IMG/VR virus record: IMGVR_UViG_3300001765_000052
Reading direction: 5' to 3' (one strand)
From: a virus
Length of the DNA: 64,000 nucleotides
The translations under genes were made by a program, and so were the position numbers. Each line of letters starts with the position of its first letter. The stretch's first letter is position 1. The notes below the pieces were generated by a model. That model searched no databases, had not been told where the DNA came from, and saw nothing but the letters and a program-made list of their open reading frames with translations. Shown piece by piece: positions 1 to 64,000 of this stretch.

Positions 1-2
1 AT

Positions 3-566
3 ATTTCTTACGGTAAGGTAAAATGTGTATTTTATGTATCCGATTATACTGGATTAGAGCATAAGTACCCGCATGGTAAATTAAGAAATGATACAACAAT
101 AAAGCAAAAAACATACACAGCTTTATTAGTAAATACTATTAATGGGTTTTTTAAAGACAATGGTAAGACAGAAGATATATTACATTTCAAACTAAAATTA
201 GAACCACCTGAAAAGAAAAATGTATTAATTATTACTAGTTATGCAATTGATTTATTAAATAGTAAAAAATTTAAAAACTTAGACTTGTTGGAAAGCCACA
301 CCGGGAAGCTTCTTAGTAAAGCATTATGGTATACCAAATTTTATGAAGGCAAAAATTTAGTTAGGATACCATTCAATCATTATTTTCTACAAATCTTTGG
401 CGATAAAAGTACTTTTCATCCATGGCCAAAAGCCACAAGAACCGAAATTATTGCTATAGCGGAAAAATATAAATGGACTTATAATACATCAGATGATCGT
501 GTTAGGTTTGGCATTGAAAATATAAAAGATGGTTATATTGTTTCAATTATAAAGAGTATGATGTAA
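3..566 (+). CDS. 5'-truncated conserved phiKZ-like core protein (gp66-like position)
   Basis: Frame of ORF 285..566 is open back to nt 3; LLESHTG..WYTK segment; synteny upstream of gp67/68-like genes. Confidence 0.6.
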   Translation: MSYGKVKCVFYVSDYTGLEHKYPHGKLRNDTTIKQKTYTALLVNTINGFFKDNGKTEDILHFKLKLEPPEKKNVLIITSYAIDLLNSKKFKNLDLLESHTGKLLSKALWYTKFYEGKNLVRIPFNHYFLQIFGDKSTFHPWPKATRTEIIAIAEKYKWTYNTSDDRVRFGIENIKDGYIVSIIKSMM

Positions 567-724
567 TGAACGATTTAATAAAAGGCTGTAGTGTTTACAA
601 ATTAATAATCTAAAAGACCCATACACAATATCAATTTTGAAACAAATGATGTAATTTAAAAAATATAAATTACAACAATAAAGTGTAGAATAACACCCTA
701 ATCTTATTAAAAAAGGAAATTAAA

Positions 725-1405
725 ATGTCTGATAAGTTTGAGAAACCAGAGATTAAAAAAACAGCTCTAAATAACATTAAACTGTCTTTATCTGCCCCAT
801 GTCCGACTGCACCTGGTAAATTTTCATATTTGAGAGTAGAACTCTATAATAATAATCCACGCATTGTTGTGCATAGTAATGATCCAGCGGAAATGTCCAA
901 AGAAAGAAACTTTGGTAAAATTACGGCAGCAATGGATGCACCTACTTTTTATACATTTTTAGAATTATTAAAAATTGCATATGAATCACAAACTGAAGTA
1001 AAAAATAGAATCATGAATACTAATTTTGATTTTGTTGATGGTAAAAGAAGCAATGAACCAATTCATATTTCAGACACATGGGTAGGTAAAGATAAAGAAG
1101 GATGTGTTTATTTATCTGTTGTATCCAAAAAAGACGATAAACCAATTATTAAATTTATTGTAAATGCACCAGATAAACGGTGGCATAAATTCTTTCACTC
1201 TGATGGAACCCAATATTCGGAAGCGCAAGCGTCTAATTTATACGCTAGGAGTTATTACAATCTTTGGTCAAATCTTGTAGGTAATTTACTTGTCACGGAA
1301 TACGTAGAACCACCACCGTATGTACCTGGGGGCGGTAGCGGAAGTAACTATAGACAAAAACCTAATAATCTAAATAATATTGATACAGAAGACGTTCCGT
1401 TTTAG
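725..1405 (+). CDS. Conserved core protein (phiKZ gp67-like position) with SSB-like acidic C-terminus
   Basis: 226 aa, AAGGA RBS, G/P/N-rich linker then DTEDVPF end; directly upstream of gp68-like gene. Confidence 0.6.
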   Translation: MSDKFEKPEIKKTALNNIKLSLSAPCPTAPGKFSYLRVELYNNNPRIVVHSNDPAEMSKERNFGKITAAMDAPTFYTFLELLKIAYESQTEVKNRIMNTNFDFVDGKRSNEPIHISDTWVGKDKEGCVYLSVVSKKDDKPIIKFIVNAPDKRWHKFFHSDGTQYSEAQASNLYARSYYNLWSNLVGNLLVTEYVEPPPYVPGGGSGSNYRQKPNNLNNIDTEDVPF

Positions 1406-1417
1406 AATTATACAATA

Positions 1418-1457
1418 ACTAATCAACCTTACTAATTAATAAGTAAGGTTGATTAGT
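1418..1457. terminator. 16-bp perfect inverted repeat after CDS
   Basis: actaatcaaccttact / agtaaggttgattagt. Confidence 0.65.
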
Positions 1458-1471
1458 ATATAAATATACCT

Positions 1472-1501
1472 AAATTTTAATAATCATATATTACTATTAT
1501 G
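1472..1501 (+). promoter_or_regulatory. Early (vRNAP-type) promoter, TATATTAC core
   Basis: aatcaTATATTACtattatg; matches phiKZ early promoter core and the motif family in this window. Confidence 0.65.
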
Positions 1502-1548
1502 TATGCAATTATTAATAATATACAATTTTTAATTTAAAAAGGAAATTT

Positions 1549-3099
1549 ATGAAAATTGAAATTGTTGAAGGAACAGCTAAAATAAATAGTTTAATATTAA
1601 CTATAACACATGGAGATAATATTTTAAATTGGGATGTAAGTTCTTTTGATAGAAGGGCGTTCTATTCTGGCTACGATGTATTTAAATATATAAATCAATA
1701 TTGGGCACATTTAGATAAATATAAAACAGAAAAGATATTTTCTTTATTTCAGAAAATAATGTTTATATTTGAAGATATATACGATGTCTCTGAATTAATA
1801 TATCAATTAATCCCAGTAGTAAGAGATTTATTTGATGAGCATAAACTGGATGATATAAAACAATGGATGAATTTTCATTCCGATATTACATTCCCATATA
1901 AATTAGATGATATTTATGTAGTGGATTTTAACAAACCAAGTAGTAGAGATAAGACATATTTAAAATCAGATTATATTAATCTGATTACAATGGCTATTAC
2001 TTTGCGTATTATGGTACCAATATGGGGTGAATTTATATATAGGACGAAAAGAGAGACAGGTACAGATTTTAAAGAGTTCTATGCGTTGTATCTATTAGAG
2101 CAAACTTATATAATGAATTCGGAACCAATGGAGAAACTAAAGACATATGTATTAAAACAAATACCTGATGATAGTGATAAACAAGATAAACCAATTAATG
2201 CATCGATATTAAATGGAATTGGTAGTGAAAATTATCCAACTTGGTTATTAGCTAAAGTTTTAATAAATCGGTTGTGTGTAGGTGATGTATCTGGAACTAA
2301 TCCATCTTCATCATTAGTAACTTTTATATGGAACTTTGTTAACCATAAAATAACAAACGTAAATATTGGTTCATACGCAAGTATGATTAAAGCAAAAAAG
2401 TTTGAAAATGATGATGCGCATAATGATCATAATGCTTCTAGACTAGAAGGTTATAAGATCAAAACAGAATTGCCGCTAGGTGATGTAGTTATTCTAGAGG
2501 AATTTATGAATAACCCAATCAAAGTAGCGTTACAATTAAAACCAGATATTGATCTAGAATTATTAAATAATTTTCTATTTGATTCAAAAGCATTATATAA
2601 TGAAAAAATACATCGGCAACAAATAACCCTAACCCAATATGTATTAAAACCTGTTATTTCACCGAGAGGATTAATGCATATAAGCAAAATACAAATTATA
2701 AATGCAATTGCTATAGCCCAAACAGTTTTATGGCAATCTGGACATAAAATAATAGCTAGTTTAATGAGCGCAGTTAATACAAATAACGAAGATGAAACTA
2801 TGTTAAGTGGCATCGATTCTCGCGCTAGAATACCTAGCGATTTAATTGGAGAACTTAATATATATTATCCGTTTTCAAAAATAACAGCAAATAGAAAAAA
2901 AGGTAAGGTAGTCAATACTGTCATAGGTGCAATAGAAGAGATCACTCAGTTATTTGGACAAAGGGATTGGTTACTAACATTACGAGATGAATATATTGTT
3001 GATATCACAGGGAAAGTAAGTATTAGAAGATATAGTTGTCCGCACGATATAAAAGTATTGTTGGCAAAATTAATGTTGGAATTAGTTAAAAGTCGGTAA
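1549..3099 (+). CDS. Non-virion RNA polymerase promoter-specificity subunit (phiKZ gp68-like)
   Basis: 516 aa, RDKTYLKSDY..L....LR.MVPIWGEFI motif, position upstream of gp69-70 and the nvRNAP beta gene. Confidence 0.7.
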   Translation: MKIEIVEGTAKINSLILTITHGDNILNWDVSSFDRRAFYSGYDVFKYINQYWAHLDKYKTEKIFSLFQKIMFIFEDIYDVSELIYQLIPVVRDLFDEHKLDDIKQWMNFHSDITFPYKLDDIYVVDFNKPSSRDKTYLKSDYINLITMAITLRIMVPIWGEFIYRTKRETGTDFKEFYALYLLEQTYIMNSEPMEKLKTYVLKQIPDDSDKQDKPINASILNGIGSENYPTWLLAKVLINRLCVGDVSGTNPSSSLVTFIWNFVNHKITNVNIGSYASMIKAKKFENDDAHNDHNASRLEGYKIKTELPLGDVVILEEFMNNPIKVALQLKPDIDLELLNNFLFDSKALYNEKIHRQQITLTQYVLKPVISPRGLMHISKIQIINAIAIAQTVLWQSGHKIIASLMSAVNTNNEDETMLSGIDSRARIPSDLIGELNIYYPFSKITANRKKGKVVNTVIGAIEEITQLFGQRDWLLTLRDEYIVDITGKVSIRRYSCPHDIKVLLAKLMLELVKSR

Positions 3100-3110
3100 A
3101 AGGAACACAA

Positions 3111-4580
3111 ATGAATTACACTATGGCATCAATGTACGGAGTCAAATCCATGAGAATAAATAAGTTAATTATTCAAGAGACAGGTACTTATAGTCAGCAA
3201 TGGAAACGTCCATACATAAGCGGATTAAATCCAAAAACATTTAATTCTATTGTAGAAAAATCTTCAAATGCTAAAACTATAACACCTAATATATTAGCTG
3301 GTGTATCTACACAATTTATTCATCCAACTGCTACACCGGAGGGAACATTATTTATTCCAAATGGTTGGCAAGAAAGAAGATTACGCTTCTTTATGGAAGT
3401 GTGCATTGAAGAACAAATGGGTTGTATTGTGACAGAATATATTGTTGGTTATACAGATTACGCGGGTATAGGTAGAATTAACAATAGCATAGACCCAGAG
3501 ATGAGATTCCATATTAATGGAATTAACACAACTAGAAACATGACACATGTTACTGCATTGGGAACACAAACATACCAAAATGCTATTGATTCATCACACG
3601 TATTATCGAATACAAACTATACAAATATTCAAAATAGTGTAAGAACTTACAGCATGCGGCCAGAAGATGTATACATGCAAATGGATGTAGCAGATATTCA
3701 GAAAAATCAAGATTTAGGTGATTTTATAGATGTGCAGAGTTTGATAACAACTGTACCTATTAAATCAAAAAGAACTAATTCTATTGCTCCAGTATATGTT
3801 GCAAATATACTTGATGCTTATATAAAAGCAAAACCATTAGATTTTCATGAATCTAATAGGGGAGATATTCTCCAAACAGCAATAGGGATAAACAGTTCCA
3901 ATTCAGTTTCAGATGATCAATTTATGTCATTTCTTAGAAATAGAAATAATAATAACGGTGATTCTTTTACGTATAATGATTTAATTGCAATAGATCAAAA
4001 TATATTTAATGTTACACAGGTAGTGCAGCTTACACCTATAACAAAAGCAACAGTACATCAAGCAGGGAGTACGTCTGAATGGGGTGCAGCTGATATGGAG
4101 ACAGCTTTTGCTACATGTATCAGTCAATCTTTGCCAGGCTATATGTTAGAATGTTGTTTTAATAAGTTCTTTTTCCGAGCAACCAATAGAGATATAGGTG
4201 GAAAAATAAGTATAGTAATTTCAGAGGCTAAAAGCCTCATGAGTAATGTAGACACTAGTGATTATATTAGAGTAATGGAATTTAAGTTAGAAAATGAATT
4301 ATTTAAGGATTTAACATTTAATAATCAAATGGATTTTGCAATTGATGTTAGATGTGATTTGCTTTTCGAAACTTGGATTAATTTATCAATTAACTCCGGA
4401 CCGTTTACAACATATGTTACACCTAGTTTCTGCGATGCATTAATGTCTCCCGTTATCACTGATAACTATAATAACTGTTTAAGTATTGCATCTGACTTTA
4501 GCAATATAGTTGACACCATCTGTGATAACAAAAACTCGACCCAACAGATGTCTAATAAGAATGGTTTTGGTTTAATTTAA
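3111..4580 (+). CDS. picA: Phage-nucleus protein import factor PicA/Imp1-like (phiKZ gp69-like)
   Basis: 489 aa, ETGTY..QW.RPY and IPNGW..RRLRF motifs; synteny directly after gp68-like gene. Confidence 0.6.
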   Translation: MNYTMASMYGVKSMRINKLIIQETGTYSQQWKRPYISGLNPKTFNSIVEKSSNAKTITPNILAGVSTQFIHPTATPEGTLFIPNGWQERRLRFFMEVCIEEQMGCIVTEYIVGYTDYAGIGRINNSIDPEMRFHINGINTTRNMTHVTALGTQTYQNAIDSSHVLSNTNYTNIQNSVRTYSMRPEDVYMQMDVADIQKNQDLGDFIDVQSLITTVPIKSKRTNSIAPVYVANILDAYIKAKPLDFHESNRGDILQTAIGINSSNSVSDDQFMSFLRNRNNNNGDSFTYNDLIAIDQNIFNVTQVVQLTPITKATVHQAGSTSEWGAADMETAFATCISQSLPGYMLECCFNKFFFRATNRDIGGKISIVISEAKSLMSNVDTSDYIRVMEFKLENELFKDLTFNNQMDFAIDVRCDLLFETWINLSINSGPFTTYVTPSFCDALMSPVITDNYNNCLSIASDFSNIVDTICDNKNSTQQMSNKNGFGLI

Positions 4581-4591
4581 AGGAAAGAAAA

Positions 4592-5815
4592 ATGGATATC
4601 ATTGAATTATATAAAAATATACTATCTGTAGGTGGATTAGTTGTCGATAGTGAGGGTAACGTTTCCGGTTCAGATAAAGGTAGAACTATGCCATTTACAG
4701 TAGATGGTAAAAGATTAGTATTACCAACAAGAGAACATTTAAAAAATCCAGATTGGTCTAATAGAGTTGCATTCCATCCGTTATGTGAAGATATCATGAG
4801 TCCCGAGAGTCCAGTATTGGGAAGATTCCGTAGAGCAATCAACATGCGACTCAATAAAACAATTGGCTTCTTGATGATGGAGCTTTTGGATATTGCACTC
4901 AATACAGAAATGCATGGAAGCTTAACACCTGACCAAGCTAACATGTTAGTCAGTGTAAAAAATGTAGATAAAGATACACTTAAAACACTTACATCAATTG
5001 TTGAAAAAATAATTCGTAATGATGGTGAAAAGTGTTTTGTTCATTTATTTATTAAAAAGGGTGGCACTGTCGGTTTAAAGAAATACAGTAGGGCAACTAT
5101 TGTTACGTTTCCATTCTATAATGAACTAATGAAGAAAGAGAAACAAATCTACGATATAACAGTTAGAACGCGTGATAGGGAAGTTTTTGCTGGTCTACTA
5201 GAATATATCATACCAGATATCGGAACAGATAAGTTTTTTGATACAGGTAGTTTAACAGATATTGCACCATCATTAGATTCATTAATGAGAGCATTAACTA
5301 AAATTGTTAGTAGAACAAATATTGTTGTAAATGATTTTAAAAATATTCTTAAAGATGATACTGATGAATATAATTATAATGGTGAATGGATATCTGCATT
5401 CGATAACTTAGATAATTATGAGAAAGATATCAGAATGATACCAATGCAAACTGGTAACAGTAGTCATCAATCTTCACAAGCTACTGCACCTGTTTATGCA
5501 GTAGCGCCACCACAAATCAATGCCCCACCAGTAACAAACTATCCAATTTTTCAACAAGTACCTAAAGAGGTGGAATTTAAGAAAGATGACCAAACTATTA
5601 CAAATAGAGGAGGCTTAGATTTCGCATCTTTAATTAAATCTAACACTCCACAACAAGGTTATAATACATATCAACCAATGTCGGGACCCATGGCATTAAG
5701 AATTAACCAACAGATGCCTATGCAAAATCAGCAGATGCCTATGTATAATCAACCTATGTATAACCAACAGATGCCTATGCAAAATAGACAATTTGGTGGG
5801 TTTGGTAATATTTAA
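4592..5815 (+). CDS. Conserved core protein (phiKZ gp70-like) with Q/P/M/N-rich disordered C-terminus
   Basis: 407 aa, GKRLVLPT..FHPLCE..ESPV motif; synteny. Confidence 0.6.
   Translation: MDIIELYKNILSVGGLVVDSEGNVSGSDKGRTMPFTVDGKRLVLPTREHLKNPDWSNRVAFHPLCEDIMSPESPVLGRFRRAINMRLNKTIGFLMMELLDIALNTEMHGSLTPDQANMLVSVKNVDKDTLKTLTSIVEKIIRNDGEKCFVHLFIKKGGTVGLKKYSRATIVTFPFYNELMKKEKQIYDITVRTRDREVFAGLLEYIIPDIGTDKFFDTGSLTDIAPSLDSLMRALTKIVSRTNIVVNDFKNILKDDTDEYNYNGEWISAFDNLDNYEKDIRMIPMQTGNSSHQSSQATAPVYAVAPPQINAPPVTNYPIFQQVPKEVEFKKDDQTITNRGGLDFASLIKSNTPQQGYNTYQPMSGPMALRINQQMPMQNQQMPMYNQPMYNQQMPMQNRQFGGFGNI
5704..5785 (+). repeat. Intragenic repeats encoding NQQMPM units
   Basis: taaccaacagatgcctatgcaaaat at 5704-5728 and 5761-5785 with degenerate copies between. 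Confidence 0.8.
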
Positions 5816-5823
5816 ATAAAATA

Positions 5824-5859
5824 TTTACTGACACTAAGTTAATACTTAGTGTCAGTAAA
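5824..5859. terminator. Bidirectional terminator-like 16-bp inverted repeat between convergent genes
   Basis: tttactgacactaagt / acttagtgtcagtaaa. Confidence 0.75.
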
Positions 5860-5872
5860 AATCCATTTATTT

Positions 5873-6214
5873 TTAAAGGTAAATATTTCCAGTGGCTGTA
5901 TAAACACTACGGATTTGTTCTAATTCACCATTATTTGGTATTTGAAGGTATTTTTTACCGGGACCAAATTCAGAATTACAATAATAATTATTAATTCTCA
6001 TTACCAGCCAATGATATTGCGGAGATATATTTAGTTCATTTAAATAACCAAATAAATCACCATTGTAAATATCCGCTTTTTTAGGTTGTATTTCTATAAC
6101 ACGTAAATTTAAATTAGATCTAAAATAATTTAAATGTGATTCTAATACATCCATAAAACCTTTTGTATAAAAAACATCCTCACCATTATCAATGGTTAAC
6201 GAATAAATATCCAT
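5873..6214 (-). CDS. Small conserved protein, possibly LysM-like/baseplate wedge-like
   Basis: 113 aa, GDLFGYL...YHWLVMRINN..LQIP pattern resembling LysM-type baseplate subunits. Confidence 0.5.
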   Translation of the reverse strand: MDIYSLTIDNGEDVFYTKGFMDVLESHLNYFRSNLNLRVIEIQPKKADIYNGDLFGYLNELNISPQYHWLVMRINNYYCNSEFGPGKKYLQIPNNGELEQIRSVYTATGNIYL

Positions 6215-6225
6215 ATTTTTAAACC

Positions 6226-6252
6226 TCTATAATCATATATTACTAACTTGGA
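6226..6252 (+). promoter_or_regulatory. Early promoter upstream of nvRNAP beta gene
   Basis: tataatcaTATATTACtaacttgg. Confidence 0.6.
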
Positions 6253-6292
6253 ACTTTACAATCTTTCACTTTAATAAAAAGGAAATTGAAAA

Positions 6293-7468
6293 ATGTTAGA
6301 TCATAAAATAGAGCCGAATGAATTGCATGCGGATTTAGTATCAAATTGTGCTTTCAATCCATGGCTTCAACACGATTCATCTGGTCGTGTATATATGACA
6401 AGTTCGCATTTAGGACAAATGCTTGTTATAAATGGTTCTACTGAAAGAAAATGCCAAACCGGTATTGAAAATGAATATGGTAAATATACATTCAATGTCA
6501 AAATGCCAGTGGATGGTGAAATTGTCGATATCATTGACCGGTATACACAAACATTAGGTCCAGATAGTATTAACGAAAATCCACAAACTATTGTAGTATA
6601 CGAAGATGTTGCTACTAAAGAACTAGGTATTATAAATCTTGTTAAGTATTGTTCTAATCACCAATACTTTGGTTTCAAATATAAAGGTAAAAGTGGTTTA
6701 GATAAAATACGGATAGGTGCTTTTATAGCCAAAGATACTATATTTTTAGACTCTCCAAACATAAGTGATGATGGTGGATATAAATATGGCATTGAATTAA
6801 ATATGGCATTAATGACACATCCTGCAGCATCAGAAGACGGTGTTTTGATATGTAAAGATGTCTTACCAAAATTAGGTTTTAAGACATATGAAAATAGAGT
6901 AGTAGAGTACGGTAGTAAAAGATTTGCTCTTAATCTTTACGGCGATATAAATAACTATAAACCTTTTCCGGATATTGGGGAATTAGTTAGATCGGATGGT
7001 ATTTTAATGGCGCTTCGAAATTATGAACCAGATATTTTATCCCCTATAGAACAAAGCGTTAAAGACACAATGGAGGTGGATTTTTTATTTGATAGCACTG
7101 TTTATGCAGGTGGTCCGGGCGGAAGAATAGTTGACATTAAAATAGTGCACGATATATCAAAAACAAATTGCGCTGATATCCACATGGATAAACAAGCACA
7201 AAAATACGACCATGCAAATCGTCAGTTTTATACAAAAATTGTTAATGTGTGGCGAAAATTTCACGCTATTAGAGGCGAGTCATTAAGGATGACAGCAGAA
7301 TTTCATAGATTAATAGTGGAAGCTTTATCTGTAACCGGTACGAAGTCAGATGTAAAAGTTAGTAAGCTCTATAGAAAAGCACCTCTAGATGAATACCGAA
7401 TTGAATTTGTTATTCAATATGATATAACACCTGGAATTGGGTATAAGTTAACTGATATTCATGGTGGT
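6293..7468 (+). CDS. nvRNAP beta-like subunit (phiKZ gp71-73-like), exon 1
   Basis: RNAP beta motifs (SSGRVYMTSSHLGQ, ASEDG, GYKLTDIHGG); the conserved HGGKG motif is broken after GGT at 7468. Confidence 0.9.
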
Positions 7469-9332
7469 TTGGCATTTTTATAAATTGATGAATTTAGGTA
7501 TATAGTATGTGTCAATAAATAAAGGACGCATATGAAATGCCTAATTGAAAATACTTACTTCAAAAGTATTCCAGGAAACACAGAATTATTGATTTCGATC
7601 GAGAAGCGGTTTGTGACTTATGATCTCAAACCTTGTGATATTCACATTGATAGTAATGGATTTGTGAATATAGAGATGTTCGGAATAATAAGGAAAGTAG
7701 ATGTTTCTTGGTTAAAACTAATAGCACATTTTGAAGTAAATTTACCTGAAAAATTCCACGAATATACTTTCCGAATTAACTTCATAAACGCAGGCAAAGG
7801 CATGATTAGGGCAACAATTAATTCGACAATGGTATTTTCAAACCCTATATTAATTCAAAATAAATATAGGATAATACCTAATTTTACGGATTACGCAATC
7901 AGTAAAGAATCAGAATTAATTGATGTTCACTTTTATCGTATTGTGCCTAGGTTTAATCGCGGGTCTTTTAATTACCCTGAAGTTTTTATATATTGTCCAG
8001 ATAAGAATTCATACAAACATATTAAAGTTCACAGATTGGTAGCATTGGCTTGGGTTAAAAATAGAGATTTCTTAACCCAACCAATAGTGAATCATATCGA
8101 CGGTAATAAACAAAATAACCATTACTCTAATTTAGAATGGTGTAGTTCGTCACATAACAGTAAGCACGCGTACACATTAGGATCATATGCAATCAACAAA
8201 CCATGTAAGGTAAAAAATCATCTTACAGGGGAAGTATCGCACTTTGTTTCTTTAATGGACGCTAGTAAATTTATTGGACTAAAACACTATCTCAATTCTA
8301 AAATGTTAAAAAAGGGCGCTAAGCCTAGACTTTTAAATAGATACTACGAAGTAAAAGAAATGTCCGACGACGATGTAAATTGGTATTATGATAAACTTAA
8401 GGCAGCATCTTTAGATGAAGCTTTTAGTTTATTGATAAAAAATGATAAAAACGTAGTCGGCATTTTTCATAGTCTAGAAAAAGCAAAAAACTTTTTTAAT
8501 ATGGAGGATAAAAATCTAAATGTTTTTGAATTAATAAATGCAATTGAAAAATTGCATCCAACATATGTAATTAATTACATTGACAATTATTACTTTGAAC
8601 CAATTGAATGTAAAGATTTAGTAACTGGTGATGTATTCTGCGCAGCTACCTGGGTGGACTTACAAACAATGTTAAAAATTAAAACAGATTTGGCTTCTTA
8701 TAATAAATTAATTAAAACTTTTGGACAAATAAAGTATAAGCAATGGTTATTTCGTTATAAATCAGATGCGCCTTGGGATGTTAACGCAAAAGGTGTTGGT
8801 GTTAGAGGAAACAAAATAACGGCTACAAACACAATGAGTGGTGAAGTAGTTGAATTTGATTCTTTAGTAAATGCCGTCGATTACTTTAATGTAGATGTTA
8901 AAACGATTCTAAGAAGACTTAATAATTCGGAAAAGAAGTACAATGGTTGGGTTTTTCAGGGTGAAACAAATAATCAATTTGCAAAAATAAAAAAGCCTCT
9001 GTCCAAAGGACAGAAATATCCCTTAATTGACGGGAAACCCTTTATAGCCTCATGCACCAACTTATCCTAGGAATAGAGATAAGGGCTGAATTAACTACTC
9101 AGATATGGTAAAAGATATGAGGATTAGGCAATCCGCAGCTGAGCTCCCAGAACGGGAGAGAGTTCAACGACTAACCCCTTACCAGGGTGTAGAGCCAAGT
9201 GGCTCGAAACAGGGAAATTCATTATTAATGAATAAGATATAGTCTGGTCTGTATGGTGACATACAGAAGCTTAGTCGCTCGTGAGAGCCGCTGTAGCTGG
9301 GTGGGCTTAACGAACCTACTTGAACACAAACG
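7469..9332 (+). mobile_element. Group I intron (IA2-like) with HNH ORF in the P1 loop
   Basis: Follows exon-terminal U, ends in G; P aattgacgggaa 9025, Q aatccgcagc 9130, R gttcaacgacta 9162, S aagatatagtct 9234; IGS aagcc 8993-8997; splicing restores KLTDIHGG-KGTICQ in frame. Confidence 0.92.
7532..9070 (+). CDS. Intron-encoded HNH homing endonuclease with C-terminal NUMOD1-like repeats
   Basis: VHRLVALAW..VNHIDGNKQNNHYSNLEW; ORF end overlaps the ribozyme core. Confidence 0.9.
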   Translation: MKCLIENTYFKSIPGNTELLISIEKRFVTYDLKPCDIHIDSNGFVNIEMFGIIRKVDVSWLKLIAHFEVNLPEKFHEYTFRINFINAGKGMIRATINSTMVFSNPILIQNKYRIIPNFTDYAISKESELIDVHFYRIVPRFNRGSFNYPEVFIYCPDKNSYKHIKVHRLVALAWVKNRDFLTQPIVNHIDGNKQNNHYSNLEWCSSSHNSKHAYTLGSYAINKPCKVKNHLTGEVSHFVSLMDASKFIGLKHYLNSKMLKKGAKPRLLNRYYEVKEMSDDDVNWYYDKLKAASLDEAFSLLIKNDKNVVGIFHSLEKAKNFFNMEDKNLNVFELINAIEKLHPTYVINYIDNYYFEPIECKDLVTGDVFCAATWVDLQTMLKIKTDLASYNKLIKTFGQIKYKQWLFRYKSDAPWDVNAKGVGVRGNKITATNTMSGEVVEFDSLVNAVDYFNVDVKTILRRLNNSEKKYNGWVFQGETNNQFAKIKKPLSKGQKYPLIDGKPFIASCTNLS

Positions 9333-10265
9333 AAAGGAACTATTTGTCAACTTGCAAGTAGTGAAGAGATGCCAATGGATGCTGATGGTAATCGTGCAGA
9401 TATTGTTATGGATCCTAATTCAACTATATCTCGCATGAATATCGGTAGAGTATATGAGATGTATATTAATGCAGCTAGCAGAGATACACATAAATATATT
9501 TGTCGGTTACTAGGGATACAACCATTTTTAAAACAAAGCGCGGCTAAAAAACATTTAGCTAATATTGATCCAAATATATTTAGTTCTGTATGGATGACGT
9601 TATTGGGTTATTATAAAATAACATCTCCAAATATGTATAACTGGATTATGGAAGGTAAAACAGAATCCCCATTAGATTATCTATCATTTATCATTGAAAA
9701 AGGTATTTACTTATATCTGCCAACGGATAATCAACCAGAATCTACAGACATGGTAATGCAAATTGAAAACAGTGTATATAAACCTACTTGGGGACCCGTT
9801 ACATACACAGGTAATTCCGGAAACAGAGTAACTACAAAAGGTAATGTTCGAGTAGCATCAATGTATTTTATTTTGCTAGAGAAAACTGGTGATGATTGGG
9901 CGGCAGTATCTACTTGTAAGTTATCAAATTTTGGTGTATTAAGTCAATTAACAAAACAAGATAAATATTCTAAGCCAAGTCGATTGCAAGCAGTGCGTGG
10001 TTCAGGTGAAGCTGAAATTAGAATTGATGTATCTTACGTTGGCGAACTTTTTACAGCGGAATTAATAGATAGAAATAACAATCCACGGACACATAAACAT
10101 ATGATTAAAAATTTACTTAGTTCTACTACACCTACAAATGTAGAAAATTTAGTAGATCGAAACATTATAGCATTAGGTGGGTCTAAACCATTAGCGTTGG
10201 CAAAACATATGGCGGCTGTGGGTGGCTTTTCGTTTGAATATAAGAAGTATATGCCTAATTGGTAG
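9333..10265 (+). CDS. nvRNAP beta-like subunit, exon 2
   Basis: KGTICQ..MPMDADGNRADIVMDPNSTISRMNIG, GEAEIR motifs of the RNAP beta C-terminal part. Confidence 0.9.
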   Translation, partial: KGTICQLASSEEMPMDADGNRADIVMDPNSTISRMNIGRVYEMYINAASRDTHKYICRLLGIQPFLKQSAAKKHLANIDPNIFSSVWMTLLGYYKITSPNMYNWIMEGKTESPLDYLSFIIEKGIYLYLPTDNQPESTDMVMQIENSVYKPTWGPVTYTGNSGNRVTTKGNVRVASMYFILLEKTGDDWAAVSTCKLSNFGVLSQLTKQDKYSKPSRLQAVRGSGEAEIRIDVSYVGELFTAELIDRNNNPRTHKHMIKNLLSSTTPTNVENLVDRNIIALGGSKPLALAKHMAAVGGFSFEYKKYMPNW

Positions 10266-10266
10266 G
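10223..10266 (+). repeat. 44-bp direct repeat, copy 1 (3' end of RNAP beta gene)
   Basis: tggcttttcgtttgaatataagaagtatatgcctaattggtagg, identical to 11127-11170. Confidence 0.95.
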
Positions 10267-10361
10267 GGTTTTAAGGTGGTTATCAGCTCTTATTTTTGAA
10301 AGTTGATAGCCGTATACATGTAATATTTATAAGCTGTTATAAGCTGTTTAAAGAGGTATTT

Positions 10362-11141
10362 ATGAATAAAGAAATTGGAGCATATTTAATAAAAGACAAG
10401 CTTAATAATAAATTTTATACCGGAAGTTCTGGAGATTTAGAGAAAAGAATTGATAGGCATATCAGTGATTTAAAGCATAATGTTCATAAAAATAAAAATT
10501 TACAAGAACAATATAACAGTACACCTGAATTAAAGTTCTATGATAGATTTAATTTTATTAAAATACATGCTGAGAATAAAGAAAAAGCGATAGAATTAGA
10601 ACAGCGTATTTTGGATATTCATAAAGATTCTAGCGTGCTTTATAATATTGCAACAAATGCAAAAGTGAGTTCAAAAGGTGCTGTTAGATCGGAAGAATTT
10701 AGAAACCGTATTTCTGAAATTCATACTGGTTTAAAACGAACACCTGAACAAATTGAAAAAAATCGAATTGGGCACCTTGGTATAAAACAATCTGAAGAAA
10801 CAAAAGAAAAAAGAAGAGTATCAATGATGGGGAAAAATTTAGGTAAAAAACATACACCTGAAGCCATTGAAAAAATATCGATAGCTAGCAGAGGCAGGTG
10901 TTTTTCTGATGAAACTAAAGCTAAAATAAGTGAGGCTAGTTCTAGATATGATTACAATGAAGATTGGGCAAAAAAACATAAAGCGGCTATAGTAGAAAAA
11001 CAAGGTAAAAAACTAATGGTAGACAATGTTTGTTATAATACAATTGGTGAAGCTGCATTAGCTAACGGTTTATCAAACAGTTCAGCCAGAGATAGAGCAA
11101 ATTCTACAACTGGTAGATTTGATAATTGGCTTTTCGTTTGA
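10362..11141 (+). CDS. Free-standing GIY-YIG homing endonuclease with NUMOD3 repeats
   Basis: GAYLIK..FYTGSS..LEKR..H, LYN; repeated S/TEETKxKIS units; ATG 10362 with GAGG RBS preferred over TTG 10296. Confidence 0.88.
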   Translation: MNKEIGAYLIKDKLNNKFYTGSSGDLEKRIDRHISDLKHNVHKNKNLQEQYNSTPELKFYDRFNFIKIHAENKEKAIELEQRILDIHKDSSVLYNIATNAKVSSKGAVRSEEFRNRISEIHTGLKRTPEQIEKNRIGHLGIKQSEETKEKRRVSMMGKNLGKKHTPEAIEKISIASRGRCFSDETKAKISEASSRYDYNEDWAKKHKAAIVEKQGKKLMVDNVCYNTIGEAALANGLSNSSARDRANSTTGRFDNWLFV

Positions 11142-11170
11142 ATATAAGAAGTATATGCCTAATTGGTAGG
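11127..11170 (+). repeat. 44-bp direct repeat, copy 2
   Basis: Identical to 10223-10266; supplies the last codons and stop of the GIY-YIG ORF in another frame. Confidence 0.95.
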
Positions 11171-11237
11171 AGTTTTATGAGGTATATGTGAGTTTATATT
11201 TAAAGCGATTTAATCGACATTTAAAAAAGGAAAAATA

Positions 11238-13238
11238 ATGTTGACTATTGACGGAAGAAAATTGTTATTGTATACCACTGAAGAATTGTGGGGTAAATTA
11301 CGTGGTAAATTTCATGTAAAATTTGATGATGGTGTTATACTTACTAATTATAAAGAATGTATTTACAGTAGTTACACATGGGACTTTCATAGAAAATATA
11401 TAAACACACCTATGTTATTAAAACATCATGTTAAATATATTATTGGTGACGATTTAGTTAGTAGCGATACACATTTAAAATTAATTGAAAATGTTTTATG
11501 GTCGTGTTTCGATGCATATACAAATATTGAAACAGATAGAGTTGAACTGGTTAATCAATTGGCTAAATTAGCATACGACGTAACCAATCACCTTTACAAT
11601 GAGCTTACCTATAGACTTGAAGAATATGTGACATCTATTGATATTCTGGATTTTCTAGAAGTAACTAATGACCCGCGTGTTAAAAATGTTATTGAGGCAA
11701 TGCAACCAACTCAAGAATCAATTATAAATGTTTATTCTAGTATTAGTAACACTATTAAAGATAAGAATAACTTTATAAATAATTCGCTAGCAAAAGCTGT
11801 TAAATCAAACATTGTTGATATGAATCAAACTCTACAATGTATTGGTCCACGTGGTTTATTGACTGATATCGATTCTAACCAATTTGAAAAACCAATTACT
11901 CGTGGATATGTAAAAGGTATTAGAAGTTTACATGACAGTATGATTCAATCTAGATCAGCTGCAAAATCGATCGCGTTCTCAACAGATACATTACAGAAGA
12001 GTGAATATTTTTCTCGGCGACAACAATTGATTTGTCAAAACGTTAAGAATCTTCATATGGGTGATTGTGGTAGTACAAATTATCTATTATGGACAGTTAG
12101 GGATAATAGATACGATGGTGTTGGTTTAAACAGAGATGGTGATCTTAAAACAATAGCAGGAAAATATTATTTAGATGAAACTAGTAACACATTAAAAATA
12201 GTAAATAAAAATGATGTACATTTAATAGGAAAAACTATTAAATTAAGATCAATAGTAGCTGGATGTATGCATCCAGACCCATACGGTGTATGTGAGGTAT
12301 GTTTTGGAAATATTGCTGAATCAATACCTGCAAAAACTAATTTAGGTCATGCAGCATGTGTATCTATGACTGAGATAATATCTCAAATGGTTTTATCTAT
12401 TAAACATCTAGATAGTAGTGCTGTCATCGAAGGTATCTCATTAAAACCATATGAAAAGAAATATTTAAATGCACCAATAAATGGTAATCTTTATTATTTG
12501 AACGATAGTTTAAAAGGTAAAGATATGCATTTTGAATTTGAGTCGGCTAGTGCGTTAGGTCTTATTGATATTAATTTGGTGGATAATGTTAGAAAACTAA
12601 ATACAACTAGGATATCCGAATTAAGTCATATTGCATTAGTTTTTAATAGCACAACTGGTACAGATATAATACCTATTAAAGTAAGTATAAACAAAAGACT
12701 GGCTAGTATTACACATGAATTACTAGATTATATAAAACATACAGGTTGGTCTATTACTAAAGATAATAAGTACTCTATAGACATGAGTAAATGGGATTTT
12801 AAACTACCTATTTTATCATTACCAATGCAGCATTTTCATATGGGATTACATCAATCAGAAATATCTGATATGCTAGAAGCTACCGTGAAAGATATGACTG
12901 TCAGAGATTGTACAATTGAACCCAGTGCTATGTTGATCAATTTTCATGATTTAGTAAATAGTAGACTATCTATTAATTTAGCAATTTTAGATATTGTAAT
13001 ATATAGTAGTATGGTCGTTTCTGCCACACAAGGGGATTATAGTCTACCTAAGCCGTGGACAACATCTGGATTAGGTGTAATGAGGTTATTACTTAACAAT
13101 AGGAGTGTGGCACCCGTGATGGCTTACGAGAGGCATAAAAATTGCATCATATCTCCTAGTAATTATATCAACACAAATCGTTTTGATCACCCGTTTGATT
13201 CTATTTTAATAGCCGATAAGATTTTTCCAAATCATTAA
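11238..13238 (+). CDS. nvRNAP beta'-like C-terminal subunit (phiKZ gp74-like)
   Basis: 666 aa, SEYFSRRQQL, DCGS, LRS..C.HPDPYGVCEVCFG zinc motif, LSIKH. Confidence 0.85.
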   Translation: MLTIDGRKLLLYTTEELWGKLRGKFHVKFDDGVILTNYKECIYSSYTWDFHRKYINTPMLLKHHVKYIIGDDLVSSDTHLKLIENVLWSCFDAYTNIETDRVELVNQLAKLAYDVTNHLYNELTYRLEEYVTSIDILDFLEVTNDPRVKNVIEAMQPTQESIINVYSSISNTIKDKNNFINNSLAKAVKSNIVDMNQTLQCIGPRGLLTDIDSNQFEKPITRGYVKGIRSLHDSMIQSRSAAKSIAFSTDTLQKSEYFSRRQQLICQNVKNLHMGDCGSTNYLLWTVRDNRYDGVGLNRDGDLKTIAGKYYLDETSNTLKIVNKNDVHLIGKTIKLRSIVAGCMHPDPYGVCEVCFGNIAESIPAKTNLGHAACVSMTEIISQMVLSIKHLDSSAVIEGISLKPYEKKYLNAPINGNLYYLNDSLKGKDMHFEFESASALGLIDINLVDNVRKLNTTRISELSHIALVFNSTTGTDIIPIKVSINKRLASITHELLDYIKHTGWSITKDNKYSIDMSKWDFKLPILSLPMQHFHMGLHQSEISDMLEATVKDMTVRDCTIEPSAMLINFHDLVNSRLSINLAILDIVIYSSMVVSATQGDYSLPKPWTTSGLGVMRLLLNNRSVAPVMAYERHKNCIISPSNYINTNRFDHPFDSILIADKIFPNH

Positions 13239-13244
13239 GTAGGG

Positions 13245-13324
13245 TTAGGGATCTTCGGGTCCCTAATTATTATAATAAATATTTATTAAAGAATTAACAT
13301 ACTTAGTGTTAATTCTTTAATAAA
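13245..13324 (+). terminator. UUCG hairpin followed by 18-bp inverted repeat
   Basis: ttagggatc-ttcg-ggtccctaa; tttattaaagaattaaca / tgttaattctttaataaa. Confidence 0.6.
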
Positions 13325-13342
13325 CAAAGAAAGAAATAATAA

Positions 13343-14857
13343 ATGTTAATTACTATATATAGTAGACACTTTAGCGTTGACGAGTTGACAGATAAAACTA
13401 GAAATATTTGTTTGTCTTTTTCTAAAAAATTAATTCACTATGGATTTCAACCAGTCAAAGGCCAAATGGTTAGAACACCATTAAAAGTATTTGCAAGCTC
13501 TAATGAAAATAGAGATTCATTTAGATTTCATATTAATAATTTAAAGGAATTCAAAGAACATGTAATTATTCATAGGTACAGTTTAAATGAAAATGAATTT
13601 ATTATTGAAGATGAATTTGAAGCTGTCAAAGTAGATTTACCTATTAAACCAAATTGGGTATTAAGAGATTACCAAGCGCCTATTGCAGATTGGTTAACAC
13701 TTGATGAACCTAGAAATAAACTTGTTAGCATACAAACAGGTAAAGGAAAAACAGTCACTGCTTTAAACGCTATATCTAGAATAGGTTTAAGATTTGCGGT
13801 TATTATTAAACCTGCTTATACTGAGAAGTGGATAGATGATATTATGAAAACTTATGATATCGATAAGGAGGATATATTAGTTATTGCTGGTAGCGCATCA
13901 TTAATGACATTATTAATGATGGCTAAAGAAAATAAAGTAACTGCAAAAGCAATTATAATTAGCAACACAACTTTTAATAACTGGATAAGAATATATGAAA
14001 AATTTAAAGAAGAAACAATCGATATGGGATATGCTTGTTACCCATATGAATTTTTTAGAACACTTCAAATTGGTGTACGATTAATTGACGAAATACATCA
14101 ACACTACCACGGGTGTTTTAGAACTGATTTATATACACATGTAAAATATACTATTGCTTTGTCTGCTACAATGGTAAGCAATGATTCATTTATAACTAAA
14201 ATGCATTTACTAGCATATCCATTATCGGACAGATATAAAGATATTGGATTAGATAGATATATTAATTCTTATGCAATTCATTTTAGATTTAATAAACCGG
14301 AATTAATAAAAACTACTGAATGGGGTAGTAATAATTATTCTCATAATGCTGTTGAGAAAAGTATTATGAAACATATTCCAACATTAAATAGATACTTGGA
14401 ACTAATTAATTATACTATTGAAATAAGTTATTTAATGCAGGAAAGGAAAAAGAAACGACTATTAATATTTGCATACAGTATAGACATGATAGATAAAATT
14501 GTAATGTATTTACAAAACAAATATAGGTTAGCTGATATTAGAAGGTATGTAGCTGAAGATGATTACTCTAATCTAATAGAAGCTGATATTTGTGTATCTA
14601 CATTGGGTAGTAGTGGAACTGCAGTAGATATACCAGATCTAACTACAGTTATATTAACTACTACAATCAATAGTCTTCAGAGCAATATTCAGTCGTTAGG
14701 TAGATTAAGAAAGTTATCAGATGGCTGCTCAACTAAATTCTTATATTTAGTCTGTGATGATATACCTAAATCACTAGAATATCACTCAGCAAAGAAAAAA
14801 CTACTGGAACAGAGAGCTAAAACTTATACTGAAGTACATTCAGGTAGAGTTATTTAA
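13343..14857 (+). CDS. Superfamily 2 DExH helicase (phiKZ gp75-like)
   Basis: LRDYQ, QTGKGKT (Walker A), DEIH, SAT, QSLGRLR. Confidence 0.9.
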   Translation: MLITIYSRHFSVDELTDKTRNICLSFSKKLIHYGFQPVKGQMVRTPLKVFASSNENRDSFRFHINNLKEFKEHVIIHRYSLNENEFIIEDEFEAVKVDLPIKPNWVLRDYQAPIADWLTLDEPRNKLVSIQTGKGKTVTALNAISRIGLRFAVIIKPAYTEKWIDDIMKTYDIDKEDILVIAGSASLMTLLMMAKENKVTAKAIIISNTTFNNWIRIYEKFKEETIDMGYACYPYEFFRTLQIGVRLIDEIHQHYHGCFRTDLYTHVKYTIALSATMVSNDSFITKMHLLAYPLSDRYKDIGLDRYINSYAIHFRFNKPELIKTTEWGSNNYSHNAVEKSIMKHIPTLNRYLELINYTIEISYLMQERKKKRLLIFAYSIDMIDKIVMYLQNKYRLADIRRYVAEDDYSNLIEADICVSTLGSSGTAVDIPDLTTVILTTTINSLQSNIQSLGRLRKLSDGCSTKFLYLVCDDIPKSLEYHSAKKKLLEQRAKTYTEVHSGRVI

Positions 14858-14979
14858 CACAATTAAGGTACAAAATGTTTAACAATGAAAATCTTTTAAT
14901 ATCCCAGATGGTTGTAAAAGATAAGAAATTTCTAAAACATATGTTAAAGACTATCGTTTAAACAAAAAGGAAGATTAAC

Positions 14980-15354
14980 ATGAAGATACATCACAAAGGA
15001 ATACCTGTTATGAATAGACCCATTCAAGTAACTTGCTTGGATGAGTTAATGATAGAAATGTTAATGTGCGCGCCGCCGCCGTATACTGTATATACAAACG
15101 AGTTTGGTTTAAAGAAAGCCAGACTTAATAATGGAGCATATATATACAAATTTATATCTGGAGCGGATTTATGTTGCACAAATGTAAAAAATGAGTATGA
15201 GATATATCATAATGTTTACAACGGTAATGCTGCCGTTGCTGAACTTAAAATGTTAGATTCTTTAAGAATTGCTAAAAAACATTTTAATGAAATGGTGGAA
15301 CTCAACCAAATAATTAAACATTTATCTTTAAAATCCACATTAGTTCCAATTTAA
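14980..15354 (+). CDS. Hypothetical protein
   Basis: 124-aa ORF with AAGGA RBS; no recognised motif. Confidence 0.55.
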   Translation: MKIHHKGIPVMNRPIQVTCLDELMIEMLMCAPPPYTVYTNEFGLKKARLNNGAYIYKFISGADLCCTNVKNEYEIYHNVYNGNAAVAELKMLDSLRIAKKHFNEMVELNQIIKHLSLKSTLVPI

Positions 15355-15366
15355 AAAAATCGTATT

Positions 15367-15401
15367 CTAGAATTTTTCGGTCATATATAATTAATGTGAA
15401 T
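15367..15401 (+). promoter_or_regulatory. Early promoter motif
   Basis: ctagaatttttcggtcatatataattaatgtgaat; same family as 30314, 33034, 33920, 40711, 60779. Confidence 0.65.
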
Positions 15402-15680
15402 ATGGGGTAAACCTGAACTATCCTTTGGAAATGAGATGTAACTTTTATCTAAAACTGATTAAAGTGTTTATCAAAACTTCCCTACTGGTCTATCAAGACA
15501 TCCGTATTCTGAATGCTAACTAAAGATCGGGATATCAGTTAGTAAAAATGTTTGCCAGTATTCTAAGCAACATGCTTATAGAAACTGCGCCCCGATATTA
15601 GCCTGAGAAACTTAATACGGGAAAAGACTCTCCTGCAGTACATTCCCCTAAAAAGGAATGTACTGTGGAAGATTTTTTTT
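15400..15680 (+). ncRNA. Candidate structured ncRNA (or small-peptide mRNA)
   Basis: Lies between an early promoter and a strong terminator; several hairpins; longest noted ORF only 30 codons (15431-15523). Confidence 0.4.
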
Positions 15681-15688
15681 TATTTTTT
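15633..15688 (+). terminator. Rho-independent terminator, probably bidirectional
   Basis: ctgcagtacattcc / ggaatgtactgtgg then long T run. Confidence 0.8.
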
Positions 15689-16171
15689 ATTCATTGTATC
15701 TAAAATTTCACTTGTTTTATCATACTCTTTTTGTAACCTATTTGTACAATCTGCCATGATATATGTTGCGATATCGTGAGGTAAATCAAGGTAATCTAAT
15801 AAAGATAAACCATAATGCGAATAGACTTTTCTATCTGCATATAGTTTAATTAATTCATATAGTCTACTTCCATCGCAGATATTTTCTGCGTTATGTAAAG
15901 CTATACTAGATAACGGTCGTTTGAGATTAGGGTCTGAAATACTTTGTTCATATATCTCTTGTGAGATATAATCATGTATACCATTCGAATTCTCATACGC
16001 TTGTTGTAATATAGCTTTACTAGAAACAATATCTGTTTTTTTTACCCCTTCAAGTACTTTAAATAATAAGCAATCTTCTTCAATTTCCAGACCGAAGTCA
16101 GCTTGACTTACATGTACCTCATTTAACGTGCTTCGATCTTTTTCAGGCGTGAAATGAGTAATGTAAAAAAA
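15680..16171 (-). CDS. Start-less 163-codon ORF (gp76-like); probable -1 frameshift extension of upstream gene (tail chaperone GT-like)
   Basis: Hand-translated, no stops: FFYITHF...RPLSSIALHNAEN...YGLSLLDYLDLPHD...MNKK*; no ATG/GTG/TTG until the last 26 codons; begins at T-TTT-TTT heptamer 16171-16165. Confidence 0.75.
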   Translation of the reverse strand, partial: FFYITHFTPEKDRSTLNEVHVSQADFGLEIEEDCLLFKVLEGVKKTDIVSSKAILQQAYENSNGIHDYISQEIYEQSISDPNLKRPLSSIALHNAENICDGSRLYELIKLYADRKVYSHYGLSLLDYLDLPHDIATYIMADCTNRLQKEYDKTSEILDTMNKK

Positions 16172-17646
16172 GTTTGAATAACATCAATCGGAATTAATTT
16201 AGGATGATGAACATGTTCTTTTGAAGATGTTTGTTCTCCACCGCAATTCGGACATTTGAATGTAGGAATTGCAACTAATGAGATAACAGAATTATCTAAG
16301 TACTCCGCCACCATTTTCATAAAATTTGTTCTAAGTTTATCACTAGCAGTTAGATCATTAAGAACTTCTTCTATTGTATCGATATCATCGTAGACATCGC
16401 CAGCTACTTCAATTGATTCTACAAAATGTGCATATTGGCGCATTGCTGTAGCTTTTGCTTGAGATAGTAAATACTCATCTCGTTTGGCTTCATCTTTAAT
16501 TAAAGATTTACTATAGTTTTCTTCAATTCCGTTTACCCACCTATATCCAGAATCAATATGTTCCACGATCGTAGGTAGTTTAATAATCATGCTTACTGAA
16601 TCAGATAAATCTATTTTCTTTTTTTGTCCACGGATAAAATCATCAGTGTACTTTTTAACACTGTCTACATTCATACTACCACGCTGACGTTTTGTCATGT
16701 GGTTTACTTGGTACTGTGTTAGAGATGATGAATCAGTCCAAAGTAATTTAGATAAATCTAATTTTTCTTTAATAATGTAATTGCATTTCTCTGGATCAGA
16801 AATACAGGGTCTTGTATACTGAAAACCATTAGAATATACACTGCAAGCTAGACCCCAAAATAAAACCGATAAATCAGGTGCTTTAATGTATTTACGAATA
16901 TCGTCGCCTTCTGCAACAGCTAGCGATGACTCGTACATATTCTCTATGCAAAAATCTAATAGCACTTTCGATGCATAAGAAGTATTATTAGAGAATAATA
17001 GACCATAACTAGATCTACCGAGCGAGATTTTTTCAGATGTAATTTGACGATACAATTCTAACAAATCTCCTTCACTAGGTGCTTTAATTCTGATCCAGAA
17101 ACCACTATGCCATAAAGGTATATTAAATATTACACCTAATTTTAAAGCTTGTCTGATGCGTAATCTAGCTCTTTCTCCTGTAAACTTTGTACCATCATTT
17201 GTTTTAAATGATGGAGCACTAGCAGTTAGAACACCTTGAGGTGAAGTTACACCTTGAACAAAATCAGAGTCGTCTCTATCTACAGTCCTATTTAAACCAT
17301 CACCATAGACAACTGTTTCCATACCAGCATTAACTGCACCAATCCACTCTTTACCTTGCTGTGTTTCAGCAAGTCGTGTTCGTGGGATATCTTTGATAAT
17401 TGCTTCTGTTATTTTACCTGTATTTGCTGGTAAAAAAGCTGTTTCATTATCATAACTAAACTCATCTTCTAATTTTTCAGAGTACGGAACTTGGACAATA
17501 AAGTTTTGTTTGGTTTTTAATGGTTCAACTGTAGATGTTTTTTCTTCAGTTATAATTGGTTGTTTTTCAATTAACGGAATTGGTTCTTCTTTTTCGGATA
17601 ACGTAAATGGTGCCGGTGTTTCTTGAATATCTGGAGTGTTGATCAT
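16123..17646 (-). CDS. Conserved protein (phiKZ gp77-like); putative tail/baseplate assembly chaperone (T4 gp26-like features)
   Basis: 507 aa; IRIKAPS..DL..LFWGL...C.....C and C-terminal CPNC. Confidence 0.6.
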   Translation of the reverse strand: MINTPDIQETPAPFTLSEKEEPIPLIEKQPIITEEKTSTVEPLKTKQNFIVQVPYSEKLEDEFSYDNETAFLPANTGKITEAIIKDIPRTRLAETQQGKEWIGAVNAGMETVVYGDGLNRTVDRDDSDFVQGVTSPQGVLTASAPSFKTNDGTKFTGERARLRIRQALKLGVIFNIPLWHSGFWIRIKAPSEGDLLELYRQITSEKISLGRSSYGLLFSNNTSYASKVLLDFCIENMYESSLAVAEGDDIRKYIKAPDLSVLFWGLACSVYSNGFQYTRPCISDPEKCNYIIKEKLDLSKLLWTDSSSLTQYQVNHMTKRQRGSMNVDSVKKYTDDFIRGQKKKIDLSDSVSMIIKLPTIVEHIDSGYRWVNGIEENYSKSLIKDEAKRDEYLLSQAKATAMRQYAHFVESIEVAGDVYDDIDTIEEVLNDLTASDKLRTNFMKMVAEYLDNSVISLVAIPTFKCPNCGGEQTSSKEHVHHPKLIPIDVIQTFFTLLISRLKKIEAR

Positions 17647-18236
17647 TCTGATGCCTCAGTATTTTGGTTAATTTCTGGTAATGTAACTACATTTGGTTGA
17701 TAAGAATTTTCGCTGATATTAGTTGTTTTAATCTCAACATCAGTAACAACATTTGGGTTCATTAAATTCATTTCATTATCTACTAGTTCATTAATTATCC
17801 CTATTTGTTCTAATATATGTGCCATTGTTGGTATTATATTAGCTTCATAAATCTCTAATGCATCTGCATATTCTCCGTGTATATGCAATAATTCAATATG
17901 TTCATCGGGTGTAACTGTACCTCCTAATTTATCAGAATGCTTAGCATATATAGAAGTTAATCTATCGCTATGCTCAGCTATATCTTTTGTAAGGATTGTA
18001 ATATTATTAGCTAAAGCTATAGGGTCATCAAGTTTTTTTACTTTTGTTTCATCTTTAACAAAATCAACTAGATTATCTCTTAAAGTACCCTCTACTTTTG
18101 CAATAGCTTCTACACATTGTACATAATGATTTCTTGCGTCATCCCAAAAATTGTTTGTTGGTCTATTCAATTCTAGTTCTTTTCTATTTTTATCCAACAC
18201 TCTTTTGTGTATTTTTGATAGTGATTTTGCTGCCAT
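17643..18236 (-). CDS. Hypothetical helical protein (gp78-like position)
   Basis: 197 aa; ATGA overlap with next gene. Confidence 0.65.
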   Translation of the reverse strand: MAAKSLSKIHKRVLDKNRKELELNRPTNNFWDDARNHYVQCVEAIAKVEGTLRDNLVDFVKDETKVKKLDDPIALANNITILTKDIAEHSDRLTSIYAKHSDKLGGTVTPDEHIELLHIHGEYADALEIYEANIIPTMAHILEQIGIINELVDNEMNLMNPNVVTDVEIKTTNISENSYQPNVVTLPEINQNTEASE

Positions 18237-18348
18237 GAAATTCCTAAATAAGAATTAATTTTAAATACGGTTTGACAATGATTTGACAAGCCGACGCATA
18301 TTGGTACAAACAATAGTTATATATGTTTTATTTTTAAATGTGAGATTT

Positions 18349-19194
18349 ATGATCTACGATGAATTAAGAAACTATTTGATATATGTTAGCAGTAGTGAAA
18401 CTGTTGATATATTCGATTCAGCTGTTGTTGTGTTTGAAAAATACTGTGTTCCAAATTACATGGATTTATTTGATGGAACAGTTTCAAATAATAATACACA
18501 CGGACCTGAAACAATTTTAGATTGTTTATATAATGATTTACGTTTAATACTTACATCATTATTAACAATACAAGGAGTAGAATTAAAAGAAGATATTATG
18601 GTATCCCAACTAGTGGATATAGTTAATGCTTTATTTGAATTACCATATTACTTTGATAAAATAATAATTAAAGACATTGTGTCTACGGATGAGCCAGATG
18701 AAATTAAATTTTGTCAACTAATTAGCTTATTAACAAGATATAAAACGGAAGAAATTTTATCATTTTTATCTCATATAGATGAAACTTTCATAGATAATTT
18801 TAAACAACAAATTAAACTCATTGAAGATACTTCTACAACAATTGATATTAAAGATCATATTGGAATGTATGCTAAGTACAAAGAACTCGTATTACGTAAA
18901 GAAAATAGTTACTGTGATAAATTTTTTATACGAATTCAAACAATCGGATTACCGTATGAAGATTATATTAATCAGTATATGATAGATAAAAAAGAATATT
19001 TGCACGACTCAAGTGCTGCTTATATTGAAACAGTAGCAAAAGATTTAATGGGTTTAACTATATTGTCAAGTGATGGATTAGGTAACCCGCTAATGACAAT
19101 TAGGAAATATCTAGGTAATATATATACAGATATTAACATATCCACAAAAGTTGATATTGCTGTATCAAAAATACTTTTCAAATTTACTGGATAA
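18349..19194 (+). CDS. Conserved hypothetical protein (gp79-like position)
   Basis: ORF track start 18283 is TTG; ATG 18349 follows a TATG late-promoter-like motif. Confidence 0.6.
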   Translation: MIYDELRNYLIYVSSSETVDIFDSAVVVFEKYCVPNYMDLFDGTVSNNNTHGPETILDCLYNDLRLILTSLLTIQGVELKEDIMVSQLVDIVNALFELPYYFDKIIIKDIVSTDEPDEIKFCQLISLLTRYKTEEILSFLSHIDETFIDNFKQQIKLIEDTSTTIDIKDHIGMYAKYKELVLRKENSYCDKFFIRIQTIGLPYEDYINQYMIDKKEYLHDSSAAYIETVAKDLMGLTILSSDGLGNPLMTIRKYLGNIYTDINISTKVDIAVSKILFKFTG

Positions 19195-19199
19195 AATAA

Positions 19200-19847
19200 A
19201 TGAGAAAAACTATATTTCAATATGCAGAAGAATCTTTAGAAGAATCACCTAAAGTATTAGAAGAAAACAATAAACCTACAGGTGTAGCTTTTAATGAAAA
19301 AGAGTATGTTTTTTATGCAAGAATGACCGATGATACTATATTAGATAAAGCACAAAGTTTTACAATACAAGAACAATGGGAAATAAAAATACCTAAAAGT
19401 AATGAAAACGCAAAATCAGGCAGAATCCGAATTAGGCGTATTGATGATAAAGGTACAGTGAGTTTTGTATTAACCACAAAAATAAAACTAGATATTGGCG
19501 AACAAGAAGTTGAATTAACAGCTAGTGAAGATGCTTTTAAACAATTCAAACTTTTAGCCAGTAGCGGAATGCATAAGAAAAGATATATATTTCCAATTGA
19601 AAACACTGATCTTAAATGGGAAATTGATGTATTCTTTTTGTCAGATATGAAAATGTCAGATTATGTTAAAATAGATTTAGAGGTAAAAGATAATTTAAAT
19701 AAAATACCGCCATTACCACCAGGGTTTACAGATATTATTTACAATCAAAAAAGTAAATTAACTGAAGCGGAAAAGAAAAAAATTCAGGGTTTATATGATG
19801 CTATTTTTCGAAAGAAGAATGAGTATCTTGAACAGTCGTCAATTTAA
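19200..19847 (+). CDS. CYTH (triphosphate tunnel metalloenzyme) family protein
   Basis: EKEY, RIRIRR, LTTK, EVE, KKRY, WEIDVF, DLEV motifs. Confidence 0.8.
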   Translation: MRKTIFQYAEESLEESPKVLEENNKPTGVAFNEKEYVFYARMTDDTILDKAQSFTIQEQWEIKIPKSNENAKSGRIRIRRIDDKGTVSFVLTTKIKLDIGEQEVELTASEDAFKQFKLLASSGMHKKRYIFPIENTDLKWEIDVFFLSDMKMSDYVKIDLEVKDNLNKIPPLPPGFTDIIYNQKSKLTEAEKKKIQGLYDAIFRKKNEYLEQSSI

Positions 19848-19868
19848 TTTTTATTGGAGTTTATATAA

Positions 19869-20453
19869 ATGAGTAATCTTATTAGATCTAGAAATCGTCT
19901 ACCATTTGATTTTCAAGATGGATTAAAAGTAGCCGGTGTGGATATTTCGCAATTAATAGCACAACTTATTGAGATTAGTCCTAGCCGAGTGATTCTTAAC
20001 AATACCAATATTGTTAATGGTTTAGGTTATACACCGGTTAATAAAGCTGGTGATACAATGTCAGGTAGTTTGACAATCAATGGCAATCTTATCGCAACTG
20101 GAGATGTAACGGCATATTCAGACGAAAAACTAAAAAATGATTGGAAAAATTTACCCGATGATTTTTTACTAAAACTAAGCAATGTAAAATCAGGTACATA
20201 CAACAGAATAGATACTAATACAAGACAAGCCGGTGTATCTGCTCAAAGTTTAAAAGAAGTGCTACCGGAGTGTGTTGTTGGAAATGATACTTTATCGGTT
20301 TCATATGGTCCGGCGGCATTGGTATCTACTATTGCATTAGCGAAAAAATGTATAGATTTAGAAAATCGATTAATACAAAGTAATAGCAATATGGATATAC
20401 TTTTAGACATGGTTAAGGATATGCATGTCAGGTTAAATGCAATTTCAGATTAA
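19869..20453 (+). CDS. Short tail-fibre-like protein with intramolecular chaperone (Peptidase_S74-like) domain
   Basis: LGYTPVNKAGDTMSG, YSDEKLK cleavage motif, GVSAQ..EVLPE.V..SVSY, C-terminal coiled coil. Confidence 0.8.
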   Translation: MSNLIRSRNRLPFDFQDGLKVAGVDISQLIAQLIEISPSRVILNNTNIVNGLGYTPVNKAGDTMSGSLTINGNLIATGDVTAYSDEKLKNDWKNLPDDFLLKLSNVKSGTYNRIDTNTRQAGVSAQSLKEVLPECVVGNDTLSVSYGPAALVSTIALAKKCIDLENRLIQSNSNMDILLDMVKDMHVRLNAISD

Positions 20454-20482
20454 TGGGATTAATAAAAAAAAAAGGATAAAAA

Positions 20483-20923
20483 ATGACTCTACAGTATACG
20501 GGACCAATCTCATTAAATGACATTAATGTTGAGTTGGTTCTCAATGGTTTAATACGATTGAGTGGGACTCCATGTAGAGATCTACTCGATGTCCCAATAG
20601 GAACTATATCTTTATCTAATGCATACGGAAAAAGCAGAAGAACATCTACATATAGATTAAATGCAAATGCAAATACTGTAACGGAAAGGGACGTAATAAC
20701 ATTTACTGTTATTACGACCAATGTCCCGAATTATACATTACTACACTGGATGCTTACACCTAACAGTGTAGCAAACAGTGTAGATTTTACAGGTATACCA
20801 ATCGGTGATGTAAGAATAGTGAATAACAGAGCTGTTTTTACTTTATCTTTATTAGAAGATATGCTTACAGAAGGTTTAGAATCTTTTACAATTAGTCTAT
20901 ATGAAATATTAGGTACACCTTAG
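20483..20923 (+). CDS. N-terminal part of giant Calx-beta/Ig-like repeat virion protein (frameshifted)
   Basis: MTLQYTGPISLNDIN..ISLSNAYGKS head followed by the first repeat ending D.LTEG.ESF. Confidence 0.75.
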   Translation: MTLQYTGPISLNDINVELVLNGLIRLSGTPCRDLLDVPIGTISLSNAYGKSRRTSTYRLNANANTVTERDVITFTVITTNVPNYTLLHWMLTPNSVANSVDFTGIPIGDVRIVNNRAVFTLSLLEDMLTEGLESFTISLYEILGTP

Positions 20924-23900
20924 TTATCACTATTACAGATAGTAGTACAGCAGAAGTTCTTGCTCCACCACCACAAGCTACGTATTTAATTACTGCTAGT
21001 GCATCTAGTGTAGATGAGGGTAGTGTAATTGTATTTAGTGTAGTAACAACACATGTAGAAGATGGGACTCTCCTCAATTACACTGCTACTGGTACTATAA
21101 ATTCAAGTGATGTTTCATCAGTTAGTGGAGTAATATCTATAGTAAATAACAAAGCATTATTTAGCATAGATACATTTGCAGATATAACAACTGAGGGTTC
21201 TGAAACATTTATGTTAAAACTATATTTGGGTGGTGAATTAGTAGCCACTACTTCTAATATAGTTATCAACGATACATCTACAAAAATAATTAGCACACTT
21301 CCAACATATTCAGTTGTAGCAAATACATCTAATGTTAATGAAGGTGGCGTTGTTACATTTAGTGTAATTACTGAGAATATATTAAATGGAACTACATTTA
21401 ATTACTTAGTTGTGGGTAATGCAAATAATACAGATCTTACACCTATGTCCGGATCTGTTATTGTGATTAATAACAGGGGTGTATTTAGTGTTGATACATT
21501 GGCAGATAATCTAACTGAAGGTGCAGAAACCTTTATGGTTAAGTTATACATGGGTACTCAATTAGTAGCCACATCAGCTAATGTCACTATTAATGATAGT
21601 AGCTTATCACCTGAATATCTAGGCGCAGTTTACACTGTTATGGCTAGTGTTACAAACGTAGATGAAGGTGGCGTCGTATTGTTTTACGTCGTTACTAGAA
21701 ATATCCCAGATGGCACTGTTTTCAACTATGGTGTATCAGGTAGTTTTCAAGATGTGGATCTATCGCCCACTGCAGGTGTAATTACAGTTAACAATAATCG
21801 CGGTGTGTTTAGTGTTGACACAAATGTAGATTATTTAGCAGGTCTGAAAATATTCATGGCTAAATTGTATTTAGGTGGTGAATTAGTAGCAGGATCAGCA
21901 AATGTTAATATTATCCAACAGCCAGTCCCGACAGCAGCACCTACTGATGAACCTACTGAAGCACCCGCTAAGAATTATGGAATTAGAGCTAATGTCACAA
22001 GTGTCAATGAAGGGCAAAATGTTATTTTCTATGTGACTACAAAATATGTTACAGATGATACAGTCCTACATTACGATTTAACTGGAACAATAGATAACTT
22101 AGATGTATCAATTACAGCTGGTGACGTAACTATAATTAATAATAAAGGTTTATTTACAGTAGCAATAATTTTAGATCTTAAGACAGAGGGTTTGGAATCA
22201 TTTATAGGTAACCTATACGTAGATAATGCACTCGTTGCAGCAACAGCTAATATTACAATTAATGATAATAGTGTAACATATACAGATCCTCCTACTGATG
22301 CACCTACTGATGCACCTACTGATGCACCTACTGATACACCTTATTATTTAATAGATTGTAATAACGCAGTACAAGAGGGTTCACAATTAACCGTAACATT
22401 TACGACTAATGTAAATGATCCAACAGCAGTTTACATGTGGGAAATAGTACCAAGTAATGGCTTATCTCCATTAGATTTAAATAAATCGACTGGGCAAGTA
22501 TTATTTTCGTCTGGCCAATTTATTACAAACATAGGTGCTACAGCTGACGATGGTGTTGATCCAGATGAAACATTTATAATTTCATTAAAGAAGAATGGCA
22601 TTATTATTATTACTAGTAGTGTGATTACAGTAACAGAGAAAACAGTGAATAAAGTAGTTACTAAATTAACTATTGATCCAACAAATGATATAAATGAAGG
22701 TGAAAGCTTTACTTGTAATGCAGAAACTACTGGTTATGCAGATGGTACTACGTTGTCTTGGAATATTACATATGGAGGCGAGTTTGTTGATGGTGCTAAG
22801 ACCGGGGATGAAACTATAAATAATAACGCAGCTTCATGGACTATACAAACAAAGAGCGATGATATTACTTCTGGTAAAAAACAAATATCTATAAAATGCG
22901 GTACTATTACTACAAAAACATATGTCTTATATACAACTCCAGTAGTTGTACCTACTGTAATAGATCTAATTATTAGACCTACATCAATATCAGAAGGCGG
23001 TAGAGTTACATGTGAAGCAACAACCATTGGTTATGTTAATGGTTCTAAATTAAGTTGGACAATATCAGGCGATACAAGTTTTATTGCAGCAGGATATAGT
23101 AGTGGTAATGAAAATGTATATAATGATTCAGCAACATGGGAGATTGAAGCAACAACCGATACTACTACGAGTGGAACTAAATCGGTCACAGTGAATGCTG
23201 GTGGTATTACAAATGGTTCTTCGGCATCTTTTTCTATTCAATATACCGCAACTGCTCCGCCTCCAGATGCACCACAGTGGGAACTAACTCCAAACGATAC
23301 AGTTATAGATGAAGGCGGTACAGCTAATTACGTATTCAAAACAAAAACAGGATCAAGTTCAGGTGCTGGTGTTGGTTATTCATGGCTTCTTACAGGTCAA
23401 ACTAGTTCTGGAAATAGTACAGATATATTTGGTAGTTCTTTTGGCACTAATCTTACTTACACAGGATCAAATGCTATTATTTCTATAAAAGCTACCGAAG
23501 ACATGAAAACGGAAAGTCAGGAAACATTTATATTAACCGTTACACCAGCTATAGGTAATGTATGTCAAGCAGGTCTTATTATTACAGATACTAGTACAGC
23601 AGCACCACCAAGTCCAACAGTACCACAATGGACATTAACGCCAGATAATGTTGATATAAATGAAGGTCAAAGTGCTGTATTTACACTCTCTACTAGTGCA
23701 GGATCCGGCTCAGGTGAAGGTGTACAATATACTATTGAACTTAGTGGCGTATCAAATACTTCTGATTTAGATGGTTCGATTGTAACTATGAAAAACTACT
23801 CCGGCCCATCAGATACAATTACAATACCGATTAAAGCAGATATGTTAACAGAGGGCAATGAATATTTTATGCTCACCGTTAGACCCGCAGTAGGTAATAC

Positions 23901-26109
23901 AGTCACATCTTCAATCAATATCAAAGATACCAGTACAGCAGCACCAGCAGCACTTACTTGGTCACTAACTCCATCTCAATCATCTGTAGACGAAGGTTCA
24001 GATGCAGCATTTCAATTTGGAAAAATATCAGGAGATAGCACTGGTGTAACTTACACATGGGCTGTTACTGGTGTAAGTGCTAGTGATATCACAAACGGAT
24101 TATTAGCATCGAGTACACCTATAACGTTTACTAATAACGTTGTTATTATAATACCAATCAAATCGGATGTTACAACTGAAGGTGCTGAAACGTTAACCCT
24201 AACTGTTACTCCATCTAGAGGTAATCCGGTATCAGCATCGGTTACAATTAATGATACTAGTAGAAGCAGCGGAACTCCCCCACCATCATACACTGAAACT
24301 TTAATTTTAACTCAAGCATTGACTAAAACTAGCGCAGTAACAACTGATAAGGTAGGAATTATATTAACAATAAATGGACAGATAGATTCTAATACAGGGT
24401 TAACTACTTCAAGTAGTCGGTGGTATCGACTACTTGTTAAAAACACAGCTAAATTTGGCAGTCCAATAGTTGATGATTGGGCAATCTCATTGGCCAATGG
24501 TATACAATATACATCCTATCCGCCTTATAGTTTTAGTATCAATGACGCTACAGCTACAAATGGTGGGCCAGGTCGATATTCTATTGAAATAAGAAAAGCA
24601 GCACCAACTGGGACATTAGGTGACCAAGTCGGAATTACCCAATACCTCGATGTTTCAGCTGGTGCAGAAACAGCTGTGCTTACAATATCAGGTCCTTCAA
24701 CAGTTACAGCCGGAAATCAAATTACATTCAAAGGAAGATCTACAAAAACAATGTCCGCTAGATGGGGGATATCCTACGTGACAGTTGGAGGTGGTAATTC
24801 TATATTTACACCTAACGAGGGTACCATATCACTTGTAGCAGGTGTAGATCAAACGTTTTCATCGACATTGTCCAGTAGTGCCGGTAATGGAATTGCTTGT
24901 AATGGTACATTGGAATCTGCCGATGCTAATATAACAGCTACTAAGGTATACACACCCTTCACAACTGTAGCTAGTGGTGGTGGTACAATTACATATAACA
25001 TTCAAGTATCTTCAACGAATATTGCAGAAGGCGAACCATTAACTATTGTAGTAACATCTAATGATACTAGTGGTTCTGCATATGGAGCATACGCTATGCC
25101 GGTGAGTAGTAATATAACAATGGAAGATTTTGGGACTAGTCCAACTACACCATTTTCATCACCTATTGGTACATATAAAACTCTCGTTAATGGAAGTATT
25201 ACTGATACTATTTATATAGTTAAAGACAATAAAACCGAAGGTCCAGAGTCATTTGTGATAGCTCTTATAAAACAAGGATCAGCGACTGTACTCAAAACTA
25301 GTGACACAATTACTATCAGAGATACTAGTCTAGATACCCCTGTTAATAATACATATGAAATATTAGTAAACAACAGTACTTCTGATATAACTGTCGATGA
25401 ATTAGACGTTGCAAATATAACAATTAAAGTAAATAGTAATGATACAACTGGTCGATCATTTGGGATAGGTGTATACAATGTTGTTGGTAATGTAACTGTC
25501 AATGATTTATTACTGCCAGGTGCTGGCACTGGTAGTCAATTTAGTGGCGGTAGCTTTACATGTACAATAGGTATTAGAGCAGACGCGGTCACTGAACCCG
25601 CTGTTGAATCGTTCAGGCCATGTATCTACCTTATGAGTAACCCTAGTGTTAATATGACTTTAGTTCGAACTGCACCTAAAATCACTATTAATGATACTAG
25701 TAAATCAGCTGGGTTAGGTACTTTTACAGTAGGTTTAAATGGATCTAGTAGTAATACAGTGACTGTAGATGCAGATATGAATTTTGTATTGGATATATAC
25801 CCATCTGGCCACACTCCCGGTAGTGTAATTCAAATAGTAATGGCTAACTCTACTTTAGGTTATACTCATGACTTAGAAGTACGTACTGGTGCAGACAGAG
25901 CTTTAGGTAACGGTGGTGTTACTGTATTCAATGTTACATTGGGAAGTGGAACACATCAAACTGTTACTCTATATGCAAGTGGAACTGGAGCTGCAGGGTT
26001 TAATGGATTCACATTTAAATTACAACTGCAGAATCCTTCTAACGGAGCGGCTCTGGCAACATCAAATTGGGTAATTGTAAATCCACCTAACGGTAATAGT
26101 GGCGTTTAA
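20905..26109 (+). CDS. Giant Calx-beta/Ig-like repeat adhesin/fibre protein, main part
   Basis: Frame of ORF 21211..26109 is open from 20905; many ~100-aa repeats (S.V.EG...D..TEG.E.F...VTINDTS) with P/T-rich linkers. Confidence 0.8.
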   Translation, partial: NIRYTLVITITDSSTAEVLAPPPQATYLITASASSVDEGSVIVFSVVTTHVEDGTLLNYTATGTINSSDVSSVSGVISIVNNKALFSIDTFADITTEGSETFMLKLYLGGELVATTSNIVINDTSTKIISTLPTYSVVANTSNVNEGGVVTFSVITENILNGTTFNYLVVGNANNTDLTPMSGSVIVINNRGVFSVDTLADNLTEGAETFMVKLYMGTQLVATSANVTINDSSLSPEYLGAVYTVMASVTNVDEGGVVLFYVVTRNIPDGTVFNYGVSGSFQDVDLSPTAGVITVNNNRGVFSVDTNVDYLAGLKIFMAKLYLGGELVAGSANVNIIQQPVPTAAPTDEPTEAPAKNYGIRANVTSVNEGQNVIFYVTTKYVTDDTVLHYDLTGTIDNLDVSITAGDVTIINNKGLFTVAIILDLKTEGLESFIGNLYVDNALVAATANITINDNSVTYTDPPTDAPTDAPTDAPTDTPYYLIDCNNAVQEGSQLTVTFTTNVNDPTAVYMWEIVPSNGLSPLDLNKSTGQVLFSSGQFITNIGATADDGVDPDETFIISLKKNGIIIITSSVITVTEKTVNKVVTKLTIDPTNDINEGESFTCNAETTGYADGTTLSWNITYGGEFVDGAKTGDETINNNAASWTIQTKSDDITSGKKQISIKCGTITTKTYVLYTTPVVVPTVIDLIIRPTSISEGGRVTCEATTIGYVNGSKLSWTISGDTSFIAAGYSSGNENVYNDSATWEIEATTDTTTSGTKSVTVNAGGITNGSSASFSIQYTATAPPPDAPQWELTPNDTVIDEGGTANYVFKTKTGSSSGAGVGYSWLLTGQTSSGNSTDIFGSSFGTNLTYTGSNAIISIKATEDMKTESQETFILTVTPAIGNVCQAGLIITDTSTAAPPSPTVPQWTLTPDNVDINEGQSAVFTLSTSAGSGSGEGVQYTIELSGVSNTSDLDGSIVTMKNYSGPSDTITIPIKADMLTEGNEYFMLTVRPAVGNTVTSSINIKDTSTAAPAALTWSLTPSQSSVDEGSDAAFQFGKISGDSTGVTYTWAVTGVSASDITNGLLASSTPITFTNNVVIIIPIKSDVTTEGAETLTLTVTPSRGNPVSASVTINDTSRSSGTPPPSYTETLILTQALTKTSAVTTDKVGIILTINGQIDSNTGLTTSSSRWYRLLVKNTAKFGSPIVDDWAISLANGIQYTSYPPYSFSINDATATNGGPGRYSIEIRKAAPTGTLGDQVGITQYLDVSAGAETAVLTISGPSTVTAGNQITFKGRSTKTMSARWGISYVTVGGGNSIFTPNEGTISLVAGVDQTFSSTLSSSAGNGIACNGTLESADANITATKVYTPFTTVASGGGTITYNIQVSSTNIAEGEPLTIVVTSNDTSGSAYGAYAMPVSSNITMEDFGTSPTTPFSSPIGTYKTLVNGSITDTIYIVKDNKTEGPESFVIALIKQGSATVLKTSDTITIRDTSLDTPVNNTYEILVNNSTSDITVDELDVANITIKVNSNDTTGRSFGIGVYNVVGNVTVNDLLLPGAGTGSQFSGGSFTCTIGIRADAVTEPAVESFRPCIYLMSNPSVNMTLVRTAPKITINDTSKSAGLGTFTVGLNGSSSNTVTVDADMNFVLDIYPSGHTPGSVIQIVMANSTLGYTHDLEVRTGADRALGNGGVTVFNVTLGSGTHQTVTLYASGTGAAGFNGFTFKLQLQNPSNGAALATSNWVIVNPPNGNSGV
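22291..22335 (+). repeat. 12-bp tandem repeat encoding PTDA linker
   Basis: (cctactgatgca)x3 + cctactgat. Confidence 0.9.
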
Positions 26110-26131
26110 AACTAAATAGAAAGATTTTTTT

Positions 26132-26719
26132 ATGAAATATAAATTCACATGGGAAATAAAAGAAATAAACCAAACATTGGGTAATTTCTTTGTAGAATAT
26201 ACTCGACTCGATACAAATAAAAAATATTTGCGAGAGTTAGCAATACCGCCGAGTAATGTAATACTTCAGACATATATTGAAAATAGCTCAATTATTCATA
26301 TGTGGGATATGGAAGTGATTCCAATTCTAGATGAGAGTAATATTGGTTTAACAGGAAACAATACAATCTTTTCTAACCTCAGTATTGCTAAAGAATCTAA
26401 GAAATTAGATATTGCTAGATTGCGTTACAATAAAGAAATTGGCGGGATAGAATTAAATGGCTCTGGTATTTCGACTACACGCGAGTCGCAATCACTAATT
26501 AATTCAGCATTCACTAGTTTAGCAAATAATATTTTAACTGAAGTTGACTTTAAAACTACATCAGGGAAATTTGTTAAATTAGGGTTACCTGAAATAACAG
26601 TTATCGCCACAGCTGTTGCTTCACATGTTCAGTCATGTTTTACACAAGAGAAAACACTTAATGAGCAGGTGGACAATGCTACCACAACTGAAGAGTTAGA
26701 TTTAATTATTTTTCAATAA
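26132..26719 (+). CDS. DUF4376-like tail fibre assembly protein
   Basis: K..DIARLRY.KEIGG..STTRESQS..FKT..FV.L..HVQ.CF..E. Confidence 0.75.
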   Translation: MKYKFTWEIKEINQTLGNFFVEYTRLDTNKKYLRELAIPPSNVILQTYIENSSIIHMWDMEVIPILDESNIGLTGNNTIFSNLSIAKESKKLDIARLRYNKEIGGIELNGSGISTTRESQSLINSAFTSLANNILTEVDFKTTSGKFVKLGLPEITVIATAVASHVQSCFTQEKTLNEQVDNATTTEELDLIIFQ

Positions 26720-26732
26720 GTAAGTTTTAATC

Positions 26733-26773
26733 ATAAATACACCACTAGATTAAAACTCTAGTGGTGTATTTAT
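26733..26773. terminator. 17-bp inverted repeat
   Basis: ataaatacaccactaga / tctagtggtgtatttat. Confidence 0.65.
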
Positions 26774-26797
26774 ATTAATATTTATATTACACTTGTT

Positions 26798-27397
26798 ATG
26801 ATGAAGATTAATAAAGGGTTTAAATTTATGCTAGAATTACCAAACGATTCTATAAATACAGTTAATATAATTGGTATTGATCCTGGTACAGTACACTTAG
26901 GTGTCTCTGTTATATCAATAGACGCGGAAACAAGAGAAATCAGTGGCAGTATTGCTTTTACTATAGATGCGTCTAAGTTAAATAAAAATAGTAGTTGGTT
27001 AATTGATACATATGGAGATAGATTTTCTAGAATAGACTTTTTAACAACTGAGTTATTAGATATATTTATATCGTATAATCCATTAATTATTTGTGCCGAA
27101 TCTCCATTTTTTGGACTCCGTCATCCTAGTGCATTTCAAGCATTGACGGAAGTAATATGTGCAATTAGAAATACGGTGTATAAATTCGATCCGTGGAGAA
27201 CATTAAGATTAGTTTCACCATCAGAAGTTAAGCAAGCAGTTTTTGCAAAAGGTAATGCAACTAAGATAACAGTGAAAGATAGTATACGTGAATTATTAAC
27301 AGAACTTAAATATACAGGAAATATACCATTTGATTCATTAGATGAACATAGCATCGATGCATTAGCTATAGGGTACTATGTTTATAAAAACCTATAG
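26798..27397 (+). CDS. ruvC: RuvC-like Holliday junction resolvase
   Basis: IIGIDPG, ICAESPF, PSEVKQAV, DEHSIDALAIG. Confidence 0.85.
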   Translation: MMKINKGFKFMLELPNDSINTVNIIGIDPGTVHLGVSVISIDAETREISGSIAFTIDASKLNKNSSWLIDTYGDRFSRIDFLTTELLDIFISYNPLIICAESPFFGLRHPSAFQALTEVICAIRNTVYKFDPWRTLRLVSPSEVKQAVFAKGNATKITVKDSIRELLTELKYTGNIPFDSLDEHSIDALAIGYYVYKNL

Positions 27398-27444
27398 CTA
27401 GTGATAATATGTGCATTTAAAGTTTTTATTCAAAAGGTATTAAT

Positions 27445-27879
27445 ATGTTTTTCTTATCTAGGTTATTTTTTACTCTAAACAAAATAAAAGGGTTTTTATT
27501 TATTCTAATTTCGTGTCTTCTTGTTTATTTTGCATACTCATATATAACTAACTATATTAATCAATCCAACTTAAACAAAATAGAAGTTAGTAAAAAAGAA
27601 GATAAAATAAATAACTTAGAAAAAGAACTTAATAAGAATAGTGCATCAGGTATAGTTAGTATTAATGCAGTTACTGAAAATGCACGAGAAAAAATAATTT
27701 ATAAGGATAAAATTATAGAAAAAAAAGTATATGTCAAGGAAAAATTAAATTATATAAACCAATCAAATATTACTAACGATGAAAAAATAAATCAAAAGAG
27801 CGCTGTATATATAGATAATTTATATGCAACGTATTGTTCCACAGATGTAGATGCTTGTAACGAAACAAAAGGAAGTTAA
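27445..27879 (+). CDS. Putative inner-membrane spanin (Rz-like)
   Basis: N-terminal TM helix, coiled coil, C-terminal Cys pair; adjacent to lipoprotein. Confidence 0.65.
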   Translation: MFFLSRLFFTLNKIKGFLFILISCLLVYFAYSYITNYINQSNLNKIEVSKKEDKINNLEKELNKNSASGIVSINAVTENAREKIIYKDKIIEKKVYVKEKLNYINQSNITNDEKINQKSAVYIDNLYATYCSTDVDACNETKGS

Positions 27880-28191
27880 ATGAAATATCTTTTAATTATT
27901 TTAAGTTGTGTTTTTATGCTTGGATGCGCAACTAAAGAAGTAGTCAAAATACAATATGCTGATAAATATGTTTATGTGGAACCACCAGAAGCATTAATGG
28001 TAAATTGTCAAGTAGATAAACCACCCAGTAAGGAAAAATATTTAGCAGTACCTGTTGAAGAAAGAGAAAGAATGCTGTACGAATATTCAAATATACTATT
28101 GATGAGTCTAGGCATTTGTAATATACAATTTAAAGAACTGCGTGCATGGAATCTTAAACAGAAAAAAATTTATTCGCCGGATAAACCATGA
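27880..28191 (+). CDS. Putative outer-membrane spanin lipoprotein (Rz1-like)
   Basis: Lipobox MLGC, PP..LM.NC...PP, C-terminal CN.Q...LRAW. Confidence 0.75.
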   Translation: MKYLLIILSCVFMLGCATKEVVKIQYADKYVYVEPPEALMVNCQVDKPPSKEKYLAVPVEERERMLYEYSNILLMSLGICNIQFKELRAWNLKQKKIYSPDKP

Positions 28192-29495
28192 ATAAGAAAG
28201 ATTTATTTATAAAAGCGATGAAAGCTAAATGCTACGAACGTTTAGCTTGGAGTATGGCTGCTTTTTGTATCGTTCGAGAAAACGAAGAAGAATACAAGAA
28301 AGAGCCCTACCCTTATAGATTAGTACAAACACCAGTTGGTTTTTTCTTTTGTGATCCAGAATCAGGTAATACTTTAACAAAAATCGATGATTTTGTAGCA
28401 GGTGAACCACTTTATAAACCAAAAGATAGATTAGATATTACACCTGACGATATACCTAACTTAACCCAAAACATAAATACAAGTTATGGTAATTTACTTG
28501 TAAATTGGATTACTTTGGTAAATTCTTTTGGTAAAAAAATACCGTATCAAGAAGGTCTATTTTCTATATCTAAAATAGAAAAGATGATAGTTAATTCTAT
28601 TGAAGCTACACCTGATAATATTGCTGACAAAAAAGATGATGTAGTATATATTGACGAGTATGTAAAATTTGGAAATTCTGTTTTCTTTTTAACTGGGTTT
28701 TCTCAGATATGTATTTGGACTGCAACTGAAAAATCATTAGTACCACCTCCAGGATTAAATGAATATAAAGAAAAATTGTTAGCGGAAAATGCAGGTCAAT
28801 TAAATAAAGCTAGTGTGATTGCAAAAATAGATTCACAATTAATGGATTTTGATAAAGAATATCTTAAAGGCGATCCAGTTAATAATTTTCTGATATCTGG
28901 TAAATCTAGAAGCACTAGAAAAAAACTCTATTTAATGCATGGCGCGGAAGTAGATCCAAATGGAAATGGTATTGATGTTCAATTGATAAAGAATTCATTG
29001 GATGAAGGTTGGGATTTAAATGCATTTCCAGCTATGAATAATTCACTTAGAATGGCTTCATTTAATCGCGGTCAAGAAACTGCACTAGGTGGTGTTGCAG
29101 TAAAATGGTTACTTAGAGCATCTACCAATTTAAATGTAACAGAAGATGACTGTGGTAGTAAAATAGGAAAAGTTTTAACTGTAGATGATAATAATAAAAA
29201 AGACTTAATTGGTTTTAATGTTATTATGAATGAAGGTAGTAAAACAGTTGTGGACGAAGCCGATGCATCTTCTTATCTAGGTAAAAAGATCATGGTGAGA
29301 TCTCCTATGTATTGTAAATTACCGTTAACTGATCTATGTAAGGTTTGCGTAGGTAAACGCTTATCTTTAAATTCAAATGGTTTAAGTACTGCTGTTAGTG
29401 AATATGGCAGTTCATTTTTGTTAATATATTTGAAGGCGGCTCATGGGAGAACACTATCATTAGCTAAAATGGATTATAAAACAGCAATAAATTAA
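28188..29495 (+). CDS. Virion RNA polymerase beta'-like C-terminal subunit (phiKZ gp80-like)
   Basis: SFNRG.ETALGG, EDDCGS, RSPMYC..CKVCVG. Confidence 0.85.
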   Translation: MNKKDLFIKAMKAKCYERLAWSMAAFCIVRENEEEYKKEPYPYRLVQTPVGFFFCDPESGNTLTKIDDFVAGEPLYKPKDRLDITPDDIPNLTQNINTSYGNLLVNWITLVNSFGKKIPYQEGLFSISKIEKMIVNSIEATPDNIADKKDDVVYIDEYVKFGNSVFFLTGFSQICIWTATEKSLVPPPGLNEYKEKLLAENAGQLNKASVIAKIDSQLMDFDKEYLKGDPVNNFLISGKSRSTRKKLYLMHGAEVDPNGNGIDVQLIKNSLDEGWDLNAFPAMNNSLRMASFNRGQETALGGVAVKWLLRASTNLNVTEDDCGSKIGKVLTVDDNNKKDLIGFNVIMNEGSKTVVDEADASSYLGKKIMVRSPMYCKLPLTDLCKVCVGKRLSLNSNGLSTAVSEYGSSFLLIYLKAAHGRTLSLAKMDYKTAIN

Positions 29496-29564
29496 AAATA
29501 GTTCAACATAGTCTGAGTGCTAATTAGCGCTATATCTTTTAATATTAATTTAGGAAATTAAAAA

Positions 29565-30263
29565 ATGTCTCTTCCCAATGAAAAGCCAGTACAAGCTAAA
29601 CCACCCATCATTTTAAAAACAGAACCAACAGCTATTATTGCACCTGTTGTTAATCCTGTACTAGAACCTATTATTGAGCCAACTACATCTGGTACAGTGG
29701 TGGCAAAATCTAATGTACCTGTAGGTACAGTATCTACACAAGAAGAAATAAAAGCAGTTATCGAAGAAAAGAAATTGCACGCTGGTGGTTTAATGTTAAC
29801 TAAAGAAGTTTCTTCTTTAATTGATAGAATAGCCGCCACTAAAAATCAAGTAGCAATTAACAACATCGAAGAAGTTAAAGCATATATGCTAGCTATGGCA
29901 CCTGGTCGCACTATGACTCAAGAAGATGGTAGCCGCAATCAAGTTACTTTCTTTAGAACTATTCGCTCTATTATTGAATTTACTGGTGCAGAATTTCAAT
30001 TGAGTTTTGTAACTTTATTGCGCTTATTCGATGAATTTAAAGATGATGTATTCCATGAACGTTATGTGTTTCGTTTTATGGATCACGTTGCTCTTCCACA
30101 AGAAGAGCGCTGGGCATATGAGCGCATTGTTAACTTACTTAAGATTGCTGCACCTGTTCAAGGTAGAAAAGAAGCTTTACGTCAAGTTAATTTTCAAAAG
30201 ACTTTACAACATTCCTTTAGCGACGAAGGTAGAAGAAAAGTATTATCATTCTTTAATGTTTAA
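29565..30263 (+). CDS. Conserved hypothetical (likely virion) protein
   Basis: 232 aa, P-rich N-terminus, AGGA RBS. Confidence 0.65.
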   Translation: MSLPNEKPVQAKPPIILKTEPTAIIAPVVNPVLEPIIEPTTSGTVVAKSNVPVGTVSTQEEIKAVIEEKKLHAGGLMLTKEVSSLIDRIAATKNQVAINNIEEVKAYMLAMAPGRTMTQEDGSRNQVTFFRTIRSIIEFTGAEFQLSFVTLLRLFDEFKDDVFHERYVFRFMDHVALPQEERWAYERIVNLLKIAAPVQGRKEALRQVNFQKTLQHSFSDEGRRKVLSFFNV

Positions 30264-30273
30264 TTAGAATACC

Positions 30274-30309
30274 TACTATCGTTTTCCTAACTATAGGAAA
30301 ACGATAGTA
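30274..30309. terminator. 16-bp inverted repeat
   Basis: tactatcgttttccta / taggaaaacgatagta. Confidence 0.65.
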
Positions 30310-30313
30310 TATT

Positions 30314-30371
30314 CTAGAATTTTTCAGTCATATATCACTAAATTGAATTAGAAACAGTAATGTCTTACTGT
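30314..30371 (+). promoter_or_regulatory. Early promoter plus UGUC-loop leader hairpin
   Basis: ctagaatttttcagtcatatatcactaaattgaat; acagtaa-TGTC-ttactgt. Confidence 0.7.
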
Positions 30372-30399
30372 AGGGTTCGTATCTTTGAAAGGATATATC

Positions 30400-30741
30400 A
30401 TGTCGATAGTCAAATTTCTCGCCTCTGCGTTTAGTTTCAATATGCTTACAAGCATGGACGCCACGGTGAAAACCACTGTGTTGAATGCGCAAAGAGCGCG
30501 CGGATATCTTCTTGACTTTCCTGGTTATGTGTCAGCTATTGGACATGCAAGCTCAGTGGGGCTCTTCGGAGCCCTCCTGGGAATGGATGTCACACCTCCA
30601 GAAGGGCGCATGACTGTCAAAGTTGGGGTCGGGGAAGCAATTATTGTTGGGCAATATTCTGGACCCCGGTTAGAAGTGGGAGTAACTACTCTCCCTGAAG
30701 GAGCTACAATTATATGGCTTCTGGTAGAAATTATTGATTGA
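30400..30741 (+). CDS. acrIII-1: DUF1874 (STIV B116/YddF) protein, AcrIII-1-like cA4 ring nuclease
   Basis: AFSFNML..SAIGH...LLG...R..V..GE...VGQY.GPRL..G family signature; ATG 30400 after AAAGGA; visibly GC-richer than flanks. Confidence 0.75.
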   Translation: MSIVKFLASAFSFNMLTSMDATVKTTVLNAQRARGYLLDFPGYVSAIGHASSVGLFGALLGMDVTPPEGRMTVKVGVGEAIIVGQYSGPRLEVGVTTLPEGATIIWLLVEIID

Positions 30742-30761
30742 TTGATCCTTTGGGGTTAATC

Positions 30762-30790
30762 AAAAGAAAACCCTCCGGGTTTTCTTTTTT
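30762..30790 (+). terminator. Rho-independent terminator
   Basis: aaaagaaaaccc-tcc-gggttttctttt then T run. Confidence 0.8.
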
Positions 30791-30823
30791 GTTTAAATTG
30801 TATGCATTAATTAATAAAACAAT

Positions 30824-31471
30824 ATGAAAATTGGAATATTTACACCTACATATAACAGACCTGATTTCATTCGTAACCTAGTATTACAAATAAATAATCA
30901 GATATTAAAACCTAGTATTTTAGTAATACATCAAAATGGACAGGTCGAAAATTATAAGTGGGTTATTAAAGACATTAAAGCACAATTTGAAATAAAATGG
31001 ATTCATACTAATGTAACACTACCTCAAGACAAATGGTATTCTATTCCATTACAACATTTAGTAAATGTGGATTGTGAGTATTATTTCTGGTGTGATCACG
31101 ATGACATCTATTTTAATGACCATATAGCAGAAGGTATTAGTACCCTTATGTCGGGGTACGATTATACTATAAATAGCCATACTGGTTTATTACTGCTTAA
31201 GAAAGCAGGTTACACTTTTGATCCAAATATGCGATTTAAATCACATGAAGAAAATGGACATTCAAGTTCAATGTGTTTTAATAAAAAGTTTGCAATAGAA
31301 TTACTGAGTGACTTATATAACAATAATAGTAAAATAAATTCAGATGTAGTAGTGAGTCAGATAACAAAGAAAAAATTTAGACATTTATTAAAAAATACAG
31401 ACAAACATCCTACGACTGTTTATGTGTGTCATTCACATACTGTAACGTCTAGTCATTTACTTAAAGAATAA
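30824..31471 (+). CDS. Glycosyltransferase family 2 (GT-A)
   Basis: IFTPTYNRP, CDHDDIY (DxD). Confidence 0.8.
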   Translation: MKIGIFTPTYNRPDFIRNLVLQINNQILKPSILVIHQNGQVENYKWVIKDIKAQFEIKWIHTNVTLPQDKWYSIPLQHLVNVDCEYYFWCDHDDIYFNDHIAEGISTLMSGYDYTINSHTGLLLLKKAGYTFDPNMRFKSHEENGHSSSMCFNKKFAIELLSDLYNNNSKINSDVVVSQITKKKFRHLLKNTDKHPTTVYVCHSHTVTSSHLLKE

Positions 31472-31473
31472 AT

Positions 31474-32121
31474 ATGAAAATAGGAGTAATTACACCTACT
31501 AGATGTAGACCACATTTGATTAGACATACTGTTTTACAGATGCAAAATCAATTTATAAAACCAGATGTAATGGCTATACATCAAAATGGATTACTTGATA
31601 ACTACGAGTGGGCAGTATTTGACTTAAAAACGGATTTTGAAATAAAATGGTTACATACTGAAGAGAATATATGTACCAGTAAAGCTTATCAAATACCTTT
31701 AGAATATTTGATAGATCAAGATTGCACTCATTATTTTTGGGTAGACGATGATGATATATATTTCAATACACACATTAAAGAAAGCATCTGTATATTAAAT
31801 GCAGGGTTTGATTTTACAGTTAATAAATACAGCCATTTATTAAAAGTATATTCGCACAAATTTAGTTTATCCAAGTCAGTGGAATTTATTGCACATGGAC
31901 CTGGTGGTCAATGTAGCAGTATGAGTTTTAATAGAAGATTTGCAATAGAGTTATTAAGTGACTTTAAGAAATACGGACATTTAAACAGTATTGCTGATGT
32001 AGTAGTAACAAAATATACAATGCCAAAATTCCATTGCCACATTAAAGATAAAAAAGAGTCGCCTACAACGGCTTATGTTTGCCACAATGGAACTTATACG
32101 AGTAGCCATTGGTTAACTTAA
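31474..32121 (+). CDS. Glycosyltransferase family 2 (GT-A), tandem paralog
   Basis: VITPTRCRP, VDDDDIY; same length and collinear with the upstream gene. Confidence 0.8.
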   Translation: MKIGVITPTRCRPHLIRHTVLQMQNQFIKPDVMAIHQNGLLDNYEWAVFDLKTDFEIKWLHTEENICTSKAYQIPLEYLIDQDCTHYFWVDDDDIYFNTHIKESICILNAGFDFTVNKYSHLLKVYSHKFSLSKSVEFIAHGPGGQCSSMSFNRRFAIELLSDFKKYGHLNSIADVVVTKYTMPKFHCHIKDKKESPTTAYVCHNGTYTSSHWLT

Positions 32122-32158
32122 TAAAGTTATGTTAAAATTAATCTAAAAGGAAATTAAA

Positions 32159-32965
32159 ATGTTAAAAATATTTGGTTTACATGATACCGATGAATCCATT
32201 AAATCTTTGCAAAGATTATTAAATGAAAAATATAATTTAGATTTAACTGTAGATGGTAACATAGGTAAAATTACCCAAGCTGCTATAGCCAAATACCAAG
32301 AAGATAACGGATTAAACGAAATAGATGAACATGGTGTTTGTTATGGTGAAAAAACACAAGAATGTGCTGCACCATTTATTAAAAACAAATATTTAAATGA
32401 ACAAGATTTTTCATATGCCGCTAATGTTTTAAAAGTAGAAGTTGCTGCAGTAAAGGCTTTTGCTAAAACTGAATCGAAAGAGTTTGGGTTTTTAAAAGAC
32501 GGGTTCCCTATAATTTTATTTGAAAGACATAAATTTTATAAATATATGTCTCAAAAATTAAATAGTGCATCTTTAATAGAATGTTGTAATAAAAATCCAG
32601 ATATTTGTAATAAAGAACCTGGTGGTTATATTGGTGGTAAAGGCGAAATATCTAAATATATGAGAGCTAGTGCTATTAATTCTACTGCTGCTATGGCTAG
32701 CTGTAGCTGGGGTATGTTTCAAATTTTAGCTGCTAACTATAAAGAATGTGGTTATTCTAGTGTAGAAGAATTTGTAGATGCTATGATGAAGAGTGAAAAA
32801 AATCATTTACATGCATTTATAGAATTTATTAAGTCTAATAATGTATTACACCAAGCTCTAATTGATAAGGAATGGAGTACTGTAGCTCGGCTTTATAATG
32901 GACCTGCATATTTAAAAAATAAATATGATTCTAAAATGGAAATTGCTTATAAACAGTTTAGTTAA
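32159..32965 (+). CDS. Modular endolysin: peptidoglycan-binding domain + DUF3380 N-acetylmuramidase
   Basis: LQRLL..L.VDG..G..T..AI..YQ; ES, ILFERH.F, SWGMFQI, YNGP.Y..N.YD.K. Confidence 0.9.
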   Translation: MLKIFGLHDTDESIKSLQRLLNEKYNLDLTVDGNIGKITQAAIAKYQEDNGLNEIDEHGVCYGEKTQECAAPFIKNKYLNEQDFSYAANVLKVEVAAVKAFAKTESKEFGFLKDGFPIILFERHKFYKYMSQKLNSASLIECCNKNPDICNKEPGGYIGGKGEISKYMRASAINSTAAMASCSWGMFQILAANYKECGYSSVEEFVDAMMKSEKNHLHAFIEFIKSNNVLHQALIDKEWSTVARLYNGPAYLKNKYDSKMEIAYKQFS

Positions 32966-32973
32966 TGTTTACA

Positions 32974-33011
32974 TAGCTATCATATTCGTGACATCACGAA
33001 TATGATAGCTA
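32974..33011. terminator. 18-bp inverted repeat
   Basis: tagctatcatattcgtga / tcacgaatatgatagcta. Confidence 0.65.
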
Positions 33012-33033
33012 CATATGCTGTAAACATTTGAAT

Positions 33034-33097
33034 CCAGATTTTTTCAGTCACATATGACTATTTTGATCTTAGTATGGAGTGTCTACTTACGTTAAGG
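33034..33097 (+). promoter_or_regulatory. Early promoter plus imperfect UGUC-loop hairpin
   Basis: ccagattttttcagtcacatatgactattttga; TGTC at 33080. Confidence 0.6.
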
Positions 33098-33135
33098 TCT
33101 ATATCCCCAAAGGACGAAGGTTTAAGGAATTTTTT

Positions 33136-33531
33136 ATGTCTTCAATTCTCTGCGCTTCTGGTTCTATCACCAATAACTTCAGCGAGTTGTTGGCCAACAA
33201 TGGCTCCCGCAAAGCGGTGAGGACGTTGTTAGAGATTTGCTGCATTCCCGTGAAGGAATGGATAACACGGTGTGAGCGTCTGGACGACAGTCCAGATGCT
33301 CTCTTCCAGATCAAAATGGAAGGGGAGGACTACCAGTTGATAGTTCCTATCTTTTCATTGGAGGGTGTGCAGGCTCGCCTCACCCGTGAAAACGAGCCTT
33401 GGGATGCGATGGCAGACGGTAGTGACGAGGTATTTGCCTTGGTCACTGACTTGATGCTGGTCTACAGAGGCGAAATGCCCTTGGATGACGTTAGGAAAAA
33501 GTACCCTCAGAAAGAGAAGGATCTTTACTAA
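33136..33531 (+). CDS. Hypothetical early protein, GC-rich cassette
   Basis: ATG 33136 after AAGGA; own promoter and GC hairpin 33545-33573. Confidence 0.65.
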   Translation: MSSILCASGSITNNFSELLANNGSRKAVRTLLEICCIPVKEWITRCERLDDSPDALFQIKMEGEDYQLIVPIFSLEGVQARLTRENEPWDAMADGSDEVFALVTDLMLVYRGEMPLDDVRKKYPQKEKDLY

Positions 33532-33662
33532 CCGCTACCCAAACCATGCAGCCCTGCCAACACGGGCTGCATGTTCACTAAGATGTTGGAAAATAAACAT
33601 ATGTTTATTTTTTTTTTTATTTTTTTAATCATTGATATGGTTCAATATTAATGGAAATAAAA

Positions 33663-33827
33663 ATGCTTACTAGAGATGAAATTAGAGAAATTTTAATTAC
33701 AAATGGGTTTAAAATATATGAAGGATTGGATGATTTAAAACCATATGTTTATACAGCAGCATATGCTTTAATAGAAGCATACATTAATAAAATATCTGCT
33801 ACTATTGCTACTGAATCTAAAAAATAA
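33663..33827 (+). CDS. Small phage protein (54 aa) missed by the ORF track
   Basis: MLTRDEIREILITNGFKIYEGLDDLKPYVYTAAYALIE...; GGA RBS; inverted repeat 33870-33906 downstream. Confidence 0.6.
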   Translation: MLTRDEIREILITNGFKIYEGLDDLKPYVYTAAYALIEAYINKISATIATESKK

Positions 33828-33919
33828 ACATTGTAAAACAGCAACCTATAATTAAATAATTTACATCATAATACCTACTATCCATTTATTTTGGATAGTA
33901 GGTATTTATTTTGCATTAC

Positions 33920-33953
33920 GGAATTTTTCAGTCGTATATAATAAATCTGGAAT
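33920..33953 (+). promoter_or_regulatory. Early promoter motif upstream of free-standing HNH gene
   Basis: ggaatttttcagtcgtatataataaatctggaat. Confidence 0.55.
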
Positions 33954-33973
33954 ACAATTAATGAAAGATTAAA

Positions 33974-34987
33974 ATGATTAATGAAACAGACGAAATATTA
34001 GTACCTGAAGAGCACCCAATATATATCGGATATTATTATATACCGAATAACATGGATCTTGTAATATCTAGAGATGGTAAAGTTATAAATTTAAATACAG
34101 GTAATAAATTAAAAAATAATATAGGCTTTGACGGATACGTAAGAACATCTTATCAATCAATTGATAAAATAAAAAGTTATAAAATTCATAGACTTTTAGC
34201 AGAAACATTTATTGGTCGTCCGCATAGACATAAAGATAAATCATTTGATATATTAGAAACTAATCATATTGACGGTGATAAATCGAATTATACATTAACA
34301 AATTTAGAATGGGTTACTACATCTGAAAACCAAATACACGCAATAACTATAGGGTTAACAAATTATAGACGTGTTCTAGCTAGAAACATACAAACTGGTG
34401 TAATTAGTGAATATGGTTGTGTTAATTTTTGCGCTGAGGAATTTGATATAAATGCAGATGGTTTGAGGCGGCATTTAAAATCTTCACTTGCTGGAACCAT
34501 AACCAAAAAATGGAATGTATTTAAATATGACGATGGTCAATTATGGCCCGCGCTAAAAAATAAAAATTATCATGAAAACAATTGGGATGTAGATTATGGT
34601 GTGTGGTATGTAACTAATGTTAGTACAGGATTTACATTCATATTTCACACATTGAATGATGCAGCTAAAGAGCACGGATTTACTGTTTCCGCTGTAAGTT
34701 CTGCAAGACTTAAATATGGTGAAAGTGTACCATATAAAGGGTATTTATTTACATACGATCACCAACCAACAGCCCATATACTTAAACAATTACCTGCTAG
34801 AGCTAAAAATGCCAGAGCTAAAGGTGTTCCTCTAAAAGTAACAAACACGGTAACCGGGGAGATATTTAATTATCCAAGTACTTATAGTGCTTCTAGAGAA
34901 TTAAATATAACAACTGGTCGGATAGAATTTGCTTTTATTAATCGTGAAGGTATTGTCGATAATTATAAATTTGAAAAAATTATTTGA
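33974..34987 (+). CDS. Free-standing HNH homing endonuclease (NUMOD4-like/HNH/NUMOD1-like)
   Basis: IHRLLAETF..NHIDGDKSNY...NLEW.T.SEN..HA. Confidence 0.88.
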   Translation: MINETDEILVPEEHPIYIGYYYIPNNMDLVISRDGKVINLNTGNKLKNNIGFDGYVRTSYQSIDKIKSYKIHRLLAETFIGRPHRHKDKSFDILETNHIDGDKSNYTLTNLEWVTTSENQIHAITIGLTNYRRVLARNIQTGVISEYGCVNFCAEEFDINADGLRRHLKSSLAGTITKKWNVFKYDDGQLWPALKNKNYHENNWDVDYGVWYVTNVSTGFTFIFHTLNDAAKEHGFTVSAVSSARLKYGESVPYKGYLFTYDHQPTAHILKQLPARAKNARAKGVPLKVTNTVTGEIFNYPSTYSASRELNITTGRIEFAFINREGIVDNYKFEKII

Positions 34988-34989
34988 TG

Positions 34990-35031
34990 TTAATAATAGA
35001 CAATTGGAATATTCCAATTGTCTATTATTAA
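34990..35031. terminator. 42-bp perfect palindrome between the HNH gene and the ribozyme core
   Basis: ttaataatagacaattggaat|attccaattgtctattattaa. Confidence 0.75.
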
Positions 35032-35043
35032 TTATTTTATTTT

Positions 35044-35331
35044 TAAGCTTCTACACATCTCTGTGTAGAACAGACCATATCTTCACCCTTCTATTGCTAG
35101 TTAGGGTGTCTCCCATTTCCCTACCACTTGGCAGGTACGAGCAGCTACGCTCTGGCCGTTGAGCCTTACCCATATCTTTCGACTTAGGGTCTTGGTTGCT
35201 GATTGACTCTACCTAATATTTTTCAAACATATCATAACCTGCTTTCGCGGATATTGTAGTATATTAGTTTAGCAAGTTATTCCAGCAATTAAAGAGATTA
35301 TCTTCTGTAATATTACTATTACAGGACGCTA
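35044..35331 (-). ncRNA. Group I ribozyme core (IGS, P2-P9) located downstream of the last pol exon, outside any intron
   Basis: Minus strand: IGS uagcg 35331-35327, P2 cuguaaua/uauuacag, P aauugcuggaa 35290-35280, Q aaucagcaac 35204-35195, R gcucaacggcca 35164-35153, S aagauaugguc(u) 35083-35072, P9 with GAGA loop 35070-35049. Confidence 0.88.
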
Positions 35332-35536
35332 GTATTTGTTTTTTCAAATTCAGTTAAAAGCATATCGAGTGAGGGTAATTTAAATAGACTACAAGCGATC
35401 TCTACTGAATTAGTAAAACCACCTGATAAATTTATCCCACTCATTCTTCTAGCTCTATCTTCTATTGAATCTATCTGTATTAATTCTCTACTGGTAGTTT
35501 CTTTAGATATGTTAAAACAAATACCCCCGTTCGGGT
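35319..35536 (-). CDS. Split family-B DNA polymerase N-terminal subunit (phiKZ gp82-like), exon 3
   Basis: Hand-translated (Y)PNGGICFNISKETTSRELIQI...TSVL*; YP....NIS.ET is the second half of PolB motif A; absent from ORF track. Confidence 0.85.
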
Positions 35537-35586
35537 CTTTCGTGTTAAAATAAATTAATTAATTTATTCAGCTATTTAGAAAGTTA
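35537..35586 (-). mobile_element. 50-nt mini-intron (5' splice site + P9.1'/P9.2/P9.0'/omega-G only)
   Basis: ucgU|uaacuuucuaaauagcugaauaaauuaauuaauuuauuuuaacacgaaaG|acccg; removal joins T+AC = Tyr giving DLDVSSSYPN. Confidence 0.8.
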
Positions 35587-35702
35587 ACGAGCTACTTACG
35601 TCCAAGTCAGCTGTAAATGCTCTGATGTTTGTACTTAGATTTGGATTCTCTTCTACAATCTTTAAACCATTATCTGCCACCATGTGCGCAGGAAGCATCA
35701 CG
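35587..35702 (-). CDS. DNA polymerase N-terminal subunit, exon 2 (116 nt)
   Basis: VMLPAHMVADNG...TNIRAFTADLDVSSS; first half of PolB motif A. Confidence 0.85.
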
Positions 35703-37416
35703 CTTTGTTTCCGGATCAGTTCGTTATTCTGAACCCGTTGTCTACAAAAGTGACAACTGCTATATGTCTCCATATAGAAAAGACTATATCATTACCCTAT
35801 ATCTATCGTAGGGTAGTTACTATTTCCACTCACTTGAGTGTACTCCCTCTCGGGATAGTCGTTGAACCTTACCCATATCCTAACTGGACTTAGGGTCTTG
35901 GCTGCTGATTGACTCTACCTTACTATTTTCAAACTGTGGCTTTGATTTTCATCTAGCAGTAGTTAGTAAGTCTAGCGAGTGGTTCCAGCAATTAAATAAC
36001 TTGTCATTCGTTAATTACTTAACGAAGGGGCCATCTGTTCTAGTTGTTTAATTCATAAAAAGACAAATTTTTACCTTTAATTTTTCTAATTCCATGACAC
36101 GTCTTTTCAATCTGGGCTATTGAACTATTTAATTCTTTAGCTGCTATTTTAGACGATGCATAGAAAGCGATTTCATTTCCATTCTCATCTCTAGATATTA
36201 TTCCTCTACCACCGGTAGTCGGAAATTCTCTATAGATAAGAAGCTCTTTATCAGAAAACACAGGCCACTCTATATTAAGAGTTTTGTATTTGAAAATAAA
36301 ACCATGTAAAGGTCGAGAACGAACACCGTTTACGTGTTCTCGGATTGCTGTTATATGCACCCCAGTACCATCTGAAGCAGAATCTATTCCTGAGAAAATT
36401 ATTATTTCACCACTGAATATATCTTTAGCCATAACAGTGAAATAACCACCAGAGTTTTTTATTCTCTGATCGGTTATCGGCCAATCCTTTTCTACTTTCC
36501 GTTTAAATATCCAACCATCTTCATAAAAGTATCTACGTTGTTCGTTTAATCTATTAGAAATAACCTGTGGAGAAATATTAGTTTCTTTTGAGGCTTTTTC
36601 CAGTGACATGAATTCAAACGTAATTCCAGTTATTAAATTTTTAGCTGATACAGGAATTGTGCTATTAGGCATAAGTCCATAATCTAATGCATGTTGGTTA
36701 TTTTGGGAATATGTTACCCATTCTAAATTATCTAGATTGTCAAATCCGGGAATTCCATTTTTATGATTGATTACTAATTTAAATGGACTTTTCGGATAAT
36801 GTATAAAAGTCAAACCAAGTGCCCTATGCCGAGAAATGTTTTTTGACTTCTCGTTATCCGAATTAGCCCACGCTTTAGCGTATCCACCTTTAATATTTTT
36901 CTTTTCTTGGTATTTAGTAAAGCACCAAGATTGAAAACTATCGTTTCTTATACTGTACAATATTCCTTCTTTTGAAATAGCGTATCTAGTATAATAAGGA
37001 ACATAATAAAACCCAGGTTTGTTTTCTAATTCAATTGGGCCATTATTGAAACCATAATAAATATTGATAGTATTTGTGTTATTTGGATTCTCATCGATAT
37101 AACGTGCTTCGATTCTATTCCATAAACACGTTGGTAGATTAACTGAATATTTAACTATTGCTATTATTACTCCTAACTCGTAATATTTTGCACCGTCTAC
37201 CCATTCTATCCAAACTTTTTTACACCTATCTATTTTTATGACTTCAATTAGGTTTTCATTTGAATCAAAAATATCTCCAAATTTATTTAGGTAATATCTT
37301 CCGTTACTAAACGGCAAAACTTTCTTTTCTTCAAAATAAAACATACGAAACCTTAATTGTAGATTATCATACAATATATATTAAGGTCTCATAAAATATG
37401 TTAAGAACAATTTAAA
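35703..37416 (-). mobile_element. Group I intron (IA2-like) with HNH ORF in the P1 loop
   Basis: P 35993-35983, Q 35910-35901, R 35867-35856, S 35792-35781; IGS augGCCC pairs exon-1 GGGU and exon-2 CGU; splicing gives SGWV-VMLP. Confidence 0.88.
36040..37374 (-). CDS. Intron-encoded HNH homing endonuclease
   Basis: RHRALGLTF..INHKNG...DNLDNLEWVTYSQN..HA plus NUMOD1-like repeats. Confidence 0.88.
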   Translation of the reverse strand: MYDNLQLRFRMFYFEEKKVLPFSNGRYYLNKFGDIFDSNENLIEVIKIDRCKKVWIEWVDGAKYYELGVIIAIVKYSVNLPTCLWNRIEARYIDENPNNTNTINIYYGFNNGPIELENKPGFYYVPYYTRYAISKEGILYSIRNDSFQSWCFTKYQEKKNIKGGYAKAWANSDNEKSKNISRHRALGLTFIHYPKSPFKLVINHKNGIPGFDNLDNLEWVTYSQNNQHALDYGLMPNSTIPVSAKNLITGITFEFMSLEKASKETNISPQVISNRLNEQRRYFYEDGWIFKRKVEKDWPITDQRIKNSGGYFTVMAKDIFSGEIIIFSGIDSASDGTGVHITAIREHVNGVRSRPLHGFIFKYKTLNIEWPVFSDKELLIYREFPTTGGRGIISRDENGNEIAFYASSKIAAKELNSSIAQIEKTCHGIRKIKGKNLSFYELNN

Positions 37417-38762
37417 ACCCACCCCGATAAACTTGTAGTTTCTGTATCTACATCTTCTTTCATTTCACCACTTGTAGACCCTATTACTTTACCATTCTTT
37501 AAACAAAAATGGTGAAGTGAATCGATTAAACGTTTAGGTTGACTATTGAAATTATTATAATCGCTACAACCTGAAAACATAGGCAAAGAAAGGGATAAAT
37601 CGTTTGTTTTTTCATCTAACATCTCCATTGATATACAGTCAAACATATTATAAACTATATATTCTAGTTTATAATTCTTTTGCATAACCTGGTGCCATTT
37701 TAAACCAGTATATTCATCAGCTTCCTTAAATCTTAATTTACCAATATCGAGTTCTTTACCAAGAATAGCATCCAATGAATAACTTTTTTCTTCAGGTGAA
37801 CCCGTTCTAATTTTCTTATATGCACACATGGCATCTATCCAATAAAAAGAAGATGGTGCAAATACACTGTGCCATCTATCACTGGGTTTATAAGAAATAA
37901 CCACACCAGATGCAGTAGTTTTTTTAGGTAAACCTTCTTTATATTTAAAGTATTTGTATTCTGGTGGTACACTGGGGTCACTCATTATTTCTGCTATATT
38001 GGCACCAGCTCTATCACATGCACTAACTATTTTACCCATATCGAAAGAAAGATTCCACACAGATAAAAAATCTGGCATCCATTCATGAGCTTTTGCTATA
38101 GATACTTTAACTACATCTATTTCGCTTGGGACTATAACAATCTGTGCCTTTATTTTTCTTTTCTCGAAAATTTCTGATAGGTATTTGGTACATAGCATTT
38201 TTACTTTTTGCTCTACATCAATAAACCCTTTTACAAATGATTCTTGTACTACAGTAATAAGTTTATCTTTGAATGACACTGTAGCCATTATGATTTGTTC
38301 AGTGCCATTGATAACATCTGTTTCAGTATCAAATACGGCATTGGTGCTAGGTGTAGTAACATCCCACTTATCTTTATATTTTTGTTTAATAATAGCGGTA
38401 GATGAAATATCTGTTCCATAAATAAATGGAGATTCTTGTAATTCCCTCATTCCTTTTTTAAACCATGGTTTACCTATAGATCTAGCAACGGAATTAACCA
38501 GATTTCTTTGAGTAGATTTAAATTGATCTAATTCATCTATACTAGCCCACTCCTTCTTGGAGGTATGGTTTTGTAAGCCTTTCTTTGTAATATAGTAGTC
38601 GCGCTGAAAATTTGAAATCTGCCTTAGGTTGGGTTTAGTGCTACCGTCCGGGTTATGGATGATTTCCTTGACTACATGTAGATCATTATATGGATCTGCA
38701 TTTGACTTAACGTAAGTTGCGAAGCGGCATTCTATGATGGGCTCTGGCGTTTTGGTTTCCAT
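37417..38762 (-). CDS. DNA polymerase N-terminal (3'-5' exonuclease) subunit, exon 1; spliced product ~559 aa
   Basis: Exo motifs FDTETD, WNLSFD, YSLDAIL, YNMFDC. Confidence 0.85.
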
Positions 38763-38830
38763 ACTGTTTTCCTTTTGTCTAATTTCTCACAAAGAATTAG
38801 GCTTATTTATATTTTTAAACTGGGTAAAAA

Positions 38831-40150
38831 ATGAGAGAAAAATTAATGCAATATGATATTGCAAACGAAACAATTGATTTCCAGGATGGTAAACTATTTA
38901 AGAATTTAACTGCACAGATAGAAGAAATTCGTTCAGTTAATACAGGTACAAATGTACCTATACTTTTTTCCGAACCATTTGAAAAACTTAGCAAACTTAT
39001 TCAAAGTGAAACTGGGTTAGATGTCAATTTTGAATCCGGCGACGGATTCGCAGTGCTGTTTCCTACAATGAGCAATAACCATACGCTGCTTGATAACTAT
39101 TATAAGGAGTTACTTGAACAATACAAAACATATAATGATAGTTTTGCAGATGTGCGTTTAGTGCTTAAAAATATGAATGCTAAAATAATAAATGGATCAG
39201 TGTCTCTAAATGATTCCATGGTTACTGGTGTATTTACTAAAATCCCAATAACAATGATAATGGTTAACACTATGTTTAATAAAAATTGCAACTACACTTC
39301 AGCCGAAGTAGCTGCTATAATGCTGCATGAAATTGGGCATATTTTTACAGGTATGGAATTTTTATCCAGAACTATTACAACTAACCAAGTTTTAGCTAGT
39401 ATGACAAGAGCGTTAGATAAAACTGTTCCAAGTAATGATCGAGATGTCATATTTGCAAAAGGGATCGAGTTACTAAAACTCGATGATGATCAAAGACAAG
39501 CTTTATTAAATAATAAAGATAAAAAAACATTAGCAATTATTGTGCTAGATGCAAATATTAAATTATCAGTTAGTGAATTAGGTAAAAGTATTTATGATGT
39601 TAACTCATGTGAACAGTTAGCGGATATGTTTGCTGCCAGGCACGGTGCAGGTAGGGAAATGGTTACTGCACTTGATAAATTATACACTGAGTTCGATAAT
39701 GATGGTAGTATATCTTACAATGGCTATGTTCTTCGGGCGTCTTTAATTGTAGGTTTATTTGGTTTACCAAATATAATTGTTTCACTTAGTCTAGTTGGTG
39801 CTGTATGGTTTATAGGTTTTTGTTTTATGACTTTACTTATGAATAAAGAATGCGATACTTACGATAGTCCAAAGGCAAGAGCTAATAGAATCAAGATGCA
39901 AAATATTGAGCTTTTAAAAGACAAAAAAATAAGCAAAGAAAGAAAGCAATCTGTAATAGAAACAAATATTATAATTGACAAGGTTATTGAAAATTATAGT
40001 GATAATCTAGGTTTCTATGAAACACTTGCTTATTATTTAAAACCTAGTTACAGAAATGCACATAAATATCAACTTCTCCAGCAAGACCTGGAAAAGCTTG
40101 CTGGAAATTCATTATTTGAAACATCAGCTAAACTATCTTTATTATCCTAA
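38831..40150 (+). CDS. Virion protein with HExxH zincin motif and hydrophobic segment
   Basis: AAIMLHEIGH, EQLADMFAARHG, C-terminal TM-like stretch. Confidence 0.65.
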   Translation: MREKLMQYDIANETIDFQDGKLFKNLTAQIEEIRSVNTGTNVPILFSEPFEKLSKLIQSETGLDVNFESGDGFAVLFPTMSNNHTLLDNYYKELLEQYKTYNDSFADVRLVLKNMNAKIINGSVSLNDSMVTGVFTKIPITMIMVNTMFNKNCNYTSAEVAAIMLHEIGHIFTGMEFLSRTITTNQVLASMTRALDKTVPSNDRDVIFAKGIELLKLDDDQRQALLNNKDKKTLAIIVLDANIKLSVSELGKSIYDVNSCEQLADMFAARHGAGREMVTALDKLYTEFDNDGSISYNGYVLRASLIVGLFGLPNIIVSLSLVGAVWFIGFCFMTLLMNKECDTYDSPKARANRIKMQNIELLKDKKISKERKQSVIETNIIIDKVIENYSDNLGFYETLAYYLKPSYRNAHKYQLLQQDLEKLAGNSLFETSAKLSLLS

Positions 40151-40249
40151 TTTAATTATATTCAATCCTATATTACTACAATGAAATAACTATATTGTTT
40201 ACTGCAACTGCAAAATCATCCACCATTTATTTTTTTAGGAATTTTAATT

Positions 40250-40714
40250 ATGATTAATACAGAATATATAAATTTACAATCTTTCCTCAGAGAAAAGATT
40301 AAAGATGTTAGCATCAATAAAAAAGCAACCAGTATTGCTTTAGGCATTGCTATTTCTAGAATGATGCCACTACCGACATCTAATGTAGTTTCTCCGGATA
40401 CACATTATTCTAATGCAGTTGTTTATACTGCTAATTTAATAGCATGTGAATTCAATGAAAATATTGTTATCGATATCGATTTAGTAGGTCAAACTGCTAG
40501 AAGTTATTGGATGATCAGATACACATATGCATATCCTGATATTGATGTACCTATGTTAGCTATTGGTGAATTTGGGTTCATATCTAAGATTAACAATGTG
40601 GGCAGATATATCAATGTAGATACTTATAAATTTTGCGACACTAATTCAGAACTAATGGTCGTTTTAGTTAACAGGCTCGTCCGGTTACTTAAAGATAAAA
40701 ATACTACAAACTAG
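40250..40714 (+). CDS. Conserved hypothetical/virion protein
   Basis: 154 aa, AGGA RBS, in structural block. Confidence 0.55.
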   Translation: MINTEYINLQSFLREKIKDVSINKKATSIALGIAISRMMPLPTSNVVSPDTHYSNAVVYTANLIACEFNENIVIDIDLVGQTARSYWMIRYTYAYPDIDVPMLAIGEFGFISKINNVGRYINVDTYKFCDTNSELMVVLVNRLVRLLKDKNTTN

Positions 40715-40769
40715 AATTTTTCAGTCACATATCACTAATTTGAATAGGTTACAATAAATGTCTTTATTG
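40711..40769 (+). promoter_or_regulatory. Early promoter plus UGUC-loop leader hairpin
   Basis: ctagaatttttcagtcacatatcactaatttgaat; caataaa-TGTC-tttattg. Confidence 0.7.
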
Positions 40770-40792
40770 GCTGTGTTCAACGGAGTATAAAA

Positions 40793-41029
40793 ATGATTGA
40801 GTTTGTAAATGATACACAGTCCTATTTATTTCAAAGTATGTGTGTATTACTAAAAGAGCCAAGTGAAATCCCGGGCTCTTTTTCTGTTAATAACTTCATC
40901 AAAAATGGTGAATTTGAGTATGCAAACCCGAGCGATGAGCTCATTTATATCCACCCACAGGGTGGGAAGAAAGACTGGGTTGAAAATCGCGGTATCAACC
41001 CGCCCGCCACAGTGTGGGAAGAAATGTAA
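40793..41029 (+). CDS. Small early hypothetical protein
   Basis: 78 aa, GGAG RBS, own promoter and terminator. Confidence 0.65.
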   Translation: MIEFVNDTQSYLFQSMCVLLKEPSEIPGSFSVNNFIKNGEFEYANPSDELIYIHPQGGKKDWVENRGINPPATVWEEM

Positions 41030-41032
41030 CAT

Positions 41033-41068
41033 ATACAGGCTACAGTGCAATTGCACTGTAGCCTGTAT
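41033..41068. terminator. 36-bp perfect palindrome between convergent genes
   Basis: atacaggctacagtgcaa|ttgcactgtagcctgtat. Confidence 0.75.
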
Positions 41069-41083
41069 GCTGTATTTTATTTT

Positions 41084-44035
41084 TTATTTATTTACAGAAT
41101 GGTTAATATAAACTATCGTTATATCTTCTTCTACTACCATTTTGTTATCAGGTAAAAGTGTTAATTTTTTCTTAATGCTACAACTATTTGATTTATCGAG
41201 AATAGTGAAAGCCTTTAAATCTTTATTACCACTAATACCGTTTAACTCTACGTTAATAACATCGGAGTCATATTCTGTCATTAATTTACTCTCAATTGCA
41301 GAAACAGAAATAACAATATTTTTTAGTGCTTCATCTAATATTCTAATAGTCGATTTGCTAAGAGAATCTAGAAGTGATTGATTATTATAAGTTAATGTAT
41401 TTACATGTAATTTAACTAACAATGATTGTCCTGCAGGTATTGTTGCTTCAATCCCATTAAGTGTTAATACACGTATATCACCCAATGTAACTTTCGGGAA
41501 AAAGTATATTTTTGTTTGATCTAATAGTGTAGAATTAAATTTGATTAAATCAACAGTGATCCAATTTAACAGTGAATCCGTAATTGATTTAATATAATCA
41601 GTTACAACCGGGTCATTTGAAAAATAGTAAGCGCCATCAATTGTTAAGATATCAATATCTCTAATTAATTCTCTTTTATAGTTTTGGACAGGTATGGGTA
41701 GACCATATGAATCTGTCATAATTTCACCAATATTGTATTTAAAGACAGGTACCAAATTTTGATCTAAAATTGGGTCTCCTTTTGAATGCAATAAAACAAA
41801 AACCGGTTTACCATTTGTATCTAAGAGTATTTTACCATCTGTATCCAATTTAAATATAGATCCAGTTATAGGATCTTTTTCATAGACATCATTTTCATAA
41901 ACAGCTGGTATATTTGCAGTGTACCTTTGATACGGTATTTCTTCAACAAAACTTCTAGATTGTACCCATAGGTTATCTAATGAAAAACCAAATCTAATTT
42001 TAATTTTTTCGTGTGTTATACCTTTAGCATTTAATGGTAATTGGAATACACCTAGTTCATCATCTATTTGACTCCTAACCCAACCAGATGGCATAGTTTC
42101 AGTTGTAATAAAATAAACATCCATTTCTTGTAGCAACTGACTTTTTATTTCTAATGAACTAGAAATATATTCAAATGATCCTACATTCAAATAACCATAT
42201 GCATCAATATTAAAATTTGAATTAATTTCAAATTTAAACATTCTTTCTTTCGTGTTATCATCTACCCCAATAAGTGTACCCAACATATATGATTTTTCAA
42301 AATAATTTTTATAATTAAAACCAATTTGAACCATTACTTGGTTATCAAGTAAATTTTTATAAGTAGCTGATGATTTTACACTAAATGTTAACGTAAAACC
42401 ACTTTCAGTTTTCCTTACTGAATAAGCAGATGACATTGATACTTGTAGACCAGTACTTACATTTTCTTCTACGAAACTTTTTGTTTCTATAACTGGAGAA
42501 TCTAAATAATAAGGTCTAACTTCAAAAGTTTCACCACTGTAATCTAATATATAGTGAAATGGTGAATAAAAATAACTACCATTTGTTATTTTTGCACATT
42601 TTTGGGAACGTGGTAATTCATTGATATAATTATATTCTATTTTTGAAATAGGTTTAATAACACCATTGACGTTAGAGTATACTACATCTGGGGTTAATGT
42701 AATACTATCTGTATTAGATATCACACCATAACAATTAATAACTTCAGATATTTTAAATAATACGCTTGACATACTAGCAGATGCGGCTGTAATAATTTTT
42801 GTATCTGCTGGTTTAGGTAGATTACGTGTAGCCAAATATATACGATTTGTTACTGTGTCAATATTCCTAACTACTTCGTATCCGTTATCTTCAAGTGTAG
42901 TTTTTAATTGTATGTTTGTTACGGGTAAACTATGAACACCAATTGCATTTTGAATAACTCTACTCCTGAGCTCTAAGAAACCTAATGCGGATCTTCCACC
43001 AAATACATGTGTTGTTGAATATACAGCAATTGTTTTAAAACTACGAATAGGTGTTGTATAAGTATTATCGTCTACTTTATTAATGTTAAACCAATTTGCG
43101 TTAAAACTATCTAGGTTATAGTTACCCAATAACATATCGAGATAACCTTTAGTTTGGTATATATCTATGCGAAGTTTACCTTTTATCATATTTGTATTTA
43201 TATATATTACAGGTATAGATACTTTAACCAATTTATCTAAAACGGTAATAACTGCTGTAGGTGTATATATATCGTAGACTTGTTGAGTGTGTGTAGTTTG
43301 AATTTCGTTATATACGCCCAAACTATCTTGAATGTAGCATCTTGCATAATAAAAATCATCTTCTATAGCAATATCTGTTTTAAAACCACTTGCTGATGTA
43401 ATTTGATTGTAACTAGTTATAATACTAAATTGACTAGCCTCTACATCAAACTTTATATATTTTAAATTACTAGAATCAGTAATTTCTTCCCATTGTACTA
43501 TATTTGTAGACAAAGTTTGCAATGGGGACACTTGTGATGTATCGTAGACAATCTGTAAACCACCATGATTTAATAACCGAATATCAATTGGATACTGTAA
43601 ACTAAATACTACATCTGCAATTGTAAAATATGTATTTCTCGGTATTGTTATTTTACGTATACCTGTAATTGGTTCTAATACTAACTTTGGTAACAATTCA
43701 TCTTTAAGTAATATAATTGTAAATATTGCAGAAGACGGTGAAGCAAATCGACCTATATAATCTTTATCGCTCATATGTAAATACAAGTCTTCATCTGTAA
43801 GTGATGCAGATGGATAAAGTCGCCTGGTACTAGCTTCATTTTGTTGCATAAATGCAGCTGTATTTGTAGCTGTATTTTCCAAGCAAAATATAAATGGATT
43901 TGTAGGGTCCACTATATTTACTTCATCATTTGATGCAATTCTTAAAGCCTCCAGTGCGACTCTTTGTATCATAACCGGGTTAAATTTATATTTTTCAATA
44001 TCACCAATAACACTAGATATAGTTATGTCAGCCAT
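41084..44035 (-). CDS. Large virion structural protein, probable baseplate wedge (phiKZ gp87-like)
   Basis: 983 aa, DPTNPF..LE, LY.HMSD.DY..RF..PS, GG...L...ELR.R; synteny. Confidence 0.65.
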   Translation of the reverse strand: MADITISSVIGDIEKYKFNPVMIQRVALEALRIASNDEVNIVDPTNPFIFCLENTATNTAAFMQQNEASTRRLYPSASLTDEDLYLHMSDKDYIGRFASPSSAIFTIILLKDELLPKLVLEPITGIRKITIPRNTYFTIADVVFSLQYPIDIRLLNHGGLQIVYDTSQVSPLQTLSTNIVQWEEITDSSNLKYIKFDVEASQFSIITSYNQITSASGFKTDIAIEDDFYYARCYIQDSLGVYNEIQTTHTQQVYDIYTPTAVITVLDKLVKVSIPVIYINTNMIKGKLRIDIYQTKGYLDMLLGNYNLDSFNANWFNINKVDDNTYTTPIRSFKTIAVYSTTHVFGGRSALGFLELRSRVIQNAIGVHSLPVTNIQLKTTLEDNGYEVVRNIDTVTNRIYLATRNLPKPADTKIITAASASMSSVLFKISEVINCYGVISNTDSITLTPDVVYSNVNGVIKPISKIEYNYINELPRSQKCAKITNGSYFYSPFHYILDYSGETFEVRPYYLDSPVIETKSFVEENVSTGLQVSMSSAYSVRKTESGFTLTFSVKSSATYKNLLDNQVMVQIGFNYKNYFEKSYMLGTLIGVDDNTKERMFKFEINSNFNIDAYGYLNVGSFEYISSSLEIKSQLLQEMDVYFITTETMPSGWVRSQIDDELGVFQLPLNAKGITHEKIKIRFGFSLDNLWVQSRSFVEEIPYQRYTANIPAVYENDVYEKDPITGSIFKLDTDGKILLDTNGKPVFVLLHSKGDPILDQNLVPVFKYNIGEIMTDSYGLPIPVQNYKRELIRDIDILTIDGAYYFSNDPVVTDYIKSITDSLLNWITVDLIKFNSTLLDQTKIYFFPKVTLGDIRVLTLNGIEATIPAGQSLLVKLHVNTLTYNNQSLLDSLSKSTIRILDEALKNIVISVSAIESKLMTEYDSDVINVELNGISGNKDLKAFTILDKSNSCSIKKKLTLLPDNKMVVEEDITIVYINHSVNK

Positions 44036-44052
44036 TTTTTAAACCTTTTATT

Positions 44053-45093
44053 TTATACTGTTAAATTAATTGAAGATGAATGTCGTTTATAATTATCTGT
44101 AACATTCTCGTAATCACTAGAAAACACGTACCATTCTAATTCATAACCTTTTGTATCTATTCGAGGGTAACCTTTAAAATTAAATAGATGTAAAAAGCTG
44201 GAATCTACTTTTATTAGATCCGATCTTTTACGCATGCTTGGGTTGAATATTTCAACAACCGTGTTGAATTCATGAATAATAATATCATCTTGGTAACACG
44301 CCCCAACACATTTAAAATTAATAGTAATATCTTTATTTGTTTGATTAACTGGTTCCTCACTCTCAAAATTAAATGCAGCCCCCATTGGTATAGAGTATGG
44401 ATAAGCTGCACCAGTACAACCAATTTTTTGCACATATTTTTTATTTGAATCTAGTACTAATCTGTATATCCTAGTTTGATAATCGATTTCATTTTTAATA
44501 ATAAAATCAGGATAAGGAACTAAAATACCTTGAAACACTAAAGATTGATATAAAGTCCATGTATGAAATAAAGAAGTAATTGGATCTGATACCATGTTCC
44601 TAAAGTTAGCCGTTATATCGTATGACGAGTAAATGTCAGCTGTACTGTCTACTTGAGTAAAAACTTCCTTATATGCACCCGGTTTACTTTGATATGTATC
44701 TATTGCTATATCTGGCCAACCACTGCAAGATAATAAGTGATTCGTTAGTAAAGGTATAAAAGCACACATCGGATCCACAAATGGGGATTTAACACTCGAT
44801 GTATCATTATTTAATCTTGGGTCTAGATAACATCGTATTATTCTTTGTATACTTTCGGCTTTTGTATTAAGTAATGGTATAAATTTTCTATGTGATCGAA
44901 TATTTCCAGAATTTAAATTTAACTGTGGTCTAGTAAAAAAAGTTAAACCATAATAATCTTTATTAATTGGTACTGGACCAGGTTGTTGTCTATGGTCTAT
45001 TCCATAAAAAACATTACCTATAGCACGATCAAGTGTGCCCAACTGTGTGGACTTAAATATATCGTCTAATGTAGTATTTATTAGTTTTGACAT
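44053..45093 (-). CDS. Virion structural protein, tail-tube/baseplate-like (gp88-like)
   Basis: 346 aa, GLTFFTRPQLNL, DYQTRIYRLVLD; synteny. Confidence 0.6.
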   Translation of the reverse strand: MSKLINTTLDDIFKSTQLGTLDRAIGNVFYGIDHRQQPGPVPINKDYYGLTFFTRPQLNLNSGNIRSHRKFIPLLNTKAESIQRIIRCYLDPRLNNDTSSVKSPFVDPMCAFIPLLTNHLLSCSGWPDIAIDTYQSKPGAYKEVFTQVDSTADIYSSYDITANFRNMVSDPITSLFHTWTLYQSLVFQGILVPYPDFIIKNEIDYQTRIYRLVLDSNKKYVQKIGCTGAAYPYSIPMGAAFNFESEEPVNQTNKDITINFKCVGACYQDDIIIHEFNTVVEIFNPSMRKRSDLIKVDSSFLHLFNFKGYPRIDTKGYELEWYVFSSDYENVTDNYKRHSSSINLTV

Positions 45094-45127
45094 TTTTTAA
45101 ACATTTTCTATTTTAAGGATAATTTAT

Positions 45128-46240
45128 ATGGACCCAATGACAGCTGCAACCGGTGCGATCACTATTGCAAACCAGATATATAAAAACAGAGATTCAATTT
45201 CTAGCGCCGCAAAAAGTGTTACAAAATCGTCACTTATTGACATCTCAAAAATGGCACGTGTTGAACCAATTTGTTTAGTAGATGCAGACGTAGTAAATTT
45301 AGAATATATAGTAGATATAATGCAATCATTGCAATCTATGTTTTCGGGTTATTATTTACAAGCAATTGCATTAACAGGTAACGTCGGAAACATAAATGTT
45401 TCAAAAATACTAGAGCCTCTCAATCCAAATCGAGGTAATATCTTTGATTTTGAATGTTTAAAACCTGATATTAGGTTATCACAAGAGTCTTATAGATACC
45501 GTCTTCCGACTAGAAAAAATATTTTAGCTATTACATTAGAATCAAATAATGTAGAAAACTCAACATCAACCGATGTAACAAAATCCATTTCAGAAATGAA
45601 TAATCTTAGTGTAGGTAAATTGTACGATGTTACACTTAGTGACGGACAAAAACAAAATGACATTAAAATTAAAGTAGCTATTCGTTTAATGGTTAATAGG
45701 ATATCAACTAATGTTATGGTTAATTTATTAACATTTAAAGACCAATTTGACATGGATATGAAGGAACGATATCATGCATGGCGTGCTGGTAGACTAGGTT
45801 TTATTAAAGATTTAATTCTTTGTAAGGATCTTATAGACAAACATCGTTCCACTTTAATAAAAGATAAATCTGGAATTTACGAGCAAATTATTAATCGAGA
45901 AAACAATAATTTCAGAGCTGGTTTATTTACTCAAAACCCTTCACTCGCAACTGCATCAAATCTGGTTGTCACTTCTAGTGATACTATCGCACTTATTGAA
46001 CAAAAGATTGGGGCTAAATTTTCTAATTATAAAACACGGCAACAAATATTCGATAATACTAATTTAATGATTATGGCTGTTGTTCATAAAGATTGGGAGA
46101 GGGTTATTTTTTATCACCGTGGTATTCATGAAAGTAGTGAAGTAAGCATTAAAGATATAAAAGTATCTAATAAAAACAATGGTCCAGATATCGGGGATAT
46201 TCTAAAAGCATATAGCGCTGGTGCAGGTCCAAGTCTTTGA
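45128..46240 (+). CDS. Internal head protein (gp89-like)
   Basis: 370 aa, ARVEPI, YYLQAI, internal SxE/TLE putative protease sites. Confidence 0.6.
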   Translation: MDPMTAATGAITIANQIYKNRDSISSAAKSVTKSSLIDISKMARVEPICLVDADVVNLEYIVDIMQSLQSMFSGYYLQAIALTGNVGNINVSKILEPLNPNRGNIFDFECLKPDIRLSQESYRYRLPTRKNILAITLESNNVENSTSTDVTKSISEMNNLSVGKLYDVTLSDGQKQNDIKIKVAIRLMVNRISTNVMVNLLTFKDQFDMDMKERYHAWRAGRLGFIKDLILCKDLIDKHRSTLIKDKSGIYEQIINRENNNFRAGLFTQNPSLATASNLVVTSSDTIALIEQKIGAKFSNYKTRQQIFDNTNLMIMAVVHKDWERVIFYHRGIHESSEVSIKDIKVSNKNNGPDIGDILKAYSAGAGPSL

Positions 46241-46261
46241 GTTTAAAAATAAAGGTAAAAA

Positions 46262-47197
46262 ATGAAATTTCTAGATTATATTAAATCATTAATGTCAGTA
46301 TTCAGTAAAGACGATATTGTCAAAAGCTGTGAACTTACACAAAGTAGTTTATCTCAGCACACAATACCGGCATATGCTGCTGCAGTTGAACTGTGGAAAG
46401 GTAAAAAATTTAAATCATCTGAAATCAGAGATTATGTCGCTTATTACGAGAGATCAGTTGGTGTTAACCGAACTGAGAATATGGTCGGATCTATACACAA
46501 TGCTTTGGTAAACTCATTAAATATATTAAATGCACTAGCTGATGATAGTAAAGTCACATATTCAGAAAAAGAAGCTAATATTAGCATGACTTACCTGAAA
46601 GTGACAACACTTAGAATTATTGAAGCAGCTGAATATGCTAATACATATTCCAGATGTCTTTTAAACTATATTTATTATCTTGAAACTATTGAAGTTAATG
46701 GTGACAAAAAACCAGATGATATTACCCCTGAAGAAGAAGCTCAAGCATATTATTCAGGTCTATCTCCTGCTGAAATAAAATGGCTTAAAGATGGTTTAAT
46801 GGATTTTTGTCTATGTATAAAAGTCATGAGTATGGATGTGAGTGTTATACGTAAACACCTTGAAAATTTACCAAACGCAAATATTACTGAACTAACGGAA
46901 AAAACATTCTCGACTACGATTGGTACTGGCAAACTAGATCCGTTTGAACTAAGACATTTTAGTGCAAAAGTAAATCCATTTTATTTATACGGAATGTTTA
47001 AAGCTGAAAAACAAGCAAAAAAATATAAAGCGGCTAAAACACAAGTAGAACTAATTCAACTCAGAAAATATAATTTAGAAAAACAATACAATAAAGAACC
47101 TGATGCTAAATTGGAAAAAGAAATAGCTTATATGCAAAATCGTTTATCTGGTTTAATTTTTGAAGTTGAGGAAATGGAAAAAGAATATGTCAGATAA
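46262..47197 (+). CDS. Virion head protein (gp90-like)
   Basis: 311 aa, NPFY..G and C-terminal coiled coil; synteny. Confidence 0.55.
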   Translation: MKFLDYIKSLMSVFSKDDIVKSCELTQSSLSQHTIPAYAAAVELWKGKKFKSSEIRDYVAYYERSVGVNRTENMVGSIHNALVNSLNILNALADDSKVTYSEKEANISMTYLKVTTLRIIEAAEYANTYSRCLLNYIYYLETIEVNGDKKPDDITPEEEAQAYYSGLSPAEIKWLKDGLMDFCLCIKVMSMDVSVIRKHLENLPNANITELTEKTFSTTIGTGKLDPFELRHFSAKVNPFYLYGMFKAEKQAKKYKAAKTQVELIQLRKYNLEKQYNKEPDAKLEKEIAYMQNRLSGLIFEVEEMEKEYVR

Positions 47198-47774
47198 TCA
47201 ATTGAAAATTTATCCAAGTGGGTTTTATGGTTCTAGCACAAACCCACAAACATTGCCATTGGATTTGATTAGTAAAGCTAAACAATTATTTAATAATGCA
47301 TTAATAACAAAAGTAAGTCCGTATACAGCAAGCTTAGATGTTATTGAATTATGGTCCACAGTTATTAATGATGAACCGGAATATAGTACATTTGAGTTCA
47401 AAGAAAATATTATTAAATGTGCATTATCTGTATTTGGTACAGAGAAATTAATTGATTGGATTGAAGCTCAACTTAATAGTCCTGAATATAGTGATAAACA
47501 TGCAAAATGGATTGATGAAACATTAAATTTTGTATTTAGTTCTAAGGTAAGAGATTTGAGCCACAATAATTGGATTACTTTATTAACAGCTGGAAATAAT
47601 ATTAGAATAAAATCTAATTATAGCGATACTGTAAAATATTATTTATTTAACAGAGGTATTCTAGAAAATAAATGTAATATGACCATTCGTAGTTTTATAC
47701 TATCTTGGGTAAGAAACACTGATGGAATAAATGATTTAATGGCATCTTTAAATGTACTATATGGTAAACGTTAA
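47187..47774 (+). CDS. Conserved hypothetical/virion protein (gp91-like)
   Basis: ATG 47187 (MSDNQLKIYPSGFYG) overlaps previous stop region. Confidence 0.55.
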   Translation: MSDNQLKIYPSGFYGSSTNPQTLPLDLISKAKQLFNNALITKVSPYTASLDVIELWSTVINDEPEYSTFEFKENIIKCALSVFGTEKLIDWIEAQLNSPEYSDKHAKWIDETLNFVFSSKVRDLSHNNWITLLTAGNNIRIKSNYSDTVKYYLFNRGILENKCNMTIRSFILSWVRNTDGINDLMASLNVLYGKR

Positions 47775-47790
47775 AGGAGATTAAATTAAT

Positions 47791-49311
47791 ATGAAACTTA
47801 AGCCTTTATTGTTAGACATTGAACAGAATGAAGCTAACAAAGAAATAAATGAAATAGAAAATACAGGCTCATTAATACAACCAATTGAAACAGATAGTGA
47901 TTACGGAGACCTTTTAGCGTCCGATGAAAAAGGTATTATTTTATCAGAACAAATAAATAATGAAATAGATGCTGATGTGGCACTGGAAACTATAAGTAAT
48001 TATTTAAAACAATCTTCCGTTAATAGTATATACGATAAACATACATTGAATATGACCAATGTTGCTATTGAGGCTATTTATAATAGAGTTAATATTAGAG
48101 CAGAAAACCTTACGTTTTCAATGGAAAATTATTCGAGTGATCCGAAAGAAACTATTCGTTTAGCATTGGAAGATATTAAAGAAAAAGCGGCTGCACTTTG
48201 GTTAGCAGTTAAAGAAAAAATTACATTGCTTGCTAAGTTCCTTGGTGAAAAGATGAATTATTTTAAACGTAATTTATCAAATATGAGAGCAAACGTAGTT
48301 AGATTAGAAAAAATTCTAGGTACAATTGATCGATCAGAACAGGCTAAATCAAAATACCTTAAACCTCAAAACTGGTTTATAGACTTGATGTATTCCGACA
48401 AAGGGATGCCAATTGGATTAACTGGTATCGGAAAAGCCATAGAAGACCTTATACACAGTCATCGTAAAATGGCTACAACCAGTGTAAACAAGTATACTAA
48501 GTGGCTTTTAGCTAATTATAAACAAGCGCAATCCGATAGTAAAGCTTTTGGTACATTAAAAATAAGCCCATCTGAATTTATACTACAGGGATCTTCTGAA
48601 TTTAATCGATCTATTGGGCTTAAGCGGCCACTTGGGGATAATGTATTTTACAGAGGGAAAGAGCTTCCAGGTAACAAAGCTTTTTATACCCAAGTGAGAC
48701 CTAAAGATAAAATAGGGATATCGTCTATTGGTACAATCGCGGATGTTGGATTTGGTATATACGATTATGACCCACAAAGTTATAGATTAAATAGGTTAAA
48801 TTTATATAATATATCCAAAATAAGTACAATAAGTTGGGTAGCTTCAATGGTGTTAACTTTTCCACTAATTGGTGTAACAGTAGGCGCAAGTGTAGCGTCT
48901 TTAGGTCCTGCTTTGTATGCAATTTATAAAAGTTCTGCTATTGCAGAAACCGGAAATAATGTTCGAATTGATAAGAGTATGGTTTTTGAAACACTTACTA
49001 TTGATCAAATTAAGAATGTGTTAAATGAAGTAAACAAAGGTATCAAAGAGTTACATAATTGGCACAATGATGTTTTTGAAAACAACTGGAAGAAACCTGA
49101 ACTTGATAGTATTATTAACAATATAACTGGGTTAGATAGAATTGAAGTTAATAACAATTCTAGTTTCCGGGCATTGAAAAGATATTGTATGGCACTATTA
49201 AATCTAATGAATTCAACTACTATCGGTGTTCATGCTTATGCATTTAAAACGTATGGTGCAATGATAAATTACGCAGATAAATCACTTAAACAGTATAAAC
49301 CTAAGGAATAA
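47791..49311 (+). CDS. Internal head/inner-body protein with acidic propeptide
   Basis: ALE, SME, ALED sites typical of phiKZ gp175-type protease substrates (S/A/G-x-E). Confidence 0.65.
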   Translation: MKLKPLLLDIEQNEANKEINEIENTGSLIQPIETDSDYGDLLASDEKGIILSEQINNEIDADVALETISNYLKQSSVNSIYDKHTLNMTNVAIEAIYNRVNIRAENLTFSMENYSSDPKETIRLALEDIKEKAAALWLAVKEKITLLAKFLGEKMNYFKRNLSNMRANVVRLEKILGTIDRSEQAKSKYLKPQNWFIDLMYSDKGMPIGLTGIGKAIEDLIHSHRKMATTSVNKYTKWLLANYKQAQSDSKAFGTLKISPSEFILQGSSEFNRSIGLKRPLGDNVFYRGKELPGNKAFYTQVRPKDKIGISSIGTIADVGFGIYDYDPQSYRLNRLNLYNISKISTISWVASMVLTFPLIGVTVGASVASLGPALYAIYKSSAIAETGNNVRIDKSMVFETLTIDQIKNVLNEVNKGIKELHNWHNDVFENNWKKPELDSIINNITGLDRIEVNNNSSFRALKRYCMALLNLMNSTTIGVHAYAFKTYGAMINYADKSLKQYKPKE

Positions 49312-49315
49312 AAAT

Positions 49316-50836
49316 ATGAGTAGATTATATCTTTCGTTTGAAGATGATTCTAACGATGAAAATTATGAAACAGATGAAACTATTGAAAAAGAAACTGGTG
49401 AAACTGAAGACACTGAAATCAAAGAAGAACTGGTCATTGGTGAATTAAATGTCGACGATGTACACGAAGAAAAAATCGAAAAGTTAAACGAAGAAAATGA
49501 TATTAAAAGAGAAAGTGTAGATGATGCTCTAACTAGCACTACTGATTTAGCAGCTGTCGCAGAAGCATTATTTCTTGCTATAGAAAAAAATGGCCATGTT
49601 GATCACACTTCCGTATCCATTGCATCAATTATTCTAGAGTCACATAAAACTAGAATGGGTTTTAAAAAAAAGAAACCAATAATTACACTAGAGAATTTTA
49701 ATTTAAACAAAAATAATAATTCTAGAATAATTCTAGAAGATATTAAAGATGTGCTAAAGACAGTATGGGATGTTATTATTAGAGCCATTAAATCTTCTAT
49801 CGAATGGCTAAAAAGATTCTTTAGTCATTTGATTTATCAATTAGAAGATAAAACTGAAACCATTAAAAAGCTATCTACAAACATACTCAAACAAAGAAAC
49901 GATTATAAATCTAATGCTAAGAGTAGCAATGGAGTTAATAAGTCAGGCGATAAGCTATGGGAAAACAAGAAATACCATTTTGATAGAAGCAAATATTTAC
50001 TTTGTCCAATTATAGCTCGTATGTTTACGGTCGGCGATGACGTGATTAAGAGCGGTGAATTTGTAAGTGAATTCACGGAAATATCTTGGTTGGTTAATCC
50101 GAGTAAATCGAGCTATCAAAAAAGTTCAGAGATCTTTAACAACATGTTTGATAAAACATTTACTGGGACAGTTAAAGAAATTGTACAAAGTCAAATAGAT
50201 GGTACTGCGCTTAATAAAAAATTAAACTTTGATCCATATGACCTTATTTTAGATGAACATAATTTTATAGTAGAAACTTCTTTTTATGATAAACCAGTTA
50301 AAGCTGGAAATGTGTTCTATATAAGAAAACCATATCTAGGAAACTTTGTAATAGCTTATGAATTTAACAAGTGTTATCCAGCTGGGCAAGGACCAACTCT
50401 AAACAATGATCAGGTGTTAGAAAACATAAAGTCATGGGATATCCAAACATCAAGTGTAGCAGCAAAGAAATCAAATGATGGTTTTATCGAGTACCTTGAA
50501 GACGATATAATTGAAAATACAACTGATGTTGTATTATCGATTTTAGATGATCTTGGGAAATATCAGAAGTCACTAGATAAAATAGATACCTTTAAAAAAG
50601 ACATAACTGATATCGCTTCATTTGCGCGCTCCGCTCCTGAGAATAAAAATGGTTCACCGAATATGGTTACAACTAATTTAGTCATTGCTGCAATGACTAA
50701 TATTGTTGGATTAATGGATAAAAGCAGTGCTAAGTTTAACACTTATGCGATAGATCAATGTAATGCATGGTGCGAATTGTTAGAAGAAATATACAAAAAA
50801 GAAAAAGAAATCGCTGATGATAAACCAACAACTTAA
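49316..50836 (+). CDS. Internal head/inner-body protein paralog
   Basis: Acidic N-terminus, SFE/TLE/ILED sites followed by amphipathic helix. Confidence 0.65.
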   Translation: MSRLYLSFEDDSNDENYETDETIEKETGETEDTEIKEELVIGELNVDDVHEEKIEKLNEENDIKRESVDDALTSTTDLAAVAEALFLAIEKNGHVDHTSVSIASIILESHKTRMGFKKKKPIITLENFNLNKNNNSRIILEDIKDVLKTVWDVIIRAIKSSIEWLKRFFSHLIYQLEDKTETIKKLSTNILKQRNDYKSNAKSSNGVNKSGDKLWENKKYHFDRSKYLLCPIIARMFTVGDDVIKSGEFVSEFTEISWLVNPSKSSYQKSSEIFNNMFDKTFTGTVKEIVQSQIDGTALNKKLNFDPYDLILDEHNFIVETSFYDKPVKAGNVFYIRKPYLGNFVIAYEFNKCYPAGQGPTLNNDQVLENIKSWDIQTSSVAAKKSNDGFIEYLEDDIIENTTDVVLSILDDLGKYQKSLDKIDTFKKDITDIASFARSAPENKNGSPNMVTTNLVIAAMTNIVGLMDKSSAKFNTYAIDQCNAWCELLEEIYKKEKEIADDKPTT

Positions 50837-50885
50837 AAATACAATACTTAATATTAAGTTATTATTGTAGGTAATCACCTCAATA

Positions 50886-50987
50886 ATATGCTAGATAAAG
50901 CATTTACGTAAATTTTCTTTATATTGTTTTGGAGTATTTAAAATGGCTAGAATTGCAATTATGGCATTAGAGGGTATAGAAGAAGAA
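50886..50987 (+). repeat. ~100-bp duplicated late leader and N-terminal coding segment, copy 1
   Basis: atatgctagataaagcatttacgtaaatttt...atggctagaattgcaattatggcattaga; near-identical to 52258-52363. Confidence 0.9.
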
Positions 50988-52172
50988 GAAGTGGTCGAAG
51001 TGGAAGACACTTCTGTTGATACAACAGAAGTCGATGAAGTATCAACAGAGATTGAAGATAAATCGGAAACTATCGATGAAGCCACTGAAATAAGCGACAC
51101 CATGGGTGAAATGGCAGATGTTTTAGAAACACCAGCTGTCGGTACAGATGAACCAGCACCAGAAACATCTGGCACTGAAGAAGGCGCACCTCCGGACGTT
51201 GCTGTAGATGAAACACCAGTGGAAGCTAAAGAAGTGTCACCAGAAACCGCAGAAGTAGTTAAGATTGCTACCGAGCATTTTCTAAAGCGTCTAGGCTACA
51301 AAAAGCGTAGTATGACATATGCTTTAGAATCATACGGTACATCTAAGTCAGCTAACAAAGAAACCATTAAACAAATTCGCATTGCTCAAGAAGAGATTCA
51401 AAAACGTATCACTATTGCACAAGAAGGTATCTTAGATAGCATTAAGAATAAAATCGACATGATTTTAACAAATAATGATAAATTAGTTACCAGATTAAAT
51501 GCAGTTAGTTCAGCTTATGATTCTAATGGATTAGGTACGGAACCTATTAAGGCACCAGCGTTTGGTAAGTATCTAAACATTTCAAGTAAAGCAAGCGTCA
51601 CGGGTTCCGACGTTTTAAGTATTTACAAAAATGTCACAAAGAACGTTAACAATAAGGAACTTATTAATGCCTTAACTAGCGCGACAGCCGGAATGGAAAA
51701 TATTACAAAAGCAATTAAAGGATCAACTTTTATTGCATTAAAGGCTGATGTAGATAAGACTGTTGAAGCAGCGAGAGTTGTTACTGGTATAGCAAGCGAT
51801 ATGGAAGGAACATTTCATACTAAAAGTAAAGGCATTTACGATGGTGATTTTGAACCAATATCAAAAAGCGACAAACAGAAACTTTCTGCAACAATACTAA
51901 GTCTACTAGAAAGTAAAGAACTTAAAACTTCTGTTAAACTACTTAAAGATGCAATATCGAGCAACACGTGGACTACTTTTATACAAACTAAATTTACGCG
52001 TGTTATGAGCACTAGTACCGCAGATATTGATAGTTCTAAAAATGCTATTAATAGTATAAACAATCTGGCACGCGAAGTTTCAAATATTCTAAAAAATCAG
52101 CACGATGTTTGTCATGCTGGTATTGAATACATCAAAGCATCTACTAATAAAAAAGCACCAGTAGCTGCTTAA
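50943..52172 (+). CDS. Internal head/inner-body protein paralog
   Basis: MARIAIMALEG, ATE, ALE, AQE processing sites. Confidence 0.7.
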   Translation: MARIAIMALEGIEEEEVVEVEDTSVDTTEVDEVSTEIEDKSETIDEATEISDTMGEMADVLETPAVGTDEPAPETSGTEEGAPPDVAVDETPVEAKEVSPETAEVVKIATEHFLKRLGYKKRSMTYALESYGTSKSANKETIKQIRIAQEEIQKRITIAQEGILDSIKNKIDMILTNNDKLVTRLNAVSSAYDSNGLGTEPIKAPAFGKYLNISSKASVTGSDVLSIYKNVTKNVNNKELINALTSATAGMENITKAIKGSTFIALKADVDKTVEAARVVTGIASDMEGTFHTKSKGIYDGDFEPISKSDKQKLSATILSLLESKELKTSVKLLKDAISSNTWTTFIQTKFTRVMSTSTADIDSSKNAINSINNLAREVSNILKNQHDVCHAGIEYIKASTNKKAPVAA

Positions 52173-52200
52173 TCTGAAATAGAAATAACTGCTGTAAATA

Positions 52201-52250
52201 TAATACTGCCTACGATAACAGCTTAACTGCTGTTATCGTAGGCAGTATTA
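52201..52250. terminator. 22-bp inverted repeat
   Basis: taatactgcctacgataacagc / gctgttatcgtaggcagtatta. Confidence 0.7.
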
Positions 52251-52257
52251 ATCTATT

Positions 52258-52363
52258 ATATGCTAGATAAAGCATTTACGTAAATTTTTTATTTGATATT
52301 GTTTTGGAGTAATTATTATGGCTAGAATTGCAATTATGGCATTAGAAGGTATGGAAGAAGAAG
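52258..52363 (+). repeat. Duplicated leader/N-terminus, copy 2
   Basis: Near-identical to 50886-50987. Confidence 0.9.
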
Positions 52364-53637
52364 TAGAAAAAGACACGCGTGCACCAGAAGAAGCAGCGGT
52401 AGATACAATTGCTGATTCACCTGAGCAAGATGTCACAGAAATGACCGAAGAAGCTGATACCGCTACCGATATTGATGATGCAGTCGTTGAGTCAGAAGAA
52501 GTAAGTGATGCACTTACAGACATTGCTACCGAAATGAGAGCTAGTATGCTCGCTGGTGGAATGGATGAACATAGTGCAAAAGCTATTAGCTTAGCTGTTG
52601 AACATATGTGCAAACGCATTGGGTTTCCCACTCATCGCTGCGGTTTTGCACTAGAAGGTTTCAGCAAAAAAGAAACACGTGTACAAGCTACCAAAATTGC
52701 CATGGAATCAGCCATGGACAAGGTGAAAGCCATTGGTAAAACTATCATGGAAGCCATCAGAAAAGTTATCGAAGCAGTGCAAAAATTCTTCGCTAATTTA
52801 TTCAATGCTGCTAAGAAAAACAAGTCACGCGCAGAAACAATTATTGCTGCTGCTAATAAAGCCAAAAGTCTAGCGCCTAAGCAAATCAAAGGCAACAAGC
52901 TATTGGTTCGTGGTGGCAAATTCATTGCACCAGATAAGCTAGCATCCACATTACAAGAAAATCATAATCTTCTTAACAATGGTGTTTTACGCTCATTATC
53001 TGATGTTAATACATTTAAAAAAGTTATTAATTTAGCAGTTGATTCTCTGAAAAATGTTGATATTGAAAAAATCAATGATAACATTACTGAATACAATAAG
53101 ATAGTTGAATCGCAATTTGCCTGGGGTGACAGGAAAGAAGAAGATGGCGGTGTTGAATTTACAAGCAAAGCTGCATTCATAGGTGATAAAAATTATGTTG
53201 TTAAAGCTAGCGGCAAGTTCTTTAAACTTGATAAGTTTGGATTTGAAAATACAAAAGATTTCAAAGAAGTAGCTGATGCTGAAGTTACAAACTTAACTTC
53301 CGAACAAGCTATTGCTGTCTGTGAAAATATCATTGTAATAATGGATGATTTTCTTGAAAAAGAGAAAACAATCAAAGATCTTAAAGATGCTTCGTTTTCA
53401 TTTTTAAGCAGTTTAAAAACGGGTTACGACACCGATAAAACATTACATGATAAAGGTACTGGCGAGACAGATTCCGGTAATATTGCGACTACCTTAACTG
53501 CTGTTATCACCAGCGTGAATAGTGTAGTTCGTTTTACCAACATATCACTGACTAAAATTCGTAGTTATGAAATGTCGGTAGCCGGGGCAGCTCTTAGCTA
53601 TGCGGCAAGTTCTATCAGTGGTGGAAGTGATAAATAA
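52318..53637 (+). CDS. Internal head/inner-body protein paralog (gp93-95-like family)
   Basis: MARIAIMALEG, ALEGF, AMES, KIG..I.EAIRK helix. Confidence 0.7.
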   Translation: MARIAIMALEGMEEEVEKDTRAPEEAAVDTIADSPEQDVTEMTEEADTATDIDDAVVESEEVSDALTDIATEMRASMLAGGMDEHSAKAISLAVEHMCKRIGFPTHRCGFALEGFSKKETRVQATKIAMESAMDKVKAIGKTIMEAIRKVIEAVQKFFANLFNAAKKNKSRAETIIAAANKAKSLAPKQIKGNKLLVRGGKFIAPDKLASTLQENHNLLNNGVLRSLSDVNTFKKVINLAVDSLKNVDIEKINDNITEYNKIVESQFAWGDRKEEDGGVEFTSKAAFIGDKNYVVKASGKFFKLDKFGFENTKDFKEVADAEVTNLTSEQAIAVCENIIVIMDDFLEKEKTIKDLKDASFSFLSSLKTGYDTDKTLHDKGTGETDSGNIATTLTAVITSVNSVVRFTNISLTKIRSYEMSVAGAALSYAASSISGGSDK

Positions 53638-53711
53638 CAAGCACTGCCAGCACCAGATAAAGCTCTTCCAGCACCAACAAAGTAATTAAGCTAGACGGGT
53701 AAATAACATAT

Positions 53712-53752
53712 TAGCTCCACCTATATTAGTGTGACTAATATAGGTGGAGCTA
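53712..53752. terminator. 19-bp inverted repeat
   Basis: tagctccacctatattagt / actaatataggtggagcta. Confidence 0.7.
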
Positions 53753-53812
53753 TGTTTTATATGTGAATTAAAAAACAAAGCAAAACATTGTGTGAGCTAC
53801 AAAAGGATACAC

Positions 53813-55375
53813 ATGCCAAATATTATATTACCAATTGATGACTTGCAAGACAGTGTTAAGAGACCAGTGATATTTGATATCATAAGACAGGTTATGGATA
53901 TCACACAAATATCACATAAGACACAAATTATGTTTCTTGGTGATGAGGGTCGAGCTGCCCAGCAAAATAGTACTATTGATAAAAATAACTTTTTTGAGAA
54001 TAGATGGAACTATAATGAAAAGGTAACTATTGAAGTCGATGAAGATTATGATAGAAATCATCTTATCAATACATACATCAAGCAACCAGAAACAAATTAT
54101 ATTTTCAAAGACGAAGATATCCCTATCTATATCAAACCAGTTTACTCAATGAGCGAAGTAAAGATAACAGTTAAGTATCGTACTCGTGATAAAAATCAAG
54201 CTAACCGATGGCATAATGATATTCGCACTAACATTGCAAATATGCGAGATATTAATTTGCATGAAATCACTTATCATTATCACTTACAAGAACAGTTCAT
54301 TGTTATTTTAAAAGAACTTCATAGATTAAGAGAAAATGTAGCTGGTTATAATGAGAGTTGGGATGATTACTTTATTAATAGGTTAACTAGTAAAGCCAGT
54401 ATTATATCAAACATGTCTGGTCAACAAGTACTTTGGGCAATTGCAGAAAAACAAATTAGAGTACAAGGTTATTTTGACTTTGAAGGCGCACCTGAAAAAG
54501 GAGATAGAGATGGTGATCATGATAACTGGGGTACTAGTTTTGTGTATACATTTGGATATCAAAAACCAATTGAGTGTAATATGTACTACCCAATTGTTAT
54601 TCATAACCAACTCATCCCTGAAGATTACAGAATAAAAGATAAAGATTATACAATCGAAGATCAGTTAAGAACTTTTACAAAATCCGGTAGGGCATTTGCT
54701 GAATTTGAAAGTGATATGAAATCACTTTCAATTAAAGGTAATGACGGCGTAGCTATTCCATACTTTGATGAATTTATGCCATTCAGTATACTGCCATCTA
54801 CTATTCGAGTATTAACTGGACTTACTGTAATAAATGAAGAAGATAAATTAACTTTATTTGATCTAAAAGATTTAGGTAATATTAGTTTAGATCCGGTTAT
54901 ATTAGATTTTTTAATTAATTCGGAATACCCTTATATATGTAAATATTTTAAATCTATATTTTCATTAAGTTTATATAGAGGTGGATTTTTAACATCATCA
55001 GACAATTTAGAGATAGATCAAAATTTAATTGTTAAAAGTAAAATCGAATTATCCCTTAGAAAAACATACCATGTTAGACTAAGTTTAGTTACGGATTTAT
55101 CTTATTTACCATTAGATGCAATAGCACGTCTAAGAAAATACCCTGATGCGGCTAGAAAAATCATTAATGCTATTAATACAGCAGTTATTGACTTAGGCGG
55201 ACAAGAAGATATTAAAAAGAATACTTTGAGTGGATCAGATTTAGCAACCATCACTAAAATTATTGGAGCTAATGATGATAAAGAAAATCTTATTTATACA
55301 AATGATACTGCTGGTAGAGGAACTCGTATGAATTTTATGCAATATTTATTTGTCCAAGCATTTAGAAAGGATTAA
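53813..55375 (+). CDS. Virion structural protein (gp98-like)
   Basis: ATG 53813 with AAGGA RBS; YP.VIHNQ, IPYFDEF, YHVRLSL; synteny. Confidence 0.6.
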   Translation: MPNIILPIDDLQDSVKRPVIFDIIRQVMDITQISHKTQIMFLGDEGRAAQQNSTIDKNNFFENRWNYNEKVTIEVDEDYDRNHLINTYIKQPETNYIFKDEDIPIYIKPVYSMSEVKITVKYRTRDKNQANRWHNDIRTNIANMRDINLHEITYHYHLQEQFIVILKELHRLRENVAGYNESWDDYFINRLTSKASIISNMSGQQVLWAIAEKQIRVQGYFDFEGAPEKGDRDGDHDNWGTSFVYTFGYQKPIECNMYYPIVIHNQLIPEDYRIKDKDYTIEDQLRTFTKSGRAFAEFESDMKSLSIKGNDGVAIPYFDEFMPFSILPSTIRVLTGLTVINEEDKLTLFDLKDLGNISLDPVILDFLINSEYPYICKYFKSIFSLSLYRGGFLTSSDNLEIDQNLIVKSKIELSLRKTYHVRLSLVTDLSYLPLDAIARLRKYPDAARKIINAINTAVIDLGGQEDIKKNTLSGSDLATITKIIGANDDKENLIYTNDTAGRGTRMNFMQYLFVQAFRKD

Positions 55376-55378
55376 TCT

Positions 55379-56767
55379 ATGGCACTCATTACTGGAGACC
55401 CGTTAAGAATAGATGGTATCGTTAAATCAAACCCATTAACACTACCATCCAGTGCTGTCAATACAGTTTTAGTTAATGATAGAAACTATAAATCTACTGT
55501 AGTTGATTTAAAATGGGAACCACGAGTTAACCTTTTAACTCACATTGAAGGTAGTTCTTGGGTAGTTGATTACTATAGTCAGATTATTACTACTGACTCT
55601 AATCTTTCTGGTCAACAATATACAAAAAACCCCGTTTACCAATCATACACTTTGATTAAAAATATGGAGATGAAAGTGTCGTCCCCACTTTCTACATCAC
55701 AAGATGCTGAATCAAAATCAATGTTGGTTACAGGTAGTTCACTTTTATATCCTTTCATTATCCCTAATGAAGGTGATATGTTTATAGCCGATATAGGTGA
55801 AGGTAAAATCGGTATATTCAGAATTACAGATTCTATTAAGAAAAGTATTTTTAAAGAATCTTGTTACGAAATAAGTTATGGTTTAAATAATGATGAAATT
55901 CTTACAGTAGAAGATCTATCACAAAAAACAGTCAAGACATACTACTTTCATAAAGACTTTTTAACATTTGGACAGAATCCACTTCTAATCAGTACTGATA
56001 ACGATGTGTTAATTAGTCTAGATAAAGCATATAGAAATCTTGCACACCAGTATTTTAGAAAATTCTTTAGTGATGAATTTAAAACTATTATGGTTCCGGC
56101 GCAACCATTCACAGTTTACGATCACTTTTTAGTAGATTATCTATTATCAGAATTTAATACTAGGGATTCTCAAGAAATAAGATATATTAGAAAACTAAAC
56201 TTAGATGATGATCTAACGATGAAATGTGATAGTTTTTGGAAAGCATTAAAATACAGAGATGTATCTTATATGAATACAATCTTTGCAAAGTCTGGTTTAG
56301 TTAACACTAGACAATTTACCAGTGATCCAGTTTTAGAAGGTATACGTTATACAGGTATTGATAAAGTTGTTTATCCATCTGACCCTACAGTCATTACGGA
56401 TTATTTCTTAATCAATAGGAGTAAACTACTAGACATAGAAACACTATCACCTAGTCCAATAGTACCTGGATCATCTAACGAAATGATCAGAGCTATTAAT
56501 CTTAGAGGTACTGTCAGTACTATTATTGAATCAGTATATCCTATTACAATAGATGACTTCTATGTATTTAGTAGAAATTTCTACGATAGAACAAATACGC
56601 AATCTGTATTAGAAAGTGTAGTTTGGGAATATTTAGAAAATAAACCTATCGATTATGCTCAACTTCTTGATACTACTAAAACTTATTTTAGATGGGGTAT
56701 ATTAGAACAATTTTATTATATACCAATTATAATGACTTTAATCAAATCAGCAATTAGAGGATTTTAA
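55379..56767 (+). CDS. Virion structural protein (gp99-like)
   Basis: LLTHIEGSSW.VDYYSQ, PNEGDMFIADIG, FYYIP. Confidence 0.6.
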   Translation: MALITGDPLRIDGIVKSNPLTLPSSAVNTVLVNDRNYKSTVVDLKWEPRVNLLTHIEGSSWVVDYYSQIITTDSNLSGQQYTKNPVYQSYTLIKNMEMKVSSPLSTSQDAESKSMLVTGSSLLYPFIIPNEGDMFIADIGEGKIGIFRITDSIKKSIFKESCYEISYGLNNDEILTVEDLSQKTVKTYYFHKDFLTFGQNPLLISTDNDVLISLDKAYRNLAHQYFRKFFSDEFKTIMVPAQPFTVYDHFLVDYLLSEFNTRDSQEIRYIRKLNLDDDLTMKCDSFWKALKYRDVSYMNTIFAKSGLVNTRQFTSDPVLEGIRYTGIDKVVYPSDPTVITDYFLINRSKLLDIETLSPSPIVPGSSNEMIRAINLRGTVSTIIESVYPITIDDFYVFSRNFYDRTNTQSVLESVVWEYLENKPIDYAQLLDTTKTYFRWGILEQFYYIPIIMTLIKSAIRGF

Positions 56768-57358
56768 ATGGATGCTAAAGTACTGTCATCAAGTGATTTA
56801 GAAAAAACTGGATCTTTAATATGGGAGAGATTATTTCTAACATCAATGTGTTATAAAGATACTTTATCAGTAGAGCATATTAGGTTATTTGGTATGCCAA
56901 CAGTAGGTGATACTACAATTGATAATGATATTCATAACCAAGTAGTTGATAGATATCTCACCATTAATCAAATGGTCGATTATTTTAAAAAAGGTATTCA
57001 GGTATCAATTAAAATACACCCTGAAACAGAGGATATTTATAATATAATATCTGCATATCTTTTTGCTTGGAAACGCTATTTAGATAATGGAATAAATATA
57101 GGTGGTGCGCCTATAGAAGATTTGATAGCACTAGATCGTTTTGCAAGTTCAGTTTACGATCATGCGGTGGAACATATTACGGAAGATTACATTCAATCTA
57201 GTATGTTAAGGTATGTCAGCAATAATAAATTAAGTAGATCTACTTTTGAAAAGAAACAAGTTATACATGAAGGTACTGGTGAAGTTAAGCGCCGTGAAAG
57301 TTTAGCTGAATCATTTTCAAATAAAATATACTCAGCAAAAACAAGATTATGGAGATAA
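56768..57358 (+). CDS. Conserved hypothetical protein (gp100-like)
   Basis: APIEDLIALDRFA motif; translationally coupled. Confidence 0.55.
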   Translation: MDAKVLSSSDLEKTGSLIWERLFLTSMCYKDTLSVEHIRLFGMPTVGDTTIDNDIHNQVVDRYLTINQMVDYFKKGIQVSIKIHPETEDIYNIISAYLFAWKRYLDNGINIGGAPIEDLIALDRFASSVYDHAVEHITEDYIQSSMLRYVSNNKLSRSTFEKKQVIHEGTGEVKRRESLAESFSNKIYSAKTRLWR

Positions 57359-57361
57359 AGT

Positions 57362-58723
57362 GTGGAAATAGAAAAAACACCCCTATGGAAAGATTCCAGA
57401 GATATTATTCTCAATGGAGATGATGAAGCTAAAGTCGGCTGGACTGCTATCATACATCTTAATAACGAGGAAAAAGAAATATATAAACCTATACAAGTTA
57501 AAGCTATTGATATCAGTAGAGACTATTGTTATGGCTATGCTGATGAAATAACTTGTACTCTAGAAATACCTTTGGGTAAATATGCTAGACGAATTTACCC
57601 AAATAGAAATCATTTAGAAATTACATTAACAAAGAAACCATTAATTGGTTATGGTAGAGATATAAATAAAGAAATACCAGAAAATACTGAAAAGTATACT
57701 GCTACTCTTATAGATGAGGGTAGATCAATTGTAGAAGGCCAAGGTACAGAAACAAATGATGAATATGCATTAGACTTAATGAGTATTCCACCTATTAAAT
57801 TTCAACTCTATACAAAAGCAGTAGAACAAATAAGAATGATAACTGTTGGTGGTATATTTAGACAAACAAAACTCGATGATGTTATTAAAGGTATTTTAAC
57901 AAAAGAAACACAAAAAATAAAAATAGATAAAAAACTAATGTTAAAGGGTGTAGATTTAATACCAATATCTAACAAAGAAAAAAAAGAACATGTTGTAATC
58001 ACTCATGGAATTAAACTTTATGATTTACCTAATTATATTCAAAATAAGTATGGTGTTTATAATTCTGGATTAGGTAGTTATATACAAAATAATTTTTGGT
58101 ATATTTTTACATTATACGATACAACTCAATTTGAAAAAAGAGAAAAGACATTAACTATGTTAATTCTCCCTATAACTAAATGTCCTGAAATAGAAAAATC
58201 ATATAAGAAAAAAGGTGATGCTTTAACTATCCTTATATCAAGTGACACTAGTTTTAAAGATGAAACAGATAAGAAATATCTTAACAATGGTAATGGTGTT
58301 AGATTAGGTGATTCGAGAAAATTTTTAAATAATTATAGCACAACAGAAGATAATAAAACAAAAGTAGTTAGAATAGAAAATAACAGTGAATTTATTACAG
58401 ATAAAAGAGATAATGAATTAAACATTGTTAATGTAACTGGTAATAGAATTACATCAAATCCTTTTGTAGTATATTCAGATATGTGTTGCAGAAAAGGTGG
58501 ATTATATCAATGCATATGGGAAAATTCAAACCCTAGTTTAATATTTCCAGGTATGCTAGTTAAAATTATATACTTTGATAAAACAGATATTGTAGAGATA
58601 TATGGAGTTATACTCGGTACTAAAAGTACTAGTCTTAGAATTGGTGAAATTAATTCAAAACGACATACTACAAATACAAATCTATATATCTTTGTTCAAA
58701 ATAAACCAAAGGAAGTAAAATGA
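57362..58723 (+). CDS. Virion structural protein, possible baseplate hub (gp101-like)
   Basis: YIQ..YGVY..GLG.Y, GNGVR, WENSNP.LI.PGM. Confidence 0.6.
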   Translation: MEIEKTPLWKDSRDIILNGDDEAKVGWTAIIHLNNEEKEIYKPIQVKAIDISRDYCYGYADEITCTLEIPLGKYARRIYPNRNHLEITLTKKPLIGYGRDINKEIPENTEKYTATLIDEGRSIVEGQGTETNDEYALDLMSIPPIKFQLYTKAVEQIRMITVGGIFRQTKLDDVIKGILTKETQKIKIDKKLMLKGVDLIPISNKEKKEHVVITHGIKLYDLPNYIQNKYGVYNSGLGSYIQNNFWYIFTLYDTTQFEKREKTLTMLILPITKCPEIEKSYKKKGDALTILISSDTSFKDETDKKYLNNGNGVRLGDSRKFLNNYSTTEDNKTKVVRIENNSEFITDKRDNELNIVNVTGNRITSNPFVVYSDMCCRKGGLYQCIWENSNPSLIFPGMLVKIIYFDKTDIVEIYGVILGTKSTSLRIGEINSKRHTTNTNLYIFVQNKPKEVK

Positions 58724-59415
58724 ATACAGGAATATTTATATCGTTAGAAGGCGTAGATGCAAGTGGTAAAAGTACAATGGTAGATCACATTGCACAAGAG
58801 TTCGAAAAAATGGGTAGAGTAGTAGTTAAAACTAGAGAACCAGGTGGTACTATTGTTTCTTCTAAATTAAGAGATATTTTAATTAATACTGAAAAAGAAA
58901 CAATAGATCCAGTCGCACAACTATTAATGTTTTTATCATCTAGGATACAAAATATACAAAATATAATTATACCTGCACTACTAGAAAATAAAATAGTAAT
59001 ATGCGATAGATTTATGGATTCAGCAGTATGCTACCAAGGCTGTTTAAAGGGTCTACAGTGGACTATCGAATCACTGTCTAGTATAGACTCACTAAGATAC
59101 TTAAAAGAGCGCCCAGACCACACTATTTTCTTTAATGTAGATCCAGATGTTTCTTTAAGTAGAGCTACCTCCAGAGGTGAACTCAACCAATTAGATAAAG
59201 AGTATTTGGATGAAAGAGAAAAAATAGTATATTATTTTAGAAAACATTTTGAATCAATAAAATTCATAGAAGATTCTTCTAAATATAGTATACACACTGT
59301 TAATTCAAATGTTAGTATAGATGAAGTTAAACAAGTGTTATCCACAATGATACAAGATAACAAATTAAATTGTAAAAAAAATTCTTTCTTTAAAAGAATA
59401 ACACATAGGTATTAA
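58720..59415 (+). CDS. tmk: Thymidylate kinase
   Basis: FISLEGVDASGKST, TREPGGT, CDRF.DS..YQG. Confidence 0.92.
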   Translation: MNTGIFISLEGVDASGKSTMVDHIAQEFEKMGRVVVKTREPGGTIVSSKLRDILINTEKETIDPVAQLLMFLSSRIQNIQNIIIPALLENKIVICDRFMDSAVCYQGCLKGLQWTIESLSSIDSLRYLKERPDHTIFFNVDPDVSLSRATSRGELNQLDKEYLDEREKIVYYFRKHFESIKFIEDSSKYSIHTVNSNVSIDEVKQVLSTMIQDNKLNCKKNSFFKRITHRY

Positions 59416-59455
59416 TAAAATCCACTATTAGTTTTTAGCTAATAGTGGATTTTAT
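59415..59455. terminator. Bidirectional terminator-like 17-bp inverted repeat
   Basis: ataaaatccactattag / ctaatagtggattttat between convergent genes. Confidence 0.75.
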
Positions 59456-59457
59456 AT

Positions 59458-60279
59458 TTAAACTATTTTTAAATGAGAATATTTATGTTTTGAAAAATAT
59501 TGACTATCTTTTAAATACAAATAGATATTCTTATCCATTATGAAATAATCTAATGGAATATATATACCAGATAAAAAGTAGCATATAGTTAATAATTTTT
59601 TTAAATTATTAATATCGCCATTAAGTGTTTTAAATAATTTTAAATTATTTTTTTCTATAAGTGACATCAAACGAATAATATTTGGACACTTATTAGCATT
59701 TCTAGATACATAAAAAAATCCTTGATCAATTACATCAATAATTTCTTTCATTTGAAGTATATCTGCACCTGTTGATTCTTGCAATAAGTTAACATCAATA
59801 TCATTTATGTCAGTTTTAATTAACCTCGTAATAGCGTAATATTGTAATATAATTGTTAATGTCGTTTTATCTAAATTGAATAACACTTGCGGTATACTAA
59901 AATTAAATAATACAGCACACGCAGTAATCAATCTCTTAATATTATCTTTGCTAGTGTCAGTTAAAGTTGTGTTAGTGTGTAATTCTTTACATATATTTAA
60001 TAAATACGTCGAATTCATATGGTATATTTGATGGAAATAATTTTTAATGAAATTATCAGACCAACCACAATTTTGATTTATAAAGTCATCTAAAATTTTT
60101 TTCTTTTCGTTATCATTTAATAAAATATCCCAATTAAAATGAATCCATCCATTTTTATTTGTAATTACTTCCAGTTGGTTAACGACTGGCTTTTGTCTAT
60201 TAAAAATTTTGTCTAACATAAAAAATAAAATAACTATTAATGCACAATAAAATAAAAAATCCATATCACTTTGGTCCAT
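59458..60279 (-). CDS. Hypothetical membrane-anchored protein
   Basis: 273 aa, N-terminal hydrophobic helix, AGGTG RBS. Confidence 0.6.
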   Translation of the reverse strand: MDQSDMDFLFYCALIVILFFMLDKIFNRQKPVVNQLEVITNKNGWIHFNWDILLNDNEKKKILDDFINQNCGWSDNFIKNYFHQIYHMNSTYLLNICKELHTNTTLTDTSKDNIKRLITACAVLFNFSIPQVLFNLDKTTLTIILQYYAITRLIKTDINDIDVNLLQESTGADILQMKEIIDVIDQGFFYVSRNANKCPNIIRLMSLIEKNNLKLFKTLNGDINNLKKLLTICYFLSGIYIPLDYFIMDKNIYLYLKDSQYFSKHKYSHLKIV

Positions 60280-60778
60280 AAAACACCTACATTATAATTT
60301 GACACATAGAAATAGTTGATTATTTTTATTTTACTATAAATAAAAAAAGATATAGTTAAACAATATAATGAGTAAGTAAACCCAAATAATATATTAATTA
60401 ATATATTATTTATCGTCTCGTCCGCGCTACGCACGAACATCGTGCTTGGTATTTATAGTTTTATATTATTATAATTTTTTAATATATATTTAATAAATTA
60501 TATATTAAAATACATTAAAAGTTATTTTATGCCCTTTTTTGGACTTGACGTCCAAGGGCATAAAAGTCTTTAATTATTCCGAAAATGATACGGCTCGTTT
60601 GTACGACAGTACAAACTTCGCACGTAGTAGGTAAAAGGTTAAAATATAAATACCAATAGATTTAATTCGCTACGCTCTTAAATAGATATACAAACCCCCC
60701 TCCCTAACGGTTCCCCCCTCTAGGAACTATAACATACATTATGCTTATCATTTTTTACACAAACACTACAATAATATT

Positions 60779-60825
60779 CTAGATTTTTTCAATCTTATAT
60801 TATTTTAATGTGTTAGTGTCTTAAC
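60779..60825 (+). promoter_or_regulatory. Early promoter plus UGUC-loop hairpin
   Basis: ctagattttttcaatcttatattattttaatg; gttag-TGTC-ttaac. Confidence 0.55.
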
Positions 60826-60856
60826 CAATGCAGTTATGCTGTAAGGAGAATTTATT

Positions 60857-61273
60857 ATGAACTGGTTTACAAAGTCTTATGTCGCTGCTACAAGTGATTT
60901 AAAGAAAACTGACCTAGTGGCTAATTGGGGTGGATGTGAACATGTAGAAGCTGACACAAAGTCATTGCACATTGTATCATACGAAAATGACCCTTGGGGT
61001 AGAGAAGGATATTGTCTCTGTAAGGAATGCTGGGACAAGTGCCAAGAGGAAGAAGAAGATAAAGAAGTGTTTTGCAATGATTGCAAGACAAAAGTAAAAA
61101 AGAAAGATTCTATTACTTGGACCTGGTATGATTTTTATGCTCCATCTGGAGACACACCACTTGTTATATGCAAAGCGTGTGCTACAAAAGAAACACATAA
61201 ACGTAGAACCCAAAAAGATGAAGCCGACAGAAAAGCTGAGTTTGGTGACCATGATAACGATTATTGCGATTAA
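60857..61273 (+). CDS. Cys-rich putative zinc-binding protein
   Basis: CEH, CLCKECW, CNDC, CKAC; AAGGAG RBS. Confidence 0.7.
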   Translation: MNWFTKSYVAATSDLKKTDLVANWGGCEHVEADTKSLHIVSYENDPWGREGYCLCKECWDKCQEEEEDKEVFCNDCKTKVKKKDSITWTWYDFYAPSGDTPLVICKACATKETHKRRTQKDEADRKAEFGDHDNDYCD

Positions 61274-61364
61274 CTAATGTATAAAAATAAACCATTGTGG
61301 GCTCTTATTTTTTTTTTGTTTAAAAACAAATATAATCACATATTACAAATATGAAAGGATTTAA

Positions 61365-61670
61365 ATGATTAATAAACCAGTAGTATTAAATTATAAAACC
61401 ATGCCATCAAATGTTGAAGGTGTAAACATAATGAGACCTAGTCCATTTGGAAATCCATTTAAAATTCCACAAGATGGAACAAGGAATGAAGTGTGTGATA
61501 AATTTGAAGCATATGTAAATTCTAATTCTGTTTTAATCCAAAAAATTAAAACAGAATTAAAAGGAAAAAACCTGGTGTGTTGTTGTAAAAAACCAAATAA
61601 AGAAGTTCGGTGTCACGGCGATACTCTTTTAAGAATCGCAAATGAAATTAATGAAAGCGATTATTTATGA
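61365..61670 (+). CDS. DUF4326 family protein
   Basis: RPSPFGNPF..G.R.EVC..F..ELKGKNL.C.C....CHGD.L. Confidence 0.85.
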   Translation: MINKPVVLNYKTMPSNVEGVNIMRPSPFGNPFKIPQDGTRNEVCDKFEAYVNSNSVLIQKIKTELKGKNLVCCCKKPNKEVRCHGDTLLRIANEINESDYL

Positions 61671-61975
61671 ATAAACCAGAACAAAGAATTGTTTGCGCAG
61701 CTTGTAGAAATAAAGATAATCATGTTATTATTGGAATCAGACATTTTGATACAATAATGCATACTACAATTGATGATAGATTAAACTTTTATCCAAATGA
61801 ACATTGGGCTAATTGTGAACAAGGTTTTTTAGATCAATACGGTGAATTTTTTGATAGAAAGACTAGCTGGTTAATTGCTTGCTCTGCTAATCAAATAATT
61901 CGTTTAGTAGGAAATCAAACTAAAGAAGATTTAAATAAATCGGGTGTTGAACTTTATTCTGAAAATTTATATTAA
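61667..61975 (+). CDS. Conserved phage hypothetical protein
   Basis: IVCAA..G.RH..QGFLDQYG.F.DR..A..LYSENLY. Confidence 0.7.
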   Translation: MNKPEQRIVCAACRNKDNHVIIGIRHFDTIMHTTIDDRLNFYPNEHWANCEQGFLDQYGEFFDRKTSWLIACSANQIIRLVGNQTKEDLNKSGVELYSENLY

Positions 61976-61979
61976 AATT

Positions 61980-62154
61980 ATGTATTTTTATAAATCATTA
62001 AAAGTTATATTTTCTATAATTTTAACTATAGTTTGGTTAATTGGTATAACTATATCAAAAGGTGTAGTATCAACTTATTTTTTCAATTATATTTCCACCG
62101 TATGCTTGGTATTTAGTTGTAGAGAAAATTACTAAAATGTATGGGTTTATTTGA
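61980..62154 (+). pseudogene. Small membrane protein interrupted by a +1 frameshift near 62075-62083
   Basis: First frame gives ..IVWLIGITISKGVVST; removing one T continues IFSIIFPPYAWYLVVEKITKMYGFI*. Confidence 0.5.
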
Positions 62155-62184
62155 CATTAATATTTTTTAAAAAGGAAATTAAAA

Positions 62185-63552
62185 ATGAGTAACATTCAAG
62201 TAGGGATTACAGATCATTTAGATCCAGAAGTAGAAGCTATGGTAATGGCAATGTATAGTCGTAGCTATGCACCAATTGAAGGGCGTATTCCTTCTAGTGA
62301 AGAATCTATTGAAGAACATAAAAAGAAACTAGGTAAATTTTATATTGGATACAATCACAAAAGTGTGGGTCAACTTGGAGATACAACAATTTGGATAGAA
62401 GGTGTCTCTATGCTTGCAGCTAAAGCTATTGAAAATCATCCTCTATATAACGGGCAAGAAAGTTCAACAAGATATATTGACTTCTCCAGTCAACCAATGT
62501 TTTCACCTAATGAAGATATCGTGTATTGGCAAGAGAAATTTAGAGCTTTCTATATCAAAGCAGTTCCGTTAGTAATTGAAAAACTTAAATTAGAGTTTCC
62601 TCTAATAGAAAATGTTAAATATGTAGGTGATCCATTAACTAATAAAGACAGTGCTGTTTGGGAAAATACGATTAAAGCAAGAGCTTTTGATATTTGTCGA
62701 GGAATCTTACCTGCAGGCTGCACTACTAATGTAGCATTCAAAGGTACATTTGACACTATCAACGACCATTTTGGTGAGATGCTGTATCACCCATGCCAAG
62801 AGATGAGAGATATTGCAGAAACAGTTCTTACTAAATTGAAAGAAAAATATCCATATGCTGCTATGGATATTGATAAACTAGAAGAAAGGCACACATATGT
62901 GAATAATATATTTTTCTATCAGTGTTTTGATGTATATGGGGAAAGCACTAGTGTAAAAGTTGTTACTGATCCAGAAAGTGCTAGTTTTAATGATTTAGAA
63001 TTTTTTCATAAAAGAGATAAATTTTCTAAACTCAGTAGATTTATTTCTAATTTCTTTAGAATAAGGTTAATAGGTTTACTTGATTTTGGATCTTATAGGG
63101 ATATTCATAGGCATCGTAATGGTTATATTGGAATGGAAGCTTTGTCTATCGATAAAGGATTCCATGAATTTTATTTGAATAACCTTACACCTGAATTGAC
63201 TGATGAATTAACAGATATTTTAAGTGAATATGAAGATTGGTATGAGAATATAGTTGACCTAGACACAATAAATGGTTTAACATCTAATGAGCTTTATGAT
63301 TTACAATATTGTACACCTATGGGCTATAGAGTAGCAATTGATTACAATTGCGACATCAATCAGGCTCTTTATTTAATGGAACTTCGTTCCGGTAAAACAG
63401 TACATCAAACACTTAGAGAACTTATTCAATCTTGGGTAATACAATTAAAAGAAATTTATCCAACTTTAGATATCCATGCAGATATGGATAAAGATAATTT
63501 TACTCTTAAAAGAGGAAATCAGACATTTGATAATCTAATGTATCAAAATTAA
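62185..63552 (+). CDS. thyX: FAD-dependent thymidylate synthase (long ThyX)
   Basis: YNHKSV, QESSTRY, AFDICRGILP, RDIHRHR, ELRS. Confidence 0.85.
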   Translation: MSNIQVGITDHLDPEVEAMVMAMYSRSYAPIEGRIPSSEESIEEHKKKLGKFYIGYNHKSVGQLGDTTIWIEGVSMLAAKAIENHPLYNGQESSTRYIDFSSQPMFSPNEDIVYWQEKFRAFYIKAVPLVIEKLKLEFPLIENVKYVGDPLTNKDSAVWENTIKARAFDICRGILPAGCTTNVAFKGTFDTINDHFGEMLYHPCQEMRDIAETVLTKLKEKYPYAAMDIDKLEERHTYVNNIFFYQCFDVYGESTSVKVVTDPESASFNDLEFFHKRDKFSKLSRFISNFFRIRLIGLLDFGSYRDIHRHRNGYIGMEALSIDKGFHEFYLNNLTPELTDELTDILSEYEDWYENIVDLDTINGLTSNELYDLQYCTPMGYRVAIDYNCDINQALYLMELRSGKTVHQTLRELIQSWVIQLKEIYPTLDIHADMDKDNFTLKRGNQTFDNLMYQN

Positions 63553-63810
63553 ATGAAAAAAAGTATTTATTATCAAGGACCTAAAAAATTAAATACGTCA
63601 ACTACTCCAGTTATTTCTGTTATAAAAGTTATATTGCCGCTTCTTTCAACTAATTTAATTACTCGTAATGAGGATATATTAGATTTTAATAATCTTGTTA
63701 ATAAAAGTTATATTTCTATTCAGAAACCACAATATAACTTAAACAAAGACCGTTTATCTATATTAGGTAGAAGTACATATGGGCCTCAAAAGTTACATAG
63801 GAAAAAATAG
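63553..63810 (+). CDS. Hypothetical protein
   Basis: 85-aa ORF abutting thyX stop. Confidence 0.4.
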   Translation: MKKSIYYQGPKKLNTSTTPVISVIKVILPLLSTNLITRNEDILDFNNLVNKSYISIQKPQYNLNKDRLSILGRSTYGPQKLHRKK

Positions 63811-64000
63811 TGTTAATTATTTCTAAGAAAACAAAAGCAATTTCAGATAAACAGTATGCTAATCAAATTGAATATTGGTTAAATTTAAAAAATAAATTTT
63901 TAGATAAAACCCAATCAACTTTTCTAAAAGAAGTTAATAAAGTAATTGGTGAGTATACTTATGTAAACATTGAATTAGAAAAATCTAATTTTTGCGTGTA
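63810..64000 (+). CDS. 3'-truncated hypothetical protein
   Basis: GTG overlapping the previous stop; frame open to window end. Confidence 0.35.
   Translation, partial: MLIISKKTKAISDKQYANQIEYWLNLKNKFLDKTQSTFLKEVNKVIGEYTYVNIELEKSNFCV

Follow-up and report, generated by a model that had tools for sequence, protein, structure and literature searches.

A conserved run of T residues probably directs a −1 ribosomal frameshift at the end of a core gene of phiKZ-like jumbo phages

How can a protein-like reading frame of 163 codons be translated when it offers no usable start codon? This question is raised by a locus on the minus strand of a 64,000-nt viral sequence (IMG/VR record IMGVR_UViG_3300001765_000052; "the window" denotes this whole stretch), in which a gene for a 507-aa protein of the phiKZ gp77/201phi2-1 gp136 family (17646-16123, TAA included) is overlapped at its end by a long frame in the −1 register. 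We propose that the locus, a core gene of phiKZ-like phages, very probably makes two proteins, of 507 and 655 aa. Comparison of the sequences of relatives makes recoding at a run of T residues highly likely, and a programmed −1 ribosomal frameshift at this run, giving two isoforms, is the best explanation of the locus and a probable one.

The anatomy of the locus can be read directly from the window. The last codons of the 507-aa gene are GTT ATT CAA ACT TTT TTT ACA TTA CTC ATT TCA CGC CTG AAA AAG ATC GAA GCA CGT TAA (stop 16125-16123), and they contain the slippery heptamer T_TTT_TTT (16171-16165) in phase, as ACT TTT TTT (16173-16165), 13 codons short of the zero-frame stop. Upstream, a TGA (16186-16184) four codons from the heptamer closes the −1 frame; this frame runs for 167 codons from stop to stop and ends at TAA 15682-15680, which leaves an extension of 163 codons plus TAA (16171-15680) when counted from the first TTT of the run. 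A preliminary description, made from the window alone, had reported this start-less frame overlapping the end of the 507-aa gene and its opening after the TGA just before the heptamer; its coordinates proved exact. The first ATG, GTG or TTG in the −1 frame occurs only at codon 142 of 167, which is the latest first start among the window's 56 stop-to-stop ORFs of at least 120 codons, no other being so late. Within the overlap (16164-16123) the zero frame encodes a conserved C-terminal helix, TLLISRLKKIEAR*, and the −1 frame a linker, YITHFTPEKDRSTL. Behind it, at 16117-16091, lies VHVSQADFG, the window's version of the HV..FG motif that is conserved in −1 proteins; no usable start codon precedes it. 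The peptide predicted across the junction is ...QTFFYITHFTPEK....

The gene upstream is co-oriented, encodes a 197-aa phiKZ gp78-like protein (18236-17643), and its stop overlaps the start of the gp77-like gene as ATGA. RNA polymerase beta subunit (phrog_3015), DNA helicase (phrog_16) and gp78/gp79-like genes are the neighbors of the gp77-like gene, and the gene order around it is identical in the window, phiKZ and 201phi2-1. A 14-bp hairpin (15633-15668) lies directly behind the stop of the −1 ORF and was scored as a + strand terminator; a terminator scan found no terminator-like site from the gp77-like stop to where the −1 ORF ends. The window has a GC content of 31% and holds 13 T-runs and 24 A-runs of seven or more. 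Runs of seven T's are thus common in it, so that the run by itself is weak evidence and the support must come from relatives.

Relatives of both reading frames are numerous. The family of the 507-aa protein is phrog_4585 (E 6e-115), and tblastn found this protein in 227 GenBank phage records, all of them phiKZ-like jumbo phages, as the preliminary description had supposed for the phage itself; their hosts are Pseudomonas, Erwinia, Salmonella, Serratia, Ralstonia, Vibrio, Klebsiella, Burkholderia, Xanthomonas and Bacillus. In these records the protein is named "similar to phiKZ gp77", 201phi2-1 gp136 or PhiPA3 gp074. The −1 translation matches phrog_12109 (E 4e-16) and corresponds to 201phi2-1 gp135, PhiPA3 gp073 and an extended phiKZ gp76.4; an exhaustive profile search placed its domain family at 1801 representative clusters. 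The window locus itself gave no blastn match among GenBank phages. For both proteins, Pfam and NCBIfam returned no significant family and sequence searches of the PDB no match. The AF2 model of the upstream protein has a pLDDT of 84 and a pTM of 0.83, and the extension is modeled as a helical domain (pLDDT 85). The 13-residue zero-frame tail is a helix in the model (FFTLLISRLKKIEAR), and the family alignment shows it conserved to the final Arg. VIA-align of the −1 domain returned generic helical matches only, at Z 5.4 or less and none informative. The earlier suggestion that its YGLSLLDYLDLPHD region resembles a GT-type T domain found no counterpart in the PDB sequence, VIA-align, Pfam or NCBIfam searches.

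The arrangement of the two frames was compared in 55 IMG/VR loci, retrieved with an alignment of 37 family members, and in nine named phages besides. The aligned set comprises 59 loci (the window, 54 IMG/VR loci, pEa_SNUABM_54, Viktualia, 201phi2-1 and phiKZ), and four more named phages, PhiPA3, RAY, AgentSmith and FLC9, bring the total to 63. The downstream ORF lies in the −1 frame in 59/59 aligned loci and in these four. In all 63 the −1 frame is open from the T-run or before it, through the zero-frame stop, and for another 123-174 codons; several loci have −1-frame stops 0-13 nt before the run, and none has one after it. When the loci were clustered at 50% identity of the upstream protein, 33 lineages were obtained, and the probability that the −1 frame is free of stops from the run to the zero-frame stop in every one of them is about 1e-27, given each gene's own rate of −1 stops. 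In phiKZ, where the site reads TCA ACT TTT TTT ACT, the −1 frame has 171 open codons, and the annotation (PHIKZ076.4) covers only the last 81. Loci L056-58 carry GGT TTT TTT 118 nt before an extended zero-frame tail. No in-frame fusion of the two parts occurs among the best 150 of the 1801 representatives, and a search for longer family members was also empty; P0093 (671 aa), considered as a natural fusion, was rejected, as its extra length is N-terminal rather than C-terminal.

The run is conserved at the level of nucleotides. An in-phase T_TTT_TTN is present in 30 of the 33 lineages (L056-58 counted), including phages of 58-59% GC, in the forms NNT TTT TTT, NTT TTT TTC, NTT TTT TTT or with TTG or TTA as the last codon. 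The codon before the run ends in T whichever residue it encodes (T, V, A, N, I, L, S, Y, H or G). In a phage of 59% GC the site is ATT TTT TTT, yet elsewhere in the same gene none of 29 Ile codons ends in T and none of 14 Phe codons is TTT. The joint probability of these synonymous choices, computed over 29 lineages from each gene's own codon usage, is about 1e-37. In pEa_SNUABM_54 and the Bacillus phage AgentSmith the residues have changed to Val-Phe-Leu, encoded by GTT TTT TTG or GTT TTT TTA, and all seven T's are kept, which indicates selection on the nucleotides and not on Phe-Phe. T4 gp26 provides a natural control: its homologous FFELL motif is encoded by TTC TTT, and it has no extension. 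Both the run and the −1 overlap are thus kept in pairs of homologs, in line with the shift at T_TTT_TTT put forward in the preliminary description. The second candidate site named there, G_AAA_AAG (16144-16138), is present in the window and in phase, but it was rejected, since close relatives have CTC AGG AAG or ATA CAG AGG at this position.

Not all sites are canonical. Six lineages have only six T's and retain the phase NNT TTT TTC, and the run never exceeds eight T's in the 63 loci. Weaker sites occur in a few lineages: PhiPA3, FLC9, L012 and L045 carry G_TTT_TTT, the Noxifer group G_TTT_TTC, and L030/31 CTT TTT ATT. In the clade of L028, L033 and L036 the site reads GTT TTT ATC, ACC or TCC, and all three members have an ATG at +29, just before the FG of the motif, which looks like one event of site decay together with the gain of an independent start. 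At every one of these weaker sites a single Phe-tRNA could still slip on T_TTT or T_TTC. No conserved RNA structure was found in the 75 nt 3′ of the run (mean folding z -0.3 over 33 loci), and no SD-like element was seen upstream near the run, so that without a stimulatory element the efficiency of slippage may be low. Such an element is not required at phage sites of the G/GT type, and the sites of this type in lambda suggest a low, fixed slip efficiency without a stimulator.

A frameshifting mechanism is proposed in which most ribosomes would read ACT TTT TTT ACA and stop at the TAA at 16125-16123, giving the 507-aa short form. A minority would slip back by one base while two Phe-tRNAs occupy U_UUU_UUU (16171-16165), both tRNAs re-pairing in the new frame. 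The shifted ribosomes would then read TAC (UAC) and go on for 161 codons to the TAA at 15682-15680. The long form would therefore comprise 494 + 161 = 655 aa, with the linker and a helical domain, conserved and about 140 residues long, in place of the last 13 residues of the short form. We infer that the slip occurs at a low and fixed efficiency. As the −1 domain lacks a usable start in the window phage, it would be made there only as a fusion, for which the predicted trans-frame peptide is LIPIDVIQTFFYITHFTPEK; the corresponding junction in phiKZ is predicted as ...STFFYFGGLEVKPDGVVNDLR. Since the zero-frame tail and the extension are both conserved, both products appear to be needed, and both isoforms appear to be under selection.

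The same 655-aa fusion could arise if phage or host RNA polymerase stuttered on the A7 template and added one U to the transcript. The signal is a homopolymer of six to eight T's, one added U leads into the −1 frame, which matches the universal −1 relation of the two ORFs, and chimalliviruses transcribe with their own unusual multisubunit polymerases; the lack of a detectable RNA stimulator of a ribosomal shift also fits. Known bacterial transcriptional slippage sites, however, usually need runs of nine or more, and longer runs would slip better, whereas the run stops at T8 throughout the 63 loci. Moreover, six lineages make do with T6 and still keep the ribosomal phase, and phase and length match X_XXY_YYZ. 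The ribosome is favored over the polymerase by the T6 lineages, which stay in the NNT TTT TTC phase, by the limit of eight T's and by a heptamer phase that is kept everywhere, and we consider stuttering improbable and the ribosomal mechanism the likely one of the two. That the shift is made by the phage RNA polymerase and not by the ribosome is a separate possibility for these phages.

Still less probable is that recoding does not occur. The −1 ORF would then be a gene in its own right, with translation beginning at a non-canonical codon (ATT, CTG or ATA) or by termination-reinitiation at the gp77 stop, and the T-run would be kept only for the sake of Phe-Phe. This explanation would leave the open −1 frame between run and stop in every lineage (1e-27) without a cause, as well as the T before FF whatever the residue and the use of TTT in genes that otherwise avoid it (1e-37), the Val-Phe-Leu variants that keep T7, and the conserved −1 residues inside the overlap of L056-58. 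It agrees with the conservation of Phe-Phe as protein, T4 gp26 included, and with the treatment of the ORF as a free protein by PHROG and gene callers. The HV..FG motif is nearly invariant in −1 proteins and comes shortly after the zero-frame stop, and the first ATG, GTG or TTG after the run lies beyond its FG in 39/59 loci (the first ATG in 50/59). L056-58 have the motif within the overlap, and no start occurs between the run and the motif. The window and its 80%-identical relative have conserved coding sequence (LNEVHVSQADFGLEIEEDCLLFKVLEGVKK...) ahead of any start codon, and neither an SD-like motif nor a shared near-cognate start for the −1 ORF was seen in these two. The starts chosen by gene callers are scattered over profile positions 1 to 60 among the best 150 of the 1801 family representatives. 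On the other side, 201phi2-1 gp135 has a TTG overlapping the stop, RP12 (L038) has an ATG at +2, and some ATG, GTG or TTG precedes the FG in about a third of loci; judged by these codons, some phages may make a free −1 protein in addition to the fusion. Most homologs thus keep the run and have no usable start, the opposite of the independent starts without a slippery site that a separate gene would lead one to expect.

An artefact or gene decay, that is, a homopolymer sequencing error that split one ORF or a start-less pseudogene, would suit the error-proneness of homopolymers and the origin of the window as an uncultured-phage assembly, but can be set aside, because the same −1 arrangement recurs in 62 other independently sequenced loci (phiKZ, 201phi2-1, RAY and PhiPA3 among them), which excludes a sequencing error, and because the zero-frame tail and stop position are conserved, no in-frame fused form was found and the −1 domain is conserved over 1801 representative clusters.

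A programmed ribosomal frameshift at this locus would change the reading of well-known genomes. The nucleus-forming jumbo phages (phiKZ, 201phi2-1, PhiPA3, RAY and Goslar-like phages) are heavily studied, yet the records examined show two unrelated hypothetical genes here, the second of them often truncated or given a forced start. In GenBank the −1 ORF is truncated in phiKZ, pEa_SNUABM_54, Viktualia, AgentSmith and FLC9, it begins at the TTG overlapping the stop in 201phi2-1 gp135, and in RAY at an ATG 136 nt inside the upstream gene; the records of these seven phages carry no frameshift annotation. Full-text literature searches turned up no account of frameshifting in phiKZ-like phages. The name "gp77" in the papers found follows the numbering of other phages. 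If the frameshift is confirmed, a core gene of the family has a hidden product of 650-700 aa, the stand-alone proteins gp76.4, gp135 and gp073 do not exist as annotated in many phages, and knock-out, Tn-seq and proteomic results for both ORFs need to be read again. PhiKZ would be a tractable model for such work, and gene callers that allow for frameshifts could be tested cleanly on this locus.

What the two isoforms might do is suggested by the fold of the upstream protein, for which T4 gp26-like features had been noted early on; both fold and motif now support them. A Foldseek search against the PDB gave no match at E 0.001 or better. Against BFVD, the matches after the protein's own family are models of T4-like "baseplate hub assembly protein" or "baseplate hub subunit" (E 2e-6 to 1e-3, TM by target 0.45-0.58), and in the ESM Atlas a PF12322 cluster was matched with a TM of 0.64 by target over 243 residues, both sides being predicted models. 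PF12322 (T4_baseplate) covers T4 gp26 (216 bits) and gp51 (178 bits); it matches 4 of the 37 family members below threshold (best E 0.002), and the 507-aa protein of the window has no PF12322 match, the Pfam gathering score not being reached. By hhalign, a CPxCG zinc-ribbon region (A1 positions 406-472) aligns with gp26 134-196 at a probability of 44%, and the C-terminus of T4 gp26, ...CPECGKTHAHVIRGLKEFFELL / ...VPIKCPECGKTHAHVIRGLKEFFELL, shows the same IP..CPxCG...FFxLL pattern as the gp77 family. Judged from these models, the upstream protein is a distant, enlarged fold relative of gp26 and gp51. Leiman et al. (2010, PMC3004832) place both T4 proteins among the hub assembly chaperones and state that gp51, though needed for assembly, is absent from the particle. 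The Goslar virion structure has revealed a T4-like hub in chimalliviruses, and the records of phiKZ gp77 and 201phi2-1 gp136 carry no virion or mass-spectrometry note, unlike those of their neighbors. A role of the gp77-like protein as an assembly chaperone of hub or tail is slightly favored by the modeled fold. From the relation to gp26 and gp51 we infer that the isoforms would serve the assembly of the baseplate hub or tail at a fixed ratio, much like lambda G and GT in the tail, without becoming parts of the virion, and the rule that tail assembly uses two isoforms made by a −1 frameshift would, if the frameshift is confirmed, extend to relatives of these T4 proteins.

The comparison with T4 also has its limits. 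The likeness is one of fold, over gp77-like residues ~155-500 in predicted models, and the gp77-like protein is more than twice as long as gp26 (208 aa) or gp51 (249 aa). T4 obtains its second product by an internal in-frame start (gene 26 gives 26 and 26') and by a paralog, not by a frameshift, and gp26 encodes FF as TTC TTT with the stop three codons later. A gp26-gp25 frameshift in T4 was considered and rejected, as there is no T-run and the −1 frame opens just 7 nt before the stop.

Outside the phages, the nearest parallel considered is E. coli dnaX. There the shifted frame stops at once, giving a shorter protein, and frameshifting needs an upstream SD and a downstream hairpin. The gp77 shift would instead lengthen the product by 148 residues, and no stimulators were found. 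What the two systems would share is a −1 shift on a homopolymeric heptamer that fixes the ratio of two isoforms; for the tau and gamma products of dnaX this heptamer is A_AAA_AAG (PMC7412058).

Closer parallels are the lambda gpG/gpGT and P2 gpE/gpE+E' pairs, in which a simple heptamer, placed a few codons ahead of a morphogenesis gene's stop, likewise brings about a −1 slip and yields a short and a C-terminally extended form; the extension again lacks its own start, and a strong RNA stimulator is absent. Xu, Hendrix and Duda reportedly described in 2004 a conserved −1 frameshift of the tail assembly chaperones (TACs) of long-tailed phages. The heptamer of P2 is T_TTT_TTG, the variant also present in pEa_SNUABM_54, and these pairs, like the gp77 pair, probably serve in assembly rather than as virion components. 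The recoding had been called G/GT-like at the outset, and this stands for the way the pair would work but not for its size or gene position. No Pfam TAC family matches gp77-like proteins, and three TAC structures among the best PDB matches of the upstream protein in VIA-align, YqbN (3klu, Z 5.4, rmsd 6.7, 96 aligned), RBSTP2171 (3fgx, Z 3.8) and the HK97 TAC (2ob9, Z 3.3), which cover residues ~145-281, are below noise level. Lambda G has ~100-150 aa and a T domain of similar size, whereas the gp77-like protein has 507 aa and an extension of 161 aa; the lambda TAC gene lies between the tail tube and tape-measure genes, whereas the gp77-like gene adjoins RNA polymerase beta and helicase genes. 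The gp77 pair would thus be analogous to lambda G/GT, while its size and gene position set it apart from that family and the Pfam search gave no link to it by sequence. More tentatively, the short and long gp77 products could be the G/GT equivalent of T4-type contractile tails, with the frameshift of one giant gene replacing the gp26/gp51 paralogs (plus gp26') in making two related hub or tape-measure chaperones; T4 hub and lambda-type chaperones would then form one functional class that needs two isoforms.

Among the relatives of the 163-codon -1 ORF (16171-15680, minus strand), a single clade, formed by three IMG/VR loci (L028, L033 and L036), does without a long T-run, the site reading GTT TTT ATC/ACC/TCC instead. 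All three members carry an ATG at +29, shortly before the nearly invariant HV..FG motif (FG motif) of the -1 protein, and in this clade an independent start looks to be taking over from the slippery site. In Erwinia phage RAY, gp266 (L064 2406-2954) is annotated from an ATG that lies 136 nt within gp267, 5' of a T8 run; this assignment has the appearance of an annotator's workaround for an absent start. Three metagenome representatives (P0125, P0131 and P0250) have as their called start an ATG in the -1 frame directly 5' of the run (MFFYP..., MFFLA...), which would make the zero frame A|TGT TTT TTT. On the gene calls from which it comes, this ATG is a candidate start.

From the stop codon of the 507-aa gp77-like gene (17646-16123, minus strand) onward, the sequence reads TAA ATG AGG TAC ATG TAA (16100-16125), which places a zero-frame ATG-TAA mini-ORF, preceded by AGG, just 3' of the stop. 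The 80% relative retains AAGGTACATGT, and its ATG there begins an 8-codon ORF (L004 3276-3310). This is probably a mere by-product of the conserved E/K-V-H-V encoded in the -1 frame.

Immediately after the -1 ORF stop lies a hairpin of 14 bp (CTGCAGTACATTCC...GGAATGTACTGTGG; 15633-15668), which ends an ORF-poor stretch of about 280 nt (15398-15681) and by scan score is a plus-strand terminator with a T-tail. The convergent minus-strand transcript may also be terminated here.

Elsewhere in the window, a plus-strand stop-to-stop frame of 1734 codons (20905-26109) has its first ATG, GTG or TTG at codon 102, which leaves about 300 nt open 5' of the start. Separately, the search of predicted viral structures (BFVD) with the model of the gp77-like protein matched gp77 family members, J7KJQ2 (686 aa, from Erwinia phage phiEaH2) and A0A8S5P0M5 (687 aa), that exceed the usual length by about 180 residues; the additional residues may be N-terminal, as they are in P0093, or may form a C-terminal fusion.

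In T4 (L062 3803-4429), the start of gene 25 lies in the -1 frame relative to gene 26 and overlaps the gene 26 stop by 1 base. A frameshift at this junction was rejected, because a T-run is absent and the -1 frame is open from just 7 nt 5' of the stop. The start of T4 gene 25 is an ordinary coupled one.

What the first reader, a model, noticed from the sequence alone, without database searches (positions are those of the whole stretch)
35044..35586. Externalised group I intron: 50-nt mini-intron in DNA polymerase motif A with its ribozyme core placed after the last exon
Seen in sequence (minus strand): PolB motif A is broken as DLDVSSS-T|50 nt|AC-CCG. Removing the insert (after U, ending in G, the group I rule) restores SSSYPNGGICFNISKETT; unspliced, the frame stops after four codons. 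The 50 nt has no catalytic core, only elements matching the 3' end of the RNAP intron in this window: agcu (P9.1 3' strand), a hairpin (P9.2), aaca (P9.0 3' strand) and omega-G. A complete P2-P9 core sits 200 nt downstream, after exon 3. Its IGS uagcg pairs with the mini-intron 5' splice site cgu|ua including the canonical U-G pair. Its post-P7 uguu pairs with the mini-intron aaca, and it ends in agcu just where P9.1 should continue. P7 is changed from GACUA/UAGUC to GGCCA/UGGUC with pairing kept, suggesting selection. Inference: the intron is permuted so that the 3' splice site and last exon lie inside the P1 loop. The ribozyme would stay on the mRNA 3' UTR and excise only 50 nt, a natural analogue of engineered trans-excision-splicing ribozymes, possibly able to act in trans. 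I do not know of a described natural example.
Basis: partly seen in the sequence, partly recalled or inferred. Interest (0 to 1): 0.97.

Follow-up and report, generated by a model that had tools for sequence, protein, structure and literature searches.

The report
Group I intron with detached ribozyme
A jumbo-phage DNA polymerase gene is broken by a 50-base insert that cannot splice itself, and the self-splicing ribozyme that should remove it sits after the end of the gene; six related phages keep this layout with matching base-pair changes, an arrangement I could not find described for natural introns.

Summary

- **Layout in the window.** On the minus strand, a phiKZ gp82-type polymerase gene carries a 50-nt insert (35586-35537). 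It splits the Tyr codon of the conserved DLDVSxSYPNG motif. A complete Rfam group I core (35357-35051, 73 bits) follows exon 3 and ends at a terminator.
- **Same layout elsewhere.** Five metagenomic relatives (L018, L019, L034, L038, L039) have inserts of 49-52 nt at the same site and a core after exon 3.
- **Controls.** Five uninterrupted relatives have no core downstream. Three others (L041, L059, L040) carry ordinary contiguous introns at the same site.
- **Base pairing between insert and core.** The partners change together for the 5' splice site and guide sequence (P1), for P9.1 and for P9.0. The P9.2 hairpin and a helix closing the insert also covary.
- **What it is.** An intron broken in the P1 loop and the P9.1 loop, with the 3' splice site and last exon moved ahead of the ribozyme. 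The ribozyme would stay on the mRNA.

No RNA data were obtainable. I found no published natural example. Earlier unchecked notes of this scan report core-less mini-introns on other phage DNA.

The parts
37417..38762 (-). Polymerase exon 1 (phiKZ gp82-type PolB N-terminal and exonuclease part)
   Evidence: tblastn gives 39-49% identity to jumbo-phage 'DNA polymerase' genes. The 5' splice site GGGUGGGU|UUU is placed by homology (GWV|VMLPAH).
35703..37416 (-). Intron 1: an ordinary group I intron with an HNH endonuclease ORF (37374-36040) between the 5' splice site and the guide; core at 36082-35760
   Evidence: RF00028 at 89.1 bits. HNH_3 and NUMOD-like Pfam hits. The tail folds as P9, P9.1, P9.2 and a short tail. 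It is absent from L018, L019 and L034, so the mini-intron does not need it.
35587..35702 (-). Exon 2, ending in ...AGC UCG U (first base of the Tyr codon)
   Evidence: Translation and alignment to homologs.
35537..35586 (-). 50-nt core-less mini-intron. Intron side of P1: 35586-35585. Closing helix: 35582-35579 with 35541-35538. P9.1 3' strand AGCU: 35573-35570. P9.2 hairpin: 35569-35548. P9.0 3' strand AACA: 35546-35543. Terminal G: 35537.
   Evidence: The same elements, with compensating changes, occur in L018, L019, L034, L038 and L039.
35319..35536 (-). Exon 3 (AC CCG ... to stop TAA at 35321-35319), encoding YPNGG...TEFEKTNTSVL
   Evidence: It aligns with the C-terminal part of uninterrupted homologs. 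pN/pS is 0.27-0.50 in the frame set by excision.
35327..35331 (-). Internal guide sequence UAGCG. Its G (35329) lies 5 nt before P2 and overlaps the last codons of exon 3.
   Evidence: Register table. The distance to P2 is similar in intron 1 (5 nt) and in the RNAP intron (4 nt), read, and is 5-7 nt in all six split introns. Standard same-site introns carry the same guide-P2 junction.
35045..35326 (-). Ribozyme core P2-P9 plus the P9.1 5' strand. P2: 35324-35305. P7: GGCCA 35157-35153 with UGGUC 35077-35073. J7/9 UGUU: 35072-35069. P9: 35068-35051. AAGCUU: 35050-35045.
   Evidence: RF00028 at 73.2 bits over the full model. 28 of 81 RNAalifold pairs show compensatory change among five cores.
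34989..35032 (.). 20-bp palindromic terminator shared with the convergent HNH gene. It ends the polymerase transcript just after the P9.1 5' strand.
   Evidence: Hairpins of unrelated sequence lie after the core in all five relatives (read; no terminator scan was run on them).
33974..34987 (+). Free-standing HNH endonuclease gene, convergent on the core (possible mobility partner, not required)
   Evidence: HNH_3 and NUMOD1 hits. A 72%-identical ortholog sits in the same place in L018. No such ORF was seen after the core in L019, L034 or L039.

Best explanation
This is a group I intron whose parts are encoded in a non-canonical order on one transcript: exon 2, the 5' splice site, a 50-nt mini-intron, the 3' splice site, exon 3, then the ribozyme and a terminator. 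The mini-intron holds only the intron side of P1, a closing helix, the P9.1 3' strand, P9.2, the P9.0 3' strand and the terminal G. The ribozyme holds the guide sequence, P2 to P9 and the P9.1 5' strand.

The downstream core finds the mini-intron through four contacts:
- P1, between the guide UAGCG and CGU|UA, with a U.G pair at the splice site;
- P9.1, between AAGCUU at the very end of the core and AGCU in the insert;
- P9.0, between UGUU and AACA;
- probably the P9.2 loop.

The proposed reaction is the usual one. Exogenous guanosine attacks after U35587. The freed 3'-OH of exon 2 then attacks after G35537. This joins U to AC, restores the Tyr codon of motif A, and releases a G-added 51-nt RNA. 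The ribozyme stays on the mRNA as its 3' end.

Shown here: the anatomy, its conservation in six contigs, the co-occurrence of insert and core, and covariation of the pairings. Inferred: the chemistry, that it works in cis, and that splicing is efficient. Compared with contiguous introns at the same site, the layout is a swap of two adjacent blocks, with breakpoints in the P1 loop and the P9.1 loop.
For: 1. The insert splits an invariant Tyr codon and only one excision restores it, in all six contigs. The lengths 49, 50, 51, 51, 51 and 52 differ modulo 3. The codon is U|AC in five and U|AU in one.
2. Full-length RF00028 cores lie directly after exon 3 in all six: 73.2, 92, 80.3, 88.1, 82.8 and 49.8 bits. 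No exon lies downstream and a terminator follows.
3. Uninterrupted relatives lack the core. These include two nested within the window's clade (L036, L037), plus L020, FLC9 and RP12.
4. Among the three sequence types, cognate insert-core duplexes are the best for P1 and P9.1 (matrices). In register, P1 shows U-A to C-G and A-U to U-A exchanges. P9.1 has three unrelated sequences of 4-10 bp and covarying extensions within the window group. P9.0 shows a G-C to A-U exchange.
5. The P9.2 stems all differ and keep pairing. Three keep the UAACG loop found in standard introns. The closing helix also covaries.
6. Standard introns at the same site (L041, L059, L040) have the same guide-P2 junction 8-10 nt after the splice site. 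L041 and three other contiguous introns of this family (the window's intron 1 and RNAP intron, PhiPA3) show the tail order P9, P9.1 hairpin, P9.2, tail, G. L059 and L040 end before their tails.
7. The cores themselves show 28 compensatory pairs. Exon 3 is under purifying selection in the spliced frame.
8. The contigs come from six different assemblies and projects.
Against: - There is no RNA evidence.
- The exon side of P1 is only 3-4 bp.
- In the window, P9.1 is 4 bp. In this AT-rich sequence single helices are weakly significant (shuffle fractions 0.35, 0.015, 0.06, 0.011, 0.10 and 0.004).
- No P10 pairing with exon 3 is evident.
- P9.0 is not convincing in L039.
- The terminal G may be paired in the closing helix and would have to be released.
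- Only three sequence types are really independent.
- All relatives are uncultured.
Confidence: 0.8

Rival explanations
1. The mini-intron is removed by group I chemistry, but the catalyst acts as a separate molecule. It could be the same core on another transcript copy or processed free, or another intron's ribozyme such as intron 1 or the RNAP intron.
For: The pairing logic does not distinguish cis from trans. Engineered ribozymes excise segments in trans (PMC2532722, PMC4094466). Earlier unchecked notes of this scan describe mini-introns that borrow a neighbouring intron's core.
Against: The core is always on the same strand, directly after exon 3, and before the terminator in all six contigs. 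No sigma-70-like promoter was found between them, although phage promoters are not covered by that scan. The guides of intron 1 (GGCCC) and the RNAP intron (AAGCC) do not match CGU|UA. L018, L019 and L034 lack intron 1.
Confidence: 0.08
2. Two unrelated things: an ordinary intron at the extreme 3' end of the gene that splices exon 3 to a tiny last exon, and a separate insertion in motif A that is handled some other way.
For: The C-terminal tails of homologs are variable, so a terminal intron would be tolerated.
Against: Read by eye, exon 3 shows no U-ending complement to the guide near its end. The stop codon lies in or just after the guide or P2. After the P9.1 5' strand comes a terminator, and neither the window nor L018 has a downstream exon or a minus-strand reading frame. 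The guide and the 3' end of the core covary with the insert. Insert and core always occur together.
Confidence: 0.03
3. Decay: the polymerase gene is a pseudogene and the core is a relic of a rearranged intron. Neither is functional.
For: All relatives are metagenomic, so viability is unproven.
Against: The layout persists across lineages whose polymerases are only 53-77% identical. Exon 3 shows purifying selection. The cores show compensatory changes and Rfam scores as high as working introns. The split Tyr codon is kept in all six. gp82 homologs are near-universal in this phage group (299 records).
Confidence: 0.04
4. Translational bypassing, as across the 50-nt gap of phage T4 gene 60 (from my own knowledge): ribosomes hop over the insert.
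For: The gap is 50 nt, contains a hairpin, and has a stop codon soon after the break in the window and L018.
Against: A hop cannot rebuild a Tyr codon whose first base lies before the gap and whose last two lie after it. There are no matched take-off and landing codons. The gap length varies from 49 to 52. The stop comes 4 to 16 codons in. The insert covaries with a ribozyme, not with anything ribosomal.
Confidence: 0.02
5. Assembly artefact: the core really lies inside the 50-nt segment.
For: The genome holds three related intron cores that could confuse an assembler.
Against: The same order appears in six contigs from different projects and assemblers (NCBI WGS, JGI, ENA, Logan). One of the proteins was seen on 7 contigs. 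No long repeats lie at the three junctions.
Confidence: 0.01

Closest known systems
Canonical phage group I introns in the same gene and site (metagenomic L041 and L059, and L040 with an HNH ORF); also PhiPA3 gp085, Goslar, and the window's intron 1 and RNAP intron
   Same: The same insertion point (after UCGU, inside the Tyr codon) in L041, L059 and L040. The same guide-P2 junction, the same core (RF00028), the same tail elements (P9.1, P9.2 with a UAACGAA loop, an A-rich tail, a terminal G), and the same predicted chemistry.
   Different: In those introns every part lies between the two splice sites. Here about 280 nt of ribozyme lies outside, after the 3' exon. Only 49-52 nt would be excised, and the ribozyme would remain on the mRNA.
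Trans-spliced (discontinuous) group I introns of organelles, e.g. Isoetes cox1 (PMC2731911) and Prasinoderma rrnL (PMC3873408)
   Same: The intron is broken in peripheral loops and is reassembled by base pairing of the pieces.
   Different: Those pieces and their exons are on separate transcripts, and both pieces lie between their own exon and the break. Here everything appears to be on one transcript, and the 3' exon is embedded between intron pieces.
Engineered trans-excision-splicing ribozymes and 'spliceozymes' (PMC2532722, PMC4094466)
   Same: A group I core without flanking exons of its own recognises two splice sites on a substrate through P1, P9.0-type and P10-type contacts. It removes the short segment between them.
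   Different: Those are laboratory constructs that act in trans. Here the arrangement is natural, is tethered in cis to the 3' end of its substrate, and is docked by a split P9.1.
Permuted intron-exon (PIE) constructs, natural back-splicing of ND5-717 (PMC6545197), and circularly permuted group II introns (PMC8637638)
   Same: The order of intron and exon segments in the gene differs from the canonical one.
   Different: In those, the 3' splice site precedes the 5' splice site, so splicing yields circles. Here the 5' splice site still comes first, and a linear mRNA with joined exons is expected.

Membership tests
Group I intron (RF00028) | Conserved catalytic core P3-P9 with a P7 guanosine-binding helix | tested here: met
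   cmscan gives 73.2 bits over model 1-253 at 35357-35051. The relatives score 49.8-92 bits. 28 pairs show compensatory change.
Group I intron (RF00028) | 5' splice site after a U that forms a U.G pair with an internal guide sequence (P1) | tested here: met
   CGU|UA pairs with UAGCG. The G lies 5-7 nt before P2 in all six contigs, and the pairs flanking the U.G covary.
Group I intron (RF00028) | The excised segment ends in G (omega-G) | tested here: met
   G is the last base of all six inserts, at the only position that restores Tyr-Pro.
Group I intron (RF00028) | All intron parts lie contiguously between the two splice sites | tested here: not met
   The guide, P2-P9 and the P9.1 5' strand lie 3' of exon 3.
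Group I intron (RF00028) | Guanosine-dependent self-splicing | not testable with these tools
   This needs in vitro transcription or RNA-seq.
Trans-spliced organellar group I intron | Intron halves and their exons on separately transcribed RNAs | tested here: inconclusive
   The pieces are 216 nt apart on one strand, with no terminator or sigma-70-like promoter between them. Phage promoters are not covered by that scan.
Permuted intron-exon (back-splicing, circle-forming) arrangement | The 3' splice site lies upstream of the 5' splice site around the exon | tested here: not met
   The 5' splice site (35587|35586) precedes the 3' splice site (35537|35536).
Programmed translational bypass (T4 gene 60 type) | Matched take-off and landing codons, with the coding sense restored without RNA cutting | tested here: not met
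   The Tyr codon is split 1+2 across the gap. There are no matched codons, and the gap length varies from 49 to 52 nt.
Family B DNA polymerase, phiKZ gp82 type | Homology to gp82 and an exonuclease domain with the DxDxSxYPN motif | tested here: met
   tblastn matches 299 jumbo-phage records, including PHIKZ082. PF03104 is precomputed on some homologs. Pfam gave no hit on the window's own exons.

The most novel reading that the evidence does not exclude
The catalytic RNA has been separated from the intron it removes and now acts as a ribozyme resident on the mRNA. It may turn over on other transcripts (true trans action), and the same block swap may have arisen more than once. In a rough tree, the L039 core groups with a standard same-site intron rather than with the other split cores. 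That would make it a natural intermediate between self-splicing introns and a trans-acting splicing RNA. The step is long postulated for group II introns and the spliceosome, but has not been seen for group I. The uncoupling of transcription from translation in nucleus-forming phages (PMC12908238) might be what makes it tolerable.
Probability: 0.25. Interest if true: 0.95.

Novelty: new variant of a known kind. Interest (0 to 1): 0.88.

Why it matters
- **Separating core from intron.** The catalytic core of a group I intron may not need to lie inside the intron. If so, a 50-nt RNA carrying only splice-site and docking elements would suffice as an intron when a matching ribozyme is nearby.
- **Annotation.** Frame-breaking inserts of about 50 nt, and 'orphan' Rfam group I hits after stop codons, should be read together. 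Otherwise essential genes are called pseudogenes or truncated. Five of the six polymerase genes here were called as truncated proteins.
- **Intron evolution.** Peripheral loops (L1 and L9.1) act as breakpoints, and the layout has been maintained over deep divergence.
- **RNA engineering.** It offers a natural, evolved design for cis-tethered excision ribozymes with short programmable contacts.
- **Phage biology.** It may give leverage on splicing inside the phage nucleus.

Tried and rejected
- **Close relatives in phage collections.** Megablast of the region against INPHARED found none. IMG/VR holds nothing closer than 46%.
- **Pattern scan.** A pattern scan of IMG/VR for the mini-intron gave only chance hits.
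- **Column-based counting.** I could not count the long-range pairs by alignment column. MAFFT places the short helices of L038 and L039 in shifted registers. I used per-sequence register tables instead.
- **Cultured example.** Sampled tblastn listings of cultured phages (60 rows each of about 290 records) showed only PhiPA3 and Goslar as interrupted, and both have standard introns. None with the split layout was seen. Most records were not listed.
- **P10.** I looked for P10 pairing with exon 3 and found none.
- **Split protein.** An ATG precedes exon 3 only in L018, so a protein started inside the insert is rejected.
- **Alternative pairing.** RNAalifold paired the guide's AGC with GCU of the terminal AAGCUU. 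This pairing is broken in L038 and is probably spurious.
- **Full tree.** The maximum-likelihood tree of all 122 proteins did not finish. I used FastTree on 66 proteins.

Full report
**Anatomy in the window**

The window comes from a phiKZ-like jumbo phage. Exon 1 of the gene in question matches 'DNA polymerase' genes of 299 jumbo-phage records at 39-49% identity. PHIKZ082 is among the homologs.

The gene runs on the minus strand in this order:
- Exon 1, 38762-37417.
- Intron 1, 37416-35703. This is a normal group I intron with an HNH ORF. Its Rfam core is at 36082-35760 (89 bits).
- Exon 2, 35702-35587.
- A 50-nt insert, 35586-35537.
- Exon 3, 35536-35319.

I placed the splice sites of intron 1 by homology, GWV|VMLPAH.

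Uninterrupted homologs read DLDVSASYPNGE. The window reads ...UCG U, then 50 nt, then AC CCG... Of the 50-nt deletions in neighbouring registers, only removal of exactly 35586-35537 gives Ser-Tyr-Pro. Left in place, the insert gives L-T-F-stop.

A second full-length RF00028 match lies at 35357-35051 (73.2 bits, model positions 1-253). It starts in the last codons of exon 3. It ends at P9 plus AAGCUU, 12 nt before a 20-bp palindromic terminator. Beyond the terminator there is only a convergent HNH gene. This core has no 3' exon to splice.

**Not an artefact and not a one-off**

A metagenome scan and a protein search found many relatives. Five contigs have the same layout:

| Contig | Exon 1 identity to the window | Insert | Core after exon 3 |
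|---|---|---|---|
| L018 | 77% | 51 nt | 92 bits |
| L019 | 74% | 51 nt | 80.3 bits |
| L034 | about 73% (measured against L018) | 49 nt | 88.1 bits |
| L038 | about 53% (measured against L018) | 51 nt | 82.8 bits |
| L039 | about 54% (measured against L018) | 52 nt | 49.8 bits, E 1.6e-11, large peripheral insertions |

- The contigs come from NCBI, JGI, ENA and Logan assemblies. One of the proteins was seen on seven contigs.
- Excision after the U and after the terminal G restores YP(N/S)GG in all six. The lengths differ modulo 3, and the split codon is U|AC or U|AU.
- Exon 3 is under purifying selection in that frame. pN/pS is 0.27-0.50 with near-saturated pS.
- Uninterrupted relatives have no core and only 54-60 nt to the next gene. 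L036 and L037 nest inside the window's clade. L020, FLC9 and RP12 also lack one.

Insert and core therefore occur together in 6 of 6 contigs and in 0 of 5 controls.

**What the pieces correspond to**

Three relatives carry ordinary contiguous introns at the very same site.
- L041 is ORF-less: 74 bits, UCGU|GGAAUGG..., with its guide 8 nt downstream.
- L059 is contiguous as far as the contig reaches.
- L040 carries an HNH ORF.

All three were read. Their guide-P2 junction (GCGACC followed by P2) matches that of L038 and L039, and resembles UAGCGUCC-P2 of the window group.

Four contiguous introns of this family were folded: L041, PhiPA3, the window's intron 1 and its RNAP intron. All have the same tail: P9, a P9.1 hairpin, a P9.2 hairpin with a UAACGAA loop, then 10-12 unpaired bases ending in G. 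In the RNAP intron, P9.1 starts with AAGCUU, just as the window's core ends.

The mini-introns contain, in order:
- a few bases that pair with the guide;
- one strand of a short closing helix;
- a segment complementary to the bases right after P9 of the core;
- a hairpin that keeps the UAACG loop in L019, L038 and L039;
- a short A/C-rich tail, and the terminal G.

The split layout is thus the standard intron broken in the P1 loop and the P9.1 loop. The block [P9.1 3' strand, P9.2, tail, 3' splice site, exon 3] has moved in front of the block [guide, P2-P9, P9.1 5' strand].

**Covariation between insert and core**

There are three sequence types: the window group (window, L018, L019, L034), L038 and L039.

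- **P1, in the register that puts U(-1) opposite the guide G.**
  - Window group: CGU|UA with UAGCG, extending to 8 bp in L018.
  - L038: UCGU|C with GGCGA.
  - L039: UCGU|UUU with AAAGCGA.
  - The intron-side pairs change on both strands. The G lies 5-7 nt before P2 and 256-268 nt downstream of the splice site.
- **P9.1.**
  - AAGCUU pairs with AGCU or AAGCUU in the window group.
  - Its extensions covary: UUU with AAA in L018, UAA with UUA in L034, and A with U in L019.
  - L038 has AAAUCUU with AAGAUUU. L039 has CUGUUUUUC with GGAAAACAG, a helix of 10 bp.
  - These helices always start at the first or second base after P9 and end just before P9.2.
- **P9.0.** UGUU pairs with AACA in the window group, and UAU with AUA in L038. 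L039 is not convincing.
- **P9.2 and the closing helix.**
  - The P9.2 stems are unrelated in sequence and keep pairing.
  - The closing helix also covaries: UUUC/GAAA, UUUA/UAAA, UUUUA/UAAAA and GUUUAUG/CAUAAAC.

Duplex-energy matrices put the cognate combinations first among the three types, for both P1 and P9.1.

Taken one at a time, the helices are only modestly significant in this AT-rich RNA. The fractions of shuffles reaching the observed P9.1 were 0.35, 0.015, 0.06, 0.011, 0.10 and 0.004. The window's own P9.1 (4 bp) proves nothing alone. The weight comes from the same register recurring with different sequences.

The cores themselves have 28 of 81 predicted pairs with compensatory change.

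**Mechanism, and what is inferred**

The best-supported mechanism is ordinary group I chemistry with unusual connectivity.
1. The core, folded at the 3' end of the transcript, binds the 5' splice site through P1.
2. It docks the mini-intron through P9.1, P9.0 and probably P9.2.
3. GTP attacks after U35587.
4. Exon 2 then attacks after G35537.
5. A G-added 51-mer is released. The mRNA keeps the ribozyme as its 3' end.

The closing helix would hold the 3' splice site next to P1. It may stand in for P10, which I could not find.

In L018, L019 and L034 the stop codon is the UAG inside the guide. In the window, L038 and L039 the reading frame runs into or just past P2. Terminating ribosomes would therefore unfold the 5' end of the ribozyme on spliced mRNA.

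If this phage forms a nucleus, as its relatives do (PMC12908238), splicing would occur away from ribosomes. I did not test this for the window.

None of the chemistry has been observed.

**Rivals**

- **Bypassing of the T4 gene 60 type** is excluded by the split Tyr codon, the variable gap length and the lack of matched codons.
- **A pseudogene** is contradicted by selection on exon 3 and on the cores.
- **Misassembly** is contradicted by six independent assemblies.
- **An ordinary terminal intron plus an unrelated insert** is contradicted by the absence of any downstream exon or own 5' splice site, and by the covariation.
- **Help from intron 1** is excluded, because L018, L019 and L034 lack it and its guide does not match.
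- **Action of the core in trans** rather than in cis cannot be separated by sequence.

**Distribution and origin**

On a FastTree of 66 polymerases, the split layout sits in three places, with uninterrupted genes nested among them. This means loss, or spread as a unit.

A rough tree of cores groups L039 with the standard same-site intron L041 (support 0.89). It puts the window group nearest the window's intron 1. Repeated origin is possible. At 55-65% identity I do not consider this settled, and the identical breakpoints favour one origin.

A free-standing HNH gene follows the core in the window and in L018 (72% identity). A gene with an I-TevI DNA-binding domain follows in L038. No comparable ORF was seen after the core in L019, L034 or L039.

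**What is known**

Searches of the paper library found only the following:
- engineered permuted or trans-acting group I systems (PMC2532722, PMC4094466);
- organellar trans-spliced group I introns (PMC2731911, PMC3873408);
- back-splicing of a giant mitochondrial intron (PMC6545197);
- circularly permuted group II introns (PMC8637638).

None has the 3' splice site and last exon placed ahead of a cis-linked core. The library is incomplete, so absence there is not proof.

Earlier notes of this scan are AI-written. Most are unchecked; a later check let the observations stand for two of them. They describe core-less mini-introns beside normal introns in other phages, and circle-forming permuted group I ribozymes. 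The present case differs in that the core has no intron of its own to remove.

Noticed in passing
L016:5219-5810 (Pseudomonas phage PhiPA3, NC_028999.1): The PhiPA3 gp085 'DNA polymerase' CDS is cut short by an unannotated, ORF-less group I intron (RF00028 at 71.7 bits, 5219-5524, tail to about 5575) near the DLD of motif A. The last exon (VSTYPNVSQ...) is not annotated. I could not place its exact splice sites under the U / terminal-G rules.
   Followed up: partly
window 7466-9331 (+): By homology to the bacterial beta-subunit motif HGxKG(V/T)I, the RNAP intron's 3' splice site is ...AAACG|AAAGGAACU, giving HGG|KGTICQ. The 5' splice site is GGUGGU|UUGG, pairing with AAGCC.
   Followed up: partly
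gp82 homologs P0003-P0122: Gene calls for this polymerase stop at three recurrent places: after GW(I/V), after (A/G)D of ADLD, and after SxS. This suggests three intron insertion hot spots within about 40 codons. Dozens of metagenomic polymerases are probably annotated as truncated proteins.
   Followed up: partly
window 33974-34987 (+); L018:3256-4269 (-); L038:5067-5714 (-): Free-standing endonuclease genes are convergent on the detached core. The window and L018 have an HNH gene (72% identical orthologs). L038 has a gene with an I-TevI DNA-binding domain. No comparable ORF was seen after the core in L019, L034 or L039. They may be mobility partners of the whole block.
   Followed up: partly
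window 35319-35331; L018:2890-2894; L019:7711-7715; L034:5227-5231: The stop codon of the polymerase ORF lies inside the ribozyme. It is the UAG of the guide UAGCG in L018, L019 and L034. In the window, L038 and L039 it lies in or just after P2. Termination of translation and folding of the guide therefore compete on the same bases.
   Followed up: no
L042:1244-3001 (Escherichia phage Goslar, MK327938.1): The gp82 homolog of Goslar, a cultured nucleus-forming phage, carries a standard intron with an HNH/NUMOD1 ORF. Its last exon is unannotated. It could serve as a tractable control system.
   Followed up: no
window 35537-35586 and equivalents: The base before the closing helix (C4, or U in L039 and L038) can pair with the terminal G. 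This might hold the 3' splice site inactive until the first step has occurred.
   Followed up: no
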